Assembly (NCBI GenBank): GCA_963828195.1
Contig: CAWHDT010000005.1
Coordinates: 576,001 to 640,000, forward strand
Source: Candidatus Bathyarchaeota archaeon
Lineage (GTDB): Archaea > Thermoproteota > Bathyarchaeia > Bathyarchaeales > Bathycorpusculaceae
DNA: 64,000 nucleotides
Direction of reading: 5' to 3'
Of this stretch, positions 1 to 64,000 are shown in pieces. The notes under the pieces are model-generated. The model searched no databases, was not told the origin of the DNA, and saw only the letters and a list, made by a program, of their open reading frames with translations. Every line of letters starts with the position of its first letter. The first letter of the stretch is position 1. The translations under genes were made by a program, and so were the position numbers.

Positions 1-366
1 TCTATCAGCATCCGCCGAAGCCGTGACCGCTGACTTTGTTTTATTTAGCATCGCCTCAAGTTTGTCTAAGTCGTGGTCTATTTGGCGTTCGTCGATTCCT
101 TTTACCATGCTGTTAATGATTTGTGCCGTGTAAGCGGCGATTCTTGCGTAGTGCTGACGTTCGGCTATGGTTAGAGGGCGCTGTTTTCCTGTCTCGTCAA
201 CTACGCGCTGGATTTTTCCGCGTGCATAGTTGCTTGCAATGTCAAAGAGGTCTTCCAGCTGGATTATGAGCCGTTGGCGGGTACGCTGAGTATCAACATG
301 CAAGATGCGACGCATTTTGTTTAGTCGAACGTTAGCTCGCCTATCAAGACTTAACCTGCAGGGCAA
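1..366 (-). CDS. Hypothetical helical protein running off the left edge (possible small-terminase-like viral/GTA gene)
   Basis: Not in ORF track. Hand-translated from TTG at 366 with GGTGA upstream: MPCRLSLDRRANVRLNKMRRILHVDTQRTRQRLIIQLEDLFDIASNYARGK...ERQHYARIAAYTAQIINSMVKGIDERQIDHDLDKLEAMLNK, open to the edge. Function is inference. Confidence 0.65.
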   Translation of the reverse strand, partial: MPCRLSLDRRANVRLNKMRRILHVDTQRTRQRLIIQLEDLFDIASNYARGKIQRVVDETGKQRPLTIAERQHYARIAAYTAQIINSMVKGIDERQIDHDLDKLEAMLNKTKSAVTASADADR

Positions 367-444
367 ACGCTTTCACCAACCGACCTATAGAGGACCCTAC
401 TATTTGTGCAAAAACCAGCCAAAAAAAGCAAACAACCCAAACCC

Positions 445-663
445 TCACTGCAAACTGCCTGTACCCCGCGGATCAAGCAGAACTTCGCCTTTTTCTATGT
501 CGGGGATAAGGTAGACTTCTACGGGTTCGTTTAGCTGCGCCATCACGTCTATGCGGGTCATCTTGGAGATTGTTTCGCTTAGGTTGCGGTCGTAGAAGCT
601 GCCGCGCAAGATTATGCCGCGGATTTTGCGTTCTTGGAGTTTTCTGGAGTTTCTTTTGTGCAT
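445..663 (-). CDS. Small hypothetical protein
   Basis: 72-aa ATG ORF co-oriented between the RHH gene and the edge ORF; basic N-terminus, beta-rich core. Confidence 0.6.
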   Translation of the reverse strand: MHKRNSRKLQERKIRGIILRGSFYDRNLSETISKMTRIDVMAQLNEPVEVYLIPDIEKGEVLLDPRGTGSLQ

Positions 664-725
664 AGAACCATCTCAACGCCACTCAAAGGCGGCTAAAGGA
701 AGCGACACAGATTTGACAGACCGGG

Positions 726-881
726 TTAGTTCTTTTTGAGAGTTGCCAAGTAGGTTCGGACTGCTTCTTTAACGAATTCTGATCGTGAAGTGTAGCTGAG
801 GTTTGGGTTTTTTCTGATGCGGTCGATTTCGGCTGCGAGTTCTCTTGGCAGCTTAATTGTGATCCAGTCGGAGGCTGTCAT
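726..881 (-). CDS. Ribbon-helix-helix (CopG family) regulator
   Basis: MTASDWITIKLPRELAAEIDRI...YTSRSEFVKEAVR RHH signature; likely ATG at 881. Confidence 0.85.
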   Translation of the reverse strand: MTASDWITIKLPRELAAEIDRIRKNPNLSYTSRSEFVKEAVRTYLATLKKN

Positions 882-884
882 TGT

Positions 885-902
885 TGTGTCACTGTTGACA
901 CA
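885..902. promoter_or_regulatory. Palindromic operator-like site
   Basis: TGTGTCA-ctgt-TGACACA perfect inverted repeat next to the RHH start; related TGACAT-cc-ATGTCA at 1032-1045 over the start of the divergent RHH gene. Confidence 0.5.
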
Positions 903-1030
903 TACGTGTCGTGGGTAATATTTAGGCGTTGCCAACACCAACCGCTCAATCGTAAACAACAGGCACAGGAAAGCCTCAAGCGGTTTACACAGTTAAGTTT
1001 AAATCTACGTTACTCACAAATGATTCACAA

Positions 1031-1450
1031 GTGACATCCATGTCATCTGAAGAAACTAATTCTGACGAATACACCACCGTAAGATTGCCAAAGGAAATAA
1101 TGGATGAAATAGACCAAATCATCAGGCGCGGAACAAGAGGATACAAAAGCAGAGCCGAATTCATAAAAGAAGCCATACGAAAAAGGTTTGATGAGCTAAA
1201 CACTGCACAGCCCACCCCGAGGCTGCCCGCTTTAGAGCACTTCAACGTTAATGAAGAAGGAGTCAGGATTCTCGACAGAACCTTATCCAGCAAAACCTCA
1301 ACAGGAAGAATAATAGATGTTTACTTCAAACCCGACAACGTCTGGTGCGATTACTGTCAATCAAAAAGCTGCCGCCACATCGAATTCGCCCTGGAGCTCC
1401 CAGCGGTACAGGAAATCCTAAACAAGAAAGGCTGGACCCTAAAACCGTAA
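1031..1450 (+). CDS. RHH (CopG) regulator fused to a SWIM-like zinc finger
   Basis: YTTVRLPKEIMDEID...GYKSRAEFIKEAIR; C-terminal WCDYCQSKSCRH. Confidence 0.85.
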   Translation: MTSMSSEETNSDEYTTVRLPKEIMDEIDQIIRRGTRGYKSRAEFIKEAIRKRFDELNTAQPTPRLPALEHFNVNEEGVRILDRTLSSKTSTGRIIDVYFKPDNVWCDYCQSKSCRHIEFALELPAVQEILNKKGWTLKP

Positions 1451-1589
1451 AACCAGCAAAACGACAAACAAAATGTTCCAATCAAAAAACGAAACTTTTT
1501 CCGTAAGCACAGGAAGAAAAAACTCTGGAGTCAAAACAATCCAGATTAAACTAAAAATGCAAGTTAAGGCTAACTTGTTTTAAGCCAGC

Positions 1590-3002
1590 CTAATCTCCAA
1601 GTATTCTTCTGAACGCAGGATACATTTCCGCTGCTCTTTCCTGCATCAACAACTCATAATACTGGTAAATGATGCCTACTGACAGCAATATGCCTGTGCC
1701 CGTGCCGAATGCGCCTAGGAAGTCTGCGGTGGCAGCTACGAGCCCAACGATGATTCCGCCTAGAACCGTGACGATTGGAATATATCGTTTAAGGACAGCT
1801 TCGATAGGTCTTCCTGATCTGCGGTATCCTGGAATCTGCATGCCTGAATCCATAAGTTGCTTCGCTACTTTTGAGGGTCCTAAACCGCCTACTTCAAGCC
1901 AAATAAGGGAGAAAACTGCGCAGAAAGCGACTAGGGCGCCTAAGTAAAATGCTGCTCTTAACGGGTCTGCTCCGACTTGCAGAATGTTAGCTGGAGCAGT
2001 CAAGAGATATGCGAGCCCGCTGATAGGCTGGACTGTGCCGGAGCTGGTTACGTTAAATTGACCTATTATCTGGAATAGGAGACTGTGTCCAGGAGCTGGA
2101 CGCCCCTGAGTTCCCCAGAGCAGTTGTGAAAAGAAGTAAACGTTCGCAAATAGTGCTGACGCAAATATAACTGGAAGGTTAGAAACGTACAGCAGTTTAA
2201 TTGGGTATCTGCTTCTGAAGCCTTTGTATCCTGCATAACTCATCGGAAGCTCTATTCTGATGCCGTTCAAGTAAATGACCACTAAAAAGACCCCGATGGT
2301 GGCGAAAAATCCGAGTAAAGATGGGTAAACCCCGCTGACTTGACCAAACGCCCATTGCAGAAGCGTTTGCCCTTTACTTAAGTAAGCCGAAAGGGAACCT
2401 ACAAACAACCCGGTGGTGGGCGAAAAGGTATCCCAGAGAACGCTTTGGGCAACGCCGGCCATGATGAACAAGCTGATTCCGCTGCCGAGGCCCCAGCCTT
2501 TTTGGACAAGTTCATCCATTAACATGACAATTATGCCTGCGAAGATAAGTTCGAGAAAAATCACTAGTGTTGCGCTTCCGGTGATTGCGCCGAACATGCC
2601 GCTTATTAGGTATGCGGCAGCTTGGATTCCGGTGAGAAGAATCGTGAAGACTTTGCTTGCAGAAGTGAATAAGCCTCGGTCTTCAGCGTTTGACATGTCA
2701 CATTCGATAATGGAGGATCCTGCAAGCAACTGCAAGATTAAGCCGGCTGTGACGATGGGTCCGATTCCCAACTGCATTAAGGTTCCGCTGTTTGAAGCGA
2801 AAATGACTCTTAATGAACTAAACTGGCTTTCCGCCGCTGAGGAAACTCCGTAAAGCGGGATTTGAGCCATGACAAGATAAATGATTAAGACAAGCCCTGT
2901 CCAGAAGATTTTCTCGTTAAAACTTACTTTTCTTTCCGGTTTTTTGATTTCAGGTAAGACTCTTCCTAATGGTTTGAAGAGGCTTAGGAATCTTCCGGGC
3001 AT
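1590..3002 (-). CDS. secY: Preprotein translocase subunit SecY
   Basis: LGIGPIVTAGLILQLL, WGLGSGISLFI, GTGILLSVGI motifs; follows L15. Confidence 0.99.
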   Translation of the reverse strand: MPGRFLSLFKPLGRVLPEIKKPERKVSFNEKIFWTGLVLIIYLVMAQIPLYGVSSAAESQFSSLRVIFASNSGTLMQLGIGPIVTAGLILQLLAGSSIIECDMSNAEDRGLFTSASKVFTILLTGIQAAAYLISGMFGAITGSATLVIFLELIFAGIIVMLMDELVQKGWGLGSGISLFIMAGVAQSVLWDTFSPTTGLFVGSLSAYLSKGQTLLQWAFGQVSGVYPSLLGFFATIGVFLVVIYLNGIRIELPMSYAGYKGFRSRYPIKLLYVSNLPVIFASALFANVYFFSQLLWGTQGRPAPGHSLLFQIIGQFNVTSSGTVQPISGLAYLLTAPANILQVGADPLRAAFYLGALVAFCAVFSLIWLEVGGLGPSKVAKQLMDSGMQIPGYRRSGRPIEAVLKRYIPIVTVLGGIIVGLVAATADFLGAFGTGTGILLSVGIIYQYYELLMQERAAEMYPAFRRILGD

Positions 3003-3011
3003 TTAGCAGCT

Positions 3012-3437
3012 TTACTCTCCGTTGACTGGGGAGCCTACGATTTCTCCGCCTGCCTTCTTGATTTTCTCAGCTGCCGATTTTGAGTATGAAGCGACTTGCA
3101 CGATTAAAGGTTTTGTAACTTTGCCTGTGCCTAAAAGTTTTGTGTAGCCAAGTGAGGTCAGGTTAATTCGGGGTTTTTCTTCCTGAGTGGTCTGCATTAT
3201 TTCTTCGAGTTTTCTGAGGTTAATTGCGTTTACGTAGGTGTGAAGGCTTTGAGGTGAGGTGAAGCCGTTTTTACCGAAGTAGCCGGGTTCTTTTGTTACA
3301 ACTAAGCTCCACAGGTGCTTGTGTCGCCCAACTTTTCGGTGCCCTTTCGAGCCTGAGTCTCGGTGTTGGCCTATTCTTCCGTAACCTTGTGTTCTTGAGC
3401 CTCTAAATTTCCTTATTTTTCTAAGTTTATGCGGCAT
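3012..3437 (-). CDS. rpl15: 50S ribosomal protein uL15
   Basis: RKFRGSRTQGYG, KLLGTGKV, SAAEKIKKAGG. Confidence 0.98.
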   Translation of the reverse strand: MPHKLRKIRKFRGSRTQGYGRIGQHRDSGSKGHRKVGRHKHLWSLVVTKEPGYFGKNGFTSPQSLHTYVNAINLRKLEEIMQTTQEEKPRINLTSLGYTKLLGTGKVTKPLIVQVASYSKSAAEKIKKAGGEIVGSPVNGE

Positions 3438-3885
3438 TTTGATCAGCCTCTTTATTTATTGCGGTTTCAGCTTTTTTAAGCCTGATTTCCAGCACACCAT
3501 TCTTGAATTTGGTGTACATAATGTCTGGAATCACTACCTTCGGAAGATTTAAACTTTTATAGTATCGGCGGTCTTTTGATTTGGCTGAGAGGATGATTTT
3601 TTGGTTTTTCACGTGGATTTTTAATGTGTCTTTGTTGAAGCCTGCGATTTCCGCCACGATCGTTATGAAGTTGTTTTCTTGGAAAATATCTATCAGGGGT
3701 TTTGGCTCTTGGAAGTTGCGTTCTGCGAATTTTTTGGATGGTCGAAAGTTGGGGTGAACAGATTTTGATTTTAAGCGGTAAGCATGCTCCGGCTGAATTA
3801 CCCGCTGTTTTCTGCACTTTTGGCTTTCCCCTTTAAAACGCAGCCATTCACGGTTCTTCGTACTTCTTCGCCATTTTGCGCTCAG
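3427..3885 (-). CDS. Hsp20/alpha-crystallin small heat-shock protein (probable CTG start)
   Basis: Frame of ORF 3427..3657 stays open upstream (...EPKPLIDIFQENNFITIVAEIAG...FKNGVLEIRLKK) to CTG at 3885, preceded by GAGGGGG. Confidence 0.85.
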   Translation of the reverse strand: MSAKWRRSTKNREWLRFKGESQKCRKQRVIQPEHAYRLKSKSVHPNFRPSKKFAERNFQEPKPLIDIFQENNFITIVAEIAGFNKDTLKIHVKNQKIILSAKSKDRRYYKSLNLPKVVIPDIMYTKFKNGVLEIRLKKAETAINKEADQNAA

Positions 3886-4044
3886 GTGTCTTTCCCCCTC
3901 AATTAACTAACGGATTTCTCCACTCCCACTATAAAACGTATCGCACACAAACAGTGAGAAAACACGCATCCACAACAAAGCAGATTGCCTATGAAAATGA
4001 TGAATTGCTGGTTTTTCTGTTTCGTTTTTCGGGGATTTTTTTAT

Positions 4045-4214
4045 GTTGCGACTTTGGGCTGGTGTAAGTTGCGACTTTCCGCCTTGGGTCTTTGCGTTTT
4101 GGGTTGATTTTTTGGTTTGGGTTTGGTTTCTGCTTTTTCGTTGCGTCTTTGGGATGGGCGCTTTGCGACGTTGCATGTTGACGCGATGTTGAGGTTACTG
4201 TCGGTTATGGGCGG
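4045..4214. repeat. Dispersed non-coding repeat copy A (four TTGCGAC-type boxes)
   Basis: Ungapped alignment to 48841-49010, 133/170 identical by manual count. Confidence 0.85.
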
Positions 4215-4331
4215 TCTCTGGAGGCGGCTGGTCTCGCCGTTGAGTTTTTCGCCGTGACTTTTTGGTTTTCTTGAGGTTGACGCAGCAGGCGGCGGGAAAG
4301 GGGTGGAAAAGCTGGTTTTGGCAAAACACGC

Positions 4332-4381
4332 TGCTTCCGCATTCAGAAAAAAATAATCCTTTCTCATCCAAGCCTTTTTGA
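4332..4381 (+). repeat. 50-bp direct repeat, left of mazEF-like module
   Basis: 38/50 ungapped identity with 5221-5270 (TGCTTCCGCATTC...CCTTTTTGA). Confidence 0.7.
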
Positions 4382-4397
4382 AAAACAAACCTTTCAT

Positions 4398-4723
4398 TTA
4401 GAATAGGAGCGTTTTAGAGATTTTAGCATTTATTTCTTTTTTAAGTTTTGGACCGATTTCTCCGATCTCTCCAAGAATTAATTCCTTAGAGATAGTTGCT
4501 ATTTTGTCTAATTTAACGGTTGATGGTAACTTAAGCCCTGTTATTTTAAATTCAGGGTGGCTTTCATCAATCAATACATCAACAGGTTTTGTTTTTGCTA
4601 TTCTGGAGGAAATGAAAGCGACCAAAACATCTCTTTCGCCTTCATATAACACGAGTGCAGGCCTTAACTTAGTAACGTTAAATCAGTAAACGGAAAAGGA
4701 ATAAGAACTATTTTTCCCTTCAA
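4398..4723 (-). pseudogene. PemK/MazF toxin, frameshifted
   Basis: TTG start gives MKGKIVLIPFPFTDLT, then a 1-nt deletion near 4675 before TKLRPALVLYEGERDV...GLKLPSTVKLDKIATI. Confidence 0.85.
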
Positions 4724-4914
4724 TTACTCTTAACCTTAGCCTTGATATCTTTAACCGAGTAAATATCAGGTTCCCCTTCAAGAAAATCCTTAAGAGATTT
4801 CTCCTCCAAAGCTACGAGCGCACAGGTGTCTTTTTCTTCCAGTAACGAATCGAGTTTGCTATTAACCTCAGAAAGCAAAGATTTTATTTCTTTTAAATCA
4901 ACTTCAATTATCAT
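4720..4914 (-). CDS. Putative antitoxin of the MazF module
   Basis: 64-aa acidic ORF (SLKDFLEGEPDIYSVKD) with 4-nt TTGA overlap with the toxin start. Confidence 0.75.
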   Translation of the reverse strand: MIIEVDLKEIKSLLSEVNSKLDSLLEEKDTCALVALEEKSLKDFLEGEPDIYSVKDIKAKVKSN

Positions 4915-5220
4915 CGCTTTTCTCTAAGCTTAAATAATTTTTTAGCTTAAAACACTTTTGGGTACTCAAATATAAAAGCGTAGACTCATTCGTTTACTGG
5001 TTTGTTTTCATTCATTCAATTTACTTCAAATCCAGAAACAAAAAACGTTCCCACCGGCGGCAGCTTTGCCAACAACTAAACAATCAACAATGCACCTAAG
5101 CCAAAAACAGACACCTACAATTCAGCCAACCACAACACAGCCATGACTACATGACCTGGGCACTAACTTTGGCAGTAGCCCGTTGTATGTAAATGCCGCC
5201 TTCCGGCGCAGGAGCGGTAA

Positions 5221-5270
5221 TGCTTCCGCATTCGGATAAAGCCAACCCTTTTCCGTCAACACCTTTTTGA
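5221..5270 (+). repeat. 50-bp direct repeat, right of mazEF-like module
   Basis: Pairs with 4332-4381. Confidence 0.7.
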
Positions 5271-5483
5271 CTAGTTGATCATCGGATTTGGTTGTTCTGC
5301 CGTAGAAGTTAGCGAATGATTTGTTAGGATTTATCCAGTTGCAGGATTATCCGGAAATTGGATATCTCGAAAAACATCAATCATTAGCGCTTGATGAAGC
5401 CACCAAGCTCAAGGCGTCGCTGCATCATACTCAAACGTTAAATTTAGGTAGCTCTGACTTGTTTGACAATCATGGGGAGCTTA

Positions 5484-6038
5484 ATGGAAAAGGCAGATTT
5501 TGAGTGCAGAAAATGCTTAAAAACTGTATCCGCCGAGCAGCGCAGAGCCAGTCCGTTTTGTCCAATCTGCGGCGCATTGCTCATCATTAAGCCGCTGCCT
5601 AAGCATTGGCTTTTCCAGTTTAACCCTTCAGTTTACAGATGGCTTGACCGAGTCAAAGACACAAGGGCGCCTGAACAGTGGCTGATAAGTCAACATGTCC
5701 AGTTGATTCGCAAAGGCGATTTAGTTGCAGTCTGGGGGTCAGGGCAAAAAGCCGGAGTCTACGCCTTAGGCAAAGTAATAACTAACCCGAAGCAAAGCCT
5801 TCTCAACCTTGGACAAGAGAAGTATTTTTTAGAAGAATATGGCGTCAGCAAGTTTCAAGAAAACTGCAGCGCTTTTGTGGAATATTTCCAAGTTTGCGTG
5901 GAGAAACCGCTTCTTCAAGAAGAGTGCAAAAAAGATAACGTGCTCTCAAACATGCAGATTTTAACAAACTCGCATGGAACAAACTTTCGACTTTCACCTG
6001 AACAGTGGAGTAGAATCCAGACCCTGATGGGGAAATAG
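5484..6038 (+). CDS. Zinc-ribbon plus EVE (PUA-like) domain protein
   Basis: CRKC...CPICG, then HWLFQFNPSVY...IRKGDLVAVWGSG...GVYALGKV...GTNFRLSPEQW. Confidence 0.85.
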   Translation: MEKADFECRKCLKTVSAEQRRASPFCPICGALLIIKPLPKHWLFQFNPSVYRWLDRVKDTRAPEQWLISQHVQLIRKGDLVAVWGSGQKAGVYALGKVITNPKQSLLNLGQEKYFLEEYGVSKFQENCSAFVEYFQVCVEKPLLQEECKKDNVLSNMQILTNSHGTNFRLSPEQWSRIQTLMGK

Positions 6039-6601
6039 GCAATCCGACGAGGACACCAGCACCAACTAGACTCTGCCGAACAGCGTGCAAGCGAAACGGC
6101 TGGGCAGAAAACTAAATTGGTTTGTTGGGTTTGGGCTATGTTTGCCCCGCAGTTGATGCATTTAGATGCGTCTGGCTGGTTTTTGGTTCCGCAGTACGAG
6201 CATATTGTCATTCCGGGCGTTGTTGCTTCGGTGGGTGCAGCTGTTTGGGCTTTGTTGATGTTGTCTCTGATTATTTTGTAGACTTTGTCTGCGTCTGCTT
6301 TGGGCACGTCGTTTAGTACAAGCGGCGCGGTTTGGGTTTTGAAGGTGCATTTGATTGTTGAACGCATTAGTCCCTGCTCGATGGTTACGTTTTCGAAGTC
6401 GATGTAGTTGTAGTCGGTGTAGTCTTTTTTTAGCCCAAGCGCGTGGGGGTGGCGCAGAATGACTCTTTTGTTTGTGATGACAACCGAGTCTATGTCGATT
6501 TTGTAGTGGTAAAACTTTTGTTTAATGTACAGTTCAATGGTTTCGTTTTGACCCAGAATGTTAGTTAAATCATCAGGCGCCGCCAACAAGAAATCAACCA
6601 A
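5915..6601 (-). CDS. Bacterial-type PH-domain protein with C-terminal zinc ribbon; 3' end probably extended by a lost stop
   Basis: DSVVITNKRVILRHP...DYTDYNY; CSYCGTKN...CINCGA; tail after ~6137 overlaps the EVE gene convergently. Confidence 0.75.
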   Translation of the reverse strand: MVDFLLAAPDDLTNILGQNETIELYIKQKFYHYKIDIDSVVITNKRVILRHPHALGLKKDYTDYNYIDFENVTIEQGLMRSTIKCTFKTQTAPLVLNDVPKADADKVYKIIRDNINKAQTAAPTEATTPGMTICSYCGTKNQPDASKCINCGANIAQTQQTNLVFCPAVSLARCSAESSWCWCPRRIAYFPIRVWILLHCSGESRKFVPCEFVKICMFESTLSFLHSS

Positions 6602-6682
6602 CTAATAGAATATGGGACAATTATTTATTCATTAAACAAACCGATAACCCCCAGAAGCAACGCGCTATTTCTGTCGTTCAAC

Positions 6683-6833
6683 CTAGGCGTCGGCAAGCTT
6701 TTCTAGCACAGTCCGCATTTTCTTAATTTCTTCAGAGACCCTTTAACCCAAGCTGGCTTGCAACACCTTTAACAAAATTTCGGTATCCAACGCTTTGAAT
6801 CAAACCTTCCGCGATAATTGTAGCTTTAGCCAT
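6683..6833 (-). pseudogene. Acylphosphatase-like gene remnant with internal deletion
   Basis: MAKATIIAEGLIQSVGYRNFVKGVASQLGLKG resembles the GxVQGVGFR motif; joined out of frame to SEEIKKMRTVLEKLADA*. Confidence 0.55.
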
Positions 6834-6959
6834 CAAATGAGCCTCAATTGACCCCTTTTTCTCACCGGGTTAGTTATTCTTTTTCATGGTCGGCTCTTTG
6901 CATTTAAGATTTACCCAAAATTTTAAGAATAAAAAAATAAAAACTATGGGAAGGGAGGA

Positions 6960-7448
6960 TTAGATCATGCGTTGTACTAGTTCGTTTATTGCTTCTCCGC
7001 GGTAGCCTGCTTCGCCGCCTGCGTTGTAGCCTCTTTTGGTTTTGCCTTTGTAGCCTTTGCTTGGCGGATGCAGCTTGAACTGTGGCTGTACGTCGGGTAG
7101 TTTTTGAAATTGGGCTTTGCAGTTTACTATGGCTTCGGCGAGGTCATCTATGGATTTGTAGCCTGTTTTTTGGATGTATTCGTCTGTGAGTTTTTTGTCG
7201 CCTGCTAACCGTGCGCGTTTTTGCAGCATCATGGCAACGGTTTCTTTTGTGGGTTCCCCGTAGGTGATGTAGCTGTTTACCCGCTGTAGCATTCCTTTGT
7301 ACGCTGGGCGGCTGTCTACAAGGACGGCGTGGTTGGTGTGCAGTAAATGCAGGAACTGGAGGGTTTCCCGTGTTTCCTTCTGGGCGCTTACTAAACCGCG
7401 GATCCTTACGACTACGAGGCTTTTGCATTCTTCAGTTTTCTGCGCCAT
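6960..7448 (-). CDS. rpl30: 50S ribosomal protein uL30
   Basis: VVVRIRG, FKLHPPSKG, GEAGYRGEAINELVQRMI. Confidence 0.98.
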   Translation of the reverse strand: MAQKTEECKSLVVVRIRGLVSAQKETRETLQFLHLLHTNHAVLVDSRPAYKGMLQRVNSYITYGEPTKETVAMMLQKRARLAGDKKLTDEYIQKTGYKSIDDLAEAIVNCKAQFQKLPDVQPQFKLHPPSKGYKGKTKRGYNAGGEAGYRGEAINELVQRMI

Positions 7449-8102
7449 CTACTTCACCCAGTCCACTTGAGTAATCAAATTATAGGTTTTGCGTAAACCG
7501 TCAAAGATTGCGCATGCGTAGGAGGGCACTGTCCGAGTTGAACCGAAACTTCTCATCCACAGGTCTTTCACGCCGGCTAAGCCGAAGATGACTTTGGCGA
7601 CCTCACTTGAAACCAGGCCTAAGCCTCGGGGTCCCGAAACAATGACGACTCGTACACCGCCGCATTTGCCTTCAACTTGAAAGGGAACTGAATGAGGTTT
7701 GCCGCAGCCGCACTCCCAACTTCCGCATCCCCGCTTTACTGGAATAATGTTTAACCGAGCGTTCACAGCAGCCTTCTCAATTGCGTTCCGCACCTGACTG
7801 GCCTTTCCTGAGCCCAAACCGATATAGCCGTCTCTATTTCCAACGGCAACTATGGCTTTAAATCGGGATTTTTCGCCCGCATCAGTTTGCTTCTGAACTA
7901 AGTTAACGTTTATGACTTCTTCTTGAAGGTCAGGAATCAACGAATCAACAATTTGGGCTTCAGAAATTTTTATGCCACTGAGGAAGACATCTTCTATGGT
8001 GGTTATTTTGCCTTCCTGAATCATCTTGCCTAAACGGGTTTTCGGAACCCATGTTTCTAAGTTAGTTTGTCTTTCTCTTTGCATTTGACCTGTACGACTC
8101 AT
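7449..8102 (-). CDS. rps5: 30S ribosomal protein uS5
   Basis: WVPKTRLG, QKQTDAGE, RGCGSWEC. Confidence 0.99.
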   Translation of the reverse strand: MSRTGQMQRERQTNLETWVPKTRLGKMIQEGKITTIEDVFLSGIKISEAQIVDSLIPDLQEEVINVNLVQKQTDAGEKSRFKAIVAVGNRDGYIGLGSGKASQVRNAIEKAAVNARLNIIPVKRGCGSWECGCGKPHSVPFQVEGKCGGVRVVIVSGPRGLGLVSSEVAKVIFGLAGVKDLWMRSFGSTRTVPSYACAIFDGLRKTYNLITQVDWVK

Positions 8103-8860
8103 GCTTTCTTCTCACCCTTCTTACTTGCCTTTTCCTTCGGCGCCGGTTCCTTTGCCGAAGCCTTTGGCTTAGACGCTACTTTCTTCGCAGGTGCCTTTTT
8201 CTTTTCAACGGGAACTTCTTTTTCAGCGGTTTCTTCGGCAGGCGCTGCTTTTTCTTCTGGCGCCACTTTTGCACCTTTAAATGAACCTATGATTTCAGCT
8301 TTCGCTTTATTGAATTGCTCAGAGATTTTTTCTGGAGCAACACCCTGCGCCGTGTACTTTGAGAATTTCTGGGCATACTCTTCTGAGCCTGCGCCTAAAC
8401 TTTTAGCGTACTTAGCAATATGTTCGCCTTTCATGCGTTCTTTAACAATTTTTTCTTCACTGTGGGGAACATTGACGCCAGCATCTAAAACTCCGCTTAG
8501 AACGGCGAAGATTTTTGAGCCTTTGGTTGGAGAAATTAAGCCAATGTCCAGTATTGCTTGTTCAACGCCTTTAGCTTTCGCCTTTAAACCGCAAAGCAGT
8601 CCAGTAAGATAAGCTGCGGGAATATTTCCTGTTGGAGCCTTCCAACCGTAGTTCTTTATAAGTTCCCGGCTGTTGGCTGAAGCTAAAACTTCGTCGCCGT
8701 GCGGTTTAGCCATCGTTATTTGCACTGTAACATTCTTCAGTGATGCTCTAGTAACAAGCCTAGGCTTTCCAGAAGTAACCAAAGCCTTCCGCGCTTGGTA
8801 ATCAGTTTTTCCTTCCCGTCTGCGTCTTAATTGCACACGGTAATTGCCGCTTTTTGCCAT
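8099..8860 (-). CDS. rpl18: 50S ribosomal protein uL18 with K/A/E-rich C-terminal tail
   Basis: RRRREGKTDY, NIPAAYLTG. Confidence 0.98.
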   Translation of the reverse strand: MAKSGNYRVQLRRRREGKTDYQARKALVTSGKPRLVTRASLKNVTVQITMAKPHGDEVLASANSRELIKNYGWKAPTGNIPAAYLTGLLCGLKAKAKGVEQAILDIGLISPTKGSKIFAVLSGVLDAGVNVPHSEEKIVKERMKGEHIAKYAKSLGAGSEEYAQKFSKYTAQGVAPEKISEQFNKAKAEIIGSFKGAKVAPEEKAAPAEETAEKEVPVEKKKAPAKKVASKPKASAKEPAPKEKASKKGEKKA

Positions 8861-9316
8861 CTAACGTTTCCTCCATAAATCATTAGCTTTTAAATTACGC
8901 TCCAGCTCAGCTATCGACTGGAACCTTCCGCTGCCAGCCATCCTGTAGTATTGGCTGTATGTTTTTTCAGTTATGATTCGGCTTGCCTTCAACTCGCGAA
9001 GCTTGCGCCTCAGAGACCGAATCTTTTTCATCCATGCCTCTTTCTTGGTAACCTTAGCGAAGCCAGCGCCAGTTATGCTGCCTGGACCGCCCCGCCTACC
9101 TTTAAGCTTTTTCTCGCGGATAGTTTTAGCTCTGGATCTGCTTACGCCTTTTTCTGGTAAAGAATCGATGATTTTCTCATGAATGAGTTTTCTTACTTCT
9201 TCGCGTGTAATGGCGCCTTCAACATCGTCCATCCGTTCAGGATCAATCCACACTCGGTTTTGCCCAATCTTTAAGATTTGAGCGGCTAATCGTCGTTGGC
9301 TTTTTAGGTCGGTCAT
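8861..9316 (-). CDS. rpl19e: 50S ribosomal protein eL19
   Basis: QRRLAAQILKIGQNRVWIDP, AITREEVR. Confidence 0.99.
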   Translation of the reverse strand: MTDLKSQRRLAAQILKIGQNRVWIDPERMDDVEGAITREEVRKLIHEKIIDSLPEKGVSRSRAKTIREKKLKGRRGGPGSITGAGFAKVTKKEAWMKKIRSLRRKLRELKASRIITEKTYSQYYRMAGSGRFQSIAELERNLKANDLWRKR

Positions 9317-10056
9317 TGTTCCTCTTCTTCCTCCTTGGATTCTTCTTCCATCTCCGGTTCATCTTCTTCAGCGTCGGCTTCTTCTTCCACGTCAGGTTCA
9401 TCTTCGGGCTCAGGCTTGGTTTTCTTTGGTGCCTTTTCCTTCTTTTGCGTCTTCTCTTCAGCCTCGGCCTCTTCATCTTCCGGTTCGACTGGTTCGGCTT
9501 CTTTAAATGTGTCTTCGATTTCTTTCTCTTCTTTCTCGGTTTTTTGCTCTTCTGTCAACTCTTCGCCTTCAGCTGCTTCCCCTTCTTTCGTCTCTGCCTT
9601 GAGTGAAGCTTTGAAATTTAAGATTTTAATGTTAAGTTTCTTGGCTTCCGCAACTATTAGGGCGCGCTTTCTTTTGCCGACGGTGTGTGCTATGCGTGCG
9701 GCTTGGGTGCTTGGGTCTATTGTGGATAGGTCGGGCACATTGTAAACTAGTACTTCCCTGTAACCTGACGGATGCAAGCCTCTGGCGATGTTTGGTCCCT
9801 TATAACCAACGCTTACGCCGGCTGGCCAACCCTTGATTTTTCGCCTAATCTTGTTATCTAATCCTCTGGGTCTTCGCCAACTTATCGCGAATCTATCGTA
9901 CTTCCAGCTTTCAGCTCTTATGAATGCCGGTTTCTTGTTTTTGGCGCGAGCTCTGACCTTGAGTGCTTTTTGTGATATTGATGGTTTCCTTGGGGTTTTT
10001 TCGGTTTCGGTCTTTTCGGTCGTTTCAGTCTCGTCAGTCTTTTCGGTTTCGGTCAT
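9313..10056 (-). CDS. rpl32e: 50S ribosomal protein eL32 with long acidic tail
   Basis: WRRPRGLDNK, RGLHPSGYREVLV. Confidence 0.98.
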   Translation of the reverse strand: MTETEKTDETETTEKTETEKTPRKPSISQKALKVRARAKNKKPAFIRAESWKYDRFAISWRRPRGLDNKIRRKIKGWPAGVSVGYKGPNIARGLHPSGYREVLVYNVPDLSTIDPSTQAARIAHTVGKRKRALIVAEAKKLNIKILNFKASLKAETKEGEAAEGEELTEEQKTEKEEKEIEDTFKEAEPVEPEDEEAEAEEKTQKKEKAPKKTKPEPEDEPDVEEEADAEEDEPEMEEESKEEEEEQ

Positions 10057-10601
10057 TAGGCAACTCCCTCATTTCTTTCATACACGTATATGCCGTCGAG
10101 GAAAACACGTGGGTCTTTGTTCTTTACTCTTGTGGCTTGTTCGATGTTCGCGGCGGTTTGGCTTACATCTTCCAAGTTTGCGCCTTCAATAATGATGTCG
10201 TCAGGTTCAATTTTCACTTTGACATCGCCGATTATCTTTATGCTACGTGCTCTACGTTCACCCGTAAAGTTTTCAATCAAAATCGATTTACCTTGAATCT
10301 TTACTGAAATTGGAAAGTGGGAAAACACTATTTTTAGTTTATATGAATAGCCCTTTGTGACTCCTGTAATCATGTTTTGAATGTGCGATGTTATTGTTCC
10401 TACAAGTGCGGCTTCCTTTTTGCGTGGCCATTTTGCCCAAATACGAATGTTTTTTCCTTCGCCTTCAATAGAGATTTGTGCAAAAGAAAAGTCACGTGTT
10501 AAGGACCCTTTGGCGCCTTTAACGTTGACTTTTTTGCCTTCCAGGCTGACGTCTACGTTTTCGGGAACCTGAATAGTTTTAGATACTTCTGGAAGTCGCA
10601 T
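10056..10601 (-). CDS. rpl6: 50S ribosomal protein uL6
   Basis: SHFPI, NFTGER, KDPRVFLDGIY. Confidence 0.99.
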   Translation of the reverse strand: MRLPEVSKTIQVPENVDVSLEGKKVNVKGAKGSLTRDFSFAQISIEGEGKNIRIWAKWPRKKEAALVGTITSHIQNMITGVTKGYSYKLKIVFSHFPISVKIQGKSILIENFTGERRARSIKIIGDVKVKIEPDDIIIEGANLEDVSQTAANIEQATRVKNKDPRVFLDGIYVYERNEGVA

Positions 10602-10612
10602 AAATTACACCT

Positions 10613-10996
10613 CTAATACACGAAGGCTAACAGCCTTCCTCCAACGTTTTTTTCTTCAGCATCCTTGTGGGCTATCACGCCTTTCGAAGTGGAAACAACC
10701 ATTATCCCTAAGTCTCTGGAGGGCAAATACTTCTTTTCCCAGTCTTCGAATTCGCCTACTTTTGCTGGGTAGCGCGGTTTTATTGGTCCACACTTGTTTA
10801 TTCTACCTAGTAATTGTACTTTGAATTTTCCAGAGCGTCCATCGTCGATGAATTCGAATTCGCCTATGTAACCGTTTAGCTGCATTATCCTTAGGACTCG
10901 ACCCAAAAGTTTAGAGGCAGGGCTAATTACGCATTCACGTTTGTTACGCATTTCATTGTTTACGATTGTGATCAATCCATTTGTTAAAGTGTCCAT
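10613..10996 (-). CDS. rps8: 30S ribosomal protein uS8
   Basis: GYIGEFEFIDDGRSG, GGRLLAFVY. Confidence 0.99.
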   Translation of the reverse strand: MDTLTNGLITIVNNEMRNKRECVISPASKLLGRVLRIMQLNGYIGEFEFIDDGRSGKFKVQLLGRINKCGPIKPRYPAKVGEFEDWEKKYLPSRDLGIMVVSTSKGVIAHKDAEEKNVGGRLLAFVY

Positions 10997-11008
10997 TTCT
11001 TTTAGCTC

Positions 11009-11173
11009 CTACTCATATTTTTTGAACCCAAGTTTTGGGGCTGCTTCCCTGAAACAGTGCCTACATAAATATAAATTGTACCGTCGAATAACTGGCCCGT
11101 AAGAGCCGCATCGGACGCATGGTCTTGAGCCTTTGCCGTATTTTCGTTCTTTTTTCAATTGTTGTTTTCCCAT
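11009..11173 (-). CDS. rps14: 30S ribosomal protein uS14 (zinc-binding)
   Basis: Not in ORF track (54 aa): [54 protein letters not shown]. Confidence 0.97.
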
Positions 11174-11188
11174 ACATTCAGCCTCTGT

Positions 11189-11731
11189 TTAAACGATTTC
11201 GACTCCTAACGTCTGTTTTATGAAGATAATTGATTCTTCAGGTGTTAACATGTGCTTGCGACCGATATGTTGCTTTTCTTTGCGTCGAATCCTCACTCGT
11301 TGCCCTGCACGATTAACAGTAACACAAATATCCATTCCGAAGATGCCTATTTCAGGGTCATATTTTACACCTGGAATTTCAATGTGTTCTTTAAGGCCGA
11401 AAGCAAAGTTACCATGCTCATCAAAGGAAGACTGCGAAACCTTGTTGTCTACAACGGGCAATACTTTCTTTAGAAAGTCAATAGCCTTCTGTTTTCGCAG
11501 TGTGACAACGACGGCAATTGGTTCTCCTTCGCGTATGCCAAAGTCACGGATGGTTTTTTTGGCTTTTTTCTTGATCGGCGTCTGATCTGTTATTTCTTTG
11601 AGCACTTTGTTGGCTTTTTCAAGCGGCTCACCTGATTTTCCAACGTTAAGGTTCACCACGACTTTTTCAATGCGGGGCTTAAGCATTGGATGCTCTTCCC
11701 AACTCTTAATTAAAGCTTCTTGCTCAGACAA
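11189..11731 (-). CDS. rpl5: 50S ribosomal protein uL5
   Basis: KVVVNLNVG, FGIREGEPI, YDPEIGIFGMD. Confidence 0.99.
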   Translation of the reverse strand: MSEQEALIKSWEEHPMLKPRIEKVVVNLNVGKSGEPLEKANKVLKEITDQTPIKKKAKKTIRDFGIREGEPIAVVVTLRKQKAIDFLKKVLPVVDNKVSQSSFDEHGNFAFGLKEHIEIPGVKYDPEIGIFGMDICVTVNRAGQRVRIRRKEKQHIGRKHMLTPEESIIFIKQTLGVEIV

Positions 11732-12491
11732 CTGCGGATGCCTCCGGTACTGCTGCTATTAATGATTCGGTTTCACCGATGGAAAAGATGAAGTCTAAGA
11801 TTGTTTGATAACGGGTGCCTTTTGTGTCTTCTATTACCACTAGGGCTTGCCGTCGTTTCTTAGCTTCAGTTTTTTCTATTTCTATTATTTTGCCTTGTTT
11901 GCCAATGTTTTTGCCGCCGGTGATTACGGCTAAGTTTCCTTCTTTGGTTTTCAAGCTAAGAACCACTTGTTTTTCGGGATAAGTGACTTTTAAAATGTCA
12001 AAAGTTTCGTATGTGACTTCTGCTGGCTTCTTTGGGTCTGCAACTTTTATGAGCATGTTTGAGCCGTCGTGAACCGCGATTTGCATTCCGTTTTTAACAG
12101 TGGTTTTGTCTTCAACGCGGACAAGTGTGAAGCTTGCTTCTTCTTTGCTTATTGGATTTAAAACTAGTCCCTTATTGGACGGCATTATTCGGTAATACTT
12201 GCCTGCGTCAGGTATGGAGATGACATCCATCAGGCCGACTGGAAAATCGTCTTGTTTCCTCACTTTTCCGTTAACCTGTACTTTGCCTTGGGCAAGTATA
12301 AATTTGCCTTCTTTTCGTGTTTGCGCAACGCCTAGAATGTCTCGAAGAACCAGCGTTAATGGTAAACAACTCTGTAGAGAGTGCGAGCCGGATGAGGGCT
12401 TGACTATCCACGGAAGTTCTTTTCTATGAATTGGCCAGAATCTTGGAGCTGGCTTACGTTTCAGCCTTGCAGTTTTTCCTTTTTTACCCAA
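11724..12491 (-). CDS. rps4e: 30S ribosomal protein eS4
   Basis: LKRKPAPRFWPI, FPVGLMDVI, ITGGKNIG; probable TTG start at 12491. Confidence 0.98.
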   Translation of the reverse strand: MGKKGKTARLKRKPAPRFWPIHRKELPWIVKPSSGSHSLQSCLPLTLVLRDILGVAQTRKEGKFILAQGKVQVNGKVRKQDDFPVGLMDVISIPDAGKYYRIMPSNKGLVLNPISKEEASFTLVRVEDKTTVKNGMQIAVHDGSNMLIKVADPKKPAEVTYETFDILKVTYPEKQVVLSLKTKEGNLAVITGGKNIGKQGKIIEIEKTEAKKRRQALVVIEDTKGTRYQTILDFIFSIGETESLIAAVPEASAVV

Positions 12492-12492
12492 A

Positions 12493-13353
12493 TTATTGTC
12501 CTCCCTCAGTTTCTTTAGAGGTTTTACGTTTAACACGCGGTTTCGCAGCAGCTTTTTTGGGCGCCGCCTCTTTTACCGGTGTTTTCGACGCAGCTGCTTT
12601 TTTGGTTGCTGCCTTCGGCTTTGCAGCTTCTTTCTTAGCAGGCGCCTTTTCTTCTACTATTGGAGCTTTTTCCTCAGCGGGTTTCTTTTTCGCCGGGGCT
12701 GATTTTTTAGCAGCAGGTTTCTTAGCTGGTGCTTTCTTTGCCGCTGGAGCTTTTTCCACTGTCTCCTCTGCTATTTCTTCCTCAGGAACTTGTTCCACTG
12801 GCGCTTCCTCTATAGCAATTCCAGGTGCTGCTTTTTCTTGTATAGGCGGTGCTTCCAAAGACGGTTCTTCGGCAGGTGCTTCAACAGGTTTTTCTTCTTC
12901 AATCTCTAATTGCGGCTGCTCGGGAATCTTTTCTGCTTTCTTGGATGGTTTCGGTTTTACTTTTGCCGCTGGCTTTTCTACACCCTTCTTTCTGCTAAGG
13001 ATATCTTTTCGCCATTTGTCGTCAAGGTTAAGGTTTCTTATTTCAACTTTGGATGGGTGTATTGGAAGGAAAATGTTTGTTCCATCAACTTTTTCACGAG
13101 TGAACCCCTCAATGTAGATTCGGAACAATCTGGTGTCAACACGTGAAACTTTGCCTTCAAACCCTTTGTTGTCGCCCCTTTTAATGCGAACTGTGTCGCC
13201 CTTTCTTACTGGAAGAGTTTTTGCTCCTCTTGAAGCAGCAAGCTCACTTGAAAGTGGGGACGACATGAGCCTGTGACGCAGGTGAGCAGGAGCATTAAAA
13301 AGCTTTTTCCGTTGCTTCCCAGGATTTTTTACTCGTTTGGTATCTTGCATCAT
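12493..13353 (-). CDS. rpl24: 50S ribosomal protein uL24 with very long E/K/A/P tail
   Basis: PGKQRK, VRKGDTV, IHPSKV. Confidence 0.98.
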   Translation of the reverse strand: MMQDTKRVKNPGKQRKKLFNAPAHLRHRLMSSPLSSELAASRGAKTLPVRKGDTVRIKRGDNKGFEGKVSRVDTRLFRIYIEGFTREKVDGTNIFLPIHPSKVEIRNLNLDDKWRKDILSRKKGVEKPAAKVKPKPSKKAEKIPEQPQLEIEEEKPVEAPAEEPSLEAPPIQEKAAPGIAIEEAPVEQVPEEEIAEETVEKAPAAKKAPAKKPAAKKSAPAKKKPAEEKAPIVEEKAPAKKEAAKPKAATKKAAASKTPVKEAAPKKAAAKPRVKRKTSKETEGGQ

Positions 13354-13360
13354 CTTACAC

Positions 13361-13801
13361 CTACACTATTATGCTTGAGGCACTTGCAATTCTTGGCCAT
13401 CTTTCAGCGGCCTCTCTAGCTACTGGACCCCTTATTTCTGAACCCTTCATTTCGCCGTCAGGAGTGATAATTACTGCTGCGTTGTCTTCAAACTGAACCC
13501 AAACACCGTCAACCCGTCGGAAAGTTTTTCTTTGGCGAACAATTACTGCTTGGAAAATCTTTTTCCTCATATCAGGTGATCCTTGTCTGACAGAAACTGT
13601 TACTTTATCGCCTACGGTGGCGGATGGGTAACGTCGCAGTCGCCCTTTATAACCCATGGCTTGAATCAAGCGCAGTACTCGCGCACCGGTGTTATCTGCG
13701 CATTTTAATTCTGAACCTGATAATAGTCCACGGCTAATTTTTTGTCCGTGTGAAAGCATGCCTTTTGCCACAAGCGCTCTTTGTTTTGCCTTTGCCGCCA
13801 T
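13361..13801 (-). CDS. rpl14: 50S ribosomal protein uL14
   Basis: CADNTGA, FEDNAAVI, GPVAREAAERWPRIAS. Confidence 0.99.
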   Translation of the reverse strand: MAAKAKQRALVAKGMLSHGQKISRGLLSGSELKCADNTGARVLRLIQAMGYKGRLRRYPSATVGDKVTVSVRQGSPDMRKKIFQAVIVRQRKTFRRVDGVWVQFEDNAAVIITPDGEMKGSEIRGPVAREAAERWPRIASASSIIV

Positions 13802-13802
13802 T

Positions 13803-14123
13803 CTACTTTTCCTCTCCTAATTTTTCAACCACAACAAAAGAAACCGTTTTGCTGATTGGCCTGCACTCGGCGATTCTTACTCTGTCGCCTTCTTTAACAT
13901 CTATGCATGGTGTGTTGTGGGATGCAATGTGGCCATGTCTTCGTTCGTACCTTTGAAATTTCGACGAAAACTGCAAGAATTCCCTGTCAACTATAACAGT
14001 TTTATCCATTTTAGCAGTTTGGACTTTTCCATCAAGTACGCGTCCTCTTATTGCAAGAGTTCCATGGAATGGACAGTTCCGGTCGTCACATGTTTTTTTA
14101 GGTTGCTTAAAAGCTAATGACAT
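13803..14123 (-). CDS. rps17: 30S ribosomal protein uS17
   Basis: CDDRNCPFHG, ECRPISKT. Confidence 0.99.
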   Translation of the reverse strand: MSLAFKQPKKTCDDRNCPFHGTLAIRGRVLDGKVQTAKMDKTVIVDREFLQFSSKFQRYERRHGHIASHNTPCIDVKEGDRVRIAECRPISKTVSFVVVEKLGEEK

Positions 14124-14404
14124 TACCATAACCTCTTAATGCTTTTTTTAAGTCTATCCTCAGATCTTCCGACTAAAAGTTTCCCGTCGATATCTACAAC
14201 TGTTCCGTCATCAAACGTAAAGTTGAAGACGGAAAATTCTTTAATTATACTCTTCGCTTGCCCTTCCTGAAGGAATGTGAAGGTGTTTTTTGTTTCACCT
14301 ATGACTCTGCCGCCTAGGCCAATATAGTCTTTATGCGGGCTCAGAACAACTTTGCCTTCAGTGCCGATAAATTCATAACGGATAATATCGGGGGTTACTT
14401 TCAT
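14123..14404 (-). CDS. rnp1: RNase P protein component 1 (Rpp29)
   Basis: EFIG, GRVIGETKNT, IDGKLLVGRSEDR; canonical position between L29 and S17. Confidence 0.95.
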   Translation of the reverse strand: MKVTPDIIRYEFIGTEGKVVLSPHKDYIGLGGRVIGETKNTFTFLQEGQAKSIIKEFSVFNFTFDDGTVVDIDGKLLVGRSEDRLKKSIKRLW

Positions 14405-14709
14405 TGGGAAGTCGCCTCAGTTACTTTTTCAGCCTTAGGCTTTTTAGCCGGCTTCTCCGCTTTTTTCTGCTGTTTCTTCTCAGGTTCAGCGGCAACTGCT
14501 TTTCTAATGCCAAGTTTATTCTCGTTGTCCACGGTTAATATTTGAGCGATAGTTTTTCGCAGTTCTCTTACTCGCGTTGGGTTTTCAACTGCTCCACCTG
14601 CGTTAATCATGGTTCGGATGCGAGCTAGCTCTGCCCGTAATTCAAGAAGTTTGTTTTTTCTATCGTCAGGAGACATATCGACGATTTCTTTGATTCGCAT
14701 TCTGGGCAT
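14401..14709 (-). CDS. rpl29: 50S ribosomal protein uL29 with basic tail
   Basis: LLELRAEL, ENPTRVRELRKTIAQILT. Confidence 0.97.
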   Translation of the reverse strand: MPRMRIKEIVDMSPDDRKNKLLELRAELARIRTMINAGGAVENPTRVRELRKTIAQILTVDNENKLGIRKAVAAEPEKKQQKKAEKPAKKPKAEKVTEATSQ

Positions 14710-15468
14710 TTACTTTTTTGCCTCCTTGGGGGGTTCATCTGCAACTTCTGTCGCCTGGACCATTGGTTCTTCCTTTACTTCTGCTTTTGTTGGTTCTTCA
14801 GTTGGAGGTGGTGCTTCTTCTTGTGGTTTGGCTTCAGTCTGCTCTGCGACAACGATTTTTTCTTCTTCTGGTGCTGCTTCGAGAATTTTGATTCTGTCAG
14901 GGAAATATGCGTCCGGCGGCATAATTTTTACTCTAACACCTATGATGCCGGGTTTCAGTTGTACGTGAGCCTCAGCTTTTCTCATAGCAACTAATGCTGG
15001 TTCTCCGCATCTTGGGAAGTACCCAGCGCGGAATTTTTCAAAACGTGCTCGTTCTGTGGTAAGCTTTCCGCTTATAACTATTTCAGCGCCAAGGGCACCG
15101 GCTTCCATAACTTGGTTTAATGCCCAAAAACCTGCGCGTCTAAAGTGAACACCTCTTTCAAGCGCTGAGGCAACTCGTGACGCAATCACAAAGGCGTTGA
15201 ATTCTGGAACTTCGATTTCTGAAACTGAAATTTGAGGATTAGAAACTTTGAAGCTTTGCTCGAGGGCTGAGGCAAGTTCTTTTATTGTTTCTCCGCCTCT
15301 GCCGATTACTAAGCCTGGGCGCATCGCGTAAATTACCACGTGCGTTCCGAGCGGAGTTTTGGATATGTTTACTCCGCCGTATCCAGCTCTTTCAAGCTTT
15401 TTTTGTAAAAATTCATCTATTTCTGTTCTTTTTATTGACTCAGTTATAAAACGTTTAACTATGCTCAT
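14710..15468 (-). CDS. rps3: 30S ribosomal protein uS3 with acidic tail
   Basis: RPGLVIGRGG KH motif, GAEIVISGKL, KPGIIGVRVKI. Confidence 0.99.
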   Translation of the reverse strand: MSIVKRFITESIKRTEIDEFLQKKLERAGYGGVNISKTPLGTHVVIYAMRPGLVIGRGGETIKELASALEQSFKVSNPQISVSEIEVPEFNAFVIASRVASALERGVHFRRAGFWALNQVMEAGALGAEIVISGKLTTERARFEKFRAGYFPRCGEPALVAMRKAEAHVQLKPGIIGVRVKIMPPDAYFPDRIKILEAAPEEEKIVVAEQTEAKPQEEAPPPTEEPTKAEVKEEPMVQATEVADEPPKEAKK

Positions 15469-15957
15469 TTATTGTTCTCCTTGAGTGGTAGGTTTCTCGT
15501 CTAGAACTATTTCGACGTGCGTTGTTGTGTCATATTTCGGTGAAGCTCTGCCGTGCGCTCTGGGCGTGAAACGCTTCAATTTCATGCCTGGATATGCAGC
15601 TGCGTGAATTATACGCAACCTATCTACGTCTAAACCTTTATTTTCAGCATTAGACTGCGCCGCTTCTAAGACGCTGAGGATTTGTTGTGAAGCTTTAATT
15701 GGGTATCTTCCGCAAAAGCTGTTTATGAGTCCATGGCGGTGAGGCAGTTTTTTGTTGTACCTTGTGTAGGGCACAGACTTCTTTTTGGCTACAACATCTC
15801 GCAAATACTGTTTTGCGTTATTGAGCATCATGCCTTTGAGGGCTTTGCAGATTTCTCTTGATGCTTTATGGGATACTTTGAGTTCTCTGCCGCTTGCTTT
15901 CGCTGTTTTTTCTGGATCGAGCAATTCGTTGATTATTGAGTATCCCCATTTTGGCAT
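15469..15957 (-). CDS. rpl22: 50S ribosomal protein uL22
   Basis: GRYPIKAS, PRAHGRAS, THVEIVL; ATG at 15957. Confidence 0.99.
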   Translation of the reverse strand: MPKWGYSIINELLDPEKTAKASGRELKVSHKASREICKALKGMMLNNAKQYLRDVVAKKKSVPYTRYNKKLPHRHGLINSFCGRYPIKASQQILSVLEAAQSNAENKGLDVDRLRIIHAAAYPGMKLKRFTPRAHGRASPKYDTTTHVEIVLDEKPTTQGEQ

Positions 15958-16240
15958 TAATACATCTCCGATGCGCAATCAAACACGTAAAAGCAATTTA
16001 TATGGCTTTCCGTATCACAACTAAGATTTTAGTCTAAGCAGACTAGTTACATTCCCGGCGAAGGGAACAATTCGAACGCGTGAGGTGTACAGTTTTGGGA
16101 TGGCGTTTAAGCATTTATAGTTTACCCAAAAAAAGGAAATAGACTATATAGTGACGGTTTTTGCGCTTTTGGTTTTTGGAGTTTTACGTTAAAATCAAGG
16201 TGGAAAAAAAGTTTAACAACTGGCTTTTAACGAAAATAAT

Positions 16241-16280
16241 TATGTCGCGACTTTTGCGTGCGCGAAAGTTGCGACTTTTT
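16241..16280. repeat. Partial copy of the dispersed repeat (two boxes)
   Basis: GTCGCGACTTT and GTTGCGACTTT 24 bp apart; spacing is 23 bp in copies A and B. Confidence 0.65.
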
Positions 16281-16475
16281 GAGAAAGTTCGCCTTTAAAT
16301 TTCAAAGTTCGCGCGATTTTATTAGACGCTTCGCTAACAAAAAATAGTTGAAAACCGCATCCAAAGTTGAATGAACCCGGTTTAACATTAAACCTTTTTC
16401 CAGTCTCTTTCTTGCCTCAGCAATTTCCTTTTTTCCTGCAGTCACAGAGTTTAGCTGGGCATTTGGCTGCGGTGG

Positions 16476-17573
16476 CTATTTGCGCCTTCGACTTTTAGAT
16501 GCCCCTACAACTGCACAAAATGTCGCAGCCGCCATCAACAACACAACTAAAATGGTTGACGCGACACTGAACTCCGGTATCGTTGGGCTTGGCGATGTTT
16601 GTGAGGCGTCTGACAGAATAGATACTGTGTTGCTGCCGCTGTTTGTCGCAAATGTTTCTCCTTTGGCTACGTCATAGGCAACTCCAAAAGGAAATTCTCC
16701 AACGCTCGCGTGAGAGGCAGCATATGTAGAGTCGGATATTGCGGTTACGGTGCCTGATTTTAAATCATAATTTGCAACAATAACTTCCCCTAGTGCTAAG
16801 TCATAAGCGAGGTCATAGGGCAAACTCAGCGAAGGAGCGCTTACGGTTTCAACGACGGAGTTGTCCGAATCAGATATCACTGAAACGGTGCTGTCATAGC
16901 TGTTTGTTACAAAGATGTCTCCCCTTCCAGAATCATAACAAACGCCATATGGAGAACCCCCAACATTCACGGTTGCAACCACATCGTTGCTGGAGTCAGA
17001 TATGACTGAAACGGTGGAATCCACGCCGTTGGCAACGAAAACTTCGCCTTTCGCCGAGTCATATGCCATTCCTTGAGGAGTGTTCCCAACCGTGATTGTT
17101 GCAGTGACGGCGTTTGCGCTGTCCGAGATAACTGAAACGGTGTTATCTACCTGATTTGCCACAAACACTTCGTTTGTGCCAGAATCGCAAGCAACTCCAA
17201 CGGGTCCATTTCCAACGTTCACTGTATCAACAACGGTATTCGACGCATCAGATATTACTGAAACCGTGTTACTCTTTGTATTTGTGACAAAAACTTCGCC
17301 TTTGCCAGAATCATAAGCAAGCTCGACGGGGGAACTGCCGACAACCACCGTGGCTATAACGGAATTTGAAGAATCAGATATCACTGAAACTGTATTCGCA
17401 GCATTGTTAGCCACGAACAACTCGCCCTTTCCCGCGTCGTAAGCTATACCCTTAGGAGTATCCCCAACTTTTACGGTGGGAAATGCAGCGGCCGCAGAGG
17501 CGATGCTGGCTGATGAAAAAGTGAAAATGAAGATTAATATTAAACATAGAAACTTCCAAATTTTAACTTTCAT
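16476..17573 (-). CDS. Secreted YVTN/YncE beta-propeller protein with PEF-CTERM sorting signal
   Basis: Signal peptide; ~42-aa VG..P..AYD...FVAN...TVSVI repeats; TIPEF + TM + basic tail. Confidence 0.9.
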   Translation of the reverse strand: MKVKIWKFLCLILIFIFTFSSASIASAAAAFPTVKVGDTPKGIAYDAGKGELFVANNAANTVSVISDSSNSVIATVVVGSSPVELAYDSGKGEVFVTNTKSNTVSVISDASNTVVDTVNVGNGPVGVACDSGTNEVFVANQVDNTVSVISDSANAVTATITVGNTPQGMAYDSAKGEVFVANGVDSTVSVISDSSNDVVATVNVGGSPYGVCYDSGRGDIFVTNSYDSTVSVISDSDNSVVETVSAPSLSLPYDLAYDLALGEVIVANYDLKSGTVTAISDSTYAASHASVGEFPFGVAYDVAKGETFATNSGSNTVSILSDASQTSPSPTIPEFSVASTILVVLLMAAATFCAVVGASKSRRRK

Positions 17574-17927
17574 AAAATCAACTCAACCCTTTCTTGCCTA
17601 AAATCCAAAAAAACCTATGTATTGCCCCATTAATAAAGATTTATTGTCACAACAATTTGGCCTGCGCTCTTTAATCTGCGACTGATTTGGAGTAAGTCCA
17701 GTTTGACCCATCCTAATTGTAATGCAGCCTAACCAAGATTCCAGCGAGGGCTCAATCTTATGCTAGCGCACATAAAGTACCCGCCTTGAGTTGAGGTCGA
17801 AGCTCAAAAAAACCCTCTCCTGGCATATCAGAGTTGACCTGTTTTTCCATTCAGATGGTTTACACACCTAAAACGTTTATGTTTACCCGACTGTATTTGC
17901 TATTGCACCTGAAAAGGCGGTTTTGGA

Positions 17928-18995
17928 ATGGCTAGTCAAAACGAGAAAATCACTATGTTGCATGGCGCCGGCGGCACAGTCATGCATAACTTGGTCAAGA
18001 ACTACATTGTGAAGTACTTCGGCGGATTAGGCAACGTAGCTGAGGTTCCGCTGGAAGCGATGGACGACGCAGCAGTCATCGGCGACATCGTTTTCAAGAG
18101 CGATTCTCACGCTGTTAAACCCATCTTTTTCCCAGGCGGCGACATCGGACGCTTATCGATTTCAGGCACAGTAAATGATATTTCAGCCATGGGCGCCACG
18201 CCTTACGCGTTGGCTTGCGGGTTTATTTTGGAGGAAGGTTTGCTGCTTTCGGATTTGGAGCGGATTTTGGTGAGCATGCGGGAGACCTGCATTGAAGCAG
18301 GCGTAGGCATCGTGACGGGGGACACGAAGGTGGTGGAGAAGGGCAGCTTAGGGGGCTTAGTCATGAATGTTTCGGGGATCGGCAGAAGAACCCCAGCTTT
18401 GGACAACGACATTAAAGTGGCAAGGCAGTACCGAAGCGTGGCTTCCCGCTGGACGCTTGACTCAAATTTGGCGGCGGGAGACAAAATCATTTTGACGGGC
18501 ACAATCGGCGACCACGGGTTAGCTGTGCTTTCAGCGCAGCAAGGCTTGACTTTCGGCAGTGAAATAAAGTCGGATGTTAGACCATTAAATCGGATGCTTC
18601 AGAAGTTATTTGCAGAAATAGGGGGGGTTATTTCTGTGAAAGATCCTACTCGCGGCGGGTTGGCAGATGCGCTAAACGAGTGGGCTGAAAAATCAAAAGT
18701 CGGCATTTTAACGTATGAAGACAAAGTTCCCATCCGAAAGGACGTGCAGACCGCCTGCGACATGCTTGGCTTGGACCCTCTTGAAGTTGGGAATGAAGGC
18801 AAATATATAATCGGCGTCGTCAAGGAGAAAGCAGAGGAAGCGCTGGAATTTTTGAGGCAGACGGATGAGGGCAAAAACGCGCAGATAATCGGTGAAGCCA
18901 CAACCCAGTTTAAGGGTGTAGCGATGCAGACGGTTGTCGGCGGCAAAAGAATCATTGCAAGACCCATAGGCGACCCAGTGCCAAGAATCTGCTAG
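17928..18995 (+). CDS. hypE: Hydrogenase maturation protein HypE
   Basis: HGAGG, FPGGDIG, GDTKVV, DPTRGG, C-terminal PRIC. Confidence 0.98.
   Translation: MASQNEKITMLHGAGGTVMHNLVKNYIVKYFGGLGNVAEVPLEAMDDAAVIGDIVFKSDSHAVKPIFFPGGDIGRLSISGTVNDISAMGATPYALACGFILEEGLLLSDLERILVSMRETCIEAGVGIVTGDTKVVEKGSLGGLVMNVSGIGRRTPALDNDIKVARQYRSVASRWTLDSNLAAGDKIILTGTIGDHGLAVLSAQQGLTFGSEIKSDVRPLNRMLQKLFAEIGGVISVKDPTRGGLADALNEWAEKSKVGILTYEDKVPIRKDVQTACDMLGLDPLEVGNEGKYIIGVVKEKAEEALEFLRQTDEGKNAQIIGEATTQFKGVAMQTVVGGKRIIARPIGDPVPRIC
18974..18995 (+). repeat. 22-bp direct repeat (hypE 3' end)
   Basis: CCCAGTGCCAAGAATCTGCTAG identical to 20756-20777. Confidence 0.9.
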
Positions 18996-19082
18996 CATCC
19001 TGCAGAGAGCTATAAGCGGCAAAGATTCAGCCGTTATTCTCAAATCTTATAAGAAGAGATCGCGAACTAAACGTGACTGCCT

Positions 19083-20702
19083 TTGACTGAAAGTTACGAC
19101 GAAAAACCCCTTTTCGAAGCATCAGACGCCAAGCCTCGACGGGGATTGCCGCTTGACAAGTGGCAACTGCTCTTTCTGGTTCTCTTAGCCGTCTGCGGCT
19201 CATTGCTGCTTTATAAATTGTCATACATGAACATTATTTGGGATGAAACGCCTCATTTATACGGCGCAGTGCTCCTGTCTCAGGGGCGGCTTTCAGCCTA
19301 CTTTAAACAAACAATTTATCCACCACTCTTCGATGTGATTACGGCTGGATTCTTCAAAGTTTTTGGTGCCAGCGCTTTTGTGGGAAGAGCAGTGTCCGTC
19401 ATTTTTGCGCTCCTTACACTGGTTGTTTTGTTTAAACTGGCTGCAAAAACGTACGGGCGAAGAGTTGCTTTTCTGTCTTGCCTGTTTATGGCTACGATGC
19501 CTGGGTTTCTTTGGCTCGCCAGAGTATCGCTTTTGGAGATAGCTCTGGAATTCTTTTTTGTCGCCGCACTGTTGCTGTTTGTTTATTGGCTCCACAGCGG
19601 AAAAAACACATTGATTCTTGTTTGCGGCTTAGTGGTGGGTTTGGCGTTTTTGGTGAAGTATCAAGGGTTGGTTGCGGGTTTAGTTATCGTTGCATGCTTG
19701 CCTTTTTTGTTTTATAATAGCGGATTTAAAGCGAAGATTTCAAAGTTTCCACTTTTAATTCTCTCCATAGCCGCAATCGTTGTTCCAGTTCTCTACCTTC
19801 TTTACTATTCGGGAGGTACAGGTCAATGGTTAAGCCTGCTTCAGCAAAACAGCCCCCAAGCAATATCGTACAGCACGCGTTTTCCGCTTCCGATTTTCTA
19901 CCTCATTGAGATGACTTACCCGCTGAATCTGGTGCATCCAATCTCAATTCTTGTTTTTATCCTTGGGTTACATGGGCTTGGCTTGTTTCTCTGGCGCAGA
20001 AAACCAGAAGACAAAATGTTTCTGGTTTGGTTCCTTGTCGTTTACGTTTTTTTCACTTTAATCGCTTCGAAAGATTGGCGTTACGTTATGCCATTATTCC
20101 CGGTAGTGGCTGTTTCCGCCGCCAGTTTCGTCTCTTTCTTATACGACAAAGGTGAAGCAAAATGGAAATCTGCCCATTCAAGTTTAGATGCAAAGCATAT
20201 GGCAAAGGTTTTTGCTGTTTGCCTAATTTTCTTCACCGCCGTCGCCGTCGTTTACAGCACGACAGATGCGTACCACTGGATTGCCAGCGACTCAGTTACG
20301 CTGCCTCTGCCGCAAGCCGTCAACTACGTATCTAATGGATTGACAGGCAACGAAACAGTGATGGTTGTTTGCCCCGTAAACGTAATCTACCAAAATATTG
20401 TCAACTTTTATTTAGTTGCGGATGAAGCAAAAAACAATCAAGCATGCCAGTACCCAATAGCACCTGTAGACTCATACACTCCGACATTTAACGTGGCGGA
20501 ATTGCTTAGTATGTGCCAACAAAATAATACAAAATACTTGCTCCTGTACGAATACAACGATTGGCCCTACTTCAACACCACACTTACAGCGCCAACCGTG
20601 TACAATATGCTTCTTCAAAGCGGCGAATTCACTTACCAAGCAACCTTCGGAACCTCCCCAGGCAGAATCTACGTTTTTGAAGTGAACGCAACTTCCGATT
20701 AG
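19083..20702 (+). CDS. GT-C fold membrane glycosyltransferase (ArnT/PMT, GT39-like)
   Basis: WDE motif, YPPLF, KDWRYVMPLFP, many TM segments. Confidence 0.88.
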   Translation: MTESYDEKPLFEASDAKPRRGLPLDKWQLLFLVLLAVCGSLLLYKLSYMNIIWDETPHLYGAVLLSQGRLSAYFKQTIYPPLFDVITAGFFKVFGASAFVGRAVSVIFALLTLVVLFKLAAKTYGRRVAFLSCLFMATMPGFLWLARVSLLEIALEFFFVAALLLFVYWLHSGKNTLILVCGLVVGLAFLVKYQGLVAGLVIVACLPFLFYNSGFKAKISKFPLLILSIAAIVVPVLYLLYYSGGTGQWLSLLQQNSPQAISYSTRFPLPIFYLIEMTYPLNLVHPISILVFILGLHGLGLFLWRRKPEDKMFLVWFLVVYVFFTLIASKDWRYVMPLFPVVAVSAASFVSFLYDKGEAKWKSAHSSLDAKHMAKVFAVCLIFFTAVAVVYSTTDAYHWIASDSVTLPLPQAVNYVSNGLTGNETVMVVCPVNVIYQNIVNFYLVADEAKNNQACQYPIAPVDSYTPTFNVAELLSMCQQNNTKYLLLYEYNDWPYFNTTLTAPTVYNMLLQSGEFTYQATFGTSPGRIYVFEVNATSD

Positions 20703-20755
20703 CCTAAAAATCCAAAAAAACTGTCAGCTTTAAGCTTGGATGGCGGCGTGTTTTG

Positions 20756-20777
20756 CCCAGTGCCAAGAATCTGCTAG
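20756..20777 (+). repeat. 22-bp direct repeat, second copy of hypE 3' end
   Basis: Identical to 18974-18995. Confidence 0.9.
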
Positions 20778-20793
20778 AACTCCAAAAGCTAGC

Positions 20794-22164
20794 TTACCCG
20801 AATCTGACCCTGATTATTCTAACAGCTTCGTTTAGTGGTTTACCGTTTAGCACTTCCCAAATTAAGCCTGAAAGAACCAGCGCAAACCCCAAGTACTGAA
20901 CGTACGCCGAAACGCTCAACGTGGTAATAGGGGTAGAACTTCTAAATGAGTAGCCTGCGGTGAACCTCTGCACCCAAAACACAAAATAATCCAATTCCGA
21001 ATACAAGCTCACGTTCTGGAAGTCCTCAAAAAAAGCCAAAAGAAACAGGGCAACGCCGACCGCGGCCACCGCAAAAAACAGGAGCGAGGGAGTAAGCTTC
21101 TTTTTTATGGTGCCAAAAAGCGTTTGGAATTTGCTTATGATTGAAGCTGCAAGCAGGCAGATGAATGGCAAAAGTTGATAATTGTATTTTACCGCGCCCG
21201 CGAAAGGCGCTTGATAGTTTAATGCTACACCCATAAATGTGTCAACTCCCGCCACCGCGACTATTGTAGCTAAGCATATCAGGTCCAAGGGAAGAACGTT
21301 TTTGAAAAGCTGCTTTTGCCCCAGGGAGACGGCAAGGGAAAACGCGGTTGCAGCAAGGATGAACCCGCCTAAAGTGATCCACAGGTAGTTTGCGGCGAAG
21401 AAAGCGGAGGGCATGGCGCTGGGCGGATTAAAATGGGTAAAATCATCATGCAAGAACAGGTTAATTACGCTTCCCTGGCAAATGAATTGGTACCACGCAA
21501 AAACGAAAATGAGCAGGGGCACAAAAAACGCGAAAACCAAATAGGGACGCCTTAGGCTTTTCTGCCTGTAGCGGAAGTAAAATATGGCTAAGGGAACAAG
21601 CATGAAGACAGCGTAGAGTTTAGTTGCAAACGCCAAGCTGAAAACGATAGAGGACGCCATGAAGAGCTTAATTGAATCCTGCTTGACGGCGTAAACTCCG
21701 ATTAGCAGAAATAGCAGGCTGAAAAAAAGGCATTGGGCATCAATGAGGAAGGTCCTTGAGAAAACCAGTTGCCAAGGTGTTAAAGCAAAAATTGCTGCAG
21801 CGAACAGCCCTGTTGTTTTGCCATACCATTCTTTACCGATGAGGTAAACTAGCAGTACGCTGCCCAAGCCAAAGAGTGTTATGAATGCCGCTCCGTTGCT
21901 GAAGGATAAGCCGACAAGGCGGAAATACACGGAGTCCAAGTAGAATCCTAATGGGGGCTGGTTGATAAGGTAACCAGTCTGCATGAAAGGCATGCCGGTT
22001 TTTATGACGTTTGTAGCAGCTTGAAATTCAAGGTTTGAATCACTGTTAAAGTAGGGTCCAGCGACAAAGGTGAATAGGCTCGACCCGATAAGGATGCTTA
22101 ACAATGAGAAATTGCGACATAACAGCCTACACAAGCCAGCCACAAGAGCACTATTTTGCTTCAT
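20794..22164 (-). CDS. GT-C fold membrane glycosyltransferase (ArnT/PMT-like)
   Basis: QPPLGFY, FSRTFLID, LAFATK, polytopic. Confidence 0.85.
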   Translation of the reverse strand: MKQNSALVAGLCRLLCRNFSLLSILIGSSLFTFVAGPYFNSDSNLEFQAATNVIKTGMPFMQTGYLINQPPLGFYLDSVYFRLVGLSFSNGAAFITLFGLGSVLLVYLIGKEWYGKTTGLFAAAIFALTPWQLVFSRTFLIDAQCLFFSLLFLLIGVYAVKQDSIKLFMASSIVFSLAFATKLYAVFMLVPLAIFYFRYRQKSLRRPYLVFAFFVPLLIFVFAWYQFICQGSVINLFLHDDFTHFNPPSAMPSAFFAANYLWITLGGFILAATAFSLAVSLGQKQLFKNVLPLDLICLATIVAVAGVDTFMGVALNYQAPFAGAVKYNYQLLPFICLLAASIISKFQTLFGTIKKKLTPSLLFFAVAAVGVALFLLAFFEDFQNVSLYSELDYFVFWVQRFTAGYSFRSSTPITTLSVSAYVQYLGFALVLSGLIWEVLNGKPLNEAVRIIRVRFG

Positions 22165-22246
22165 CCACCACGTATATTATCTGAACACGCTTAAAAACTG
22201 CAAACACCTTGAAAACGCAGCTTAAAAATGCAGGTTACAGCACGTT

Positions 22247-23335
22247 TCATGCTTGAACAACCACGTTTTTTGCCCAGACCCTACATGTGCCTTCGCTGCT
22301 TACCATGCATGCACCAACAGGCTTCTCCGGCGTACAGGCTTTCAGGAACATGGGGCATCCGTCAGGCTTGATTTTTCCGATGATAACAAGGTGGCATTCG
22401 CAGCCAAGCAGAATATCTTTGCCCTGCTCCACATGCACATTGTATTTTAACCTTGCATCGTAATCGGCAAGGGATTCACGCAGCTGCAGCGCTGAGTCTG
22501 GAAGCCTTCCGATGCCACGCCAGTTCCCGCCTGTAACAGTGAAGGCTTTATTCATTATGTCCAGCGCTCGGACGTTGCCCTCGGGCTTGACGACGCGGGG
22601 ATACTCATTTTCAAGTTTAGCTTTGCCTTCGCTTTGCTGCTTCACAATCATGTATATAGACATCAAAACGTCGTTGGGTTCAAACCCAGCAACAACCGTC
22701 GGCATCCGATAAACCCTCGGAAACAACTCATAAGGCTTCAAACCGATGATTGCGCTTACATGCCCCGGAGCAATGAAACCATCAATCTGCAGATCGCCCA
22801 CGCCGAGCAGCAGCTCCATGGCTGGAGGAATCAAACGGTGAGAAACCAGAAAACTAAGGTTATTCGGCGGGTTCCCAAGCGCTTCCACAGCGGTTGAGGG
22901 AGCAGTAGTTTCGAAGCCCACCGCGAAAAAAACAAACTGTTTCTGGAGCTCACGTTTCGCCATTTCAACCGCGTCAGAAACCGCATATACAATTCTAACG
23001 TCAGCACCAGCCGCCTTAGCTTCTAGAAGCGACATTTTGCTTCCTGGCACCCGAAGCACATCGCCGAAACATGTGACCACCACGCCCATTTGCGCCAACT
23101 GGACTGCTTCATCAATTTCAGATGCCGGCACAATGCAAACGGGGCAGCCTGGACCGGCAATAACTTCAACATTCTCAGGCAAAAGACTACGCAAGCCATA
23201 ATGCGTTATCGTCCACTCGTGAGTTCCGCAGACATGGCAGATTTTTGTTTTTCCAGCCTTCGGCGATAGACTTTTGATTTTTGAGGCTATGTTCTGCGCC
23301 AATTCGGGGTTTCTGAACTTCAGGTTCTCAGCCAT
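22247..23335 (-). CDS. hypD: Hydrogenase maturation protein HypD
   Basis: VCGTH, GPGCPVC, GFETT, PGHVS, GACMVSSEGTC. Confidence 0.99.
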   Translation of the reverse strand: MAENLKFRNPELAQNIASKIKSLSPKAGKTKICHVCGTHEWTITHYGLRSLLPENVEVIAGPGCPVCIVPASEIDEAVQLAQMGVVVTCFGDVLRVPGSKMSLLEAKAAGADVRIVYAVSDAVEMAKRELQKQFVFFAVGFETTAPSTAVEALGNPPNNLSFLVSHRLIPPAMELLLGVGDLQIDGFIAPGHVSAIIGLKPYELFPRVYRMPTVVAGFEPNDVLMSIYMIVKQQSEGKAKLENEYPRVVKPEGNVRALDIMNKAFTVTGGNWRGIGRLPDSALQLRESLADYDARLKYNVHVEQGKDILLGCECHLVIIGKIKPDGCPMFLKACTPEKPVGACMVSSEGTCRVWAKNVVVQA

Positions 23336-23356
23336 GCCCATCGCCCGCCTACTGCC

Positions 23357-23581
23357 CTATTCAGGGGTAGCTTCAAGGATGCTGTTCCATAAGCTCAGGG
23401 TTTCTAAGGCTTCTTTTTCTTCAATAACTTGAATAGCGTAGCCTGCGTGAACCAAAACGTATTCGCCTACTTTCGCTTCAACAAGCGAAACGTTAACTTC
23501 TCGAAGTACGCCTTGGCCAAAATCCACGTTAGCTTTGCTGCCGTCAATATTCATTATTTTGGCGGGAATTGCTAAACACAT
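23357..23581 (-). CDS. hypC: Hydrogenase chaperone HypC
   Basis: MCLAIPA, VLVHAGYAI. Confidence 0.99.
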   Translation of the reverse strand: MCLAIPAKIMNIDGSKANVDFGQGVLREVNVSLVEAKVGEYVLVHAGYAIQVIEEKEALETLSLWNSILEATPE

Positions 23582-23630
23582 ACTTAATCAATTAATAGCA
23601 GGCATTAAACGGCGATAAAAAGAAATTGGT

Positions 23631-25913
23631 CTAAAACCGCGAAAACCCACCTACAACCGCCTGACCAAACGAAACGCCTCCGTCCCCAGCTGGAACCGCC
23701 TCATGAACCAGAAACCGCAAACCAGCATCCTCAACAGCATCACGCATGACTTTCGCAAGTACCTGGTTGCAAGCAGCACCGCCTGAAAAACCGATGGCTT
23801 TGACGCCAAGAACCAACGCCTTCTCAGCCGCCAAAGAAGCGAGGCTTTTCGCCAAGTAAGCATGGGCGGAAAACGCTAAATTGGCAAGGGGCATTTTTTG
23901 TTTGTTTTCAAAGATTTCCCTAAGCATGCACGCCGTGTCAACGGTGTCTCCGTGGATGATTGGCTTGAGGTTCAAAGCATCTTTGCCCGCCAATGCTGCT
24001 GACTCCAGCTTCATGGCGGGTTCACCCTCGTAGCTGCGTTCGTAACAGACGCCTAAAACTGCTGAGACAGCATCTAACACTCTGCCGCAACTCGTCGTAT
24101 CAACCACACCCAAACCCTTCGCAAGTTGGTTTAGAATCAGGTTGGCTTCGGTTTCGCCGAAAGACAAATGCATGCTGTTCTGCTTCAGCCACGGCTCAAC
24201 CTTAACTCCTGCTTTAGCGAGCATACCAACGGCTACACGCAGGGGGTAACGGCTAGCGACGTCTCCGCCAAGCAACGGCTGAGGCTCCAGATGCCCAAGC
24301 CGCTTAAACTTCGCCGATTCACGAGTGCAAAACAGGATTTCGCCTCCCCAAGCTCCCCCATCGGTCCCGTAGCCGTATCCGTCGCAAACAACTGTGACAG
24401 CCTCCTCCAAATTGTGTTCAGCCATTAAACCAGCGGCGTGCGCGTGGTGATGCTGCACCTGAATAAGAGGGGAGCCATCCGCTTCCGCCATCTCTTGCGC
24501 CAAAGCTGTTGTGGTGAATTTCGGGTGCAAATCGCAAACCACGATTTCAGAGCGGCAGTTAGTTAATTGATGGAGATGATTTGCTGCTTCTTCTAGAAAG
24601 GCACGTGTTTCCACGTTTTCGACGTCGCCAACGTGCTGACTGATAAACGCTTTGTCGTCAAGCAATACGCAGGCTGTGTTGTTCAGTTCGCCGCCTAACC
24701 CAACGACGCATCGTTTTGACTTCGCTTTAAGCCTGATTGGGGCAGGCGCGTAGCCTCTGCTTCTCCTAAGAAAAACCTGCCTTCGCCCATGAACCCGCAT
24801 GACTGAGTCGTCGCATCGATGGGCGATTTTGCGGTTGTGAAACAGAAAATAATCTACGGTTTCGCCTAAAATTTTGAGGGCTTCGCCGTTGTCTTTTACG
24901 ATGGGCTGATTCGGCGGGTTGGCGCTGGTCATCACAAACGCGCAGTCGTCTACTCGGTCGAAAAGCATGTAGTGCAACCCTGTGTAGGGCAGCATTACCC
25001 CGACGTTATGCAGGTTCGGCGCAACCAGCGGAGAAAGATTGTAATTGGCTTTTTTGTTCAGCAGAACTATCGGGCGTGCAGGGGAAGAAAGAAGGTTTTG
25101 CTCCTTCGAACTTACTTCGGCGAAGCTTTTGGCGGCTTCAAGGTTTCTTGCCATGACTGCGAAGGGTTTTTCGCGTCGATGCTTCGTTGCTCGAAGAGCC
25201 AAAAGAGGCTTCTCTTGCATGGTTGAGGCTGCAATGTGGAAGCCCCCATAGCCCTTTATCGCCAGCACGTTGCCTTCCGAGAGCAGTTTTCCAGCTTCAC
25301 GCACCGGGTCTTCTGCGTTGACTGGTTCGCCTGTTTTGGTTGTTAAATATGCTTTTGGACCGCAGCTTGGGCAAGCTACGGTTTGAGCGTGAAAGCGCCT
25401 GTTCGCTGGGTCATTATATTCTTTTAGGCAGAAGCCGCAGAGGGGGAACTCGCGCATGGTGGTGTTTTCGCGGTCGTACGGCAGCCGCTCGATGATTGTG
25501 AAGCGTGGTCCGCAGTTGGTGCAGGTGATGAAGAAGTATTCGTAACGTGTGTCTTTGGGGTCACGCAGCTCGCCGAGGCATTCGTTGCAGATGGCGATGT
25601 CTGGCGGGATGATTGAGCCTGAAAGCTCGGCTTCTTGGGAGCTTTTGTAAATCGTAAATTTGTCATACTCATTTTTGCCTGAAAGCTCATTTGATTTAAC
25701 CGCGTCGATTTGAGCTAAAGGAGGCTTCTTCTCAGTTAAGTCACCCTTAAAATTCTTGATGCGCTGCGCGTCGCCTTCCAAAAGGATTTCTACGCCAGCG
25801 TCGCCTCTGTTGCGAACGTACCCCGCCAAGCCATTTTGCACCGCTAAACGGTAGACGAATGGGCGGAAACCTACGCCTTGAACGATGCCTGTGACGTTGA
25901 GTTTTACCCGCAA
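23631..25913 (-). CDS. hypF: Carbamoyltransferase HypF
   Basis: GIVQGVGFRPF, CTNCGPR zinc fingers, QHHHAH, DGGVSFGQ. Confidence 0.99.
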   Translation of the reverse strand: MRVKLNVTGIVQGVGFRPFVYRLAVQNGLAGYVRNRGDAGVEILLEGDAQRIKNFKGDLTEKKPPLAQIDAVKSNELSGKNEYDKFTIYKSSQEAELSGSIIPPDIAICNECLGELRDPKDTRYEYFFITCTNCGPRFTIIERLPYDRENTTMREFPLCGFCLKEYNDPANRRFHAQTVACPSCGPKAYLTTKTGEPVNAEDPVREAGKLLSEGNVLAIKGYGGFHIAASTMQEKPLLALRATKHRREKPFAVMARNLEAAKSFAEVSSKEQNLLSSPARPIVLLNKKANYNLSPLVAPNLHNVGVMLPYTGLHYMLFDRVDDCAFVMTSANPPNQPIVKDNGEALKILGETVDYFLFHNRKIAHRCDDSVMRVHGRRQVFLRRSRGYAPAPIRLKAKSKRCVVGLGGELNNTACVLLDDKAFISQHVGDVENVETRAFLEEAANHLHQLTNCRSEIVVCDLHPKFTTTALAQEMAEADGSPLIQVQHHHAHAAGLMAEHNLEEAVTVVCDGYGYGTDGGAWGGEILFCTRESAKFKRLGHLEPQPLLGGDVASRYPLRVAVGMLAKAGVKVEPWLKQNSMHLSFGETEANLILNQLAKGLGVVDTTSCGRVLDAVSAVLGVCYERSYEGEPAMKLESAALAGKDALNLKPIIHGDTVDTACMLREIFENKQKMPLANLAFSAHAYLAKSLASLAAEKALVLGVKAIGFSGGAACNQVLAKVMRDAVEDAGLRFLVHEAVPAGDGGVSFGQAVVGGFSRF

Positions 25914-26479
25914 AGGTGAGCCTTCGCTATTTGAGAAACAGAGTTTTCTCTTATACGTTTCGAAATACAGATGCGATTTGTTTCAAACTTACGCGGCTGC
26001 TGTCTTTGGGGGTTGTTTTTGGCACTAATTTTTCAATTTTAAAAGAACAACAACACCCGAAAAACAAATGTTGTTCTTCTCGGCAAAACATTTCAAAAGA
26101 AGAAGAAGCTGATGAAAACAATTTTTCTTCTTCTTCCGCCTGCCATATTTGTGGCGTTTTTTTGGCACAAATAGTAGGTAGGTCTATAGGCAGGCGGCTT
26201 GGGCAAGGTCACTCATCATCTTGAACAACCTTTTTTCCGCGCATTCCTACAATCTGCCTCATAATTCAGTAAACCATGAGCAAACGGCAAATAATGATGC
26301 GAATCATAAATTGGTCGTTCTTCCATCTTCATATCCAAGCACTCACCAACAGTTATTCTATCGCTCGTGCTAGGAGTTTACTTTCCGATAAGAAGGCTTT
26401 TGTAAAGGTTTATTGACACAAAAAAAATGTACTAAACAAAAGCAAGCGTAGACCTACTTTATTGTCTGCGTCATTACGA

Positions 26480-26869
26480 TTAAAATTGAATCAGCTCAAT
26501 TCCTTTGATGGACTTAAAGTGCTGATCCCGAGAGAGGATAGCTTCGCCCTTTGTTTTAGCAATCGCAGCTATTAGAACGTCAAACTCGCTGATCATTTTT
26601 CCCGATTTTCTTAATTCGCAAAATATCGATGAGGCCTCTTCGCATGCTTCTATAGAGAAATCAAGAACCTGCATATTGAAAATTGCTTTTTTAACATCTT
26701 CCAGATTTTCTTGCGGTTTCGACGAGAGCCGCGCGCCTTTTAGCAATTCGTATGCTGTGATTACAGTGATTAAAACGTGGTCATTATTTGACACTTCAAT
26801 TACCTTGCTCACAGCCTCAGGCGTTCCCTTCAGAAATGGGATCATCACGTTTGTATCGATTATTGTCAA
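26480..26869 (-). CDS. vapC: VapC PIN-domain toxin
   Basis: IIDTNV, TAYELLKG, FDVLIAA, SRDQHF. Confidence 0.95.
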   Translation of the reverse strand: MTIIDTNVMIPFLKGTPEAVSKVIEVSNNDHVLITVITAYELLKGARLSSKPQENLEDVKKAIFNMQVLDFSIEACEEASSIFCELRKSGKMISEFDVLIAAIAKTKGEAILSRDQHFKSIKGIELIQF

Positions 26870-26870
26870 G

Positions 26871-27095
26871 CTAAAAATCGAACTCTCTTGGCTTTACGTT
26901 TTCTCTATCTTTCATTAATTGGGCTAGAACTTCATCGGCATCATCACCATGCCAAGTTCCAGCAAATTCAAGTATCGACTTTTTCTTTTCTTTAGCCGCA
27001 ACACGAATAACGACATCTGAAAATGATTCGCCGGGCTTCTTCATTCCCTTCAGTGTTTCATAAGCTTTTTCTGAGAGAGAAATAACTTTGGTCAT
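26871..27095 (-). CDS. vapB: VapB-family antitoxin
   Basis: MTKVISLSEKAYETLKGMKKPGESFSDVVIR, directly upstream of vapC. Confidence 0.92.
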   Translation of the reverse strand: MTKVISLSEKAYETLKGMKKPGESFSDVVIRVAAKEKKKSILEFAGTWHGDDADEVLAQLMKDRENVKPREFDF

Positions 27096-27381
27096 ACACA
27101 ACTCTATGTGCATATGCATATATATGCATTTTGCGAAGGTAAAGCAGCCCGTGAAATAAGGTCAAGTTTTGAGCATCGGCGGGATTTGGACCCTCAACCA
27201 CCCTAAGTTTGAATCGATGCTTTCCAAAGAAGAGAGTTAGCTTTCGTTTAATCGGTAGGATGCTTGAAAGCTTAATGGGTTGAACGCAAAAGTAAATGCT
27301 TTGTTTCAAATTTTGTCTCTATAGTCTATTTGGCAAGATGTTATAACTAAAACAGGCTTATTCAAAGTAAGGCACAGTTTA

Positions 27382-27939
27382 ATGGAAGACCAGAAACTTA
27401 AAATAAATAACAAAAAGAGTCATTTTGTAAGATATCTGATTATCTCTATAATAGCGTGGATACCAATTGGATTACTCATTCAAATAATGCAGCAATACGA
27501 TCTTGTCATTAATGTCGCTTCCCAATTATATCTGCTATGGATCGCTGCGGGATTTATTTTATTTTCTTCACTTTTCCTTTTGATAGCCAAAAGAATTAAA
27601 CAGCCAAATGTTGGCACGACGTTAATTCTTATGGCAGCCTCTCTTTTATCGTTACCAACGATGTTTTTTATCGGTGTAATGGAACTATTCGGTACTGCCT
27701 ATCTCCTTTACTCTGGCCCGTTTAGTTATAGTCCCATTAGCATAGGACATGCTGATTGGTTAAATGGCGTCGGTCCTCCACAAAATTATATCCTTGTTCA
27801 AATTCCTCAATACGCAGGAAACAATATCTATGAAGTCCCGCAAGCAATCCCTATTCCGTATTTCATAATAATTACGGTACTGACCGCCATTTTCATTATA
27901 TGTATAGCAGTCCTTGCAATAAAGCTGAGAAAAAGTTGA
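27382..27939 (+). CDS. Hypothetical membrane protein (AT-rich gene)
   Basis: 185-aa ORF with about four hydrophobic segments. Confidence 0.7.
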   Translation: MEDQKLKINNKKSHFVRYLIISIIAWIPIGLLIQIMQQYDLVINVASQLYLLWIAAGFILFSSLFLLIAKRIKQPNVGTTLILMAASLLSLPTMFFIGVMELFGTAYLLYSGPFSYSPISIGHADWLNGVGPPQNYILVQIPQYAGNNIYEVPQAIPIPYFIIITVLTAIFIICIAVLAIKLRKS

Positions 27940-28083
27940 TTAGCAATCAAGTCTACTTTTAACTCAACATTATGCGCCCAATTTATCTTAATGATCAGTA
28001 AAAAGCTCTTCTGCTCTCTTTAGGTTCCACTCAAGATTCAGGAAGCTGCAAATACCCAATTTTTTCATTTTGCCAATTTTTCA

Positions 28084-29700
28084 TTAAAGAAGGCGCTTCA
28101 ACACTTTGCCCGCTGAACTAATAGGCAGCTCATTTCTGAATTCTATTTCGCGGATTGCCTTGTAAGACGCCACTTTATTGTTGACAAAAGCCATGATTTC
28201 CTCTGCTGAAGCGGTCATCCCATCTTTGAGCACCACGAAAGCCTTGGGAATTTCGCCTGCCGATAGGTCTGGTTTACCGACGACAGCGCACAGCTTCACA
28301 GCTGGGTGCTCGTAGAGGATGTCTTCGAGTTCGCGTGGGTAGACGCTGTAGCCTTTGTATTTTATGAGGTCTTTTTTGCGGTCAGTGATGTAAAAGTAGC
28401 CGTCTTCATCCATGTGTGCGATGTCGCCTGTGAGAAGCCAGCCGCCCCGCAGAACCCTCGCGGTTTCGTCAGGGTGACCCCAGTAGCCCTTCATGACTTG
28501 TGGTCCTTTAACTGCCAGCTCTCCCGTCTCGCCCCGCCTAAGCGTTTTTTCGCCCGTTTCCAAATCAACTATTCGTGCTTCAGTGTCTGGTAGGGGTAAC
28601 CCGATTGAGCCAACCTTCACGGCTCGCATCGTGCTGTCAACGGGGTTGCAGTGGGTAACAGGCGACGCCTCGGTTAACCCGTAACCTTCGGCTAAAAATC
28701 CGCCTGTGACTTCCATGAATTGTTTTTGGATTTGCGGAGGCAAAGGGGAAGCGCCAGAAATGCATACGCGAATCGATGTTAAGTCGTATTTTCCCAGGTC
28801 TGGGTTAGCTAAGAGCGTCGAGTACATGGTTGGAACACCGCAGAAAACCGTGACCCTGTGCATCTGGATAGTTTCCAATGTTTTGGCTACCTCGAACCTT
28901 GGCATCAGAACCATTTTTGCGGCTAAACTGATGGGTACAGTCATGCTGGTTGTCAAGCCGTAAATGTGAGACAGCGGCAGCGCGGTCAGGAAGGTTTCTT
29001 GGGCTGTTGTGCCTCGTATCCACGCGGCGAAAGCGAGCGCGTTTGAAAACAGGTTGGTGTGGGTTAGCATGGCGCCTTTGGCTGTTCCTGTGGTACCGCC
29101 CGTGTACTGCAACGCCGCCAAGTCCCCGTCTGGGTCCAACTGCACGTTTGGAAGGTTAGATGGGGCTTTTTCCAGTAAAACTTGAAAAGCTAAACACTTT
29201 GGAACGTCTAGGGGACAGGTTTTTTTGTAGCAATACTCATCTAACCCCGTTACTATGACGTTTTTGAGTTTAGTTTTTTCCTTAACTTTTGATATAACTG
29301 GATACAGCAAATCCAGCGACACTATGGTTTGGGCACCAGAATCGTTGAGCTGGTACTCCACTTCGCGCTCCCGATTCAGAGGGTTTATGGGCGTTGCAGC
29401 CGCGCCTGCCTTAAGAATCCCGAAAAAGGCGATTATAAACTGGGGAAGGTTGGGCAAAAAAATTGCAACGCAGTCCCCTTTTTTCACGCCTAACTTATCA
29501 AGAGAAGCGGCAAACCTGTTTGAAAGCAATTCCAACTGGGCATAGGTGATTTCGCGTCCGCCATAGGCTATCGCGGTTTTTTTTGGAAATTCGTTGGCGC
29601 TTTTGCGAAGAATATCTTGGAGAGGAGCCTGCGGGAGCTCTAAGTGTTTGGGCACGTTGATGGGCCAAGAGTTAAACCAAGGCGCATTTTTTTGGGGCAA
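28084..29700 (-). CDS. Long-chain fatty acid-CoA ligase (ANL superfamily)
   Basis: YTGGTTGTAKG, EGYGLTE, TGD, DRKKD, GKVLK. Confidence 0.95.
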   Translation of the reverse strand: MPQKNAPWFNSWPINVPKHLELPQAPLQDILRKSANEFPKKTAIAYGGREITYAQLELLSNRFAASLDKLGVKKGDCVAIFLPNLPQFIIAFFGILKAGAAATPINPLNREREVEYQLNDSGAQTIVSLDLLYPVISKVKEKTKLKNVIVTGLDEYCYKKTCPLDVPKCLAFQVLLEKAPSNLPNVQLDPDGDLAALQYTGGTTGTAKGAMLTHTNLFSNALAFAAWIRGTTAQETFLTALPLSHIYGLTTSMTVPISLAAKMVLMPRFEVAKTLETIQMHRVTVFCGVPTMYSTLLANPDLGKYDLTSIRVCISGASPLPPQIQKQFMEVTGGFLAEGYGLTEASPVTHCNPVDSTMRAVKVGSIGLPLPDTEARIVDLETGEKTLRRGETGELAVKGPQVMKGYWGHPDETARVLRGGWLLTGDIAHMDEDGYFYITDRKKDLIKYKGYSVYPRELEDILYEHPAVKLCAVVGKPDLSAGEIPKAFVVLKDGMTASAEEIMAFVNNKVASYKAIREIEFRNELPISSAGKVLKRLL

Positions 29701-29881
29701 GGCACGTCATGTTACCATGTGGAGGAGCACGTAAAAACCTTATCGTATTGGTCAAGGCAGTTGATGGGGCTTCGTATCTTCTGCGAGCTTTGCCTTGGCG
29801 CGGTTAACTCTCGCTCTCGCATTAGCCGCTTGACAACTGAAACGCTTTCCCGCCTCTGGTGTATATTCGGAGACAGACGCG

Positions 29882-30313
29882 TTAGGGCAAGTTAATTTCT
29901 TGGTAATAGCTTGCTTGTTGTGTGTAAACTGTTATTGCCACAGTTTCATTTGGTGTGTAGTTAGCAATTGGAGTTATTAAGTTGACTTGGAGAGTGTCAG
30001 CGCTTTTAAAACCGTAGCTCATTTGATTTGGATCAATAATTTCTGTGCCATTGATGAAGGTCACAACGCTCGTTCCATGCATTTGGATTTTATCCAGTTT
30101 TTGTAAACTGGACCCCTGGTTAACTATTAATAAAGAGACATTGAAGTAACCGCTATTTTGTGAGATCCCTTGAACTTGAAGATTCAGGCTTTCTTGTATT
30201 ACAGGCCCTGGCGCAGGGGTTGCACCTGAAATAGCCATAGATATTAAAATCAATACGGCAAATACTATAAAAAATGAAATAACAACGACATTTGCCTTTG
30301 ACTTATTGTCCAC
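29882..30313 (-). CDS. N-terminally membrane-anchored hypothetical surface protein
   Basis: Single TM followed by a beta-rich domain with several N-X-S/T sequons. Confidence 0.65.
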   Translation of the reverse strand: MDNKSKANVVVISFFIVFAVLILISMAISGATPAPGPVIQESLNLQVQGISQNSGYFNVSLLIVNQGSSLQKLDKIQMHGTSVVTFINGTEIIDPNQMSYGFKSADTLQVNLITPIANYTPNETVAITVYTQQASYYQEINLP

Positions 30314-30619
30314 ACTTCTCGCCTTTAACAGTCAGAGAGGTAAAGCCACGATTTTATGGCTCAGGTGTATTTTCGCCGACAGACATATTTTAAGATTAAA
30401 CAGTTAACAAGGACTTAACCAAAACTCGCTTGGAGAGTAGGGATTAATCTTTCTTTTTTGAATGTTTCTTAAGAGAATGCCGCTCCATCACTGACCCCAC
30501 ATTAGCTCCGACATGCCCCTCGAAAGCCAAATTGCTATTTTTCCACCTGAAAGCTTTTACCTGTTTTTTGCCTGTTGCTATCTCTTTTTTAATTTGAGTT
30601 CTTTTCTTATTAGTACTCA

Positions 30620-30909
30620 TATTAAGCCTCTCGAGTAGCGGGCGCTTTAAGTCCTTTGTTGAACTGCCCAATCCAACAAGAGCAGTCTACACTAATCAAT
30701 TCTGTCGGACTCATCGCGTAGGTTTTCTGTGTCAAGTCCAAGGATAAATCCTTCGGTCTCTTTTATGGGGGGCGCACGGGGGGGATGTACTGGATGATTC
30801 AATGTTTAGCCATTGCGACCATTTTGTCTCCAGGTTTAATTCCCAAAGTTTTTCGTGTTTTTTCTGGAATAATAACTTGAAATTTTTTTGAAACCGTTAC
30901 AGTTTCCAT
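30620..30909 (-). pseudogene. Decayed AbrB antitoxin plus VapC remnant
   Basis: METVTVSKKFQVIIPEKTRKTLGIKPGDKM...KH* with a stop and frameshifts, followed by LISVDCSCWI (PIN N-terminus remnant). Confidence 0.7.
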
Positions 30910-30957
30910 TGTTCATCCATTAGCCAATGCTTTTCAATCGATATAACTGTGTTGCGT

Positions 30958-31320
30958 TTAACGTTTAGAATAATCTGTTAAGCCCAACCGGTTGCCGAAT
31001 GGATCTTCAAACTCAACCGCCAACCCAGTGTGAATCGCGAAGGGTTCAGACAGAAACTTTAGTCCTTTAGCGCTGAGCCGCTTATACTCTTCCTGAACGT
31101 TAGCCACGACAAACCAGATGGTGGGTTTTGTCTCTGGGAACTTGCCTATATCTTTCAGGATGATTGCAGGTTCGTTGTCGCCGACTTTGAAAGCTATCAT
31201 ACCCATGTTTGAGAAGTCAAATTTAACGGGCAGCCCCAGAAGGTTCTGGTAGAATTCTCTGCCCTTCTTCAGGTCGCTGCTCGGCAAAAAGAAATTATCG
31301 TAGTTTATCAAGGATTTCAC
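30958..31320 (-). CDS. VOC/glyoxalase family protein
   Basis: FYQNLLGL, FEDPFGNRLGL. Confidence 0.9.
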   Translation of the reverse strand: MKSLINYDNFFLPSSDLKKGREFYQNLLGLPVKFDFSNMGMIAFKVGDNEPAIILKDIGKFPETKPTIWFVVANVQEEYKRLSAKGLKFLSEPFAIHTGLAVEFEDPFGNRLGLTDYSKR

Positions 31321-31376
31321 TTCGAGATTGTTCTGTAGAAAGCGCTTATTAATTTTTCACAACCCCGGCGAAAAAC

Positions 31377-32105
31377 TTAAGATGTTTTAGGGGCAGACGA
31401 ATTGGCTTCCTGTTTTTTGTAAAACAAAAGCGCTGGAAGGAACGCAACAATCGTGAAAGCTGAGTTGAATATGTACCCGCTCATTTTGACTGCAGCGCTA
31501 TTGCCCGAAACTAGCGGTAATGCAACTGGTGAGGAGGGGAACCAGCTGGGCGCAAAAAACTGGGGGTACCCAGCATAAATCCAGAGCAGATATATTCCGC
31601 CGCCAATCAGCGCCGTTAAAACGAGGTATCTGTTGAGCCTCATGTACTTGTAGGCTGCAAACGGCAGGCTTATCATAATGAGGTTCCAGTACAGCGGGTA
31701 CGTCGCTGCTGAAGTGTTAAAGTTAAAGTTCAAAGTGAAGAGAGTGCTGGCAACCGCGCTTGGCATTCGTGCTTGGGCAAAGCCGAAATGGTAGAGGCCC
31801 TGTTGCAACCAAATTCCAGCGACAACACACGCTACAGCCACAAAAAATCTTTCATATCCCACGCCTTGTCGCCTGAGAAAAAACTCTGCAAGAACAAACA
31901 CGAGCACATAAATAATGACCGAGCTTGTAAGAACCGCCGCTGAAGAAGTGCTGTCGCCTGAAAAAACAAACGAGTGCCCCCTCCAAATCAACACGACAGC
32001 AAGCGCCAATAGGCAGGCAGCCTCAAACCAGTTTACCCGAAACCAGTTTTTAACCCTACCGAAAATCAATGATTGCGACACGGAGAAACTCGTCCCATTT
32101 AGCAC
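31377..32105 (-). CDS. Hypothetical polytopic membrane protein
   Basis: 242 aa with about six TM segments. Confidence 0.75.
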   Translation of the reverse strand: MLNGTSFSVSQSLIFGRVKNWFRVNWFEAACLLALAVVLIWRGHSFVFSGDSTSSAAVLTSSVIIYVLVFVLAEFFLRRQGVGYERFFVAVACVVAGIWLQQGLYHFGFAQARMPSAVASTLFTLNFNFNTSAATYPLYWNLIMISLPFAAYKYMRLNRYLVLTALIGGGIYLLWIYAGYPQFFAPSWFPSSPVALPLVSGNSAAVKMSGYIFNSAFTIVAFLPALLFYKKQEANSSAPKTS

Positions 32106-32169
32106 TACAGCTAGTTTGGATAAAGATGGGTTTAAGATTTGTGGTTTCGCGTCGCTTTGGAAGAAATGG

Positions 32170-32279
32170 TGGTGCCGGGAACGGGATTCGAGCCCGTGAC
32201 TTCTGGTTGTAGGACGCTTGCCCCTTACAAACTCCAGATTATGAGTCTGGCGCCCTAGCCAGGCTGAGGCTACCCCGGC
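32170..32279 (-). tRNA. tRNA-Met(CAT), elongator type, 31-nt intron at 45/46 (32201-32231), CCA encoded
   Basis: GCCGGGG/TCCCGGC acceptor stem; CCAGA-CTCATAA-TCTGG anticodon arm; BHB-type excision restores variable loop AGGTC. Confidence 0.92.
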
Positions 32280-32485
32280 ACCTAAATTGCCGCCGTTTTT
32301 GGTGGCTGAAATGATTTAGTTTGTTTTCCATCATTTAAACTTTTAAAAACATCGTCAAGATTTGTTTATTCAACAATCATTTGGGCAGCCGCATGGAAAA
32401 ACCGGGCAGCAACATAAAATAAGCGTTTTAGGAACATAAAATTTATTGGAGCGGAAAACGCAAGGTAGTATGTGGTGAATGCTGT

Positions 32486-33079
32486 ATGTCTTCTGATAAT
32501 GAGGATTACCCTGATTGGATAAAGAAGAGGCGTTCTAAAGAACCCTTTTTCGGTGACATAGATGACATGTTCCGCGAAATGGAAAAGATGATGGATGAAG
32601 AGCTGAAAAACTTCGCTGATAATGTGCCCAAAGAATATGTTAAGGAGCGTAAACTGCCCGACGGAAGTACAGTTAAGGAGCTTGGACCCTTCGTTTACGG
32701 TTACAGCTTGAAGATTGGGCCCGATGGAAAACCGGAAATTCAAGAGTTTGGAAACATCAAAAAAAGCCTCAAAGGAGCGCCGCAGGTCAAAGAAGAACGG
32801 GAGCCGCTGGTTGACATCGTGGAAACAAACGGCGAAGTCCATGTGGTGGTGGAGCTTCCAGGAGTAGAAAAAAGCGACATAAAGCTTCACGGCACTGAAG
32901 ATTCAATAACGATTTCGGTTGATACTCCCCAGTACAAGTACTATAAAGACGTTGAGTTGCCCGTGAAAGTTAAGGTTAGAGAAGCAACCTCAAGCTACAA
33001 GAACGGCGTCTTAGAAGTGGTGCTTCCAAAAGCAGAACCGGAAAAGAACCCGAAGGGAGAACCCATCGGCATAACCTAA
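32486..33079 (+). CDS. Archaeal small heat-shock protein Hsp20
   Basis: GPFVYGYS...GPDGKP, EREPLVD, ELPGV, YKNGVLEV. Confidence 0.95.
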   Translation: MSSDNEDYPDWIKKRRSKEPFFGDIDDMFREMEKMMDEELKNFADNVPKEYVKERKLPDGSTVKELGPFVYGYSLKIGPDGKPEIQEFGNIKKSLKGAPQVKEEREPLVDIVETNGEVHVVVELPGVEKSDIKLHGTEDSITISVDTPQYKYYKDVELPVKVKVREATSSYKNGVLEVVLPKAEPEKNPKGEPIGIT

Positions 33080-33116
33080 AAGCTAATTACCTATCCTTTC
33101 CAGTTGCGAGTACACA

Positions 33117-33527
33117 ATGGACGAGAATTCAGAGATAGATACGTTAAACGCTATTTGTCGAGAAGCAAAATCAGCGGGCAAACTGTCAGGCAACAACCTG
33201 ACGGAGCTCTACGAGCTTTTCGGGTCCAGATTCACAAAAGCCTTAGATGCATTAAAAGAGAACCGAGTGAAAAAATACGTTTTTAAGCCAAGCGGAAGAA
33301 CAGTTTGGATAGTTATCGGCAGAGAACGCGATTACCTGATTATGCCAGAAGCCGAGTTTTGCACGTGCGACGACTTCTATTTTCGGGTTTTAGACAAAAA
33401 AGTTCACATGTGCTATCATCTTTTGACGCAGAAGATCGCGCAGAATCTAGGCTGGTTTGAAACCATCGAGGAAAATGATGAGTGCTTTGACATGTTGATG
33501 AATGAGTGGAAAAAAGCGACACCTTAA
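33117..33527 (+). CDS. SWIM zinc-finger protein
   Basis: VKKYVFKPSG, FCTCDDF...CYH. Confidence 0.88.
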   Translation: MDENSEIDTLNAICREAKSAGKLSGNNLTELYELFGSRFTKALDALKENRVKKYVFKPSGRTVWIVIGRERDYLIMPEAEFCTCDDFYFRVLDKKVHMCYHLLTQKIAQNLGWFETIEENDECFDMLMNEWKKATP

Positions 33528-33572
33528 ATATTTAGATGCTACAAGGATAAGTAAAATGCAAGGAGAATCTCT

Positions 33573-33695
33573 ATGGATTTAGGCGCTTACTTCCAAACTT
33601 TAGAATACGTCGCAATGGGCTCAGTATTTATTTCTCTGGTACTAATCTTCCTCTACGCATATTACGGCAAAGATGAAGAGATAGTAAACGAGTAA
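33573..33695 (+). CDS. Small single-TM protein (40 aa)
   Basis: AGGAGA upstream; MDLGAYFQTLEYVAMGSVFISLVLIFLYAYYGKDEEIVNE; fills the intergenic gap. Confidence 0.6.
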   Translation: MDLGAYFQTLEYVAMGSVFISLVLIFLYAYYGKDEEIVNE

Positions 33696-33709
33696 CCCGT
33701 TTTCCGCTT

Positions 33710-34006
33710 CTAACTGTTAAACCCAATTCTTCTTCTATTCATAACCAAAAAGAACACTATACTCAAAACTGCAAGAATTATACCAATCACAATCAGCCAG
33801 ACAGCATTGGGCCCTGAACCAAAAACAATTGGGAATGGACCGATAAAAATAACAACGCCAGCACTTCCTGAACCCCCAAAAAACGCTGATGCAACCGCTA
33901 AAACCACTATGCCCACGAAAACGAGGGCAATTCCCAAAATCAAAAAACCAAAAAGTCTACTGGATACAGGGGTGCCTTCGTCTTCATTTTCCTGCTCACT
34001 TAACAC
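33710..34006 (-). CDS. DUF131-type membrane protein
   Basis: GVVIFIGPFPIVFG. Confidence 0.85.
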   Translation of the reverse strand: MLSEQENEDEGTPVSSRLFGFLILGIALVFVGIVVLAVASAFFGGSGSAGVVIFIGPFPIVFGSGPNAVWLIVIGIILAVLSIVFFLVMNRRRIGFNS

Positions 34007-34011
34007 GGCGT

Positions 34012-34272
34012 TTACCTCAAAACCCAGAAATATATCACCATTGCAATCACGACGACTACGGTAAGAGCTAAAGCAAGAGCCAAAACAGATTTAACTAATT
34101 TCTTATCAGTGTCAAAAATTATCGGAATAGGACCAATCATAATTACGCCTGCGGCCTTGACCTTGCCTTTTCCAGCGCCGCGCATCGAAACTAAGATAAT
34201 GGCTACAACAATAATGATGATTCCCGCGGCAACCAACGCTAATCCGAATGCATAAAAAACCGCAAGATCCAC
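34012..34272 (-). CDS. DUF131-type membrane protein (paralog)
   Basis: AGVIMIGPIPIIF; probable GTG start at 34272. Confidence 0.85.
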   Translation of the reverse strand: MDLAVFYAFGLALVAAGIIIIVVAIILVSMRGAGKGKVKAAGVIMIGPIPIIFDTDKKLVKSVLALALALTVVVVIAMVIYFWVLR

Positions 34273-34393
34273 TTGTTTTTTCCTCCAGCAGCTCCCACTA
34301 GTATGAAACTGCGTTTTTAATAAATATAGCAATTCGCGGGTGAAAACGCAAAAAATTAAAAGCCCCTGCATATCTTAATCGTGTCGGCGCAAA

Positions 34394-35548
34394 ATGAGCA
34401 CACAGGACTTAATTGGCAAGATTCTTGCAAAAAACCCAGAGATCAGCCAAGCGCAAATTCTCGAGAAATTACAGGCTGAAAAATCCAGAACCGGCGGTTT
34501 ACTTGGTGACGAGACGCTTCTAAGATTGATCGCCGCCAGATACGGCGTTGAAGTACAACAAAACATAATAAGCAATACTGGAATCCTATCGACAAACCGC
34601 TTGTTCGCTGGCTTAAACGATGTTACTGTGGCAGGTCGGTTAATCGCGGTTTTTCCAGCACGAACCTTCGAAGGAGAGAAACCCGGCAAATTCGCAACGT
34701 TGATGCTTGCTGACCAAGACGGCGTTCTGCGTGTGGTGCTGTGGAATGATAAGGCGGATTTGGTTGAGAAGGGCGAGTTGAATGTTGGGCAGGCGGTTCG
34801 GCTGGTTCATGGGTACACGCGGCAGGATCGCTCGGGCAAAGTTGAGTTGCATCTTGGCGGCAAAAGCCAAATAGAAATTGAACCTAAAGAAAAAGCCGAC
34901 GAGTACCCAGGCATCGACAAGTTCGCCGCCAAAATAGGTTCCTTAAACAAAACTTCTGGAAACGTGCATCTTTCAGGTAACGTAAAAACGGTTTTAGGCT
35001 TAACAAAGTTCACTCGGACGGATCAAAGCGATGGGGCAGTTATGCGGTTCACTTTAGCAGATGAATCTGGGGAAGTGGCAGTGGTTGCTTGGAACGAAAA
35101 AGCCCAGGAATTAGAGAGAAACCTCAAAGTGAACGCGTGTTTGCAGTTGGGCAACGCTAAAGTTAAAGAAGCCCAAAATGGCGCCCTAGAAGTTCACGTT
35201 GACTTCACCAGTTTCGTCAATGTTCAAGCTGCCGCACCGCAGTTGACGAAAATATCCAGTTTAACTGAGAACCAAATAGCCAACGTTGAAGGAATAGTTG
35301 CAACGGTTCCTGAAAGCAAAGAAGTAAACACTTCGAAAGGAGAAACCGTGAAGCTGACGGTTTTTGAGTTAAAAGACGAGTCTGGCACCGTTCGGGTTTC
35401 GGCTTGGCGCCAACACTCGGAAGCGCTCAGCGGGTTAAAGGTTGGGGGCAAGTTGCTTTTGGAAAATGCTTATGTGAAAAAAGGTTTTGGGGGTAAAATG
35501 GAGTTATCCACCCGAAGTGCGACTGCCGTATCAATCATGCCGCCTTAA
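34394..35548 (+). CDS. rpa: Replication protein A (multi-OB-fold ssDNA-binding protein)
   Basis: Three OB folds (LADQDGVLRVVLW, LADESGEVAVVAW, LKDESGTVRVSAW). Confidence 0.88.
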   Translation: MSTQDLIGKILAKNPEISQAQILEKLQAEKSRTGGLLGDETLLRLIAARYGVEVQQNIISNTGILSTNRLFAGLNDVTVAGRLIAVFPARTFEGEKPGKFATLMLADQDGVLRVVLWNDKADLVEKGELNVGQAVRLVHGYTRQDRSGKVELHLGGKSQIEIEPKEKADEYPGIDKFAAKIGSLNKTSGNVHLSGNVKTVLGLTKFTRTDQSDGAVMRFTLADESGEVAVVAWNEKAQELERNLKVNACLQLGNAKVKEAQNGALEVHVDFTSFVNVQAAAPQLTKISSLTENQIANVEGIVATVPESKEVNTSKGETVKLTVFELKDESGTVRVSAWRQHSEALSGLKVGGKLLLENAYVKKGFGGKMELSTRSATAVSIMPP

Positions 35549-35613
35549 CTTTTCAGATACTACGCATTTGCCGTTTCGTTGTTTCGTCGATAATCAAGCA
35601 TTATGAACCGTTA

Positions 35614-36183
35614 TTATGCACTCTTGGGCTGCCTTTTTGTTCTGGGTCTTGTAATCTTACGTTTTTGCCTTTTCGCATTCTCGTCAGTTGCGGATTTTGT
35701 CAAAAAGAATTGTTTTAAGTTTACTGACCAAGGGAGTTTTTGGCAGTATGCTTCAGCTGTTGGAAAAACTGCTTTCACACGGTCAAAACGCTTCTTTCCC
35801 CCAATTTTCTCTCCAAGCATTATAACATCCTTTGGCTTGCTGAAGTGTTCAACTTTGCCGTCTTCACGTTTCCGCTCGATTTTTATGCAGTCATCAACCA
35901 TGCAGTTCAGCACGCAGGCGCCGCAGTAGACGCATAGGTCCTCGGTGATTCCTATTTCGCCAGTTTTCCAGTATAAAGCGTTAGTTGGGCAGGCTTTAAC
36001 GCATAACTTGCATTGGACGCCCGCGCAGGTGTATTTGTTTACGCTGATGTTTCCTTCTTTGAAAAGTTCTTTTACGCCTGTTGGCTCCAAAAGCTCTTTT
36101 CTGCGCTTCTTTTTCGCCTCTTCAGGAGTATCTTCTGACATTAAGCCGAATATGTCAACGTTAGAAACGCTTTTCTCAGGCAT
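35614..36183 (-). CDS. 2x[4Fe-4S] ferredoxin-domain protein
   Basis: CAGVQCKLCVKACP; CVYCGACVLNC. Confidence 0.88.
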   Translation of the reverse strand: MPEKSVSNVDIFGLMSEDTPEEAKKKRRKELLEPTGVKELFKEGNISVNKYTCAGVQCKLCVKACPTNALYWKTGEIGITEDLCVYCGACVLNCMVDDCIKIERKREDGKVEHFSKPKDVIMLGEKIGGKKRFDRVKAVFPTAEAYCQKLPWSVNLKQFFLTKSATDENAKRQKRKITRPRTKRQPKSA

Positions 36184-36397
36184 TTGGGACCACAGCTGGA
36201 AATGGTTTAGTTTAGATACGTTTTATGATTATTATTACTTATCCATGTTTTAGCAGTTTTAACGCGGGCAATCAACACATTTTCCAGTTTAAGAAATTCT
36301 GTGCCTTTAGCCACAGATGCCTTTATAAAATTGGTTAATATTTTTAAAGACACAAGGAATTTTTAAATAATAAACATTTTTAAGAAAAAAACAAGCG

Positions 36398-37858
36398 GTG
36401 AAGAAAATGCAAAACTCCCAAAGCCAACCAACCGCCAATTCGCCAAAGCACAGCAACATAGTGTTGGGCATCGTGATGCTTGGAACCCTTATGGGCGCAC
36501 TTGACAGCACCATCGTCCTTCTGGCTTTTCCAACAATAAATGACAGCCTCCACTCCAACTTAGCAACTTCGCTTTGGATTATCCTCGCTTACCTTCTTGT
36601 CCTCGCCGTCGCAACAACGCAGATGGGCAGGATAGGAGACATCTACGGCAGAAGCAGAATGTTCAACTTGGGCTTTGTAATTTTCACTGTCGGCTCTGCT
36701 TTATGCGGTTTCTCAACTCACATCTACCTTCTAATCGGCTTTAGAGTAGTTCAAGCGGTTGGAGGAGCCCTCCTGCAAGCAACCAGCGGAGCCATAATAG
36801 CCGACTATTTCCCAAGAGAAAGACGCGGCAGAGCCTACGGCTACAATTCACTTGGCTTCACGGCTGGCGCAATGCTAGGAATCGTTTTAGGCGGAATAAT
36901 CACCACTTTTGTCAGCTGGCAATACATCTTTTTCATAAACATCCCAATCGGCATAATCGCAGTGATAGTGGGCATGAAATACATCAAGGACGCCGAAAAA
37001 ACATCCGCTAAACTGGATCTGGTCGGCATGGGGCTGCTTGGCTCATCATTGGTGCTGATCTCGTATGGTCTGGTGAATTTCGCGTCAAACGGTCTGAGCG
37101 TCTTCAACCTCTCTTTAACGGCTCTTGGAGCGGTGCTGATGCCCGTTTTTATATTGTTTGACCGCAGGATTAAAAATCCACTGATTGATTTTGAGGCACT
37201 TAAGGTTAGGGTTCTTAGAACTGCGCTTTTTTCATCTTTCTTCGTCAGTGTTGGCTACTTTTCTGTGGTGTTTCTGGTGATAATGTACCTGCAGGGTATA
37301 CGGGCGCTTTCCCCGTTGAATGCTTCTTTGCTGCTGGTGCCCGGATACGTGGCGGGGAGTTTTCTTGGTCCAATAATGGGCAGACTCTCCGACAAATACG
37401 GCTCAAGAGAAATCGCCACAATGGGCGTATTCTTCCTAGGCCTCGCCATAGTGATTTATTTAACGATGACCGCGACCTCGCCGCTCTACATTGCGCTTTT
37501 CGCTTCCGCAGTCTCAGGCTTAGGCACATCAATGTTCTTCCCAGCTAACAACAGCGCCGTTATGGCAAATGCACGAGCAGGGTCATTTGGCAGCATTTCT
37601 GGCTTACTTAGAACTGTTCAAAACATCGGGTTAGTGGGGAGCTACGTTTTGGCAATTTCGGTTGCGGCAGCGTCAATACCCAGGTATGTGGCTTTTGAAG
37701 TGTTTATCGGAACCAAAAGCCTCTCAGGCGGAGTCAGCCAAGCATTCATATCGGGCATAGACCATGCATTTTACGCCTCAATAGCTATACTAGTAATTGC
37801 AGGCATACTGTCATTTATCAGGGGCAAAGACGTAAGAAACCAAGCACCCGCCAAATGA
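36398..37858 (+). CDS. MFS transporter, DHA2 (14-TMS) family
   Basis: LDSTIV, GRIGDIYGR, WQYIFFINIPIG. Confidence 0.95.
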   Translation: MKKMQNSQSQPTANSPKHSNIVLGIVMLGTLMGALDSTIVLLAFPTINDSLHSNLATSLWIILAYLLVLAVATTQMGRIGDIYGRSRMFNLGFVIFTVGSALCGFSTHIYLLIGFRVVQAVGGALLQATSGAIIADYFPRERRGRAYGYNSLGFTAGAMLGIVLGGIITTFVSWQYIFFINIPIGIIAVIVGMKYIKDAEKTSAKLDLVGMGLLGSSLVLISYGLVNFASNGLSVFNLSLTALGAVLMPVFILFDRRIKNPLIDFEALKVRVLRTALFSSFFVSVGYFSVVFLVIMYLQGIRALSPLNASLLLVPGYVAGSFLGPIMGRLSDKYGSREIATMGVFFLGLAIVIYLTMTATSPLYIALFASAVSGLGTSMFFPANNSAVMANARAGSFGSISGLLRTVQNIGLVGSYVLAISVAAASIPRYVAFEVFIGTKSLSGGVSQAFISGIDHAFYASIAILVIAGILSFIRGKDVRNQAPAK

Positions 37859-37939
37859 GCACCTGTCATGCCAAAAAACCTAATTAATCATCCAAAACAT
37901 TATCCTTAAACCATGACTTAGCAGTCCGGGTGATGTAGC

Positions 37940-38896
37940 TTGAGTAAACTAAAATTTGGAGTTTTTCTTCCGTTCTATGCGTTCCAAACAAAAGAGCCCG
38001 GGCTCAATTTCAGCTTTATTCGAGATGCGGCGTTGGAGTGTGAACGTTTAGGCTACGATTCAGTTTGGCTTGACGACCACCTTATGTTTGGTGACTGGCC
38101 AATTCTTGATTGCTGGATGACTCTCTCAGCGCTTGCCCCGTTAACCAGCAAGATACGGTTGGGAACCATGGTTTCCTGCAACGCCCATCGAAACCCAGCT
38201 TTGCTTGCCAAAGCCGCTGCCACCCTGGATGTCTTGTCAAACGGCAGGTTAGAATTTGGCATCGGCGCGGGCACCCAAGAAAACGAGCACGTCGCTTACG
38301 GTTTAGGTTATCCACCGCTAAACGTCAGGGTGCAGCGTTTGGCTGAGGGTTTAGAGGTGATAAAACGTCTTTGGATTCAACCAAAAGCAAACTTTGAGGG
38401 ACAACACTATGCGCTGAAAGATGCCGTTTGCGAGCCTAAACCCGTCCAGAAACCTTATCCGCCTATAACTGTGGGCGGAAGCGGCGAACTGCTAATGCGG
38501 AAAGCAACCGCCCCGTATGCAGACAGGTTCGACTGGGGCTTCTTACCATCCATTGAAGCCTACAAGCATAAGGTGGAGGTTCTTGAGGAACAATGCAAAG
38601 CAGTTGGCAGAGATTTTGGCGAAGTTGAGAAGTCCTGCTGGCCTGGCGGCCAAGTATTAATTGCTCATAATCAAAAAGACCTCGGCGAAAAGATTTCCAA
38701 GCGAAAACCCGCAAACATCGGCTCTGAGGATTTCAGAAAAACACTTTTGGCGGGAACTCCAGATGAATGCATTTTGCAGCTGCGCCGATATGTGGATTTG
38801 GGTGTGACTTACTTTATGTTGTTTTTCGGTGATTTCCCGAGTTTAGATGGTTTGAAGCTGTTTGCTGAAGAAGTTGTTGGGAAAATGAAGGGTTAG
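37940..38896 (+). CDS. LLM-class flavin/F420-dependent oxidoreductase
   Basis: GYDSVWLDDH, RNPALLAK, DVLSNGRLEFGIGAG, PKPVQKP. Confidence 0.93.
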   Translation: MSKLKFGVFLPFYAFQTKEPGLNFSFIRDAALECERLGYDSVWLDDHLMFGDWPILDCWMTLSALAPLTSKIRLGTMVSCNAHRNPALLAKAAATLDVLSNGRLEFGIGAGTQENEHVAYGLGYPPLNVRVQRLAEGLEVIKRLWIQPKANFEGQHYALKDAVCEPKPVQKPYPPITVGGSGELLMRKATAPYADRFDWGFLPSIEAYKHKVEVLEEQCKAVGRDFGEVEKSCWPGGQVLIAHNQKDLGEKISKRKPANIGSEDFRKTLLAGTPDECILQLRRYVDLGVTYFMLFFGDFPSLDGLKLFAEEVVGKMKG

Positions 38897-39249
38897 AGGT
38901 CGCCTCTGGCGATGTGAGATAATTCATGCAGAATAATTTGGTTTAAGCTATTGTAGGGTTTTTCCCTGACAAGGATCACGTATTCAGCGTCTTCGGTTTC
39001 TTCAGCGTTAAAGACGCAGGCATCAGTGCCGCTGGTTGAAAGAACCCTGCCCCACTCCTCAATCTCGCGCAAATCATCTTCAACGCATTGCCTATGCTCG
39101 ATCACATGGTTAAAATCTTCATCGCTTAACTTGAGCGCTTTAACTTTAGGCAGCGGCTTACGCGACAGGGTTCTCCACGCCTTAACAAGCTGCCTTTTAC
39201 GTATGGGCTTAGCTGCCTTTTTGATTTCGACGCCTTCAACTAAAACCAT
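38893..39249 (-). CDS. Hypothetical protein with C-terminal HExxH motif
   Basis: ILHELSH near the C-terminus. Confidence 0.7.
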   Translation of the reverse strand: MVLVEGVEIKKAAKPIRKRQLVKAWRTLSRKPLPKVKALKLSDEDFNHVIEHRQCVEDDLREIEEWGRVLSTSGTDACVFNAEETEDAEYVILVREKPYNSLNQIILHELSHIARGDL

Positions 39250-39484
39250 AAAAGCACTTCCAAAAATCAGGCTTCACGCAGAAAAACAACATGCCTAATC
39301 AAAGTCTGGCAACAATAAGAACAAGGGCTTTTACCGTAAAAACATTTGCAGTAGTTACGCTACTACCACAACCAGAGTTTTAAACGGGGGACTAAAAAAA
39401 CTAAATAGAGCTCAAAAGCTGCACATGATTTTTGGCATTTATATAAATAATAAAGAGATGTTAGCGTACAATGTTAAATAAGTT

Positions 39485-39919
39485 TTATTTACGGTGCATT
39501 TCTACTTGTTCTTTTAGCGCTTTATTCATTTCATTGAATCCGCGTAGCGTGTCTTTCTCCAGGCTTTTAGCAAGAAGCCTGACGAAAAGCCCATTGAAGA
39601 GTTCTTTTTGTTCAAAGTGCGCTTTGTTATTTTCGACCGATTCAATTGTTAAGATGTGTTCTCCGTCAAAAAGCCCGTTAACCCAAAGATGACCGATCCA
39701 TCTTAGCTCTCTTGGCGGGTCAGCGTTGAGCACTGTCGGTTTGAAAGTAGATCCCTCGCGCCTGTGGGCTGAATGCCCACTTCAAGCTTCGCTCAGGTCA
39801 CCTTTTATCCAACGCATAAATGGGTTCCAATCGGGGAACTTTGCGAAATCCGTAAGCACTGACCAAACTTCTTCAGGTGAGGCGTTAATATCGATGCTAC
39901 TTGCTAATTCTTTCCTCAA
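39485..39919 (-). pseudogene. SRPBCC/START-domain protein, disrupted
   Basis: MRKELASSIDINASPEEVWSVLTDFAKFPDWNPF, then TGA within a short shifted segment, resuming FKPTVL...ELRWIG...LFDGEH. Confidence 0.8.
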
Positions 39920-40000
39920 AACTATACCCATATTATTTTTGGGTAAGGAGCGAATTAAGCTTATCTTTTCTTTCTGCCTTGGCGAAGTTTCTGGGGTAGC

Positions 40001-41629
40001 TTATTCTGATGGGGTGGGTGAGTATCTGCTCAGGTAGCCTTTGGAAATTTTGGGTTTCCTTGGCTTCCACGCAGCCAACCGCTCGTTAAGCTCCTTCTCA
40101 GACAACTCAACTTTCAGAACTCTATCAGGGATGTCAATTGTTATTTTGTCGCCGTTTTTAAGCGCCGCAATTGGTCCTCCTTCGAAAGCTTCAGGCGCAA
40201 CGTGCCCGATGCAGGGTCCACGGGTCGCACCTGAAAATCTGCCATCAGTTATCAAAGCCACACTTTCGCTCAAGCCCATGCCTGCAATTGTGGCTGTTGG
40301 AATCAGCATTTCGGGCATTCCAGGTCCACCTCTTGGTCCTTCATAACGGATAACCACAATGTCGCCTGCAACCACTTCATGGCGTTTCATGGCTTCTTCC
40401 GCTTCGTGCTCTGAATCATAAACTTTAGCTGGACCCACATGCTTAAGCATGTTAGGCGAGACCGCCGCCATCTTCACCACTGAACCTTGCGGGGCTAAGT
40501 TGCCTCTGAGGATAGCGATGCCGCCTTCCTTGTGAACTGGATTACTCAATGGGCGAATGACCTCAGCATTTATGACTTTGGCGTCTGCGACGTTTTCGCC
40601 AACTGTTTTGCCTGTAACCGTTAAAGCGTCAAAATGCTCAAATGGCTTAAGCTCTTTAATCAATGCGGGTAAACCGCCAGCGTTGCCTAAGTCCGCCATG
40701 TCAAAAGAGCCAGTTGGAACCATATTGCACAGATGCGGAACCTTGCGTCCGATCGCGTCGTAGGTTGAGAGGTCAAGTTTTGCTCCTGCTTCGTTGGCTA
40801 TTGCTGAAAGATGCAGAACAGTGTTTGTGGAGCCGCCGAGCGCCATGTCAACCGCCGCAGCGTTTTCGAAGGCGTTTTGGGTCATTATCTGCGACGGCTT
40901 GATGTCTTTCTTTATAAGTTCAACTATTTTCTGTCCAGTCTCTTTGGCTATTCTCTGCTTTAAAGCGCCATTCGCTAATGCTGTAGCGCAGTAAGGAAGA
41001 GACATGCCTAACGCTTCAGTCATACAAGCCATCGTGTTCGCTGTAAACATGCCGTTGCATGAACCGCAGCCGGGACAAGCCACGTTCTCCAACTTCGCTG
41101 ACTCCTCAGCCGTCATTTTGCCCGCGAAGACTTTACCGACTGCTTCAAAAACGTTGTTAACCCCAACTTTTTTTCCGTCCAAAATGCCAGATTCCATTGG
41201 CCCACCCGTGACAGAGATGGCGGGTACGTTTAACCGCGCGGCAGCCATAAGCATGCCCGGCGTCACTTTGTCGCAGTTTGAAATCAGTACCATGCCGTCT
41301 AAACGGTGGGCTTGCATCATGATTTCTACTGAGTCAGCAATTAACTCGCGGCTTGGAAGGCTGTACCGCATGCCTTCGTGACCCATGGCTATGCCGTCGC
41401 ATACGGCTATGGTGTTGAATTCGAAGGGTGTTCCGCCGGCTTCCAAAATGCCTTCTTTCACTGCTTCGCCCAAGGCTCTTAGGTGAATGTGCCCAGGAAC
41501 TATGGATGTGTAACTGTTAGCTATCCCGATGAATGGTTTAGCTATATCTTGGTCTGTTAAACCTAAACTTTTCAAGAGGGCTCTATGTGGCGCCCGTTCA
41601 GTTCCCTTTTTTATTTCATCGCTACGCAT
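40001..41629 (-). CDS. ilvD: Dihydroxy-acid dehydratase
   Basis: [31 protein letters not shown]. Confidence 0.99.
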
Positions 41630-41698
41630 TTCTATTAACCTCTTTGCTCAATTAAGACACCAATAATTTTATATTTAAGGGTGACGCCTTGAAAAGAG

Positions 41699-43246
41699 AT
41701 GGGATTTCAATGGGGTATTGCTTTATTCAACCGCTTCCCTAAGCACGTGAAATTTTTAGACACCACCCTGCGAGACGGTGAACAAACACCCGGAGTATCG
41801 CTAGTTCCTGAAAGCAAATTAAGAATAGCGCAGCGCCTAGATGACCTTGGCGTAGACATCATCGAGGCTGGATTCGCCGCTGTTTCTGAAGGAGAAATGG
41901 AAGCAGTAAGCCTCATCGCCAAGCAAGGTTTGAAAGCGCAGATCTCAAGTGCAGCAAGAGGAACAAAAAGCGACATCGACGCGGTAGTGAAGAGTGGTGC
42001 TTCAACCGTAAGCATGATTATCCCAACTTCTGATCTGCACATCGAATGTAAACTCCGCAAAACGCGCGAACAGATGCTGAAAGCAACAGATGAATGCGTA
42101 AGATACGCTAAAGATCACGGCTTAGTTGTCGAGTTTTTAGCTGAAGACGCCACCCGATCTGACTTTGATTACATGACCAAAGTTTTCCAGAAGGCAATCG
42201 ACGCAGGAGTAGACAGAATAACCCCATGCGACACAGTTGGCATTTTGACTCCTGAACGGTCAGCTGAGTTCTTTTCGAAACTGAAAGAAAACATAAAGGT
42301 TCCATTGGGAGTGCACTGCCACAACGATTTCGGCATGGCAGTCGCCAACACCGTTGCAGCTTTAGGCGCGGGCGCCGAAGAGGCACATGCAACCATAAAT
42401 GGGCTAGGTGAACGGGCAGGGAACGCTTCATTGGAAGAAATCGCTCTTACACTAAGATCACTCTACAAACTGGACTTGAACATAAAGACCGAGTTGATCT
42501 ACGGTACATCTCAGTTGGTCTCAAGGTTAACTGGGGTTCACGTGCAGCCTAACAAGGCAATAGTCGGCGAAAACGCTTTCACCCACGAATCAGGAATCCA
42601 CACACAGGGAATGCTTGCAAACCCATTGACTTATGAGCCCATTGCACCTGAACTGGTCGGTGCTAGTCGGCGTATAGCTGCTGGAAAACACTCAGGGTCT
42701 CACGCCATCAGAGCGGACCTAGAAAACATGGGTCTTAAGCCTTCTGAGGAACAGTTTAAAGAGATTTTCCAGCGCATCAAAAACTTAGGGGACAAAGGCA
42801 AAACGGTAATGGACGCCGACGTTCTGGCAATAGCAGAGACCGTTATGGGTCTGAGCAAAGCTAAACCGATAAGGCTTGAGGAAATGACGTTTGTCGGCGG
42901 CGACAAAGTTACCGCAACAGCATCAGTGCGTTTGTCGTTGAATGGACAGGATGTTTGGGGCGCGGCGGTCGGGGTTGGACCGGTTGATGCAGCTATAAAC
43001 GCAGTTAAAAACGCAATTGCAGAGGTTGAACCAATCACGCTTGAGCAGTACATGGTTAAAGCCATCACAGGCGGCACAGATGCGATGGTGGAGGTTGAAG
43101 TACGTATGCGCAGGGGAAACCGAACAGTAACAGCCATAGGAGTCCGGGAAGACATAGTGAAAGCCAGCATGGAAGCAGTGCTAAGCGCCATGAACGTGCT
43201 GACAACAGACTACAAAGACGGCTGTGCTCTCACTTTTGACACATAA
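41699..43246 (+). CDS. 2-isopropylmalate/citramalate synthase family enzyme
   Basis: DTTLRDGEQ, HCHNDFG, GERAGN, HESGIH, GVGPVDA; LeuA versus CimA not resolvable by eye. Confidence 0.93.
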   Translation: MGFQWGIALFNRFPKHVKFLDTTLRDGEQTPGVSLVPESKLRIAQRLDDLGVDIIEAGFAAVSEGEMEAVSLIAKQGLKAQISSAARGTKSDIDAVVKSGASTVSMIIPTSDLHIECKLRKTREQMLKATDECVRYAKDHGLVVEFLAEDATRSDFDYMTKVFQKAIDAGVDRITPCDTVGILTPERSAEFFSKLKENIKVPLGVHCHNDFGMAVANTVAALGAGAEEAHATINGLGERAGNASLEEIALTLRSLYKLDLNIKTELIYGTSQLVSRLTGVHVQPNKAIVGENAFTHESGIHTQGMLANPLTYEPIAPELVGASRRIAAGKHSGSHAIRADLENMGLKPSEEQFKEIFQRIKNLGDKGKTVMDADVLAIAETVMGLSKAKPIRLEEMTFVGGDKVTATASVRLSLNGQDVWGAAVGVGPVDAAINAVKNAIAEVEPITLEQYMVKAITGGTDAMVEVEVRMRRGNRTVTAIGVREDIVKASMEAVLSAMNVLTTDYKDGCALTFDT

Positions 43247-43253
43247 ACTTCCT

Positions 43254-43676
43254 TTAAAATTTCCTTTTCAGTGATGTGGCATTGAAGTGTTTGTCATTTG
43301 AAATAAATTCGCCCGCTCCTGTCCTTGTGGCGACAGCTAAGTGAATGGAATCCTCATAATCAAGCCTGTATTCCGCCATAATGCCCAAGGCTAAAGCATA
43401 GTCTTGAGGCTTAAGCGGCTCAATAATTAAGCCTTTAATTCCGATTATAGCTTTAATGACACTTTCTGTAAAGACCTTATCTTTCAGCGTTTTGTCGGCT
43501 AATCCAGCAAGAGACACGAGTGCTTCGTAGAGTGACAAAGAGGAGGTCACATATTCACCCGGAGGGGAACTTTCTATGTCTGTTATCCATTTGCGAGCAA
43601 CTTCCCCGAACGTTGGATTGTTGCTAAGCCAGTATACGAAGACATTGACGTCTACGTAACGTTTTGATTGCGCCAC
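43254..43676 (-). CDS. vapC: VapC PIN-domain toxin
   Basis: YVDVNVFVY, LYE, DYEDSIHLA, ISNDKHF. Confidence 0.92.
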   Translation of the reverse strand: MAQSKRYVDVNVFVYWLSNNPTFGEVARKWITDIESSPPGEYVTSSLSLYEALVSLAGLADKTLKDKVFTESVIKAIIGIKGLIIEPLKPQDYALALGIMAEYRLDYEDSIHLAVATRTGAGEFISNDKHFNATSLKRKF

Positions 43677-43924
43677 TTCTTTTCGACCTCCACCACGTAC
43701 TCGTCAAGGTCCAAGTTTTCAGGCCAATCTGTCACTTTAATGATGCCAAAGTATTTGTCTGCAACAGGCTCGGCAGCTTCAAGGATAACGGTTTTTCCTT
43801 TCGATCTGATGTTAATGTAGCTTCCTTCCCTAATCTGAGCAGCTTTTCGGATGCGTCTGGGAATTATTATTCTACCTTTCCCATCCATTTTAACTGTAGT
43901 GGTTTCAGTCATTACTTTTCCCAC
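43652..43924 (-). CDS. AbrB/MazE-family antitoxin
   Basis: VKMDGKGRIIIPRRIR; overlaps vapC start. Confidence 0.92.
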   Translation of the reverse strand: MGKVMTETTTVKMDGKGRIIIPRRIRKAAQIREGSYINIRSKGKTVILEAAEPVADKYFGIIKVTDWPENLDLDEYVVEVEKKWRNQNVT

Positions 43925-44039
43925 TTAACATAATAATCCCACATTCTTAAATATTACCACAATCTACCCATAAAATTGCTAAAACACCATCCTCAAAGCA
44001 CTTATCGAACTAGGCCTGAAACGCAAGAATACCCTCGTT

Positions 44040-44807
44040 TTATGCGCTTATTTTTGGCGGTGGACGCACTCGTCTGCCAAGCTTTATGCGCAACGCTATT
44101 CGGTACAGTTTTCGCAGCGATTTTACCAGTTGCTCCACGTTGGGTGCGGTTGAGTAGATGAGGGGTATCTGCTCGTACTCCGCTATGCGTATGGCTTCGG
44201 CGTCAGGCGGGGTTTTGTGGAAAACTATAATTCGCGGTTTCAGGCTACTGACGCGCACGATCATCATGGGTAAGCATCCCGCCTCCACGTTTGTGAAAAC
44301 TAGCGCTCGATCAGTTGATGCGCCAAAAAGCTGTGCGTACTCCGAGCCCGAGTAAGTTTCAACCGCTTTGGTGCTATCGATCACCGTGTAACCGTTAACT
44401 TCTTTAACGTACTTTTCTTTGCAAGCTACAATTTCGCCGCCGATAGCTCTGCACAAGTATTCGATCCGCACTGGAATGGGGAACTCACGCAAATCCACAA
44501 CAGCCAGACTTGGGGAACTGGTGAGCTTCGCGAATTCCCTTATGAAGCGGCTGCCTTTGCCCTCGTCAATCTGCAAAAGCGAAAGCACAAACCTTCGAAT
44601 GAATTTAGCGCCTGGACTTTTTCGTCGCCCGCTCTCATAATCGCTAATTACCGAAGATGATAACCCCATCGTTTCGGAAAGGGTCATTTGGGAGACAGCG
44701 AAGAGTTCACGCCACTTCCGCATGGTAGCGCCTGGTTTGCCTGAAAGAATTATTTCTCCAGCAATCCTTCTTGCTAAAACTTCTCTTAAGCTAGGCGACA
44801 CTGACAT
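44040..44807 (-). CDS. Archaeal XRE-HTH transcriptional regulator (COG1709-like)
   Basis: IAGEIILS, MRKWRELF, VISDYESGRRKSPG; ATG at 44807. Confidence 0.88.
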   Translation of the reverse strand: MSVSPSLREVLARRIAGEIILSGKPGATMRKWRELFAVSQMTLSETMGLSSSVISDYESGRRKSPGAKFIRRFVLSLLQIDEGKGSRFIREFAKLTSSPSLAVVDLREFPIPVRIEYLCRAIGGEIVACKEKYVKEVNGYTVIDSTKAVETYSGSEYAQLFGASTDRALVFTNVEAGCLPMMIVRVSSLKPRIIVFHKTPPDAEAIRIAEYEQIPLIYSTAPNVEQLVKSLRKLYRIALRIKLGRRVRPPPKISA

Positions 44808-45016
44808 GAAACAAGGCTCCGGCTTGTAGTCTTTCTTCAAGGTTGAGATATAAAACTGTTCCTGAAAACACCCAATTCGGGTTATGTATGATTTCGCAAT
44901 TTGGGTAAAGATTTAAATTTCGAGTTTTTTAATTATTTCATATTAGAAGCAGCGGTTTTTTAATATCGAAAAGAATAGAATTAGAAAAAAAATTCAGCTT
45001 AAAGGAGAAACCTGTT

Positions 45017-46549
45017 TTGCATTTTGGAAGAGAAAAAAAGATAGTTTTTGCGGTGGTTATGGCGACGGCGTTATGTCTGGTACTTTCGAGTTTTTCGCCG
45101 ATGTCGCATTCTCAAACTAACAGTTTTACTTTACCTTGTACCATCAACACAACGGGCAACGCGTGGGACGGCGACATAGCGTTTGATCTATCCAGTGAAG
45201 CGGTTGATGCTTTGGTAATTATGAACACTAATGGCACCCTGCTGGACGTGCGTCAATCCTCAAGCAGCTACGGACCAACCTATGAAATTGCGCCCGGCAT
45301 TTTATTATTCGAGGGTGAACCTCAAATAAGTGACCCTGACTCTGCCTGGCCAGTTTGGGCTACCCACTTATTGAATTTAACTTCAGGTACAACCGAAGAC
45401 TTTCTCAATGCCCTTAGTGAACATGACATTGAGTACGATCCGGTCAACAACACATTTCTCACTCTGCAAGACTACGTCAGGCAAATCGGAAATAACATGT
45501 TTCTTATGGACAAGATTGTGCAGGTTGACTCAAACGGAAACACGCTCTGGAGCTGGGACACCTACAACTACATTCCCCTCAGCGAAGCTTCCCCGTATAA
45601 CCAGACAGATACGTTGCCTAACGGACAAAACGTGATAGATTTCACCCATGCAAACAGCATTGACTGGGACTACAATAATGGCATTATTTACCTGAATTTG
45701 CGAAACACAAACACCTTCTACGCAATCAACCAGACAACTGGCGACATAATTTGGGCGTGCGGCGAATTCGGCAACTTCACCCTTCTCGGAGCCAACGGCC
45801 AACCGCTGCCTGACGTTAATGGTTTGCCGCCCAGCCTATGGTACAACAGCCACGACGTCAAACAAGTAGCCCCAGACGTATTCACCATGTTTGATAACGA
45901 TTTTGACAATAATTCTAATCCTGACGATTGCCACAGCCAAATGTTAGAAGTGACGCTGAATACAACAAGCATGACAGCTTACGTGAACTGGAGTTGGGAA
46001 GCGCCCACGGCATACTGGAACACCTATGGAGGCGCAACTCTGGTTCTTCCAAACGGAGATTTCATAGCTGATTTTGGGGACCCCTCGCATCAATTGACGC
46101 AAAACTCAGTAAACGGGACAGGTCAATCTTGGGACTTCAATAACACAGGGGCAGTGTTTGTGGAGGTGAATCCCGCTGGGCAGGTTGTGAGAACCTGGAC
46201 GTTCCCAGTCGGGTGGTATGTTTACAGAATTGAAGATGTAACTGGCCCTGTTTCGGCTATTTTCCCAACTTCAACTCCTGTCGCCACTAATCCTACGCCT
46301 GTTGCCACTGCTACGCCCACTCCTGGTGCTTCTCCCTCTCCATCGTCTGTTGCTGCAACTCCAACTCCTGTCGGCACGCCAGCCCCATCTGTTCTACCAA
46401 GTTCAACTCCCCCAATCGCCATTAGTTCTCAAACAATCGTTGCCAGCGTCGCGCTTACAGTGGTTATTGTAGTTGTTGTTGTGTTAGCAGTGGTGTTCTA
46501 TGTGAGAATTAGAAACCGCAAAATTAATGGCGAAACCCAGAAAAATTAA
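45017..46549 (+). CDS. Membrane-anchored arylsulfotransferase (ASST)-family protein, copy 1
   Basis: Signal peptide; EHD, THAN, NLRN, HD, FDN motifs; PT-rich linker plus C-terminal TM. Confidence 0.82.
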   Translation: MHFGREKKIVFAVVMATALCLVLSSFSPMSHSQTNSFTLPCTINTTGNAWDGDIAFDLSSEAVDALVIMNTNGTLLDVRQSSSSYGPTYEIAPGILLFEGEPQISDPDSAWPVWATHLLNLTSGTTEDFLNALSEHDIEYDPVNNTFLTLQDYVRQIGNNMFLMDKIVQVDSNGNTLWSWDTYNYIPLSEASPYNQTDTLPNGQNVIDFTHANSIDWDYNNGIIYLNLRNTNTFYAINQTTGDIIWACGEFGNFTLLGANGQPLPDVNGLPPSLWYNSHDVKQVAPDVFTMFDNDFDNNSNPDDCHSQMLEVTLNTTSMTAYVNWSWEAPTAYWNTYGGATLVLPNGDFIADFGDPSHQLTQNSVNGTGQSWDFNNTGAVFVEVNPAGQVVRTWTFPVGWYVYRIEDVTGPVSAIFPTSTPVATNPTPVATATPTPGASPSPSSVAATPTPVGTPAPSVLPSSTPPIAISSQTIVASVALTVVIVVVVVLAVVFYVRIRNRKINGETQKN

Positions 46550-46640
46550 TTACAATTCTGCTCCCGCGATTCGGACTTTACGTTTTCTCAATTTTACCAA
46601 AAGGCTTTATACGTTCCCAAAGAACTCCAAACGGGGAAAC

Positions 46641-48215
46641 TTGGTTCATTTCAAAAGAAGCAAAAAAACAGTTTATCCAGTAGTGTTAATGACTGCATTA
46701 TGTCTCGCACTATGCAGTTTTCTTCCATTAACCAATTCTCAAACTAGCAGCAGCTTCACTTTACCCTGCACTGTCAACACAACAGGAAACGCGTGGAACG
46801 GCGATATAGCGTTTGATTTAGAATTAAATTCTGGTTTTATGGGTGTAGATGGAACAGGAAATTATTTGGTGGTTATGAACACCAATGGCACTTTGTTAGG
46901 TGTGCGTGAATCTGCCAATAGCTACGGACCTGCCTATAATATTGCTCCTGATACCTTGATGTTTGAGGGTGAGCCTCAAATAGATGACCCGAGCTCTGCT
47001 TGGCCTACTTGGAACACGAATTTCTGGAATTTAACGTCAAACACAATCGAAACGTTTCCTAACGTTCTTAGCGAACATGACATTCAATATGACCCGGTTA
47101 ACAATACTTTTCTTACTCTACAGGACTATGTTAGGCAGGTTGGAAACGACTCGGTTCTTATGGATCGGATTGTAGAAGTTGATCCAAACGGTAATGTTCT
47201 TTGGAGTTGGGATACCTATAATTACATCCCGCTAAGCGAAGTTTCTCCATTCAACGAGACAGATACATTGCCAAACGGGCAAACCGCCATGGATTTAACT
47301 CATGCAAATACTCTTGACTGGGACTACAATAATAGCATTATTTACCTGAATTTGCGGAACACAAACACCTTCTACGCAATCAACCAGACAACTGGCGACA
47401 TAATTTGGGCGTGCGGCGAATTCGGCAACTTCACCCTTCTCGGAGCCAACGGCCAACCGCTGCCTGACGTTAATGGTTTGCCGCCCAGCCTATGGTACCA
47501 CTGCCACGACGTCAAACAAGTAGCCCCAGACGTCTTTCTTATCTTCGACAACGATTACGAAAATAATACTAATCCTGATAATTGCCACAGCCAAATCCTA
47601 GAAGTAACGCTAAACACAACAAGCATGACAGCCTACGTGAACTGGAGTTGGGAAGCCCCCACACAGTACTGGAACGACTATGCAGGCGGCGCTTTGATTC
47701 TTCCCAATGGAGATTTAATCGGCGACTTTGGGGATCCAACGCATCAGTTGCAGCAAAATTCAGTAAACGGGGCAGGTCAATCTTGGAATTTCAACGATAC
47801 CGGTGCCGTGTTTGTAGAGGTGAATCCCGCTGGGCAGGTTGTGAGAACCTGGACGTTCCCAGTCGGGTGGTATGTCTACAGAATTGAAGATATAACTGAT
47901 CCAATTTCTGTTGATGTAGCAACGCCAACTCCGACTTCTGTGGCAGCAGTTCCTGTTGCCTCTGCCACTCCAAATCCTGCAGCTACTGCTACGCCAGTCG
48001 CTACTTCAACTCCCGCCCCTGTTGTTACTCCAACCCCTATCGTCACGTCGGAGCCGCCAACTTCAACGCCGTTAAGCGCCATTAATTCTCAAACAATCGT
48101 TATCAGCGTTGCGCTTGCAATGTCTGTTATAGTGGTTGTTGTGTTGGCCGCGGTGTTTTATGTGAATATAAAGGTTGGCAACCGCAAAATCGATGGGAAA
48201 ATCCAGAACAATTAA
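46641..48215 (+). CDS. Membrane-anchored ASST-family protein, copy 2 (tandem paralog)
   Basis: Same motifs; TTG start at 46641 aligns with the start of copy 1. Confidence 0.82.
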   Translation: MVHFKRSKKTVYPVVLMTALCLALCSFLPLTNSQTSSSFTLPCTVNTTGNAWNGDIAFDLELNSGFMGVDGTGNYLVVMNTNGTLLGVRESANSYGPAYNIAPDTLMFEGEPQIDDPSSAWPTWNTNFWNLTSNTIETFPNVLSEHDIQYDPVNNTFLTLQDYVRQVGNDSVLMDRIVEVDPNGNVLWSWDTYNYIPLSEVSPFNETDTLPNGQTAMDLTHANTLDWDYNNSIIYLNLRNTNTFYAINQTTGDIIWACGEFGNFTLLGANGQPLPDVNGLPPSLWYHCHDVKQVAPDVFLIFDNDYENNTNPDNCHSQILEVTLNTTSMTAYVNWSWEAPTQYWNDYAGGALILPNGDLIGDFGDPTHQLQQNSVNGAGQSWNFNDTGAVFVEVNPAGQVVRTWTFPVGWYVYRIEDITDPISVDVATPTPTSVAAVPVASATPNPAATATPVATSTPAPVVTPTPIVTSEPPTSTPLSAINSQTIVISVALAMSVIVVVVLAAVFYVNIKVGNRKIDGKIQNN

Positions 48216-48447
48216 TTTACATTTTCCTTTCAAGATTTCAAGCCCGCTTTTTACGAAAAATCTGACCTTTTGCGAAAAACTGCGTTAATTGCCTTCTTTA
48301 CAATGGCTTACATCGGAGGGTAGAGGTGGCGACGTTTTGAGTTGAGGCTGCCGGCGACATATCGGGTTATTTAATTGCGTTTATAAGGAAGTTTAGCGTT
48401 GTTATGCAGTTACCTACCGCAATTAATTGTAAAAAGGAGTGATATAT

Positions 48448-48741
48448 ATGGCAGAAAAACCAAATGATGTAATCTTCGTTGGAAACAAACCACCAATGAG
48501 CTATGTGCTCGCCATCATAACGGCATTCTCTTCAGGGACAGAAAAAGAAATAACCCTAAAAGCAAGAGGACAAGCAATAACTACCGCTGTTGACGTTGCA
48601 GAAATCACAAGAAGCCGGTTCCTAAAAGATCTTAAAGTGACAAAAATCGCGATCGGAACAGTCGAGATGCCACCAAGAGAAGGCGAAAACAGGTCCCGCA
48701 TGGTTTCAACGATAGAAATTACTCTCACAAAAGAGCAGTAG
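48448..48741 (+). CDS. albA: DNA/RNA-binding protein Alba
   Basis: VGNKPPMSYVLA, LKARGQAI, VSTIEITL. Confidence 0.97.
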   Translation: MAEKPNDVIFVGNKPPMSYVLAIITAFSSGTEKEITLKARGQAITTAVDVAEITRSRFLKDLKVTKIAIGTVEMPPREGENRSRMVSTIEITLTKEQ

Positions 48742-48840
48742 TTTGACGACGACAATTACCCTGGGAGTTTTAAGCTCTCCAAACTTTTTACATTAAGATT
48801 TTGCATGTTTGAGTTTTTTGTTTTTTGCCTGAATTTTTTA

Positions 48841-49010
48841 GTTGCGACTTTGCCGTGGCGTAAGTTGCGACTTTCGCGGGTGGCTGTTTGTGGTTTGGGC
48901 TGGTTTTTTGGTTTAGGGTTGGTTTCTGCTTTTTGGTTGCGACTTTGGGATGGGCGGATTGCGACTTACAGTGTTGATTTAATGTAGAAATTATTGTCTG
49001 ATATGGGTGG
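48841..49010. repeat. Dispersed non-coding repeat copy B
   Basis: 133/170 identity with 4045-4214, same orientation. Confidence 0.85.
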
Positions 49011-49181
49011 GTTTTACCTCATCCAGCCGTTTTTTGGAAGTTTTCGACCAATTTTTTGGGTGCCAACTAACTTGCCTATTGATTGGAGACCTTTTATCTT
49101 CATCATATTTCACCGCTCAGTATTATTATCTCTGTTTTAAGAAATTAAGTTTCTTCAATTGGCTTTATTAGTAAGAATATT

Positions 49182-50753
49182 TTACATGTAAAATCTGTAT
49201 TGATGTTCGATTTTTTCTTTTGGAGGAATAATTCCGAGTATTTTGCCGACTTTTTCAGCGAAACGTATCGTTATAGGCATGTATGAGCTATAACGTGCAG
49301 TATTCCAATCTAGTCTGGTTAAGGCCAATATTTCATTTGCAAGCTCTCCTGAAGGAGTATCGCCGTTTTGTTCTGTGAATTCTAATGGCTTAGGTACGCG
49401 TGGACCCTGATAACTTCTCACATATGGTACATATCCACCAGTAAATAACATGTTTGAGCCATCCGGCATTTTCAGATATGTTCCTCTTAGTACAGGTTTG
49501 TCGCCATTTCGATAGAAGAATATATCATGCCCTTGAGAAATGGTAATGTAATCTCGCTTTGGAACGTCATGTGAAGCAATGTCAAAGCCTTGAGTTTCAT
49601 CTCTAGCGTATCTTGAACTTTTGTGTATAACTATACGATTGGGAAACTGTTCATCATGATGCTTGCGATAAAGGTTAATTGCGCGGTGAAGTAACTCTGC
49701 AGCACCCTCCTTCGTTAGTCTTGGTTGCCCTTTCTTCTTAGTGTCCCACTGAAAATTGTCGCCTCTAACTACTAATCCTTCGCTAGTATCAGTGAAAACT
49801 TGTGCTAAACTTGCAAACATATTTTTTTCATGTGTTGTTTGATCATAATAAAAAGCTATACCAATAAAGCAGCTACCTGGACTTAATCTACCAAGTTTCC
49901 AAGGAAAGTGATTAGTCTTATAATACAAAGCAACACCCAAATTCCATGCAATCGTTGAAGGATCTTCTTTTCGATGTTTAGCCGACTCAATGGTTGCAAT
50001 TTGCATTACAGTGTTTAACTCTTCTAAAGTGCTTTGCTTGAAAATTTGAACGGGAATTCCTGATTTTATTGCTTCAGCTTTAAGCATTTTTCTGAAATCT
50101 GCTTTTATCACCATATTAATGAAATTTTGAGTATCTTCATCAAGTGGTGCAAGAAGCATTAAATGCGTTTCAATATTCTTTCTTAACTCCTCTGCTTTTG
50201 CTTTCTCTTGCTTAGTTAATCCGCAATGCCTAGATTCTCTACAGTTTTCTTCAATTTCCTTGATTTTATGGCAGATAATTACATCGGGTCTAACTACCCT
50301 GTCACAAATATTACTTATCTTCTTACCATAGAGTTCAGCGGCTTTCCGAATTCTAAGGTTTGGGTTGTCATTTTCAATAACATTTGATACTTCACCACTT
50401 AATATTTTGTCGTTATAATCGGGAGACAGGATGATTCGTGCTCTAAACGCTTTCTCGAATCCTGGAAATACTAGAGTTGTAAAAGGATTTTCTCCAAAAC
50501 TTCGTATCGTTTTTTGATTAAAATATTCAAAGAAATGAGTAAGATCATCTATGCCTTTAGCATTACTTACAAGCCCAACTCTTATCGTCTGAATATCGTT
50601 TGTGGCATCTACTGGTCCATGAATTGTTAACCCTCTCTTTGGGTCAATATCCATTGCCCCATTTCTAAAATAAAGTGGAACCTCTGTCAGATACTTTGCT
50701 TGCAATGTCTCGAGTTTTTGAAAAATTAGTGATTCTTTAATCTGTACAGTCAT
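49182..50753 (-). CDS. Short prokaryotic Argonaute (MID-PIWI, catalytically inactive)
   Basis: DPKRGL..HGP, WNLGVALYYK..PW, CFIGIAF (no catalytic Asp), RIVIHKSS, PVLRGT, LTRLDWN, PITIRFA, YRFYM; no N or PAZ domain. Confidence 0.93.
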   Translation of the reverse strand: MTVQIKESLIFQKLETLQAKYLTEVPLYFRNGAMDIDPKRGLTIHGPVDATNDIQTIRVGLVSNAKGIDDLTHFFEYFNQKTIRSFGENPFTTLVFPGFEKAFRARIILSPDYNDKILSGEVSNVIENDNPNLRIRKAAELYGKKISNICDRVVRPDVIICHKIKEIEENCRESRHCGLTKQEKAKAEELRKNIETHLMLLAPLDEDTQNFINMVIKADFRKMLKAEAIKSGIPVQIFKQSTLEELNTVMQIATIESAKHRKEDPSTIAWNLGVALYYKTNHFPWKLGRLSPGSCFIGIAFYYDQTTHEKNMFASLAQVFTDTSEGLVVRGDNFQWDTKKKGQPRLTKEGAAELLHRAINLYRKHHDEQFPNRIVIHKSSRYARDETQGFDIASHDVPKRDYITISQGHDIFFYRNGDKPVLRGTYLKMPDGSNMLFTGGYVPYVRSYQGPRVPKPLEFTEQNGDTPSGELANEILALTRLDWNTARYSSYMPITIRFAEKVGKILGIIPPKEKIEHQYRFYM

Positions 50754-52203
50754 CAATCTCTTCTTCCTCGACGTCTTCCTCTAACTCTGTTTCTTTTTCA
50801 GCAATTGTTTCGGCTTCATCTTGAGCTGGCTCTTCTTCAGACCAGAGTCTTTCTCGATAGTCTTCTTCAACGCCTCGGTTTACTTGGGCAAATAAGGGTG
50901 TACTCAAAATGGTGGTTGGTATTTCTGCCCCAACTTGCAATTCTATTCTTTCCTTACCCCCTGAAAGCTTGAATGCCCAAAACCGTACGTCATCCAAAAC
51001 AGTGTGGTTTTGCTCGATATTCATCCATCGAGTAGAGTACGAAGACATTGCAAAAGGGGTTACTGGCTGCTGGATACCGTTAGTAGTAAAATGCCAACCT
51101 GGAATAATTTTCAAAAAGAGATTTTTCCCAACTTTAGTAAACGTTGCTTTGCATGATCGATGTGCATAGTATTTGCCAGTCTTTGATTTAGTGACTATTA
51201 TACGTGTAAATTCTCGCTTTCCTATTTTCCACTTTGCAAATCTATTTTCATCGCCGTCTTTTTCTAATGGAAAAAATGTTTTCTTATTTGTCCAATCATA
51301 GACCATTCCAATTTTCTTCATGTGCTCAGTCATTGCCCGATTTAGAAGTTCTATGATTATGGATGATTCTTCTGAATCAACTAATCCTTTGATAGCAACT
51401 CTTTCGGTTGAGGTCCCCTCCAAAATGGCAGATAGTTTCTGTTGAGGATTATTAAGCGGCGTAAACGAGTATACTTGTTGTGTTTGCTCTCTTAGAACAA
51501 AAAGGGGTAAAGAGGTTTCACCTAGCATTGCGAAAACATCAGGGCGTCTTTTGATTTTAGAATATGCAACATTCAGGTACTCAGGCATCTCAATAACTTG
51601 AAACAGATTGGAGGCTATGTTTTCTTCTTGAATATCAGGAAGAACAGAATCAACTGGTTGAGAAGGAATGTTAGATGTCTGGACGGAATCAAGCACTGAT
51701 CTGATAGTTTTTCCAGTAAGTCTTGCCAAGAGCTTCTTTATTTCTTTGGGAAATGCTTGGTCATTACGGAAGTCTAGCCATTTGAGGATTTGTATTGAGG
51801 CAGGAATATCGCAATTTCGCCTAAGTATGGGTATTATTCTAGCCTTTATTCCTGCGGGGTCCTGGTATACTGGTATACTCCGTTCAAGAGTAGTCCAATC
51901 AGATTTTAGCCAGTCAGGTGAGATAATAATTCCTATAAAACGAGACTTTTGTAACGCAGCCTCTATTTTAAGAAGTAAGTTTTCTCCGGGTTCTATATCC
52001 CATGGAGCATAGAAACATTTCAAGAGTCTGCCTTGATATGGTTCTTGTTCAATACGTTTAACAAGTAATTCAGCGAATTCAATATCAGCCGTGTTGTAAG
52101 AAATGAAGATGTCATACTGAATATCAGTGTCGTCTTGCATCCAAGGGTCTTCCTTGGTCATAGTCTGTTGATATATTATATAGCTTTTAGGTTTAATCAT
52201 CAC
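50737..52203 (-). CDS. TIR-APAZ partner of short pAgo
   Basis: YDIFISY...DIEPGE...SPDWLKSDWTTLE (TIR with catalytic Glu); EENIASNLF, PGWHFTTNG (APAZ-like); acidic tail; overlaps pAgo start. Confidence 0.9.
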   Translation of the reverse strand: MMIKPKSYIIYQQTMTKEDPWMQDDTDIQYDIFISYNTADIEFAELLVKRIEQEPYQGRLLKCFYAPWDIEPGENLLLKIEAALQKSRFIGIIISPDWLKSDWTTLERSIPVYQDPAGIKARIIPILRRNCDIPASIQILKWLDFRNDQAFPKEIKKLLARLTGKTIRSVLDSVQTSNIPSQPVDSVLPDIQEENIASNLFQVIEMPEYLNVAYSKIKRRPDVFAMLGETSLPLFVLREQTQQVYSFTPLNNPQQKLSAILEGTSTERVAIKGLVDSEESSIIIELLNRAMTEHMKKIGMVYDWTNKKTFFPLEKDGDENRFAKWKIGKREFTRIIVTKSKTGKYYAHRSCKATFTKVGKNLFLKIIPGWHFTTNGIQQPVTPFAMSSYSTRWMNIEQNHTVLDDVRFWAFKLSGGKERIELQVGAEIPTTILSTPLFAQVNRGVEEDYRERLWSEEEPAQDEAETIAEKETELEEDVEEEEIDDCTD

Positions 52204-52243
52204 TTAATAGAGCGCGACCTCAACTCTAAAAATCACATTCCGG

Positions 52244-52259
52244 ATATTGGCGCGCGCTC
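52244..52259. repeat. Left inverted repeat of the two-gene nuclease module
   Basis: ATATTGGCGCGCGCTC; 14/16 reverse-complement match to 53857-53872. Confidence 0.55.
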
Positions 52260-52364
52260 AAGTGCATCATAGAAGAATCTATTAAAACACTTTAAACAAA
52301 TAGGAATATATGAATGCTTAATAACAGTCCATTTGACAAGTAACACAGACTGAGGGAAGATGGT

Positions 52365-53267
52365 ATGGTTACAAGCGGCAAAGCTAACAAGTGTTATATC
52401 GCTGCATCGGCAAATGACGACCTTCTTTTAAAAATTAAGAAGTATCTTGAAGACCGTGAAATTGAGGTAACCGACGCTTATAGTTTTGAGCTGTCAGAAT
52501 CAAGTTTGATTGTTCAGAATGAAATGAAAATAAAGAAAAGCACATTCTTTGTGGCAATTATATCCTTAGTTGAACCTAACCCTAACGTTTTCTATGAGTT
52601 GGGCATCGCGAGGGCAATGTGTAAGCCGACTTTCCTGATTATTCGTGACAAAGGTAATTTGCCAACGTCGATTGCGGAAATGAACTATGTAAGAGCGTCT
52701 AGTGCTAACTTAGAAACAATATTTTATAGCTTAGACAGGTTCCTCAATGTTGTTGTCGGCAAATCTAAACAAAAGAAAGTGTGTACCTCAGAATATGATA
52801 AGCCCTTGGAAGTCAAAGGACCTATTTACATAGAAGAAACTGAGCAACAGTTTGTTTTGCCAAAAAATGAAGAACAACTTGTTAGAGATATAGAGGCTCT
52901 GTTTGATAGACAAGGTATCGTTTACTTTGTAGAGAAACTAGATAACAGTAGGGTTGATATGTCCCTCTGGGTTGATTCCCTTGAAAAATCGATTGGAAAC
53001 CCAATTCTAGTTGAATTAAAGGCTGGTCGCCTAACAGAAGCAATCATTTGTAATGCTGAACAAAAATTAATCGAATCCATAAAGACTGTTCATGGCCGAG
53101 GCGGTTTGTTAATTTATTCAGATTCGAGCGGCAGGCATTTTAAGCGTTCCAAGTGGAAATCTCCACTAATAATACGTCTAGATTTCAAAGAACTGCTAAA
53201 CAATAATGCCCCTATTGATTTAGTCATTTTGTCAGAACGGAACCAAATTGTACATTCGGGAGAATGA
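52365..53267 (+). CDS. Nucleoside-deoxyribosyltransferase/TIR-like domain fused to a PD-(D/E)XK nuclease-like domain
   Basis: NPNVFYELGIARAMCKP; C-terminal VDMSLW...PILVELK. Confidence 0.75.
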   Translation: MVTSGKANKCYIAASANDDLLLKIKKYLEDREIEVTDAYSFELSESSLIVQNEMKIKKSTFFVAIISLVEPNPNVFYELGIARAMCKPTFLIIRDKGNLPTSIAEMNYVRASSANLETIFYSLDRFLNVVVGKSKQKKVCTSEYDKPLEVKGPIYIEETEQQFVLPKNEEQLVRDIEALFDRQGIVYFVEKLDNSRVDMSLWVDSLEKSIGNPILVELKAGRLTEAIICNAEQKLIESIKTVHGRGGLLIYSDSSGRHFKRSKWKSPLIIRLDFKELLNNNAPIDLVILSERNQIVHSGE

Positions 53268-53816
53268 TTCCCTTGACCCAATATTCACAAAGTAAGATCA
53301 GAAGTTATTTTGACATTTCAGACGCAGCACCCAATGACGCTGGAGGAAGGACATTAAAGGGTAGAACACTTGAAGACCTGATTTACTATATTTTTGAGAG
53401 GGTTCCAGGTATTCCTATCATCGAAAGAAACCTACAGAACGCTTTCCAAACTGAAGAAATTGATCTTGCTTTCTGGAACGAAAAAACGGTTAAGGGTCTA
53501 ATATTTCCTGCCTAATCTTATAATAGTTGAATGTAAAAACTGGTCAAGTTCAGTCGATACTGACGCAGTTTCCTATTTTAAGAACAAAATTGAAGAAAGA
53601 GGTTTAGATTTTGGAGTGCTTGTAGCAGCGAACGGAATCACAGGCGATAGAGAAGTTCTCTCAAGAGCTAATTTCATAATTGCCACAGCATTGGCTCACG
53701 GAATCCGCATAATCGTTTTAACACGAGGTGAAATTGAAACCCTCAGAACTACAGCAGATCTAGTATTATTGATAAAGAAGAAATTATGCAAATTAATTCT
53801 TACTCAATCAGTATAA
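53264..53816 (+). pseudogene. Mrr-like restriction endonuclease with one +1 frameshift near 53500
   Basis: KGRTLEDL...EEIDL, then shifted YFLPNLIIVECKNWS...GVLVAANGITG; span is 184 codons plus 1 nt. Confidence 0.8.
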
Positions 53817-53856
53817 AAGTACTCCGAAACATTACTGAAAAAATGGGGAAGCTGAA

Positions 53857-53872
53857 GAGCGCGCGTCAACAT
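53857..53872. repeat. Right inverted repeat of the two-gene nuclease module
   Basis: GAGCGCGCGTCAACAT. Confidence 0.55.
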
Positions 53873-53942
53873 AAGTCTCATGAAATTGACTTCATACAGG
53901 AAAACAAAATCCTTAAAATTTCCTGAAACTCCCTTGGGGCAT

Positions 53943-54968
53943 CTAAGATGTTAAATTTTCATTAAATTTCTTCAAGTAATCGACTGTTATCTGTTCAACG
54001 ATCTTTGCATAGTCAATTTTAAGGTTGCTTAACCGAAGAAAACGAATTCCAGAGGCGTTTGCTTTTCGTATAGCTGCCGGTGTCGCTTTTCTAAAAACTA
54101 TCATACCATATGTATTCTTGGCTAAATAGCTAGTAATTTTGTCTTTTTCACGACTCTTTGCCCATTCAATTTTTTTAAGGAAAGAGTTTACCGTGTAACC
54201 TGTTACTGGAAACCGAGTGTAAACATCTATAGCAAGGTATTTTTTTTCTATTGTGTTTTCTCTGAAATGGTAAAAAATATCAAACGTCATACCGCCAGTG
54301 ATCTTTAACGTTTCTCGTTTTCTTGGTCTTATCGCGTCGTCATAGCTGAGCATGACGTCAATAGGGTACAAGTTCATTATTAGTTCGTGGACTATTTTTA
54401 GGACTGAAAACTCGGCTAAATCTTTAACAATAATTGATTGCTCATCCAGCCCCATTTTCCAAGCATGAGATTTAGGAACGTAAAAGTCGGTATTTCCTAA
54501 GTGCACTTTCTCAATAAATCCCAGTTTCTCTAATCGCCTCGTTGTGTATTCAACAACATTTCCTGGTGCGGGGACCAAGCGTTTCAGATCATACAATGAG
54601 AAGTAGAAAACATCTTTGTTTAAACTCAAAAATTTTTCAAGGAGGCGCTTTTGAAACTGGGTCAAAAGACTGCCCATTTTGTTTTTTACTTCTTTCTCAG
54701 GTTTGTTTTTTAAAAATAACAGCTTGCCTTGTCTACCAAAAATAGTTGGCTTTTGTTCGTTTGTTGCTTTAAAAGCTTCAATGCACCTGCAATCGCCAGA
54801 GGTTAGGAACTTAATGCTTTTTACTATTGTATAGTTGCCGCAACTACCTTCAAGCAAACTCTTAAGCCTAGCAGTTGTACACATACCTTCTTTCTGCACA
54901 AGGTTTACAGCGGCCTCTCTTCTTCCCTTACAAGCAAGTTCACAAGGACAACTAATAGGATTTCCCAT
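53943..54968 (-). CDS. Winged-helix plus restriction-endonuclease-fold protein (putative)
   Basis: TTRRLEKLGFIEKV (wHTH); TFDIF...LAIDVY...AIRKANASGIRFL (REase-like, canonical Lys absent). Confidence 0.65.
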   Translation of the reverse strand: MGNPISCPCELACKGRREAAVNLVQKEGMCTTARLKSLLEGSCGNYTIVKSIKFLTSGDCRCIEAFKATNEQKPTIFGRQGKLLFLKNKPEKEVKNKMGSLLTQFQKRLLEKFLSLNKDVFYFSLYDLKRLVPAPGNVVEYTTRRLEKLGFIEKVHLGNTDFYVPKSHAWKMGLDEQSIIVKDLAEFSVLKIVHELIMNLYPIDVMLSYDDAIRPRKRETLKITGGMTFDIFYHFRENTIEKKYLAIDVYTRFPVTGYTVNSFLKKIEWAKSREKDKITSYLAKNTYGMIVFRKATPAAIRKANASGIRFLRLSNLKIDYAKIVEQITVDYLKKFNENLTS

Positions 54969-55035
54969 TAATCTTAACCGTTAATTTGTTCAACAGTCGA
55001 GTTATTAATAACCATTCCCTAGAAATTAAGTGATT

Positions 55036-55152
55036 GTAATCTAGTAATAAGAAAGGAAATATAGTAAAATGAAATTATTGAAAATTATTTGATATTCTAT
55101 TGAATTACTAGTTTCCTCATTACTAATCAGATTACTAGTAAATTACTAGATT
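55036..55152. repeat. AT-rich cluster of ATTACTA(G) direct and inverted repeats
   Basis: ATTACTA at 55104, 55119, 55131 and 55142; inverted TAGTAAT at 55042. Confidence 0.55.
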
Positions 55153-55420
55153 TAAGGTTATGTCGGGAATTTATGTCAACAACTAATTGAACGAGTTTAG
55201 CTATTGTATACTTAGTCAAGATTGCAAGGATCCACTTGCAGCCTCTACCACATGAACCCAACATGGAGTTGGAGAACCGCGCGCTGGCAAGCTGCAAGGC
55301 AATCTTGATTTTTGTAGTCTTTGACTCGTACTTTTAGAAAAAAAAGACAGGCTGGAGATATTGCGATATTTCCATAATGAAATTCGATTTTCCAGCTTAA
55401 CTTTTTGTGTTTTGGTTTGT

Positions 55421-55448
55421 TTTTTTGTTGCGACTTTTCGGATGGGCG
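55421..55448. repeat. Partial copy of the dispersed repeat at the right edge of the island
   Basis: TTTTTTGTTGCGACTTTTCGGATGGGCG versus TTTTGGTTGCGACTTTGGGATGGGCG (48931-48956). Confidence 0.7.
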
Positions 55449-55468
55449 CTGGGGAAGCTGCGGCGTGG

Positions 55469-56314
55469 CTATTTTTTCAGTTTTGCTTGGACTTTTTCGA
55501 CGATTTGCATGAAGGCTTTTGCCGCCGCCGAATTCTTCTGCGCCACGATGAACGGTTCGCCCCTGTCGGAGTCCACGCCGATTTTCGGGTCAATCGGGAT
55601 GCTGCCGAGGAAAGCCACGTCCATCTCTTTAGCCATTTTTTCTCCTCCGCCTGACTCGAAAATCTCTGTTTTCGTTCCGCAGTGAGGGCAGACAAAGCCG
55701 CTCATGTTTTCGACAACGCCGATGATCGGCATGTTTAGGCGTTCGGCGAAGGTGATGGCTTTCTTGACCACGCTGCTTGAGAGTCCAGTAGGCATGGTGA
55801 CGATGACGACGCCGTCTATGTCAGGCAGCAGCTGCGCGATGCTGAGCGGCTCATCGCCCGTGCCAGGCGGCAAATCAATGAATAGAAAATCCAGTTCACC
55901 CCAAACAATGTCTACGAGAAACTGCTTTATCGCCTTCATCTTCAGCGGTCCACGCCAAATCGTCGGCGCTTCCTCAGGCAAAAAGAAGTCAATCGACATA
56001 ACCCTCATCCCCAGCGGACCGTCAACTGGAAAAGCCCCGGGAGGACCATACTTAACCTGCTGCCCCTCCAACCCCAGAAGCTTAGGCACGCTTGGCCCAT
56101 GAATGTCGGCGTCTAAAACCCCAACCTTGAACCCCTTCGCAGCAAAAGCCGTTGCAAGGTTAACGGTTACGGTGCTTTTTCCAACCCCGCCTTTGCCGCT
56201 GATAACCGCGATTTTATGTTTGATCTTGCTCATTCGCTCTTTCAGTTTATTTTGCTCTTCTGACTGCTGTTTCTTGTATTCTTCAAGCTGAGCCATATTT
56301 CTCTCTAAAGCCAT
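55469..56314 (-). CDS. Mrp/NBP35 (ApbC) Fe-S carrier ATPase
   Basis: SGKGGVGKST, DADIHGPS, DLPPGTGD, ENMSGFVCPHC. Confidence 0.96.
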   Translation of the reverse strand: MALERNMAQLEEYKKQQSEEQNKLKERMSKIKHKIAVISGKGGVGKSTVTVNLATAFAAKGFKVGVLDADIHGPSVPKLLGLEGQQVKYGPPGAFPVDGPLGMRVMSIDFFLPEEAPTIWRGPLKMKAIKQFLVDIVWGELDFLFIDLPPGTGDEPLSIAQLLPDIDGVVIVTMPTGLSSSVVKKAITFAERLNMPIIGVVENMSGFVCPHCGTKTEIFESGGGEKMAKEMDVAFLGSIPIDPKIGVDSDRGEPFIVAQKNSAAAKAFMQIVEKVQAKLKK

Positions 56315-56425
56315 AAAAACACCAATCCCTGAAATCTCGTTAAAGTTTGATTCCCAAGTAAGCTAAAATAGTTTATGGTGTCTTATTCAAGTTAAGGCTA
56401 AACTGTTTTCGTGGGATGAAAAATA

Positions 56426-57394
56426 ATGGTGGAACTTGAAGATATATTGCAGGCACAAAGGAACATAGCGGGCTACGCCAAGGTCACGCCGCTGATCAGG
56501 TCGAATTTTGTAAGCGAATTGATAGAGGGAAACGTTTTTCTAAAGATGGAAAACGAGCAGGTAACGCATTCTTTTAAGGTTCGCGGCGTAATCAACAAGC
56601 TTCTAAGTTTGTCTGCTGAGGAAAAAGCCAAAGGAGTGGTTACGGCTTCAGCGGGCAATCATGGACAAGCCGTGGCTTATGGCGCGCAGAAGCTGGGTTT
56701 TCAAGCGAAAATTGTTGTGCCCGCTCATGCGCCGAAGGTTAAGGTGGACGGAATAAAACAGTTTGGCGCGGAACTTTTGCTGTTCGGCGAGACTTATGAT
56801 GAGGCAGAAAAGAAAGCCAAGCAACTCGCGGCTCAAGAAGGACGGCTTTTCATCTCTCCGTACAATGACGAGCGGATTGTGGCTGGGCATGGAACAGTGG
56901 GGTTAGAAATCCTCAAGGAACAGCCAAGTGTTGACGTTGTCGTTGTTCCCGTTGGGGGAGGCGGTTTAATCGGAGGCATCGCCATCGCCGTTAAAACACA
57001 GAAGCCAACGGTGCGCGTCATCGGGGTCCAGTCTGCGGCCTCACCAGTCATGTACGAGTCTTTGAAGGCGGGAAAGATTGTTCCGCCGCATAGACATGAG
57101 CGCTACACTATAGCGGAGGGGCTGGTGGGTGCAGTGGAGAAAGGCTCAATCACCTTCCTCATTGCCCAGCAGTACGTTGACGAGGTAACACTGGTTCGGG
57201 AAGAGCTTATCAGGAGGGCTGTTTACTTGCTGTGGAAGAACGAGAAGCAGGTAGTTGAGGGTTCAGGCGCCGCGGGTGTTGCGTGGCTCATAGAAAACAA
57301 GGCTGCCTTCGCTGGAAAAACTGTTGCGGTTGTGATAAGCGGGGGAAACATCGACCAGTACCTTTTCGACGGCATCGTAGCCGAAGAAGAGTAA
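56426..57394 (+). CDS. Threonine/serine dehydratase (PLP), lacking the regulatory domain
   Basis: SFKVRG, ASAGNHGQ, PVGGGGL, ISGGN. Confidence 0.94.
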   Translation: MVELEDILQAQRNIAGYAKVTPLIRSNFVSELIEGNVFLKMENEQVTHSFKVRGVINKLLSLSAEEKAKGVVTASAGNHGQAVAYGAQKLGFQAKIVVPAHAPKVKVDGIKQFGAELLLFGETYDEAEKKAKQLAAQEGRLFISPYNDERIVAGHGTVGLEILKEQPSVDVVVVPVGGGGLIGGIAIAVKTQKPTVRVIGVQSAASPVMYESLKAGKIVPPHRHERYTIAEGLVGAVEKGSITFLIAQQYVDEVTLVREELIRRAVYLLWKNEKQVVEGSGAAGVAWLIENKAAFAGKTVAVVISGGNIDQYLFDGIVAEEE

Positions 57395-57397
57395 CGG

Positions 57398-57883
57398 TCA
57401 ACCCAGTTTGTAGCCGATTTTGCGCAGAAACTCCCGTCGTTCTTTAATGTCTGCGTCGGTTTCTATGCCTTTGCTTTTTGACCCGTTGACCACGCCAACG
57501 ATGCCCCGTCCCTGCTCCGTCTCGGCAACTATTACTTCGAGCGGGTTAGCGGTGGCGGCGTAAATGGAGCAAACTTCAGGCGCATGCTTGATTTTATCAA
57601 GGACATTTAGCGGATAAGCGTTTTTTAGGATTATAAGAAAACTGTGCCCGCAACCGATTTCAAGGGCTTTCTCAGCCGCCAACCGACGCAGTTCCTCGTC
57701 GTTTCCTTCGTGCCTAACCAAACAAGGTCCTGAGCTTTCGCAGAAGCCAATGCCGAATTTGATGTTTGGGACAGAATTGACCAGGGCTTCATAGAGGTCT
57801 TCAGCGGTTTTTATGAAGTGCGCCATGCCAACGATGACGTTACAGTCTTTAGGCGGGTCAACTTTAACTATCTTAAACTCCAA
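57398..57883 (-). CDS. DUF355 / adenosine-specific kinase family protein
   Basis: [35 protein letters not shown]. Confidence 0.9.
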
Positions 57884-58249
57884 CTTTAAGCCTCCAAAGC
57901 CTAATGAAATAACTGCGCTTTTAACATATAGCTTTTCGCTGACATCTTGTCAGGATATTTGTGCGTACGCAAGAGCCCACCTAATAGGTTTTCTAGATGA
58001 ACCAAACATAAACCTGATTTTTTATGGGAAAAGCGAGTTTTTCTAACTTATCTCTTAAGGAAGTAAAGAAATAGAGTGCCACATACGTTTAGGACTTGCC
58101 TTCGGACTTTTTTGGTATTTTTCGCTCGTGTCGATGTATGCCGTGAAGCGCAGTTATCAATCAACCGTTTAACCCTTAGTTATAGGAAATGATTTGGGGA
58201 AAGGCTTAAAAAAAGTTTATAACAAATATGAAAGTGGACTGCTTCAATC

Positions 58250-58648
58250 GTGGACGAGAAAGAAGAAAAAAGAATCTATACCGAAATTGAAAAAGCAAAC
58301 ATAATCCAAAGTCAACTTGATATTTTAGAGCGGAAATCTCATCAAAAGACGTTAGTTAAATTGTTCATTTTATTTGCTTGTGTCACAATTCTCATTGTGT
58401 CGGCCATAGTAACGTTTAGCCCAAAAACTGTTACCGGTTTCTATGTTACAGTAACTTTGAATTTCTCCTTTTTATTGATAGTTATAGCAATTTTGGGTTT
58501 AGATACATTTGCAGACTCAGTTAAAGAACGTGAAAATGCAGTAAACACTCTTAGAATAGATGTTCTAAAAGACAAGGTTCTTAGCCTACAAAAAGAATGC
58601 AGCGAATTAAAGCAAAAGTACGACGAATCATTGAAAGAAAAAACCTAA
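58250..58648 (+). CDS. Hypothetical 2-TM coiled-coil protein
   Basis: 132-aa ORF, two hydrophobic segments flanked by heptad-rich regions. Confidence 0.65.
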   Translation: MDEKEEKRIYTEIEKANIIQSQLDILERKSHQKTLVKLFILFACVTILIVSAIVTFSPKTVTGFYVTVTLNFSFLLIVIAILGLDTFADSVKERENAVNTLRIDVLKDKVLSLQKECSELKQKYDESLKEKT

Positions 58649-59119
58649 GTGAACATAAAATATTATTCGCTGAACCATTCTAGCTGCTTGCTTCCCTGCG
58701 TGGTGCCGAAGCTTGGGTCAATTTTCTCTTCTTCCTCAGCTTCTTCAATGGGTTCATGACTGTTTAGGAACAGGGCTAACTTTTCTTCGTTCTTCGGGTT
58801 TGCGAACTCCAAAACCTCAAAGCGACCTTCCTCCTTGCGTCTTCGGAGAATTAGTTAGTTTCGCGAAAAACCCTTAGAAGTTCAGGTTTACCCAAATAAT
58901 CTTCTAAAGAGAATCCAAATAGCAGAAGCCGTTTACCTTCAACATAAAAACGTGTTTTTCAATGTACATTTTTAGCAAAATCGATGTTGAGAACTTGGCA
59001 GGACTTGAAGTTGGAGGCTGTTTTTTGACGATAAATCTTATATGCGTCAACGCAGTGCCCTAGAGGTGTGTGCAATAAACAGTTTTTGCACCATAAACAG
59101 AAAGAAGGAGTTGAAAGTA

Positions 59120-59263
59120 GTGACCGAAAAAGAAATGCATAAAGCAACTTGCGCTGAATGCGGAAAAGAATGCGAAGTCCCATTCAAACCTGACCCAAGC
59201 AGGCCAGTTTACTGCCGAGAATGCTTTGCTAAGAAACGCCCAGCAAGGCCAAGACGATATTAA
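59120..59263 (+). CDS. CxxC-x17-CxxC zinc-finger protein
   Basis: MHKATCAECGKECEVPFKPDPSRPVYCRECF; GAAGGAG upstream of GTG. Confidence 0.9.
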   Translation: MTEKEMHKATCAECGKECEVPFKPDPSRPVYCRECFAKKRPARPRRY

Positions 59264-59408
59264 GCTAACCGCTTAACCATCAAACCTCACAATTTATTCA
59301 TCATTTTTTTTATCTTTCAATCATTTTTCTGCGTAAGCCCTGCTTTTGCCCAAACAAAAGCTAAATATCATTGAGTGGCTAATCAACAGGCTTATACTAA
59401 GGTGTCAA

Positions 59409-59486
59409 GGGCTGGTAGTTCAGTCTGGCATGAACGCTTGATTTGCATTCAAGAGGTCGGGGGTTCAAATCCCCCCCAGTCCACCA
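59409..59486 (+). tRNA. tRNA-Ala(TGC), CCA encoded
   Basis: GGGCTGG/CCAGTCC with G3:U70; CTTGA-TTTGCAT-TCAAG; GGTTCAAATCC. Confidence 0.96.
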
Positions 59487-59887
59487 CTCCATGCTTTTCA
59501 GTGATTCCAGACCAATGGAAAACGAGCACGTTATTTTCGTTTTTTGAAGATTTTGTTGCTGTTAAGCCCAAACACAAGCAAGCCCTGCCTCAACGAGTTT
59601 AGGAACCTCCTCTTCAGTGTGAGAGAGTCTGAATTTGCCAAGTTCGGGTGCCTCAGAATTTGTTCCCGACATCATCAATAGGACAACTAGTCCTTTCTCC
59701 GACTAACGTGTTTTTCTTCACAGGCAACATGTTCTAATGCAAGCGGTTAAATAAAAATAATCGCGCACGTTGCACCATAAAATGATTAGACAATTGGGTG
59801 AGAGAAATTATTTGTGTTCTCCCCGCGACTAATTTTAGGTTAAATAAGAAAAATGGGGTTTGCGAGTGAAATCGCGAGTTTGAGCAA

Positions 59888-59909
59888 GTTCAAATTACCC
59901 CCCAGTCCA
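59888..59909 (+). repeat. Degenerate copy of the tRNA-Ala 3' end (att-like scar)
   Basis: GTTCAAATTACCCCCCAGTCCA versus GTTCAAATCCCCCCCAGTCCA (59463-59483). Confidence 0.75.
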
Positions 59910-59911
59910 TT

Positions 59912-60340
59912 TTATTTTTCAGTTTTAACTAATCTTTCGTATTCAAGAGGTCTTATGATCTTCACGTTTTTGATTTTTCTCCAGTCCGAGACGTCTTCGG
60001 TTATTATCGTATCCAAACCCTTTCTCATCATGCACGCCGCATGTATGGAATCATAGCTAACTCCCGATTCAACCAATATGCTTGCTGCGTCTTGAAGAGT
60101 GTGTTCATCGATTTGTATCATATTAATCGGCAGCGAGAAGAATGCAGCCAAAGCAATTGAGGCTTTTTCTGCGTCGATTCGAGCCAGAGAACCAAGGAGC
60201 TCTATCTGAACCAGAAAACTGCAGTGCGCTTCGATTCGCTTACTTTCAATGTCATCAATTATGTGTTTGCATGCTTTGCCGTAAACTGGATGCGCCAAAG
60301 CAGGGTAGTCGAAAATATTGGTGTCTATGTAGAACCTGAA
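59912..60340 (-). pseudogene. VapC PIN toxin lacking a canonical start before the first catalytic Asp
   Basis: Frame reads FRFYIDTNIFDYPALAHP upstream of the ORF-track TTG with no ATG/GTG/TTG; VQIELL, YDSIHAA, ITED. Confidence 0.7.
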
Positions 60341-60600
60341 TTTATCGCCGGTGCCTTCCGTTTTTTGAGCCGCTGTTTTTTGGGTTCAATCGGGTAAGTC
60401 TCTTTCCAAGAGTCTTCGACAAGTCGGGTTGCGTCAATGTTGATTGATTTGCCGATGAGATTCCAGAGTTTATCAGATGGATTAGAAGTGAGTTTGTGGG
60501 ATTCCATGATTATTCGGTTATTTTCAGATTTCACTATGAGTTTGTCGCCTATCCTAACGCCTAACTTTGCACGCACAGCTTCAGGTACCGTCACCTGATA
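60325..60600 (-). pseudogene. AbrB antitoxin, 5'-truncated
   Basis: YQVTVPEAVRAKLGVRIGDKL with an in-frame stop a few codons upstream; overlapped by the 3' end of the propeller gene. Confidence 0.65.
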
Positions 60601-62620
60601 TAGGTTTCTTTATCTTGAATTTCTTCGAAACCAGAAAAATAATTATAATAACAATTACAAAAGCAATTACTGCCCCGATTATAATGTTGGTTGACCAAAG
60701 TGTTGCAGTCTGAGTGGCTGTTACTGAAGGCTCAACCGTCGCAGAAGTGGCAGGAGCCCCCGTGTTTATCACCCAAACAGTATTGCTTACGTCATTGGTA
60801 ACATAGATGTAGGCTCCGTTGGGCGTTACAGCTATTCCGTAAGGGCCTGCCCCAACAGTTACCGTCTCTATCACCGTGTTTGCAGCGGCGTTTATAACTG
60901 AAACCGCATTGCTGTCGGCGTTTGTAACATAGGTATATTCTCCGTTGGGAGAAACAGCCACCCCGTAAGGTTCAGTGTTAACCGTTATTGTCGCTGCTAC
61001 TTTGTTCGTTGCCGTGCTTATCACATTGACCGAACCGCTGCCAAGATTTGTAACGTAGACGTATTCTCCATTTGGGGTTATGGCAACTGCAAAAGGAAAA
61101 CTTCCGACGGGTACTGTAGCAGTTACTTTATCCGAACCTGTGCTTATCACTGAGACTGTTGTGCTGACGTCATTTGCGACGTATGCGTGTGCTCCGCTGG
61201 GAGTTATAGCTACACCAAAAGGATTGACTCCAACCGTTACCGTTGTTTTCACGGTGTTTGAATATGTACTTATCACCGAAACCGTGTTGCTGCCGCTGTT
61301 TGTAACATAAGCATATTCGCCGTTGGGAGTTATAGCCACACCATACGGGTCCGCTCCAACGGTCACGTTTGCTGTCACCGCATTAATAGCCGTGCTTATT
61401 ACCGAAACTGAATTGCTTCCCGCATTTGCAACATAGGCGTATTCCCCGTTAGGCGTGATAGCTACTCCATTAGGTCCGCTCCCAACAGGTACGGTTGCCG
61501 TGACCTCATTAGTCGCCGTGTTTATCACGGAAACTGAATTGCTGTCGCCATTCGTAATATAAGCATATGACCCGTTGGGGGTTACAGCCACTCCGCCAGG
61601 CTCGTATCCAACGTGAATCGTCGTAGTAACCGTATTAGTGTTCATGCTTATGATTGAAACCGAATTGCTCCCGACATTAGTAACGTAGGCATAGGCGCCG
61701 TTCGGAGTTACTGCCACTGCGGCAGGATAGCTTCCAACCGGTATTGTCGCCGACAACTTGTTCGTGCCGGTGCTAATCACAGAAATGGCGTCGCTGCCTT
61801 CATCGGTGACACAGGCATATTCTCCATTAGGTGTTATCGTGACACCGAAAGGACTGGCTCCAACGGCTGTGGTTACCGCAACCGTGTTGGTAGCCGCGTC
61901 TATCACTGAAATTGAAGCACTGCCTTCATCAGTAACATAAACAAATTCACTGTTGGGAGTTACAGCTACACCCGCTGGCTCGCTTCCAACAGATACCGTA
62001 GCCGTCAAAGTATTTGTAGTGGTATTTATTACTGAAACTATAGCGCTGCCTTCATTGGTAACATAGGCATATTTTCCGTTTGGCGATATGGCCACGGCGC
62101 CTGGGTAACTTACAGCCGGGATAGTTGCTACCACTTTATTGGTGGCTGTGCTAAGCACCGAAACAGAATCACTTTCCTCATTTGTGACATAGACATACGC
62201 TCCATCAGGAGTTATGGCCACACTCAAAGGCTCCGTTCCGACAGGTACCGTCGCGGTCTCGGTATTCGTGGTTGTATTTATTATTGAAACGGAATCGCTG
62301 CCGATATTTGTAACATACAAATCTGCCCCGTTGGGTGTTACCGCCACACCTATCGGATCCATTCCAACAGGTATTGTTGCATCAATTGTGTTCGTAGCCG
62401 TGTTTATAGCTGAAACCGTGTTGCCGCCTTCATTTGTAATGTAAGCGTATGCTCCGTTAGGAGTTATAGCCACACCGTAAGGGTCACTTAAACGGGTAAT
62501 CGCCGTCGCTGCATTCGCAGCTTTAACCGGCTGAAGCCGTAATGCGAAAACATAGAACGAGGAGAAGATAAGTAGAATAATAAAGCAAAGTCTCAAGGTA
62601 TTTATTGTTCCATTCTTCAT
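60581..62620 (-). CDS. Secreted double YVTN beta-propeller surface protein (~14 repeats) with C-terminal TM
   Basis: Signal peptide; 42-aa P.GVAITPNG.YAYVTN.GSNSVSVI repeats. Confidence 0.92.
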   Translation of the reverse strand: MKNGTINTLRLCFIILLIFSSFYVFALRLQPVKAANAATAITRLSDPYGVAITPNGAYAYITNEGGNTVSAINTATNTIDATIPVGMDPIGVAVTPNGADLYVTNIGSDSVSIINTTTNTETATVPVGTEPLSVAITPDGAYVYVTNEESDSVSVLSTATNKVVATIPAVSYPGAVAISPNGKYAYVTNEGSAIVSVINTTTNTLTATVSVGSEPAGVAVTPNSEFVYVTDEGSASISVIDAATNTVAVTTAVGASPFGVTITPNGEYACVTDEGSDAISVISTGTNKLSATIPVGSYPAAVAVTPNGAYAYVTNVGSNSVSIISMNTNTVTTTIHVGYEPGGVAVTPNGSYAYITNGDSNSVSVINTATNEVTATVPVGSGPNGVAITPNGEYAYVANAGSNSVSVISTAINAVTANVTVGADPYGVAITPNGEYAYVTNSGSNTVSVISTYSNTVKTTVTVGVNPFGVAITPSGAHAYVANDVSTTVSVISTGSDKVTATVPVGSFPFAVAITPNGEYVYVTNLGSGSVNVISTATNKVAATITVNTEPYGVAVSPNGEYTYVTNADSNAVSVINAAANTVIETVTVGAGPYGIAVTPNGAYIYVTNDVSNTVWVINTGAPATSATVEPSVTATQTATLWSTNIIIGAVIAFVIVIIIIFLVSKKFKIKKPISGDGT

Positions 62621-62926
62621 TCGACCAATCTTCCAGCCAAGCCTAAGTTAGTCTTAGCTTTAACACAATATAAGTGAATAAGTTTTTGTATGAGGGAGAG
62701 TGTTTTTAACTTTGAACCAGATTTCAGCAAAGCTAGCTTTAGAACAGGATTTTGCGGTAACATCCACTTTGGTCAGGTTTAAATCCGCCTCGTCTATTTG
62801 AAACAACACCTGTCGTGCAGATGATTGTCTATTTTCGTCCTCTTACGATTTCAGTGCCACGATAAATGAGACAAATCGTGAGGTGACTTGGTTGCCCGAG
62901 TAGTTGATTTGTAGCCTATTTACCCT

Positions 62927-64000
62927 TTAACACTTTGAGAGGGGCAAACTCACTATGAAAGCGGTTCCTTTACCCTCTTGGCTCTCAAAAACGACCGTGC
63001 CGCCCAAAGCTTCAACCATCCGTTTAACCACAGGCAAACCAAAGCCCTGACCCTTCGATTTGGTTGTGAACATCGGCGTAAACATTTTGCTCTTAACAGG
63101 TTCAGGAATTCCAACGCCCGTGTCCGCCACCGTTATGATGACATCGTTTCCTTTTTTGTGGACCCGAATGGTAAGTTTTCCGCCTTTTGGCATGGCTTGA
63201 ACAGCATTATTAAGCAAGTTATACATGATGCGATTAATGTAGGAAGAGTCGGTCACAATTTTCTTAGCATCAGATTCCACTTTAACGCTTAATTTGACGT
63301 TCTCGGGTAAACCGATGTTTTCTATCAATTCATCAATTATGAGTTTTAGATCAGCTTCTTCAGCATGAGGATGAAGAGTTTTGGAGAAGTCTTGAAGATC
63401 CATTACAATTTTGTTAATGTAATCGATGTTCTTTTCGATACCGTCTAAACTTTCACCTACAAGATTTTTTTCTTCACCTTCAGGCATCGAGGCAAACTCC
63501 GTCTTCAGCAAATAGACATCGCTTGTTATAGCCTGCAGCGGGTTTCGAATATCATGACCCACCATACCTGCGGTTGCGCCTATGGCAGCTAAACGTTCAG
63601 CATCTTTAAGCTGCCTTGTGCGTTCCTCAATAGTCTTCTCCAAGTTTTTTGCATACTCTTCAAGCTTAGACTGCAACTGCTTGCGTTCAGTAATGTCCAG
63701 GTTTGTTTCTAGGATTTCTTCAATTTTACCTTGAGCATTAGTTGCTGCGAGCCAATGGCTCTCCACCACTACTTTCCGTCCCGACTTGGTCTGTTGGATT
63801 TTTTCTCCCGACCAGCACCCACTATGCTCAAGTTGATGGATTATTTCTTGGAATTGTTCTGGAAATTTAGTCTGTAGAAGAAAGCGGCTTTTCTGTCCTA
63901 CTGCTTCCTCTTTTGTCCAACCGTAGAGACTCTGTGCACCTTGACTCCAGAAAGTAATTGTATCATCTAACTTTTTCTCAATTATGGCATCTGGACTTAG
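62927..64000 (-). CDS. PAS-domain sensor histidine kinase (5' end outside window)
   Basis: Frame open to edge (ITFWSQGAQSLYGW, PAS); GHDIRNPL H-box; NAVQA, DTGVGI, GQGFGL. Confidence 0.95.
   Translation of the reverse strand, partial: LSPDAIIEKKLDDTITFWSQGAQSLYGWTKEEAVGQKSRFLLQTKFPEQFQEIIHQLEHSGCWSGEKIQQTKSGRKVVVESHWLAATNAQGKIEEILETNLDITERKQLQSKLEEYAKNLEKTIEERTRQLKDAERLAAIGATAGMVGHDIRNPLQAITSDVYLLKTEFASMPEGEEKNLVGESLDGIEKNIDYINKIVMDLQDFSKTLHPHAEEADLKLIIDELIENIGLPENVKLSVKVESDAKKIVTDSSYINRIMYNLLNNAVQAMPKGGKLTIRVHKKGNDVIITVADTGVGIPEPVKSKMFTPMFTTKSKGQGFGLPVVKRMVEALGGTVVFESQEGKGTAFIVSLPLSKC

Follow-up and report, generated by a model that had tools for sequence, protein, structure and literature searches.

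What kind of system is encoded by two overlapping genes of an uncultured archaeon, one of which joins a TIR domain to an APAZ domain while the other specifies a short prokaryotic Argonaute (pAgo)? Is it a canonical SPARTA of the S2A clade in an archaeal host, or did a nuclease-type system exchange its effector for a TIR domain, and what would its products do in the cell? The genes lie in a stretch of Candidatus Bathyarchaeota DNA of 64,000 nucleotides, which in its whole length is referred to here as the window. A first-pass annotation had recognised an archaeal TIR-APAZ and pAgo operon apparently outside the canonical SPARTA lineage, and had suggested an independent effector swap; the archaeal attribution agrees with the named close homologues, which are from Bathyarchaeota, Bathyarchaeia and Hodarchaeota. 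In our interpretation, the operon is probably a guide-dependent NADase abortive-defence module of the S2B-type lineage, borne on a horizontally acquired island, and its TIR-APAZ protein, to judge from sequence comparisons, belongs to an archaeal subfamily (78 clusters) of S2B-type TIR-APAZ systems, which are widely distributed among bacteria.

The ORF list contains exactly two ORFs at this place, overlapping as annotated and both on the reverse strand. The upstream gene of this two-gene operon (50737..52203; a 488-aa ORF with a GTG start) was recognised as encoding TIR-APAZ from the ORF list, Pfam, PADLOC, its homologues and a structural model; the pAgo gene (49182..50756; 524 aa, with a TTG start directly followed by ATG) encodes MID and PIWI domains. 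Their overlap of 20 nt (50737..50756; 17 nt if the pAgo start is the ATG) suggests that translation of the two is coupled. It is also present in a metagenome locus, L109, whose proteins are 74-80% identical to the window pair and which has only these two genes in common with the window, and the pair is a conserved unit. Upstream of the operon is a divergent intergenic region of 161 nt (52204..52364), and a T-rich, TATA-like stretch ending about 21 nt before the GTG of the TIR-APAZ gene is a putative promoter element. ATG codons at positions 2, 15 or 22 are alternative starts for the TIR-APAZ protein, and since its relatives are mostly of 458-478 aa and residues 1-24 are modelled with pLDDT below 50, translation may in fact begin only after the first 20-25 codons of the 488-aa ORF.

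The TIR domain (51706..52122, reverse strand; aa 28-166, approximately) is delimited by a Pfam TIR_2 match (aa 32-159, E = 9.1e-20), by the envelope of a profile made from 29 unrelated TIR_2 proteins (aa 22-166, 92 bits) and by the model, in which TIR strands and helices occupy aa 30-163 at pLDDT 83-95. The catalytic glutamate claimed for it earlier is, on the alignment, well placed: the predicted residue, E107 (codon 51883..51885, reverse strand), is invariant in all 46 aligned TIR-APAZ proteins and, through a profile from unrelated TIR proteins, aligns with E77 of L093, which is identical to Crt-SPARTA (full-length matches to the solved SPARTA chains of 8ifk, at 1028 and 1174 bits). The substitution E77A abolished the NADase activity of Crt-SPARTA (PMC9097488).

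Is this, then, a SPARTA-type TIR? With a TIR profile of the close family of the window protein, the median score is 114 bits for S2B-type TIRs and 39 for 29 unrelated Bacteroidota TIR_2 domains (the ranges, 69-179 and 4-97 bits, overlap slightly), and S2A TIRs reach 1.3-4.1 bits. In the reciprocal direction, the median scores with an S2A TIR profile were 14.3 bits for unrelated TIRs, 0.0 for the close family and 0.9 for 36 S2B-type TIR partners; the window TIR, at 3.5 bits, fell under the median of the unrelated ones. In the TIR tree, S2A was placed among unrelated TIRs, and the S2B-type TIRs were to one side together with eight unrelated TIRs, with a support of only 82. By these measures, with the unrelated TIRs as controls, the TIR of the window and of the other S2B-type systems is of another lineage than that of SPARTA, and by its phmmer and profile scores the window TIR is of the same lineage as the TIRs of other S2B-type TIR-APAZ proteins; it is of the generic TIR_2 type and resembles stand-alone bacterial TIRs more closely than it does that of SPARTA.

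A linker (51637..51705, reverse strand; aa 167-189), recognised as a low-confidence region of the model (pLDDT 47-51 in the blocks covering residues 171-190, and below 50 at aa 175-183) and perhaps the counterpart of the bridging region of SPARTA, leads to the APAZ domain (50848..51636, reverse strand; aa 190-452, approximately). The first-pass reading of an APAZ-like region, with its start at EENIASNLF (aa 193-201 or thereabouts), is confirmed by a profile envelope at aa 179-453 (360 bits), by PADLOC PNTD models (SIR2-PNTD, 4.1e-37; REase-PNTD, 8.6e-34) and by the APAZ fold found with Foldseek. A sequence search of the PDB with the APAZ domain matched 9om4_A (HNH-APAZ, 7.5e-6) and 9qbl_A (DUF4365-APAZ, 7.5e-5), and no SPARTA TIR-APAZ chain at E<=0.01. 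The solved SPARTA TIR-APAZ chains were top-ranked and matched at full length (Foldseek E 1e-19) when the AlphaFold2 model of the whole protein (pLDDT 83.7) was used; the APAZ chains of SPARDA and SPARHA gave TM(target) values of 0.74-0.83. The protein ends in an acidic tail (50740..50847, reverse strand; aa 453-488, 36 aa, 53% Asp+Glu). Among APAZ proteins, tails of this kind are reported to be conserved in both the S2A and the S2B clade, and that of BabSPARTA to be autoinhibitory (PMC10899771).

The pAgo is made up of MID and PIWI domains only, as indicated by PADLOC (pAgo_I, E = 5.1e-129, whole length), by alignment of its residues 19-521 to a solved SPARDA pAgo (E = 4.5e-57; the solved short pAgos aligned are of 484 aa) and by a model (pLDDT 80.9, pTM 0.81), the top matches of which are all short pAgos (E 3e-39, TMq 0.78-0.83, about 520 columns). 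The pAgo motifs quoted in the first-pass annotation are there to be found: EDPSTIAWN..ALYYK at aa 264-280, GIAFY at 299-303 and AQVF..EG.V.RG at 318-332. Residues K226, Q237, Y279, K280, K379, Y520 and the C-terminal M524 are invariant in 22 pAgo sequences, and include residues of the MID-pocket type and a fixed C-terminus. Alanine 300 and the invariant K379 stand at what we take to be the GxD and RDG sites, where active PIWI domains have the first and the third of their acidic residues. On these presumed motif positions, the PIWI domain seems to be without a DEDX catalytic tetrad. DEDX was absent from the short pAgos identified by Koopal et al., and the C-terminal carboxylate of the SPARTA pAgo has been found to help to hold the guide 5'-phosphate (PMC10474274). 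Against solved chains, the window pAgo scores 194-197 bits with SPARDA and SPARHA and 161-172 bits with SPARTA. Structure was set aside as a means of discriminating S2A from S2B, the pAgo model fitting Crt-SPARTA (TMq 0.83) and SPARDA (0.80) equally.

Might the operon still be nothing more than canonical S2A SPARTA in an archaeal host? The common architecture, the position of the catalytic glutamate and the first place of SPARTA chains in the Foldseek ranking would agree with this, and AU tests did not reject a single clade of the window family and S2A (p-AU 0.437 for pAgo, 0.239 for APAZ). However, the PADLOC TIR-PNTD models PDLC02403 and PDLC02421 match the partner at 1e-13 and 7.8e-14, compared with three S2A anchors at 1e-114 to 1e-144 (they constitute the S2A reference, come from one phylum sample and include one that equals the 8ifk chains of the PDB); phmmer scores against these anchors are at most 3.8 bits for the TIR and 5.9 bits for the APAZ domain, and the full-length APAZ relation to S2A is weak, at profile level only (E 1e-13 to 9e-9). 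The failure of the PDB sequence search to match any SPARTA TIR-APAZ chain within its threshold, and the score of the window TIR with the S2A profile, point the same way. In both the pAgo and the APAZ trees, which used four S1 outgroup rows and the three anchors, the anchors form a 100/100 clade that leaves out the window family, itself a separate, long-stemmed clade supported at 100/99; in the careful pAgo tree this family is the first S2 branch, the rest having a support of only 38/32. The S2A stems are very long (1.9 and 3.0 substitutions per site), and fast evolution, rather than a separate origin, could in part account for the low similarity to S2A. The window family is thus not nested in S2A in the pAgo or the APAZ tree (a position as sister to S2A was not rejected), the partner is not of the S2A TIR-APAZ type, and, with three anchors as reference, the pAgo is not in the S2A clade. 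PADLOC, phmmer, the PDB sequence search and the tree accordingly sustain the earlier view that this is not canonical SPARTA, and we consider the S2A interpretation highly improbable. The accompanying proposal, that a nuclease-type (DUF4365, Mrr or HNH) APAZ-pAgo system replaced its nuclease with a TIR domain independently in this archaeal lineage, starts from likenesses that are real: by similarity scores, APAZ and pAgo are indeed nearer to S2B representatives than to S2A, as had been claimed in comparing them with the nuclease-paired clade rather than SPARTA; the APAZ domain does best with SIR2- and REase-PNTD models and finds solved HNH- and DUF4365-APAZ chains; the family stands apart on its long stem; and the free trees contain 4-6 changes of TIR label. 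Yet the same type of TIR-APAZ protein is encoded, among the 80 nearest pAgo loci, at 36, for the most part in bacteria (the 80 being the best of at least 561 matches in a profile scan of genome contigs with the pAgo alignment, and the relatives listed in the pAgo contig scan are 29-42% identical). All 36 of these partners are matched by phmmer, at 34-126 bits for TIR and 50-115 bits for APAZ, which together with the profile medians given above makes the likeness of the TIRs a specific one; the nearest APAZ and TIR relatives of the window protein, L020 and L016, are already TIR-APAZ proteins; a tree with the 42 S2B-type TIR-APAZ rows together in one clade is not rejected (p-AU 0.294, APAZ); and well-supported branches force as few as one (APAZ) or two (pAgo) changes of label. 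REase- and SIR2-PNTD scores far above those for TIR-PNTD are a property not of the window partner alone, but likewise of 11 out of 11 other TIR partners tested. We therefore think an independent exchange in the archaeal lineage unlikely; nor would an exchange of this kind be novel, as the preprint of Prostova et al. (bioRxiv 10.1101/2023.06.08.544223) already has "a subgroup of TIR effectors" in clade S2B and suggests effector exchange.

Within S2 the relationships were less clear-cut. Neither the APAZ nor the pAgo tree brought S2B together as one clade opposite S2A; DUF4365 loci made up a clade of their own (100/100, with one locus whose N-terminal domain is not recognised by Pfam), apart from the window family; and a quick-tree grouping of this family with archaeal SLFN loci had weak support, was absent from the careful tree and was discarded. 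As three AU tests rejected nothing, we make no claim about branching order or the number of effector exchanges.

How did the operon come to be where it is? It is carried by a low-GC insertion of about 6.7 kb (48800..55468; GC 0.37-0.41, against about 0.46 in the flanks) between genes for Alba and Mrp/ParA. In 23 of 24 orthologous loci of the same genus, Alba is directly beside Mrp, and with the junctions mapped, the insertion is seen to be missing from these same-genus relatives. The close family was found in 1 of 25 genomes of the genus and 1 of 401 sampled genomes of the phylum, which makes it rare among reference genomes, and its members comprise 78 full-length TIR-APAZ homologues (clusters; 34-91% identity) and 68 close pAgo homologues. 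For 26 of the 78 TIR-APAZ homologues, the longest contig is equal in size to that of one of the 68 pAgo homologues (compared manually), and it is on such coincidences, with the window itself and L109 (the one locus yielded by a metagenome scan with a single-protein query), that pairing within the close family rests. A second TIR-like/Mrr-like gene adjoins the operon, and the island also contains what appear to be two fragments, in different frames, of a broken restriction-endonuclease-like gene (53264-53515 and 53616-53816). The island is bordered by a direct repeat with GTTGCGACTT at its end, but further clusters of this motif in the window, at 4.0 kb and at 16.2 kb, led us to reject it as an att site.

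By analogy with characterised systems, the MID-PIWI pAgo, presumably catalytically inactive, and the APAZ domain of its partner would form a heterodimer and take up small guides bearing a 5'-phosphate, in all likelihood of RNA; binding of guide and target is probably restrained by the acidic tail at the C-terminus of the partner. Pairing of the guide with invader DNA would then lead to oligomerisation, so bringing TIR domains together, and the active site around E107 would hydrolyse NAD(P)+ and bring the infected cell to a stop. More speculatively, and as something we would put forward only tentatively, the TIR domains on an S2B-type chassis may be activated in filaments induced by guide and target, rather than in the tetramer of SPARTA.

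It could be argued instead that the TIR domain makes a signalling nucleotide, such as the cADPR isomer of Thoeris, or has some other activity, and that the module is a sensor for a separate effector. The weak matches of the TIR to ThsB-type PADLOC models (7.2e-6), its generic TIR_2 character and the neighbouring TIR-like/Mrr-like gene are compatible with this, but there is no ThsA-like or other nucleotide-sensing effector among the ORFs of the island, only the two operon genes are common to the window and L109, and Koopal et al. found the APAZ protein to be the sole protein specifically associated with short pAgos and the characterised Argonaute-linked TIR to be an NAD(P)+ hydrolase. ThsB, too, is a stand-alone TIR sensor encoded with ThsA, whereas the window TIR is fused to APAZ and does not belong with ThsB, and a signalling role seems very unlikely. 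Nor do the endonuclease-gene fragments in the island, or a search of sequencing runs that listed no RNA run with the locus, persuade us that the operon is itself a decaying or silent remnant lacking present function: both ORFs are intact and full length in comparison with the 78 and 68 homologues, conservation extends to the catalytic glutamate, the residues of MID type and the precise C-terminus, and L109, at 74-80% protein identity, has kept the gene overlap, all of which makes a remnant scarcely credible.

With this operon, a SPARTA-like, TIR-armed Argonaute module has been placed, as a distinct family, in uncultured archaea of soil and sediment, and the S2B-type TIR group as a whole offers a natural test in which one sensor chassis bears effectors of separate origin. 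Should the filament suggestion prove true, Argonaute-controlled TIR NADases would have arisen at least twice, with different TIR lineages and modes of assembly, and this family would provide a first instance of immunity by Argonaute-triggered NAD+ depletion native to Bathyarchaeia and Asgard-related archaea. In the literature searched, none of the S2B-type TIR-APAZ systems was the subject of an experimental study; cultured carriers exist, for example that represented by the Tolypothrix record behind L015, so the questions of tetramer or filament, and of the reaction product, are directly testable. It may also be useful to draw attention to the fact that the TIR-APAZ models of PADLOC v2 fit the S2A type only, so that S2B-type TIR systems may be mislabelled.

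Finally, we compare the operon with the systems to which it is most usefully related. SPARTA (8ifk, 8fex, 8qlo; Crenotalea, Maribacter and Bacillales) has the same operon order, domain order and full-length folds, its catalytic glutamate (E77) at a position equivalent to E107, and a partner with an acidic C-terminal tail; it differs in having TIR and APAZ domains without detectable phmmer similarity to those of the window, in fitting the PADLOC family models better by at least 100 orders of magnitude, and in a TIR that profile cross-scores assign to a separate lineage, and the host of the window operon is archaeal. SPARDA (DUF4365/DREN-APAZ; 9qbp, 9qbl, 9jsb, 9vx1) and SPARHA (HNH-APAZ; 9om4), reported to be activated by filament assembly, come first among PDB sequence matches to the pAgo and are the only such matches to the APAZ domain, but their own effector is a nuclease and that of the window a TIR domain. 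Archaeal Schlafen/AlbA_2-APAZ systems with short pAgos account for 17 of the 80 nearest loci (again the best 80 of at least 561 matches), mostly in archaeal hosts, and have S2-type pAgo and APAZ, with SLFN_AlbA_2 rather than TIR at the N-terminus. SPARSA (S1 SIR2-APAZ; 8in8/8jkz) resembles the operon in combining a short pAgo with a NADase effector, but is distant (pAgo, 94 bits; phmmer of the window APAZ against S1 partners gave no match) and served as the outgroup. The S2B TIR subgroup of Prostova et al., as described in a preprint whose survey drew on non-redundant NCBI proteins of bacteria and archaea that carry RefSeq genome identifiers, combines a TIR domain, an S2B-type APAZ and an S2B-type short pAgo, as do the window family and the 36 loci, and the archaeal pair is an added member of this group already in print.

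The two genes lie on the minus strand at exactly the positions first reported, 50737-52203 for the TIR-APAZ partner (488 aa, GTG start) and 49182-50756 for the short Argonaute (pAgo; 524 aa, with a TTG start followed by ATG), and the ORFs overlap by 20 nt. The partner carries a Pfam TIR_2 domain (aa 32-159, E 9.1e-20), and towards the C-terminus it is recognised by the PNTD1-PNTD2 models of PADLOC, PADLOC's name for APAZ (best 4.1e-37). The pAgo gave no Pfam match at E<=0.01; the PADLOC model pAgo_I matches it at 5.1e-129, and solved short Argonautes align with its residues 19-521. Confident AlphaFold2 models, made from alignments of relatives, reached a pLDDT of 83.7 for TIR-APAZ and of 80.9 for the pAgo (pTM 0.81). 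In Foldseek, the TIR-APAZ model aligned with solved SPARTA TIR-APAZ chains over at least 450 columns (E 1e-19), and its APAZ part compared with SPARDA and SPARHA APAZ gave a TM(target) of 0.74-0.83 with an rmsd of 3.2-6.6 A. For the pAgo model, about 520 columns aligned with the short pAgos of SPARDA, SPARTA and SPARHA, at E values from 3e-39 to 1e-31. Because the partner model matches the folds of SPARTA, SPARDA and SPARHA, the alternative that it is without an APAZ fold falls away.

Is this, then, canonical SPARTA (clade S2A) in a new host? The first-pass annotation had supposed not, and sequence similarity separates the two in pAgo, APAZ and TIR alike. Against solved structures, the pAgo scores 194-197 bits with SPARDA and SPARHA, 161-172 with SPARTA and 94 with SPARSA. 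The partner's APAZ matches solved HNH-APAZ (7.5e-6) and DUF4365-APAZ (7.5e-5) chains, with no SPARTA chain among PDB sequences at E<=0.01, and its TIR matches AbTIR, MyD88 and similar solved chains, not the SPARTA TIR. On PADLOC, the partner is best fitted by SIR2-PNTD (4e-37) and REase-PNTD (9e-34), and the two TIR-PNTD models reach just 1e-13. S2A references came from a search of 401 Bacteroidota-sample genomes with the PADLOC model PDLC02421, which had strong matches in three; on the TIR-PNTD models these anchors, one of them equal to the chains of solved Crt-SPARTA, reach 1e-114 to 1e-144. In phmmer comparisons, the window TIR gave 34-126 bits with every one of the 36 other TIR partners discussed below and no more than 3.8 bits with the S2A anchors; for the window APAZ the values were 50-115 and at most 5.9 bits. 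A profile of APAZ from S2B-type (SPARDA/SPARHA-like) systems does find S2A APAZ, almost full length, at E 1e-13 to 9e-9, so the two kinds of APAZ are homologous yet far apart.

The trees keep the window family apart from the S2A anchors, and are less decisive about deeper relationships. The pAgo tree (74 rows, 532 columns, LG+C20 PMSF, careful search, rooted on four rows of clade S1) recovers the window pAgo and its near relatives as a clade with 100/99 support, and the three S2A anchors as another (100/100), whose stem measures 1.9 substitutions per site. The window family is thus not nested in S2A, as sampled by three anchors. The S2 backbone is weak: the window family appears as the first S2 branch with a split support of 38/32, and quick trees made earlier were arranged differently. 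The APAZ tree, carefully searched on 70 rows, again gives the window clade 100/99 support; a Thermoplasmata TIR-APAZ (L020) is its weak sister (80/87), 24 bacterial TIR rows fall in one group (90/87) and the S2A stem is 3.0. A sister relationship between the window family and S2A would be compatible with AU tests, in which uniting them as one clade was not rejected (p 0.437 for pAgo, 0.239 for APAZ).

The idea that the pair records an independent TIR swap in an archaeal lineage, with the novelty which that implied, found no support in a wider survey. A pAgo alignment was used to scan species-representative genomes, and in the best 80 out of 561 relatives, whose identities were all 29-42%, the upstream partner was located and classed by Pfam and PADLOC. 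A comparable TIR-APAZ was present at 36 of these best 80 loci; 17 had Schlafen/AlbA_2, six DUF4365, five SIR2 with HATPase_c_4 and six an APAZ with an unrecognised N-terminal part, and 10 gave no assignable partner, owing to a contig end or the lack of a clear ORF. By title, the 36 TIR loci are mostly bacterial (Planctomycetota, Verrucomicrobiota, Acidobacteriota, Cyanobacteria, Myxococcota, Bacteroidota and others), and four are archaeal. As in the window, REase/SIR2-PNTD models were best for all 11 of the TIR partners tested on PADLOC, TIR-PNTD reaching E<=1e-12 in three of the 11, and the pAgos of two TIR loci, one per bacterial TIR clade, scored 218-294 bits with SPARHA/SPARDA vs 152-167 with SPARTA. 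These likenesses place the window, on sequence grounds, among the S2B-type TIR-APAZ systems, a large assemblage that spans bacteria and archaea. The kind is already in print, as a TIR subgroup of S2B (Prostova et al., bioRxiv 10.1101/2023.06.08.544223), alongside schemes in which S2A is SPARTA and S2B mainly DUF4365- or DHS-like-APAZ (Koopal et al.), or in which TIR-APAZ is group IIa and group IIb is diverse (Ryazansky et al.). A search of full-text literature that covered few subscription papers found no experimental work on S2B-type or archaeal TIR-APAZ systems. The window pair is a new archaeal subfamily of S2B-type TIR-APAZ, a kind recognised bioinformatically and not yet characterised experimentally.

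Several other architectures came to light in the same survey. All 17 Schlafen/AlbA_2-APAZ loci are archaeal by title (L010, L013, L024, L028, L033, L035-L039, L047, L054, L057, L058, L060, L061 and L067), and L061 reads as a single 982-aa SLFN-APAZ-pAgo ORF; in the text available to us, Schlafen domains in pAgo operons are mentioned just briefly (Ryazansky 2018), and a 2026 SLFN-pAgo preprint describes a different architecture, a fused SLFN-Ago-GHKL. In three Acidobacteriota loci (L007, L025, L043), an HTH (HTH_31/HTH_3) is fused ahead of TIR-APAZ. In Poribacteria (L069, L072, L077, L078, L084), an S2-type short pAgo accompanies a partner of about 925 aa with SIR2_2 and HATPase_c_4 before APAZ, the type that PADLOC calls 'SIR2-Kinase-PNTD'. 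The PADLOC v2 TIR-PNTD models PDLC02403 and PDLC02421 fit S2A-type TIR-APAZ only; since the window partner and all 11 other S2B-type TIR partners tested score far better on REase/SIR2-PNTD, automated labels for these systems may mislead.

How often did short-pAgo systems recruit a TIR domain? That the S2B-type TIR-APAZ fusions all go back to one origin would be compatible with the AU test, which did not reject a clade uniting the 42 rows of this type (p 0.294). For S2A and S2B-type TIRs together, we controlled for differences in rate with 29 TIR_2 domains from non-Argonaute proteins of 121 Bacteroidota genomes. The profile built from these 29 unrelated domains gave the window TIR 92 bits and S2A TIRs 31-61. 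A close-family TIR profile gave S2B-type TIRs 69-179 bits (median 114), unrelated TIRs 4-97 (median 39) and S2A TIRs 1.3-4.1, and with an S2A TIR profile the median for unrelated TIRs was 14.3 and their maximum 45, the median for the close family was 0.0 and other S2B-type TIRs scored 0.9. Each of the two Argonaute-linked types is therefore nearer to stand-alone TIRs than the two are to each other. A quick TIR tree (145 columns) put S2A TIRs among 21 unrelated TIRs and all 50 S2B-type TIRs on the opposite side, with eight unrelated TIRs (support 82). These comparisons favour two separate recruitments, the long S2A branch keeping them short of proof.

The close family itself is sparse. Its operon was found in one of the 25 genus genomes searched and, with the partner as query, in one of 401 sampled phylum genomes, two more having a 34%-identical TIR-APAZ. 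Partner homologues (78 clusters at 90% identity) range over 34-91% identity, after which scores drop to E 9e-4; pAgo homologues (68) range over 41-80%, followed by a broad band at 32-37%. For 26 of the 78, manual comparison of tables showed a longest contig equal in size to that of a close pAgo homologue, the pattern that co-encoding on one contig gives. Direct gene context beyond the window came from one member, the metagenome locus L109, which has the same gene order and 20-nt overlap; its similarity to the window is limited to 49174-52119, so what is conserved is the module of two genes.

The window comes from contig 5 of a 2.83-Mb genome (96% complete), and the archaeal host is borne out by an Alba gene at 48439-48741 and by the partner's three named close homologues (Bathyarchaeota, Bathyarchaeia and Hodarchaeota). 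In 23 of 24 orthologous Mrp/ParA loci from same-genus genomes (L141-L164), Alba lies tail to tail beside Mrp, the 24th stopping at a contig end, with gaps of 61-184 nt at 20 of the loci and of about 590-600 nt at the other three. In the window, Alba (ending at 48741) and Mrp/ParA (ending at 55469) are 6.7 kb apart, and the sequence of the empty sites can be aligned with the window as far as about 48800-48840 on its left side and again from about 55440-55468 on its right; the operon therefore sits inside a low-GC insertion of 6.7 kb (48800-55468), GC being 0.37-0.41 across 48-56 kb vs about 0.46 in the surroundings. No integrase or transposase was recognised among its contents. The N-terminus of a divergently transcribed 300-aa protein (52365-53267, plus strand) is Nuc_deoxyrib_tr/TIR-like below threshold (Pfam 2e-4; PADLOC TIR effector 6e-3), and, as leads only, the protein has ESM-Atlas look-alikes with Mrr_cat and TIR_2 (score 0.97); its gene may be another defence gene of the insertion. 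Two short plus-strand ORFs in different frames (53264-53515 and 53616-53816), without Pfam or PADLOC family matches, resemble halves of a restriction-endonuclease-like protein and are probably one such gene split by a frameshift. A 341-aa protein (53943-54968, minus strand), with no Pfam or PADLOC match, was found by tblastn in the window's genome only, among 30 same-genus Mrp loci.

The motif GTTGCGACTT is clustered at 22-24 nt spacing (4045-4149, 16244-16277, 48841-48967 and 55427-55436), with 12 matches at up to one mismatch vs 5.4 expected, a number reached in one of 100 shuffles. One cluster lies just inside the left insertion junction, and the right junction has one copy nearby; the clusters at 4045-4149 and 16244-16277 led us to reject it as insertion-specific. 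Also in the window are two tandem ASST paralogues (45017-46549 and 46527-48215, plus strand; arylsulfotransferase domains at 7.7e-19 and 1.2e-21), both with Thr/Pro-rich linkers and a hydrophobic C-terminal stretch, like anchored archaeal surface proteins.

Conserved residues bear on how the pair might work. Invariant among 22 pAgo relatives are K226, Q237, Y279, K280, K379, Y520 and the last residue, M524. Taking A300 to stand at the first Asp of the DEDX motif and K379 at the third, the pAgo would be without the catalytic tetrad. The C-terminal residue of SPARTA helps to hold metal at the guide 5'-phosphate (PMC10474274). In the partner, E107 is invariant among 46 TIR-APAZ proteins and aligns, via the profile of the 29 unrelated TIR_2 proteins, with E77 of the S2A anchor L093, which matches the solved SPARTA chains of 8ifk full-length (1028 and 1174 bits); E77A abolishes NADase activity in Crt-SPARTA (Koopal et al., PMC9097488). 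The partner ends in a 36-residue tail that is 53% Asp+Glu, and acidic tails are reported to be a conserved feature of the APAZ proteins of S2A and S2B, and to be autoinhibitory in BabSPARTA (Finocchio et al., PMC10899771). Judging from the homologous SPARTA, SPARDA and SPARHA systems, pAgo and APAZ would form a heterodimer that takes up small 5'-phosphorylated guides and recognises invader DNA; recognition would lead to oligomerisation, switching on the TIR NADase through E107, with the acidic tail as a possible brake on activation. The oligomer may be a tetramer, as in SPARTA, or a filament, as in SPARDA and SPARHA, the nearer relatives of the window system.
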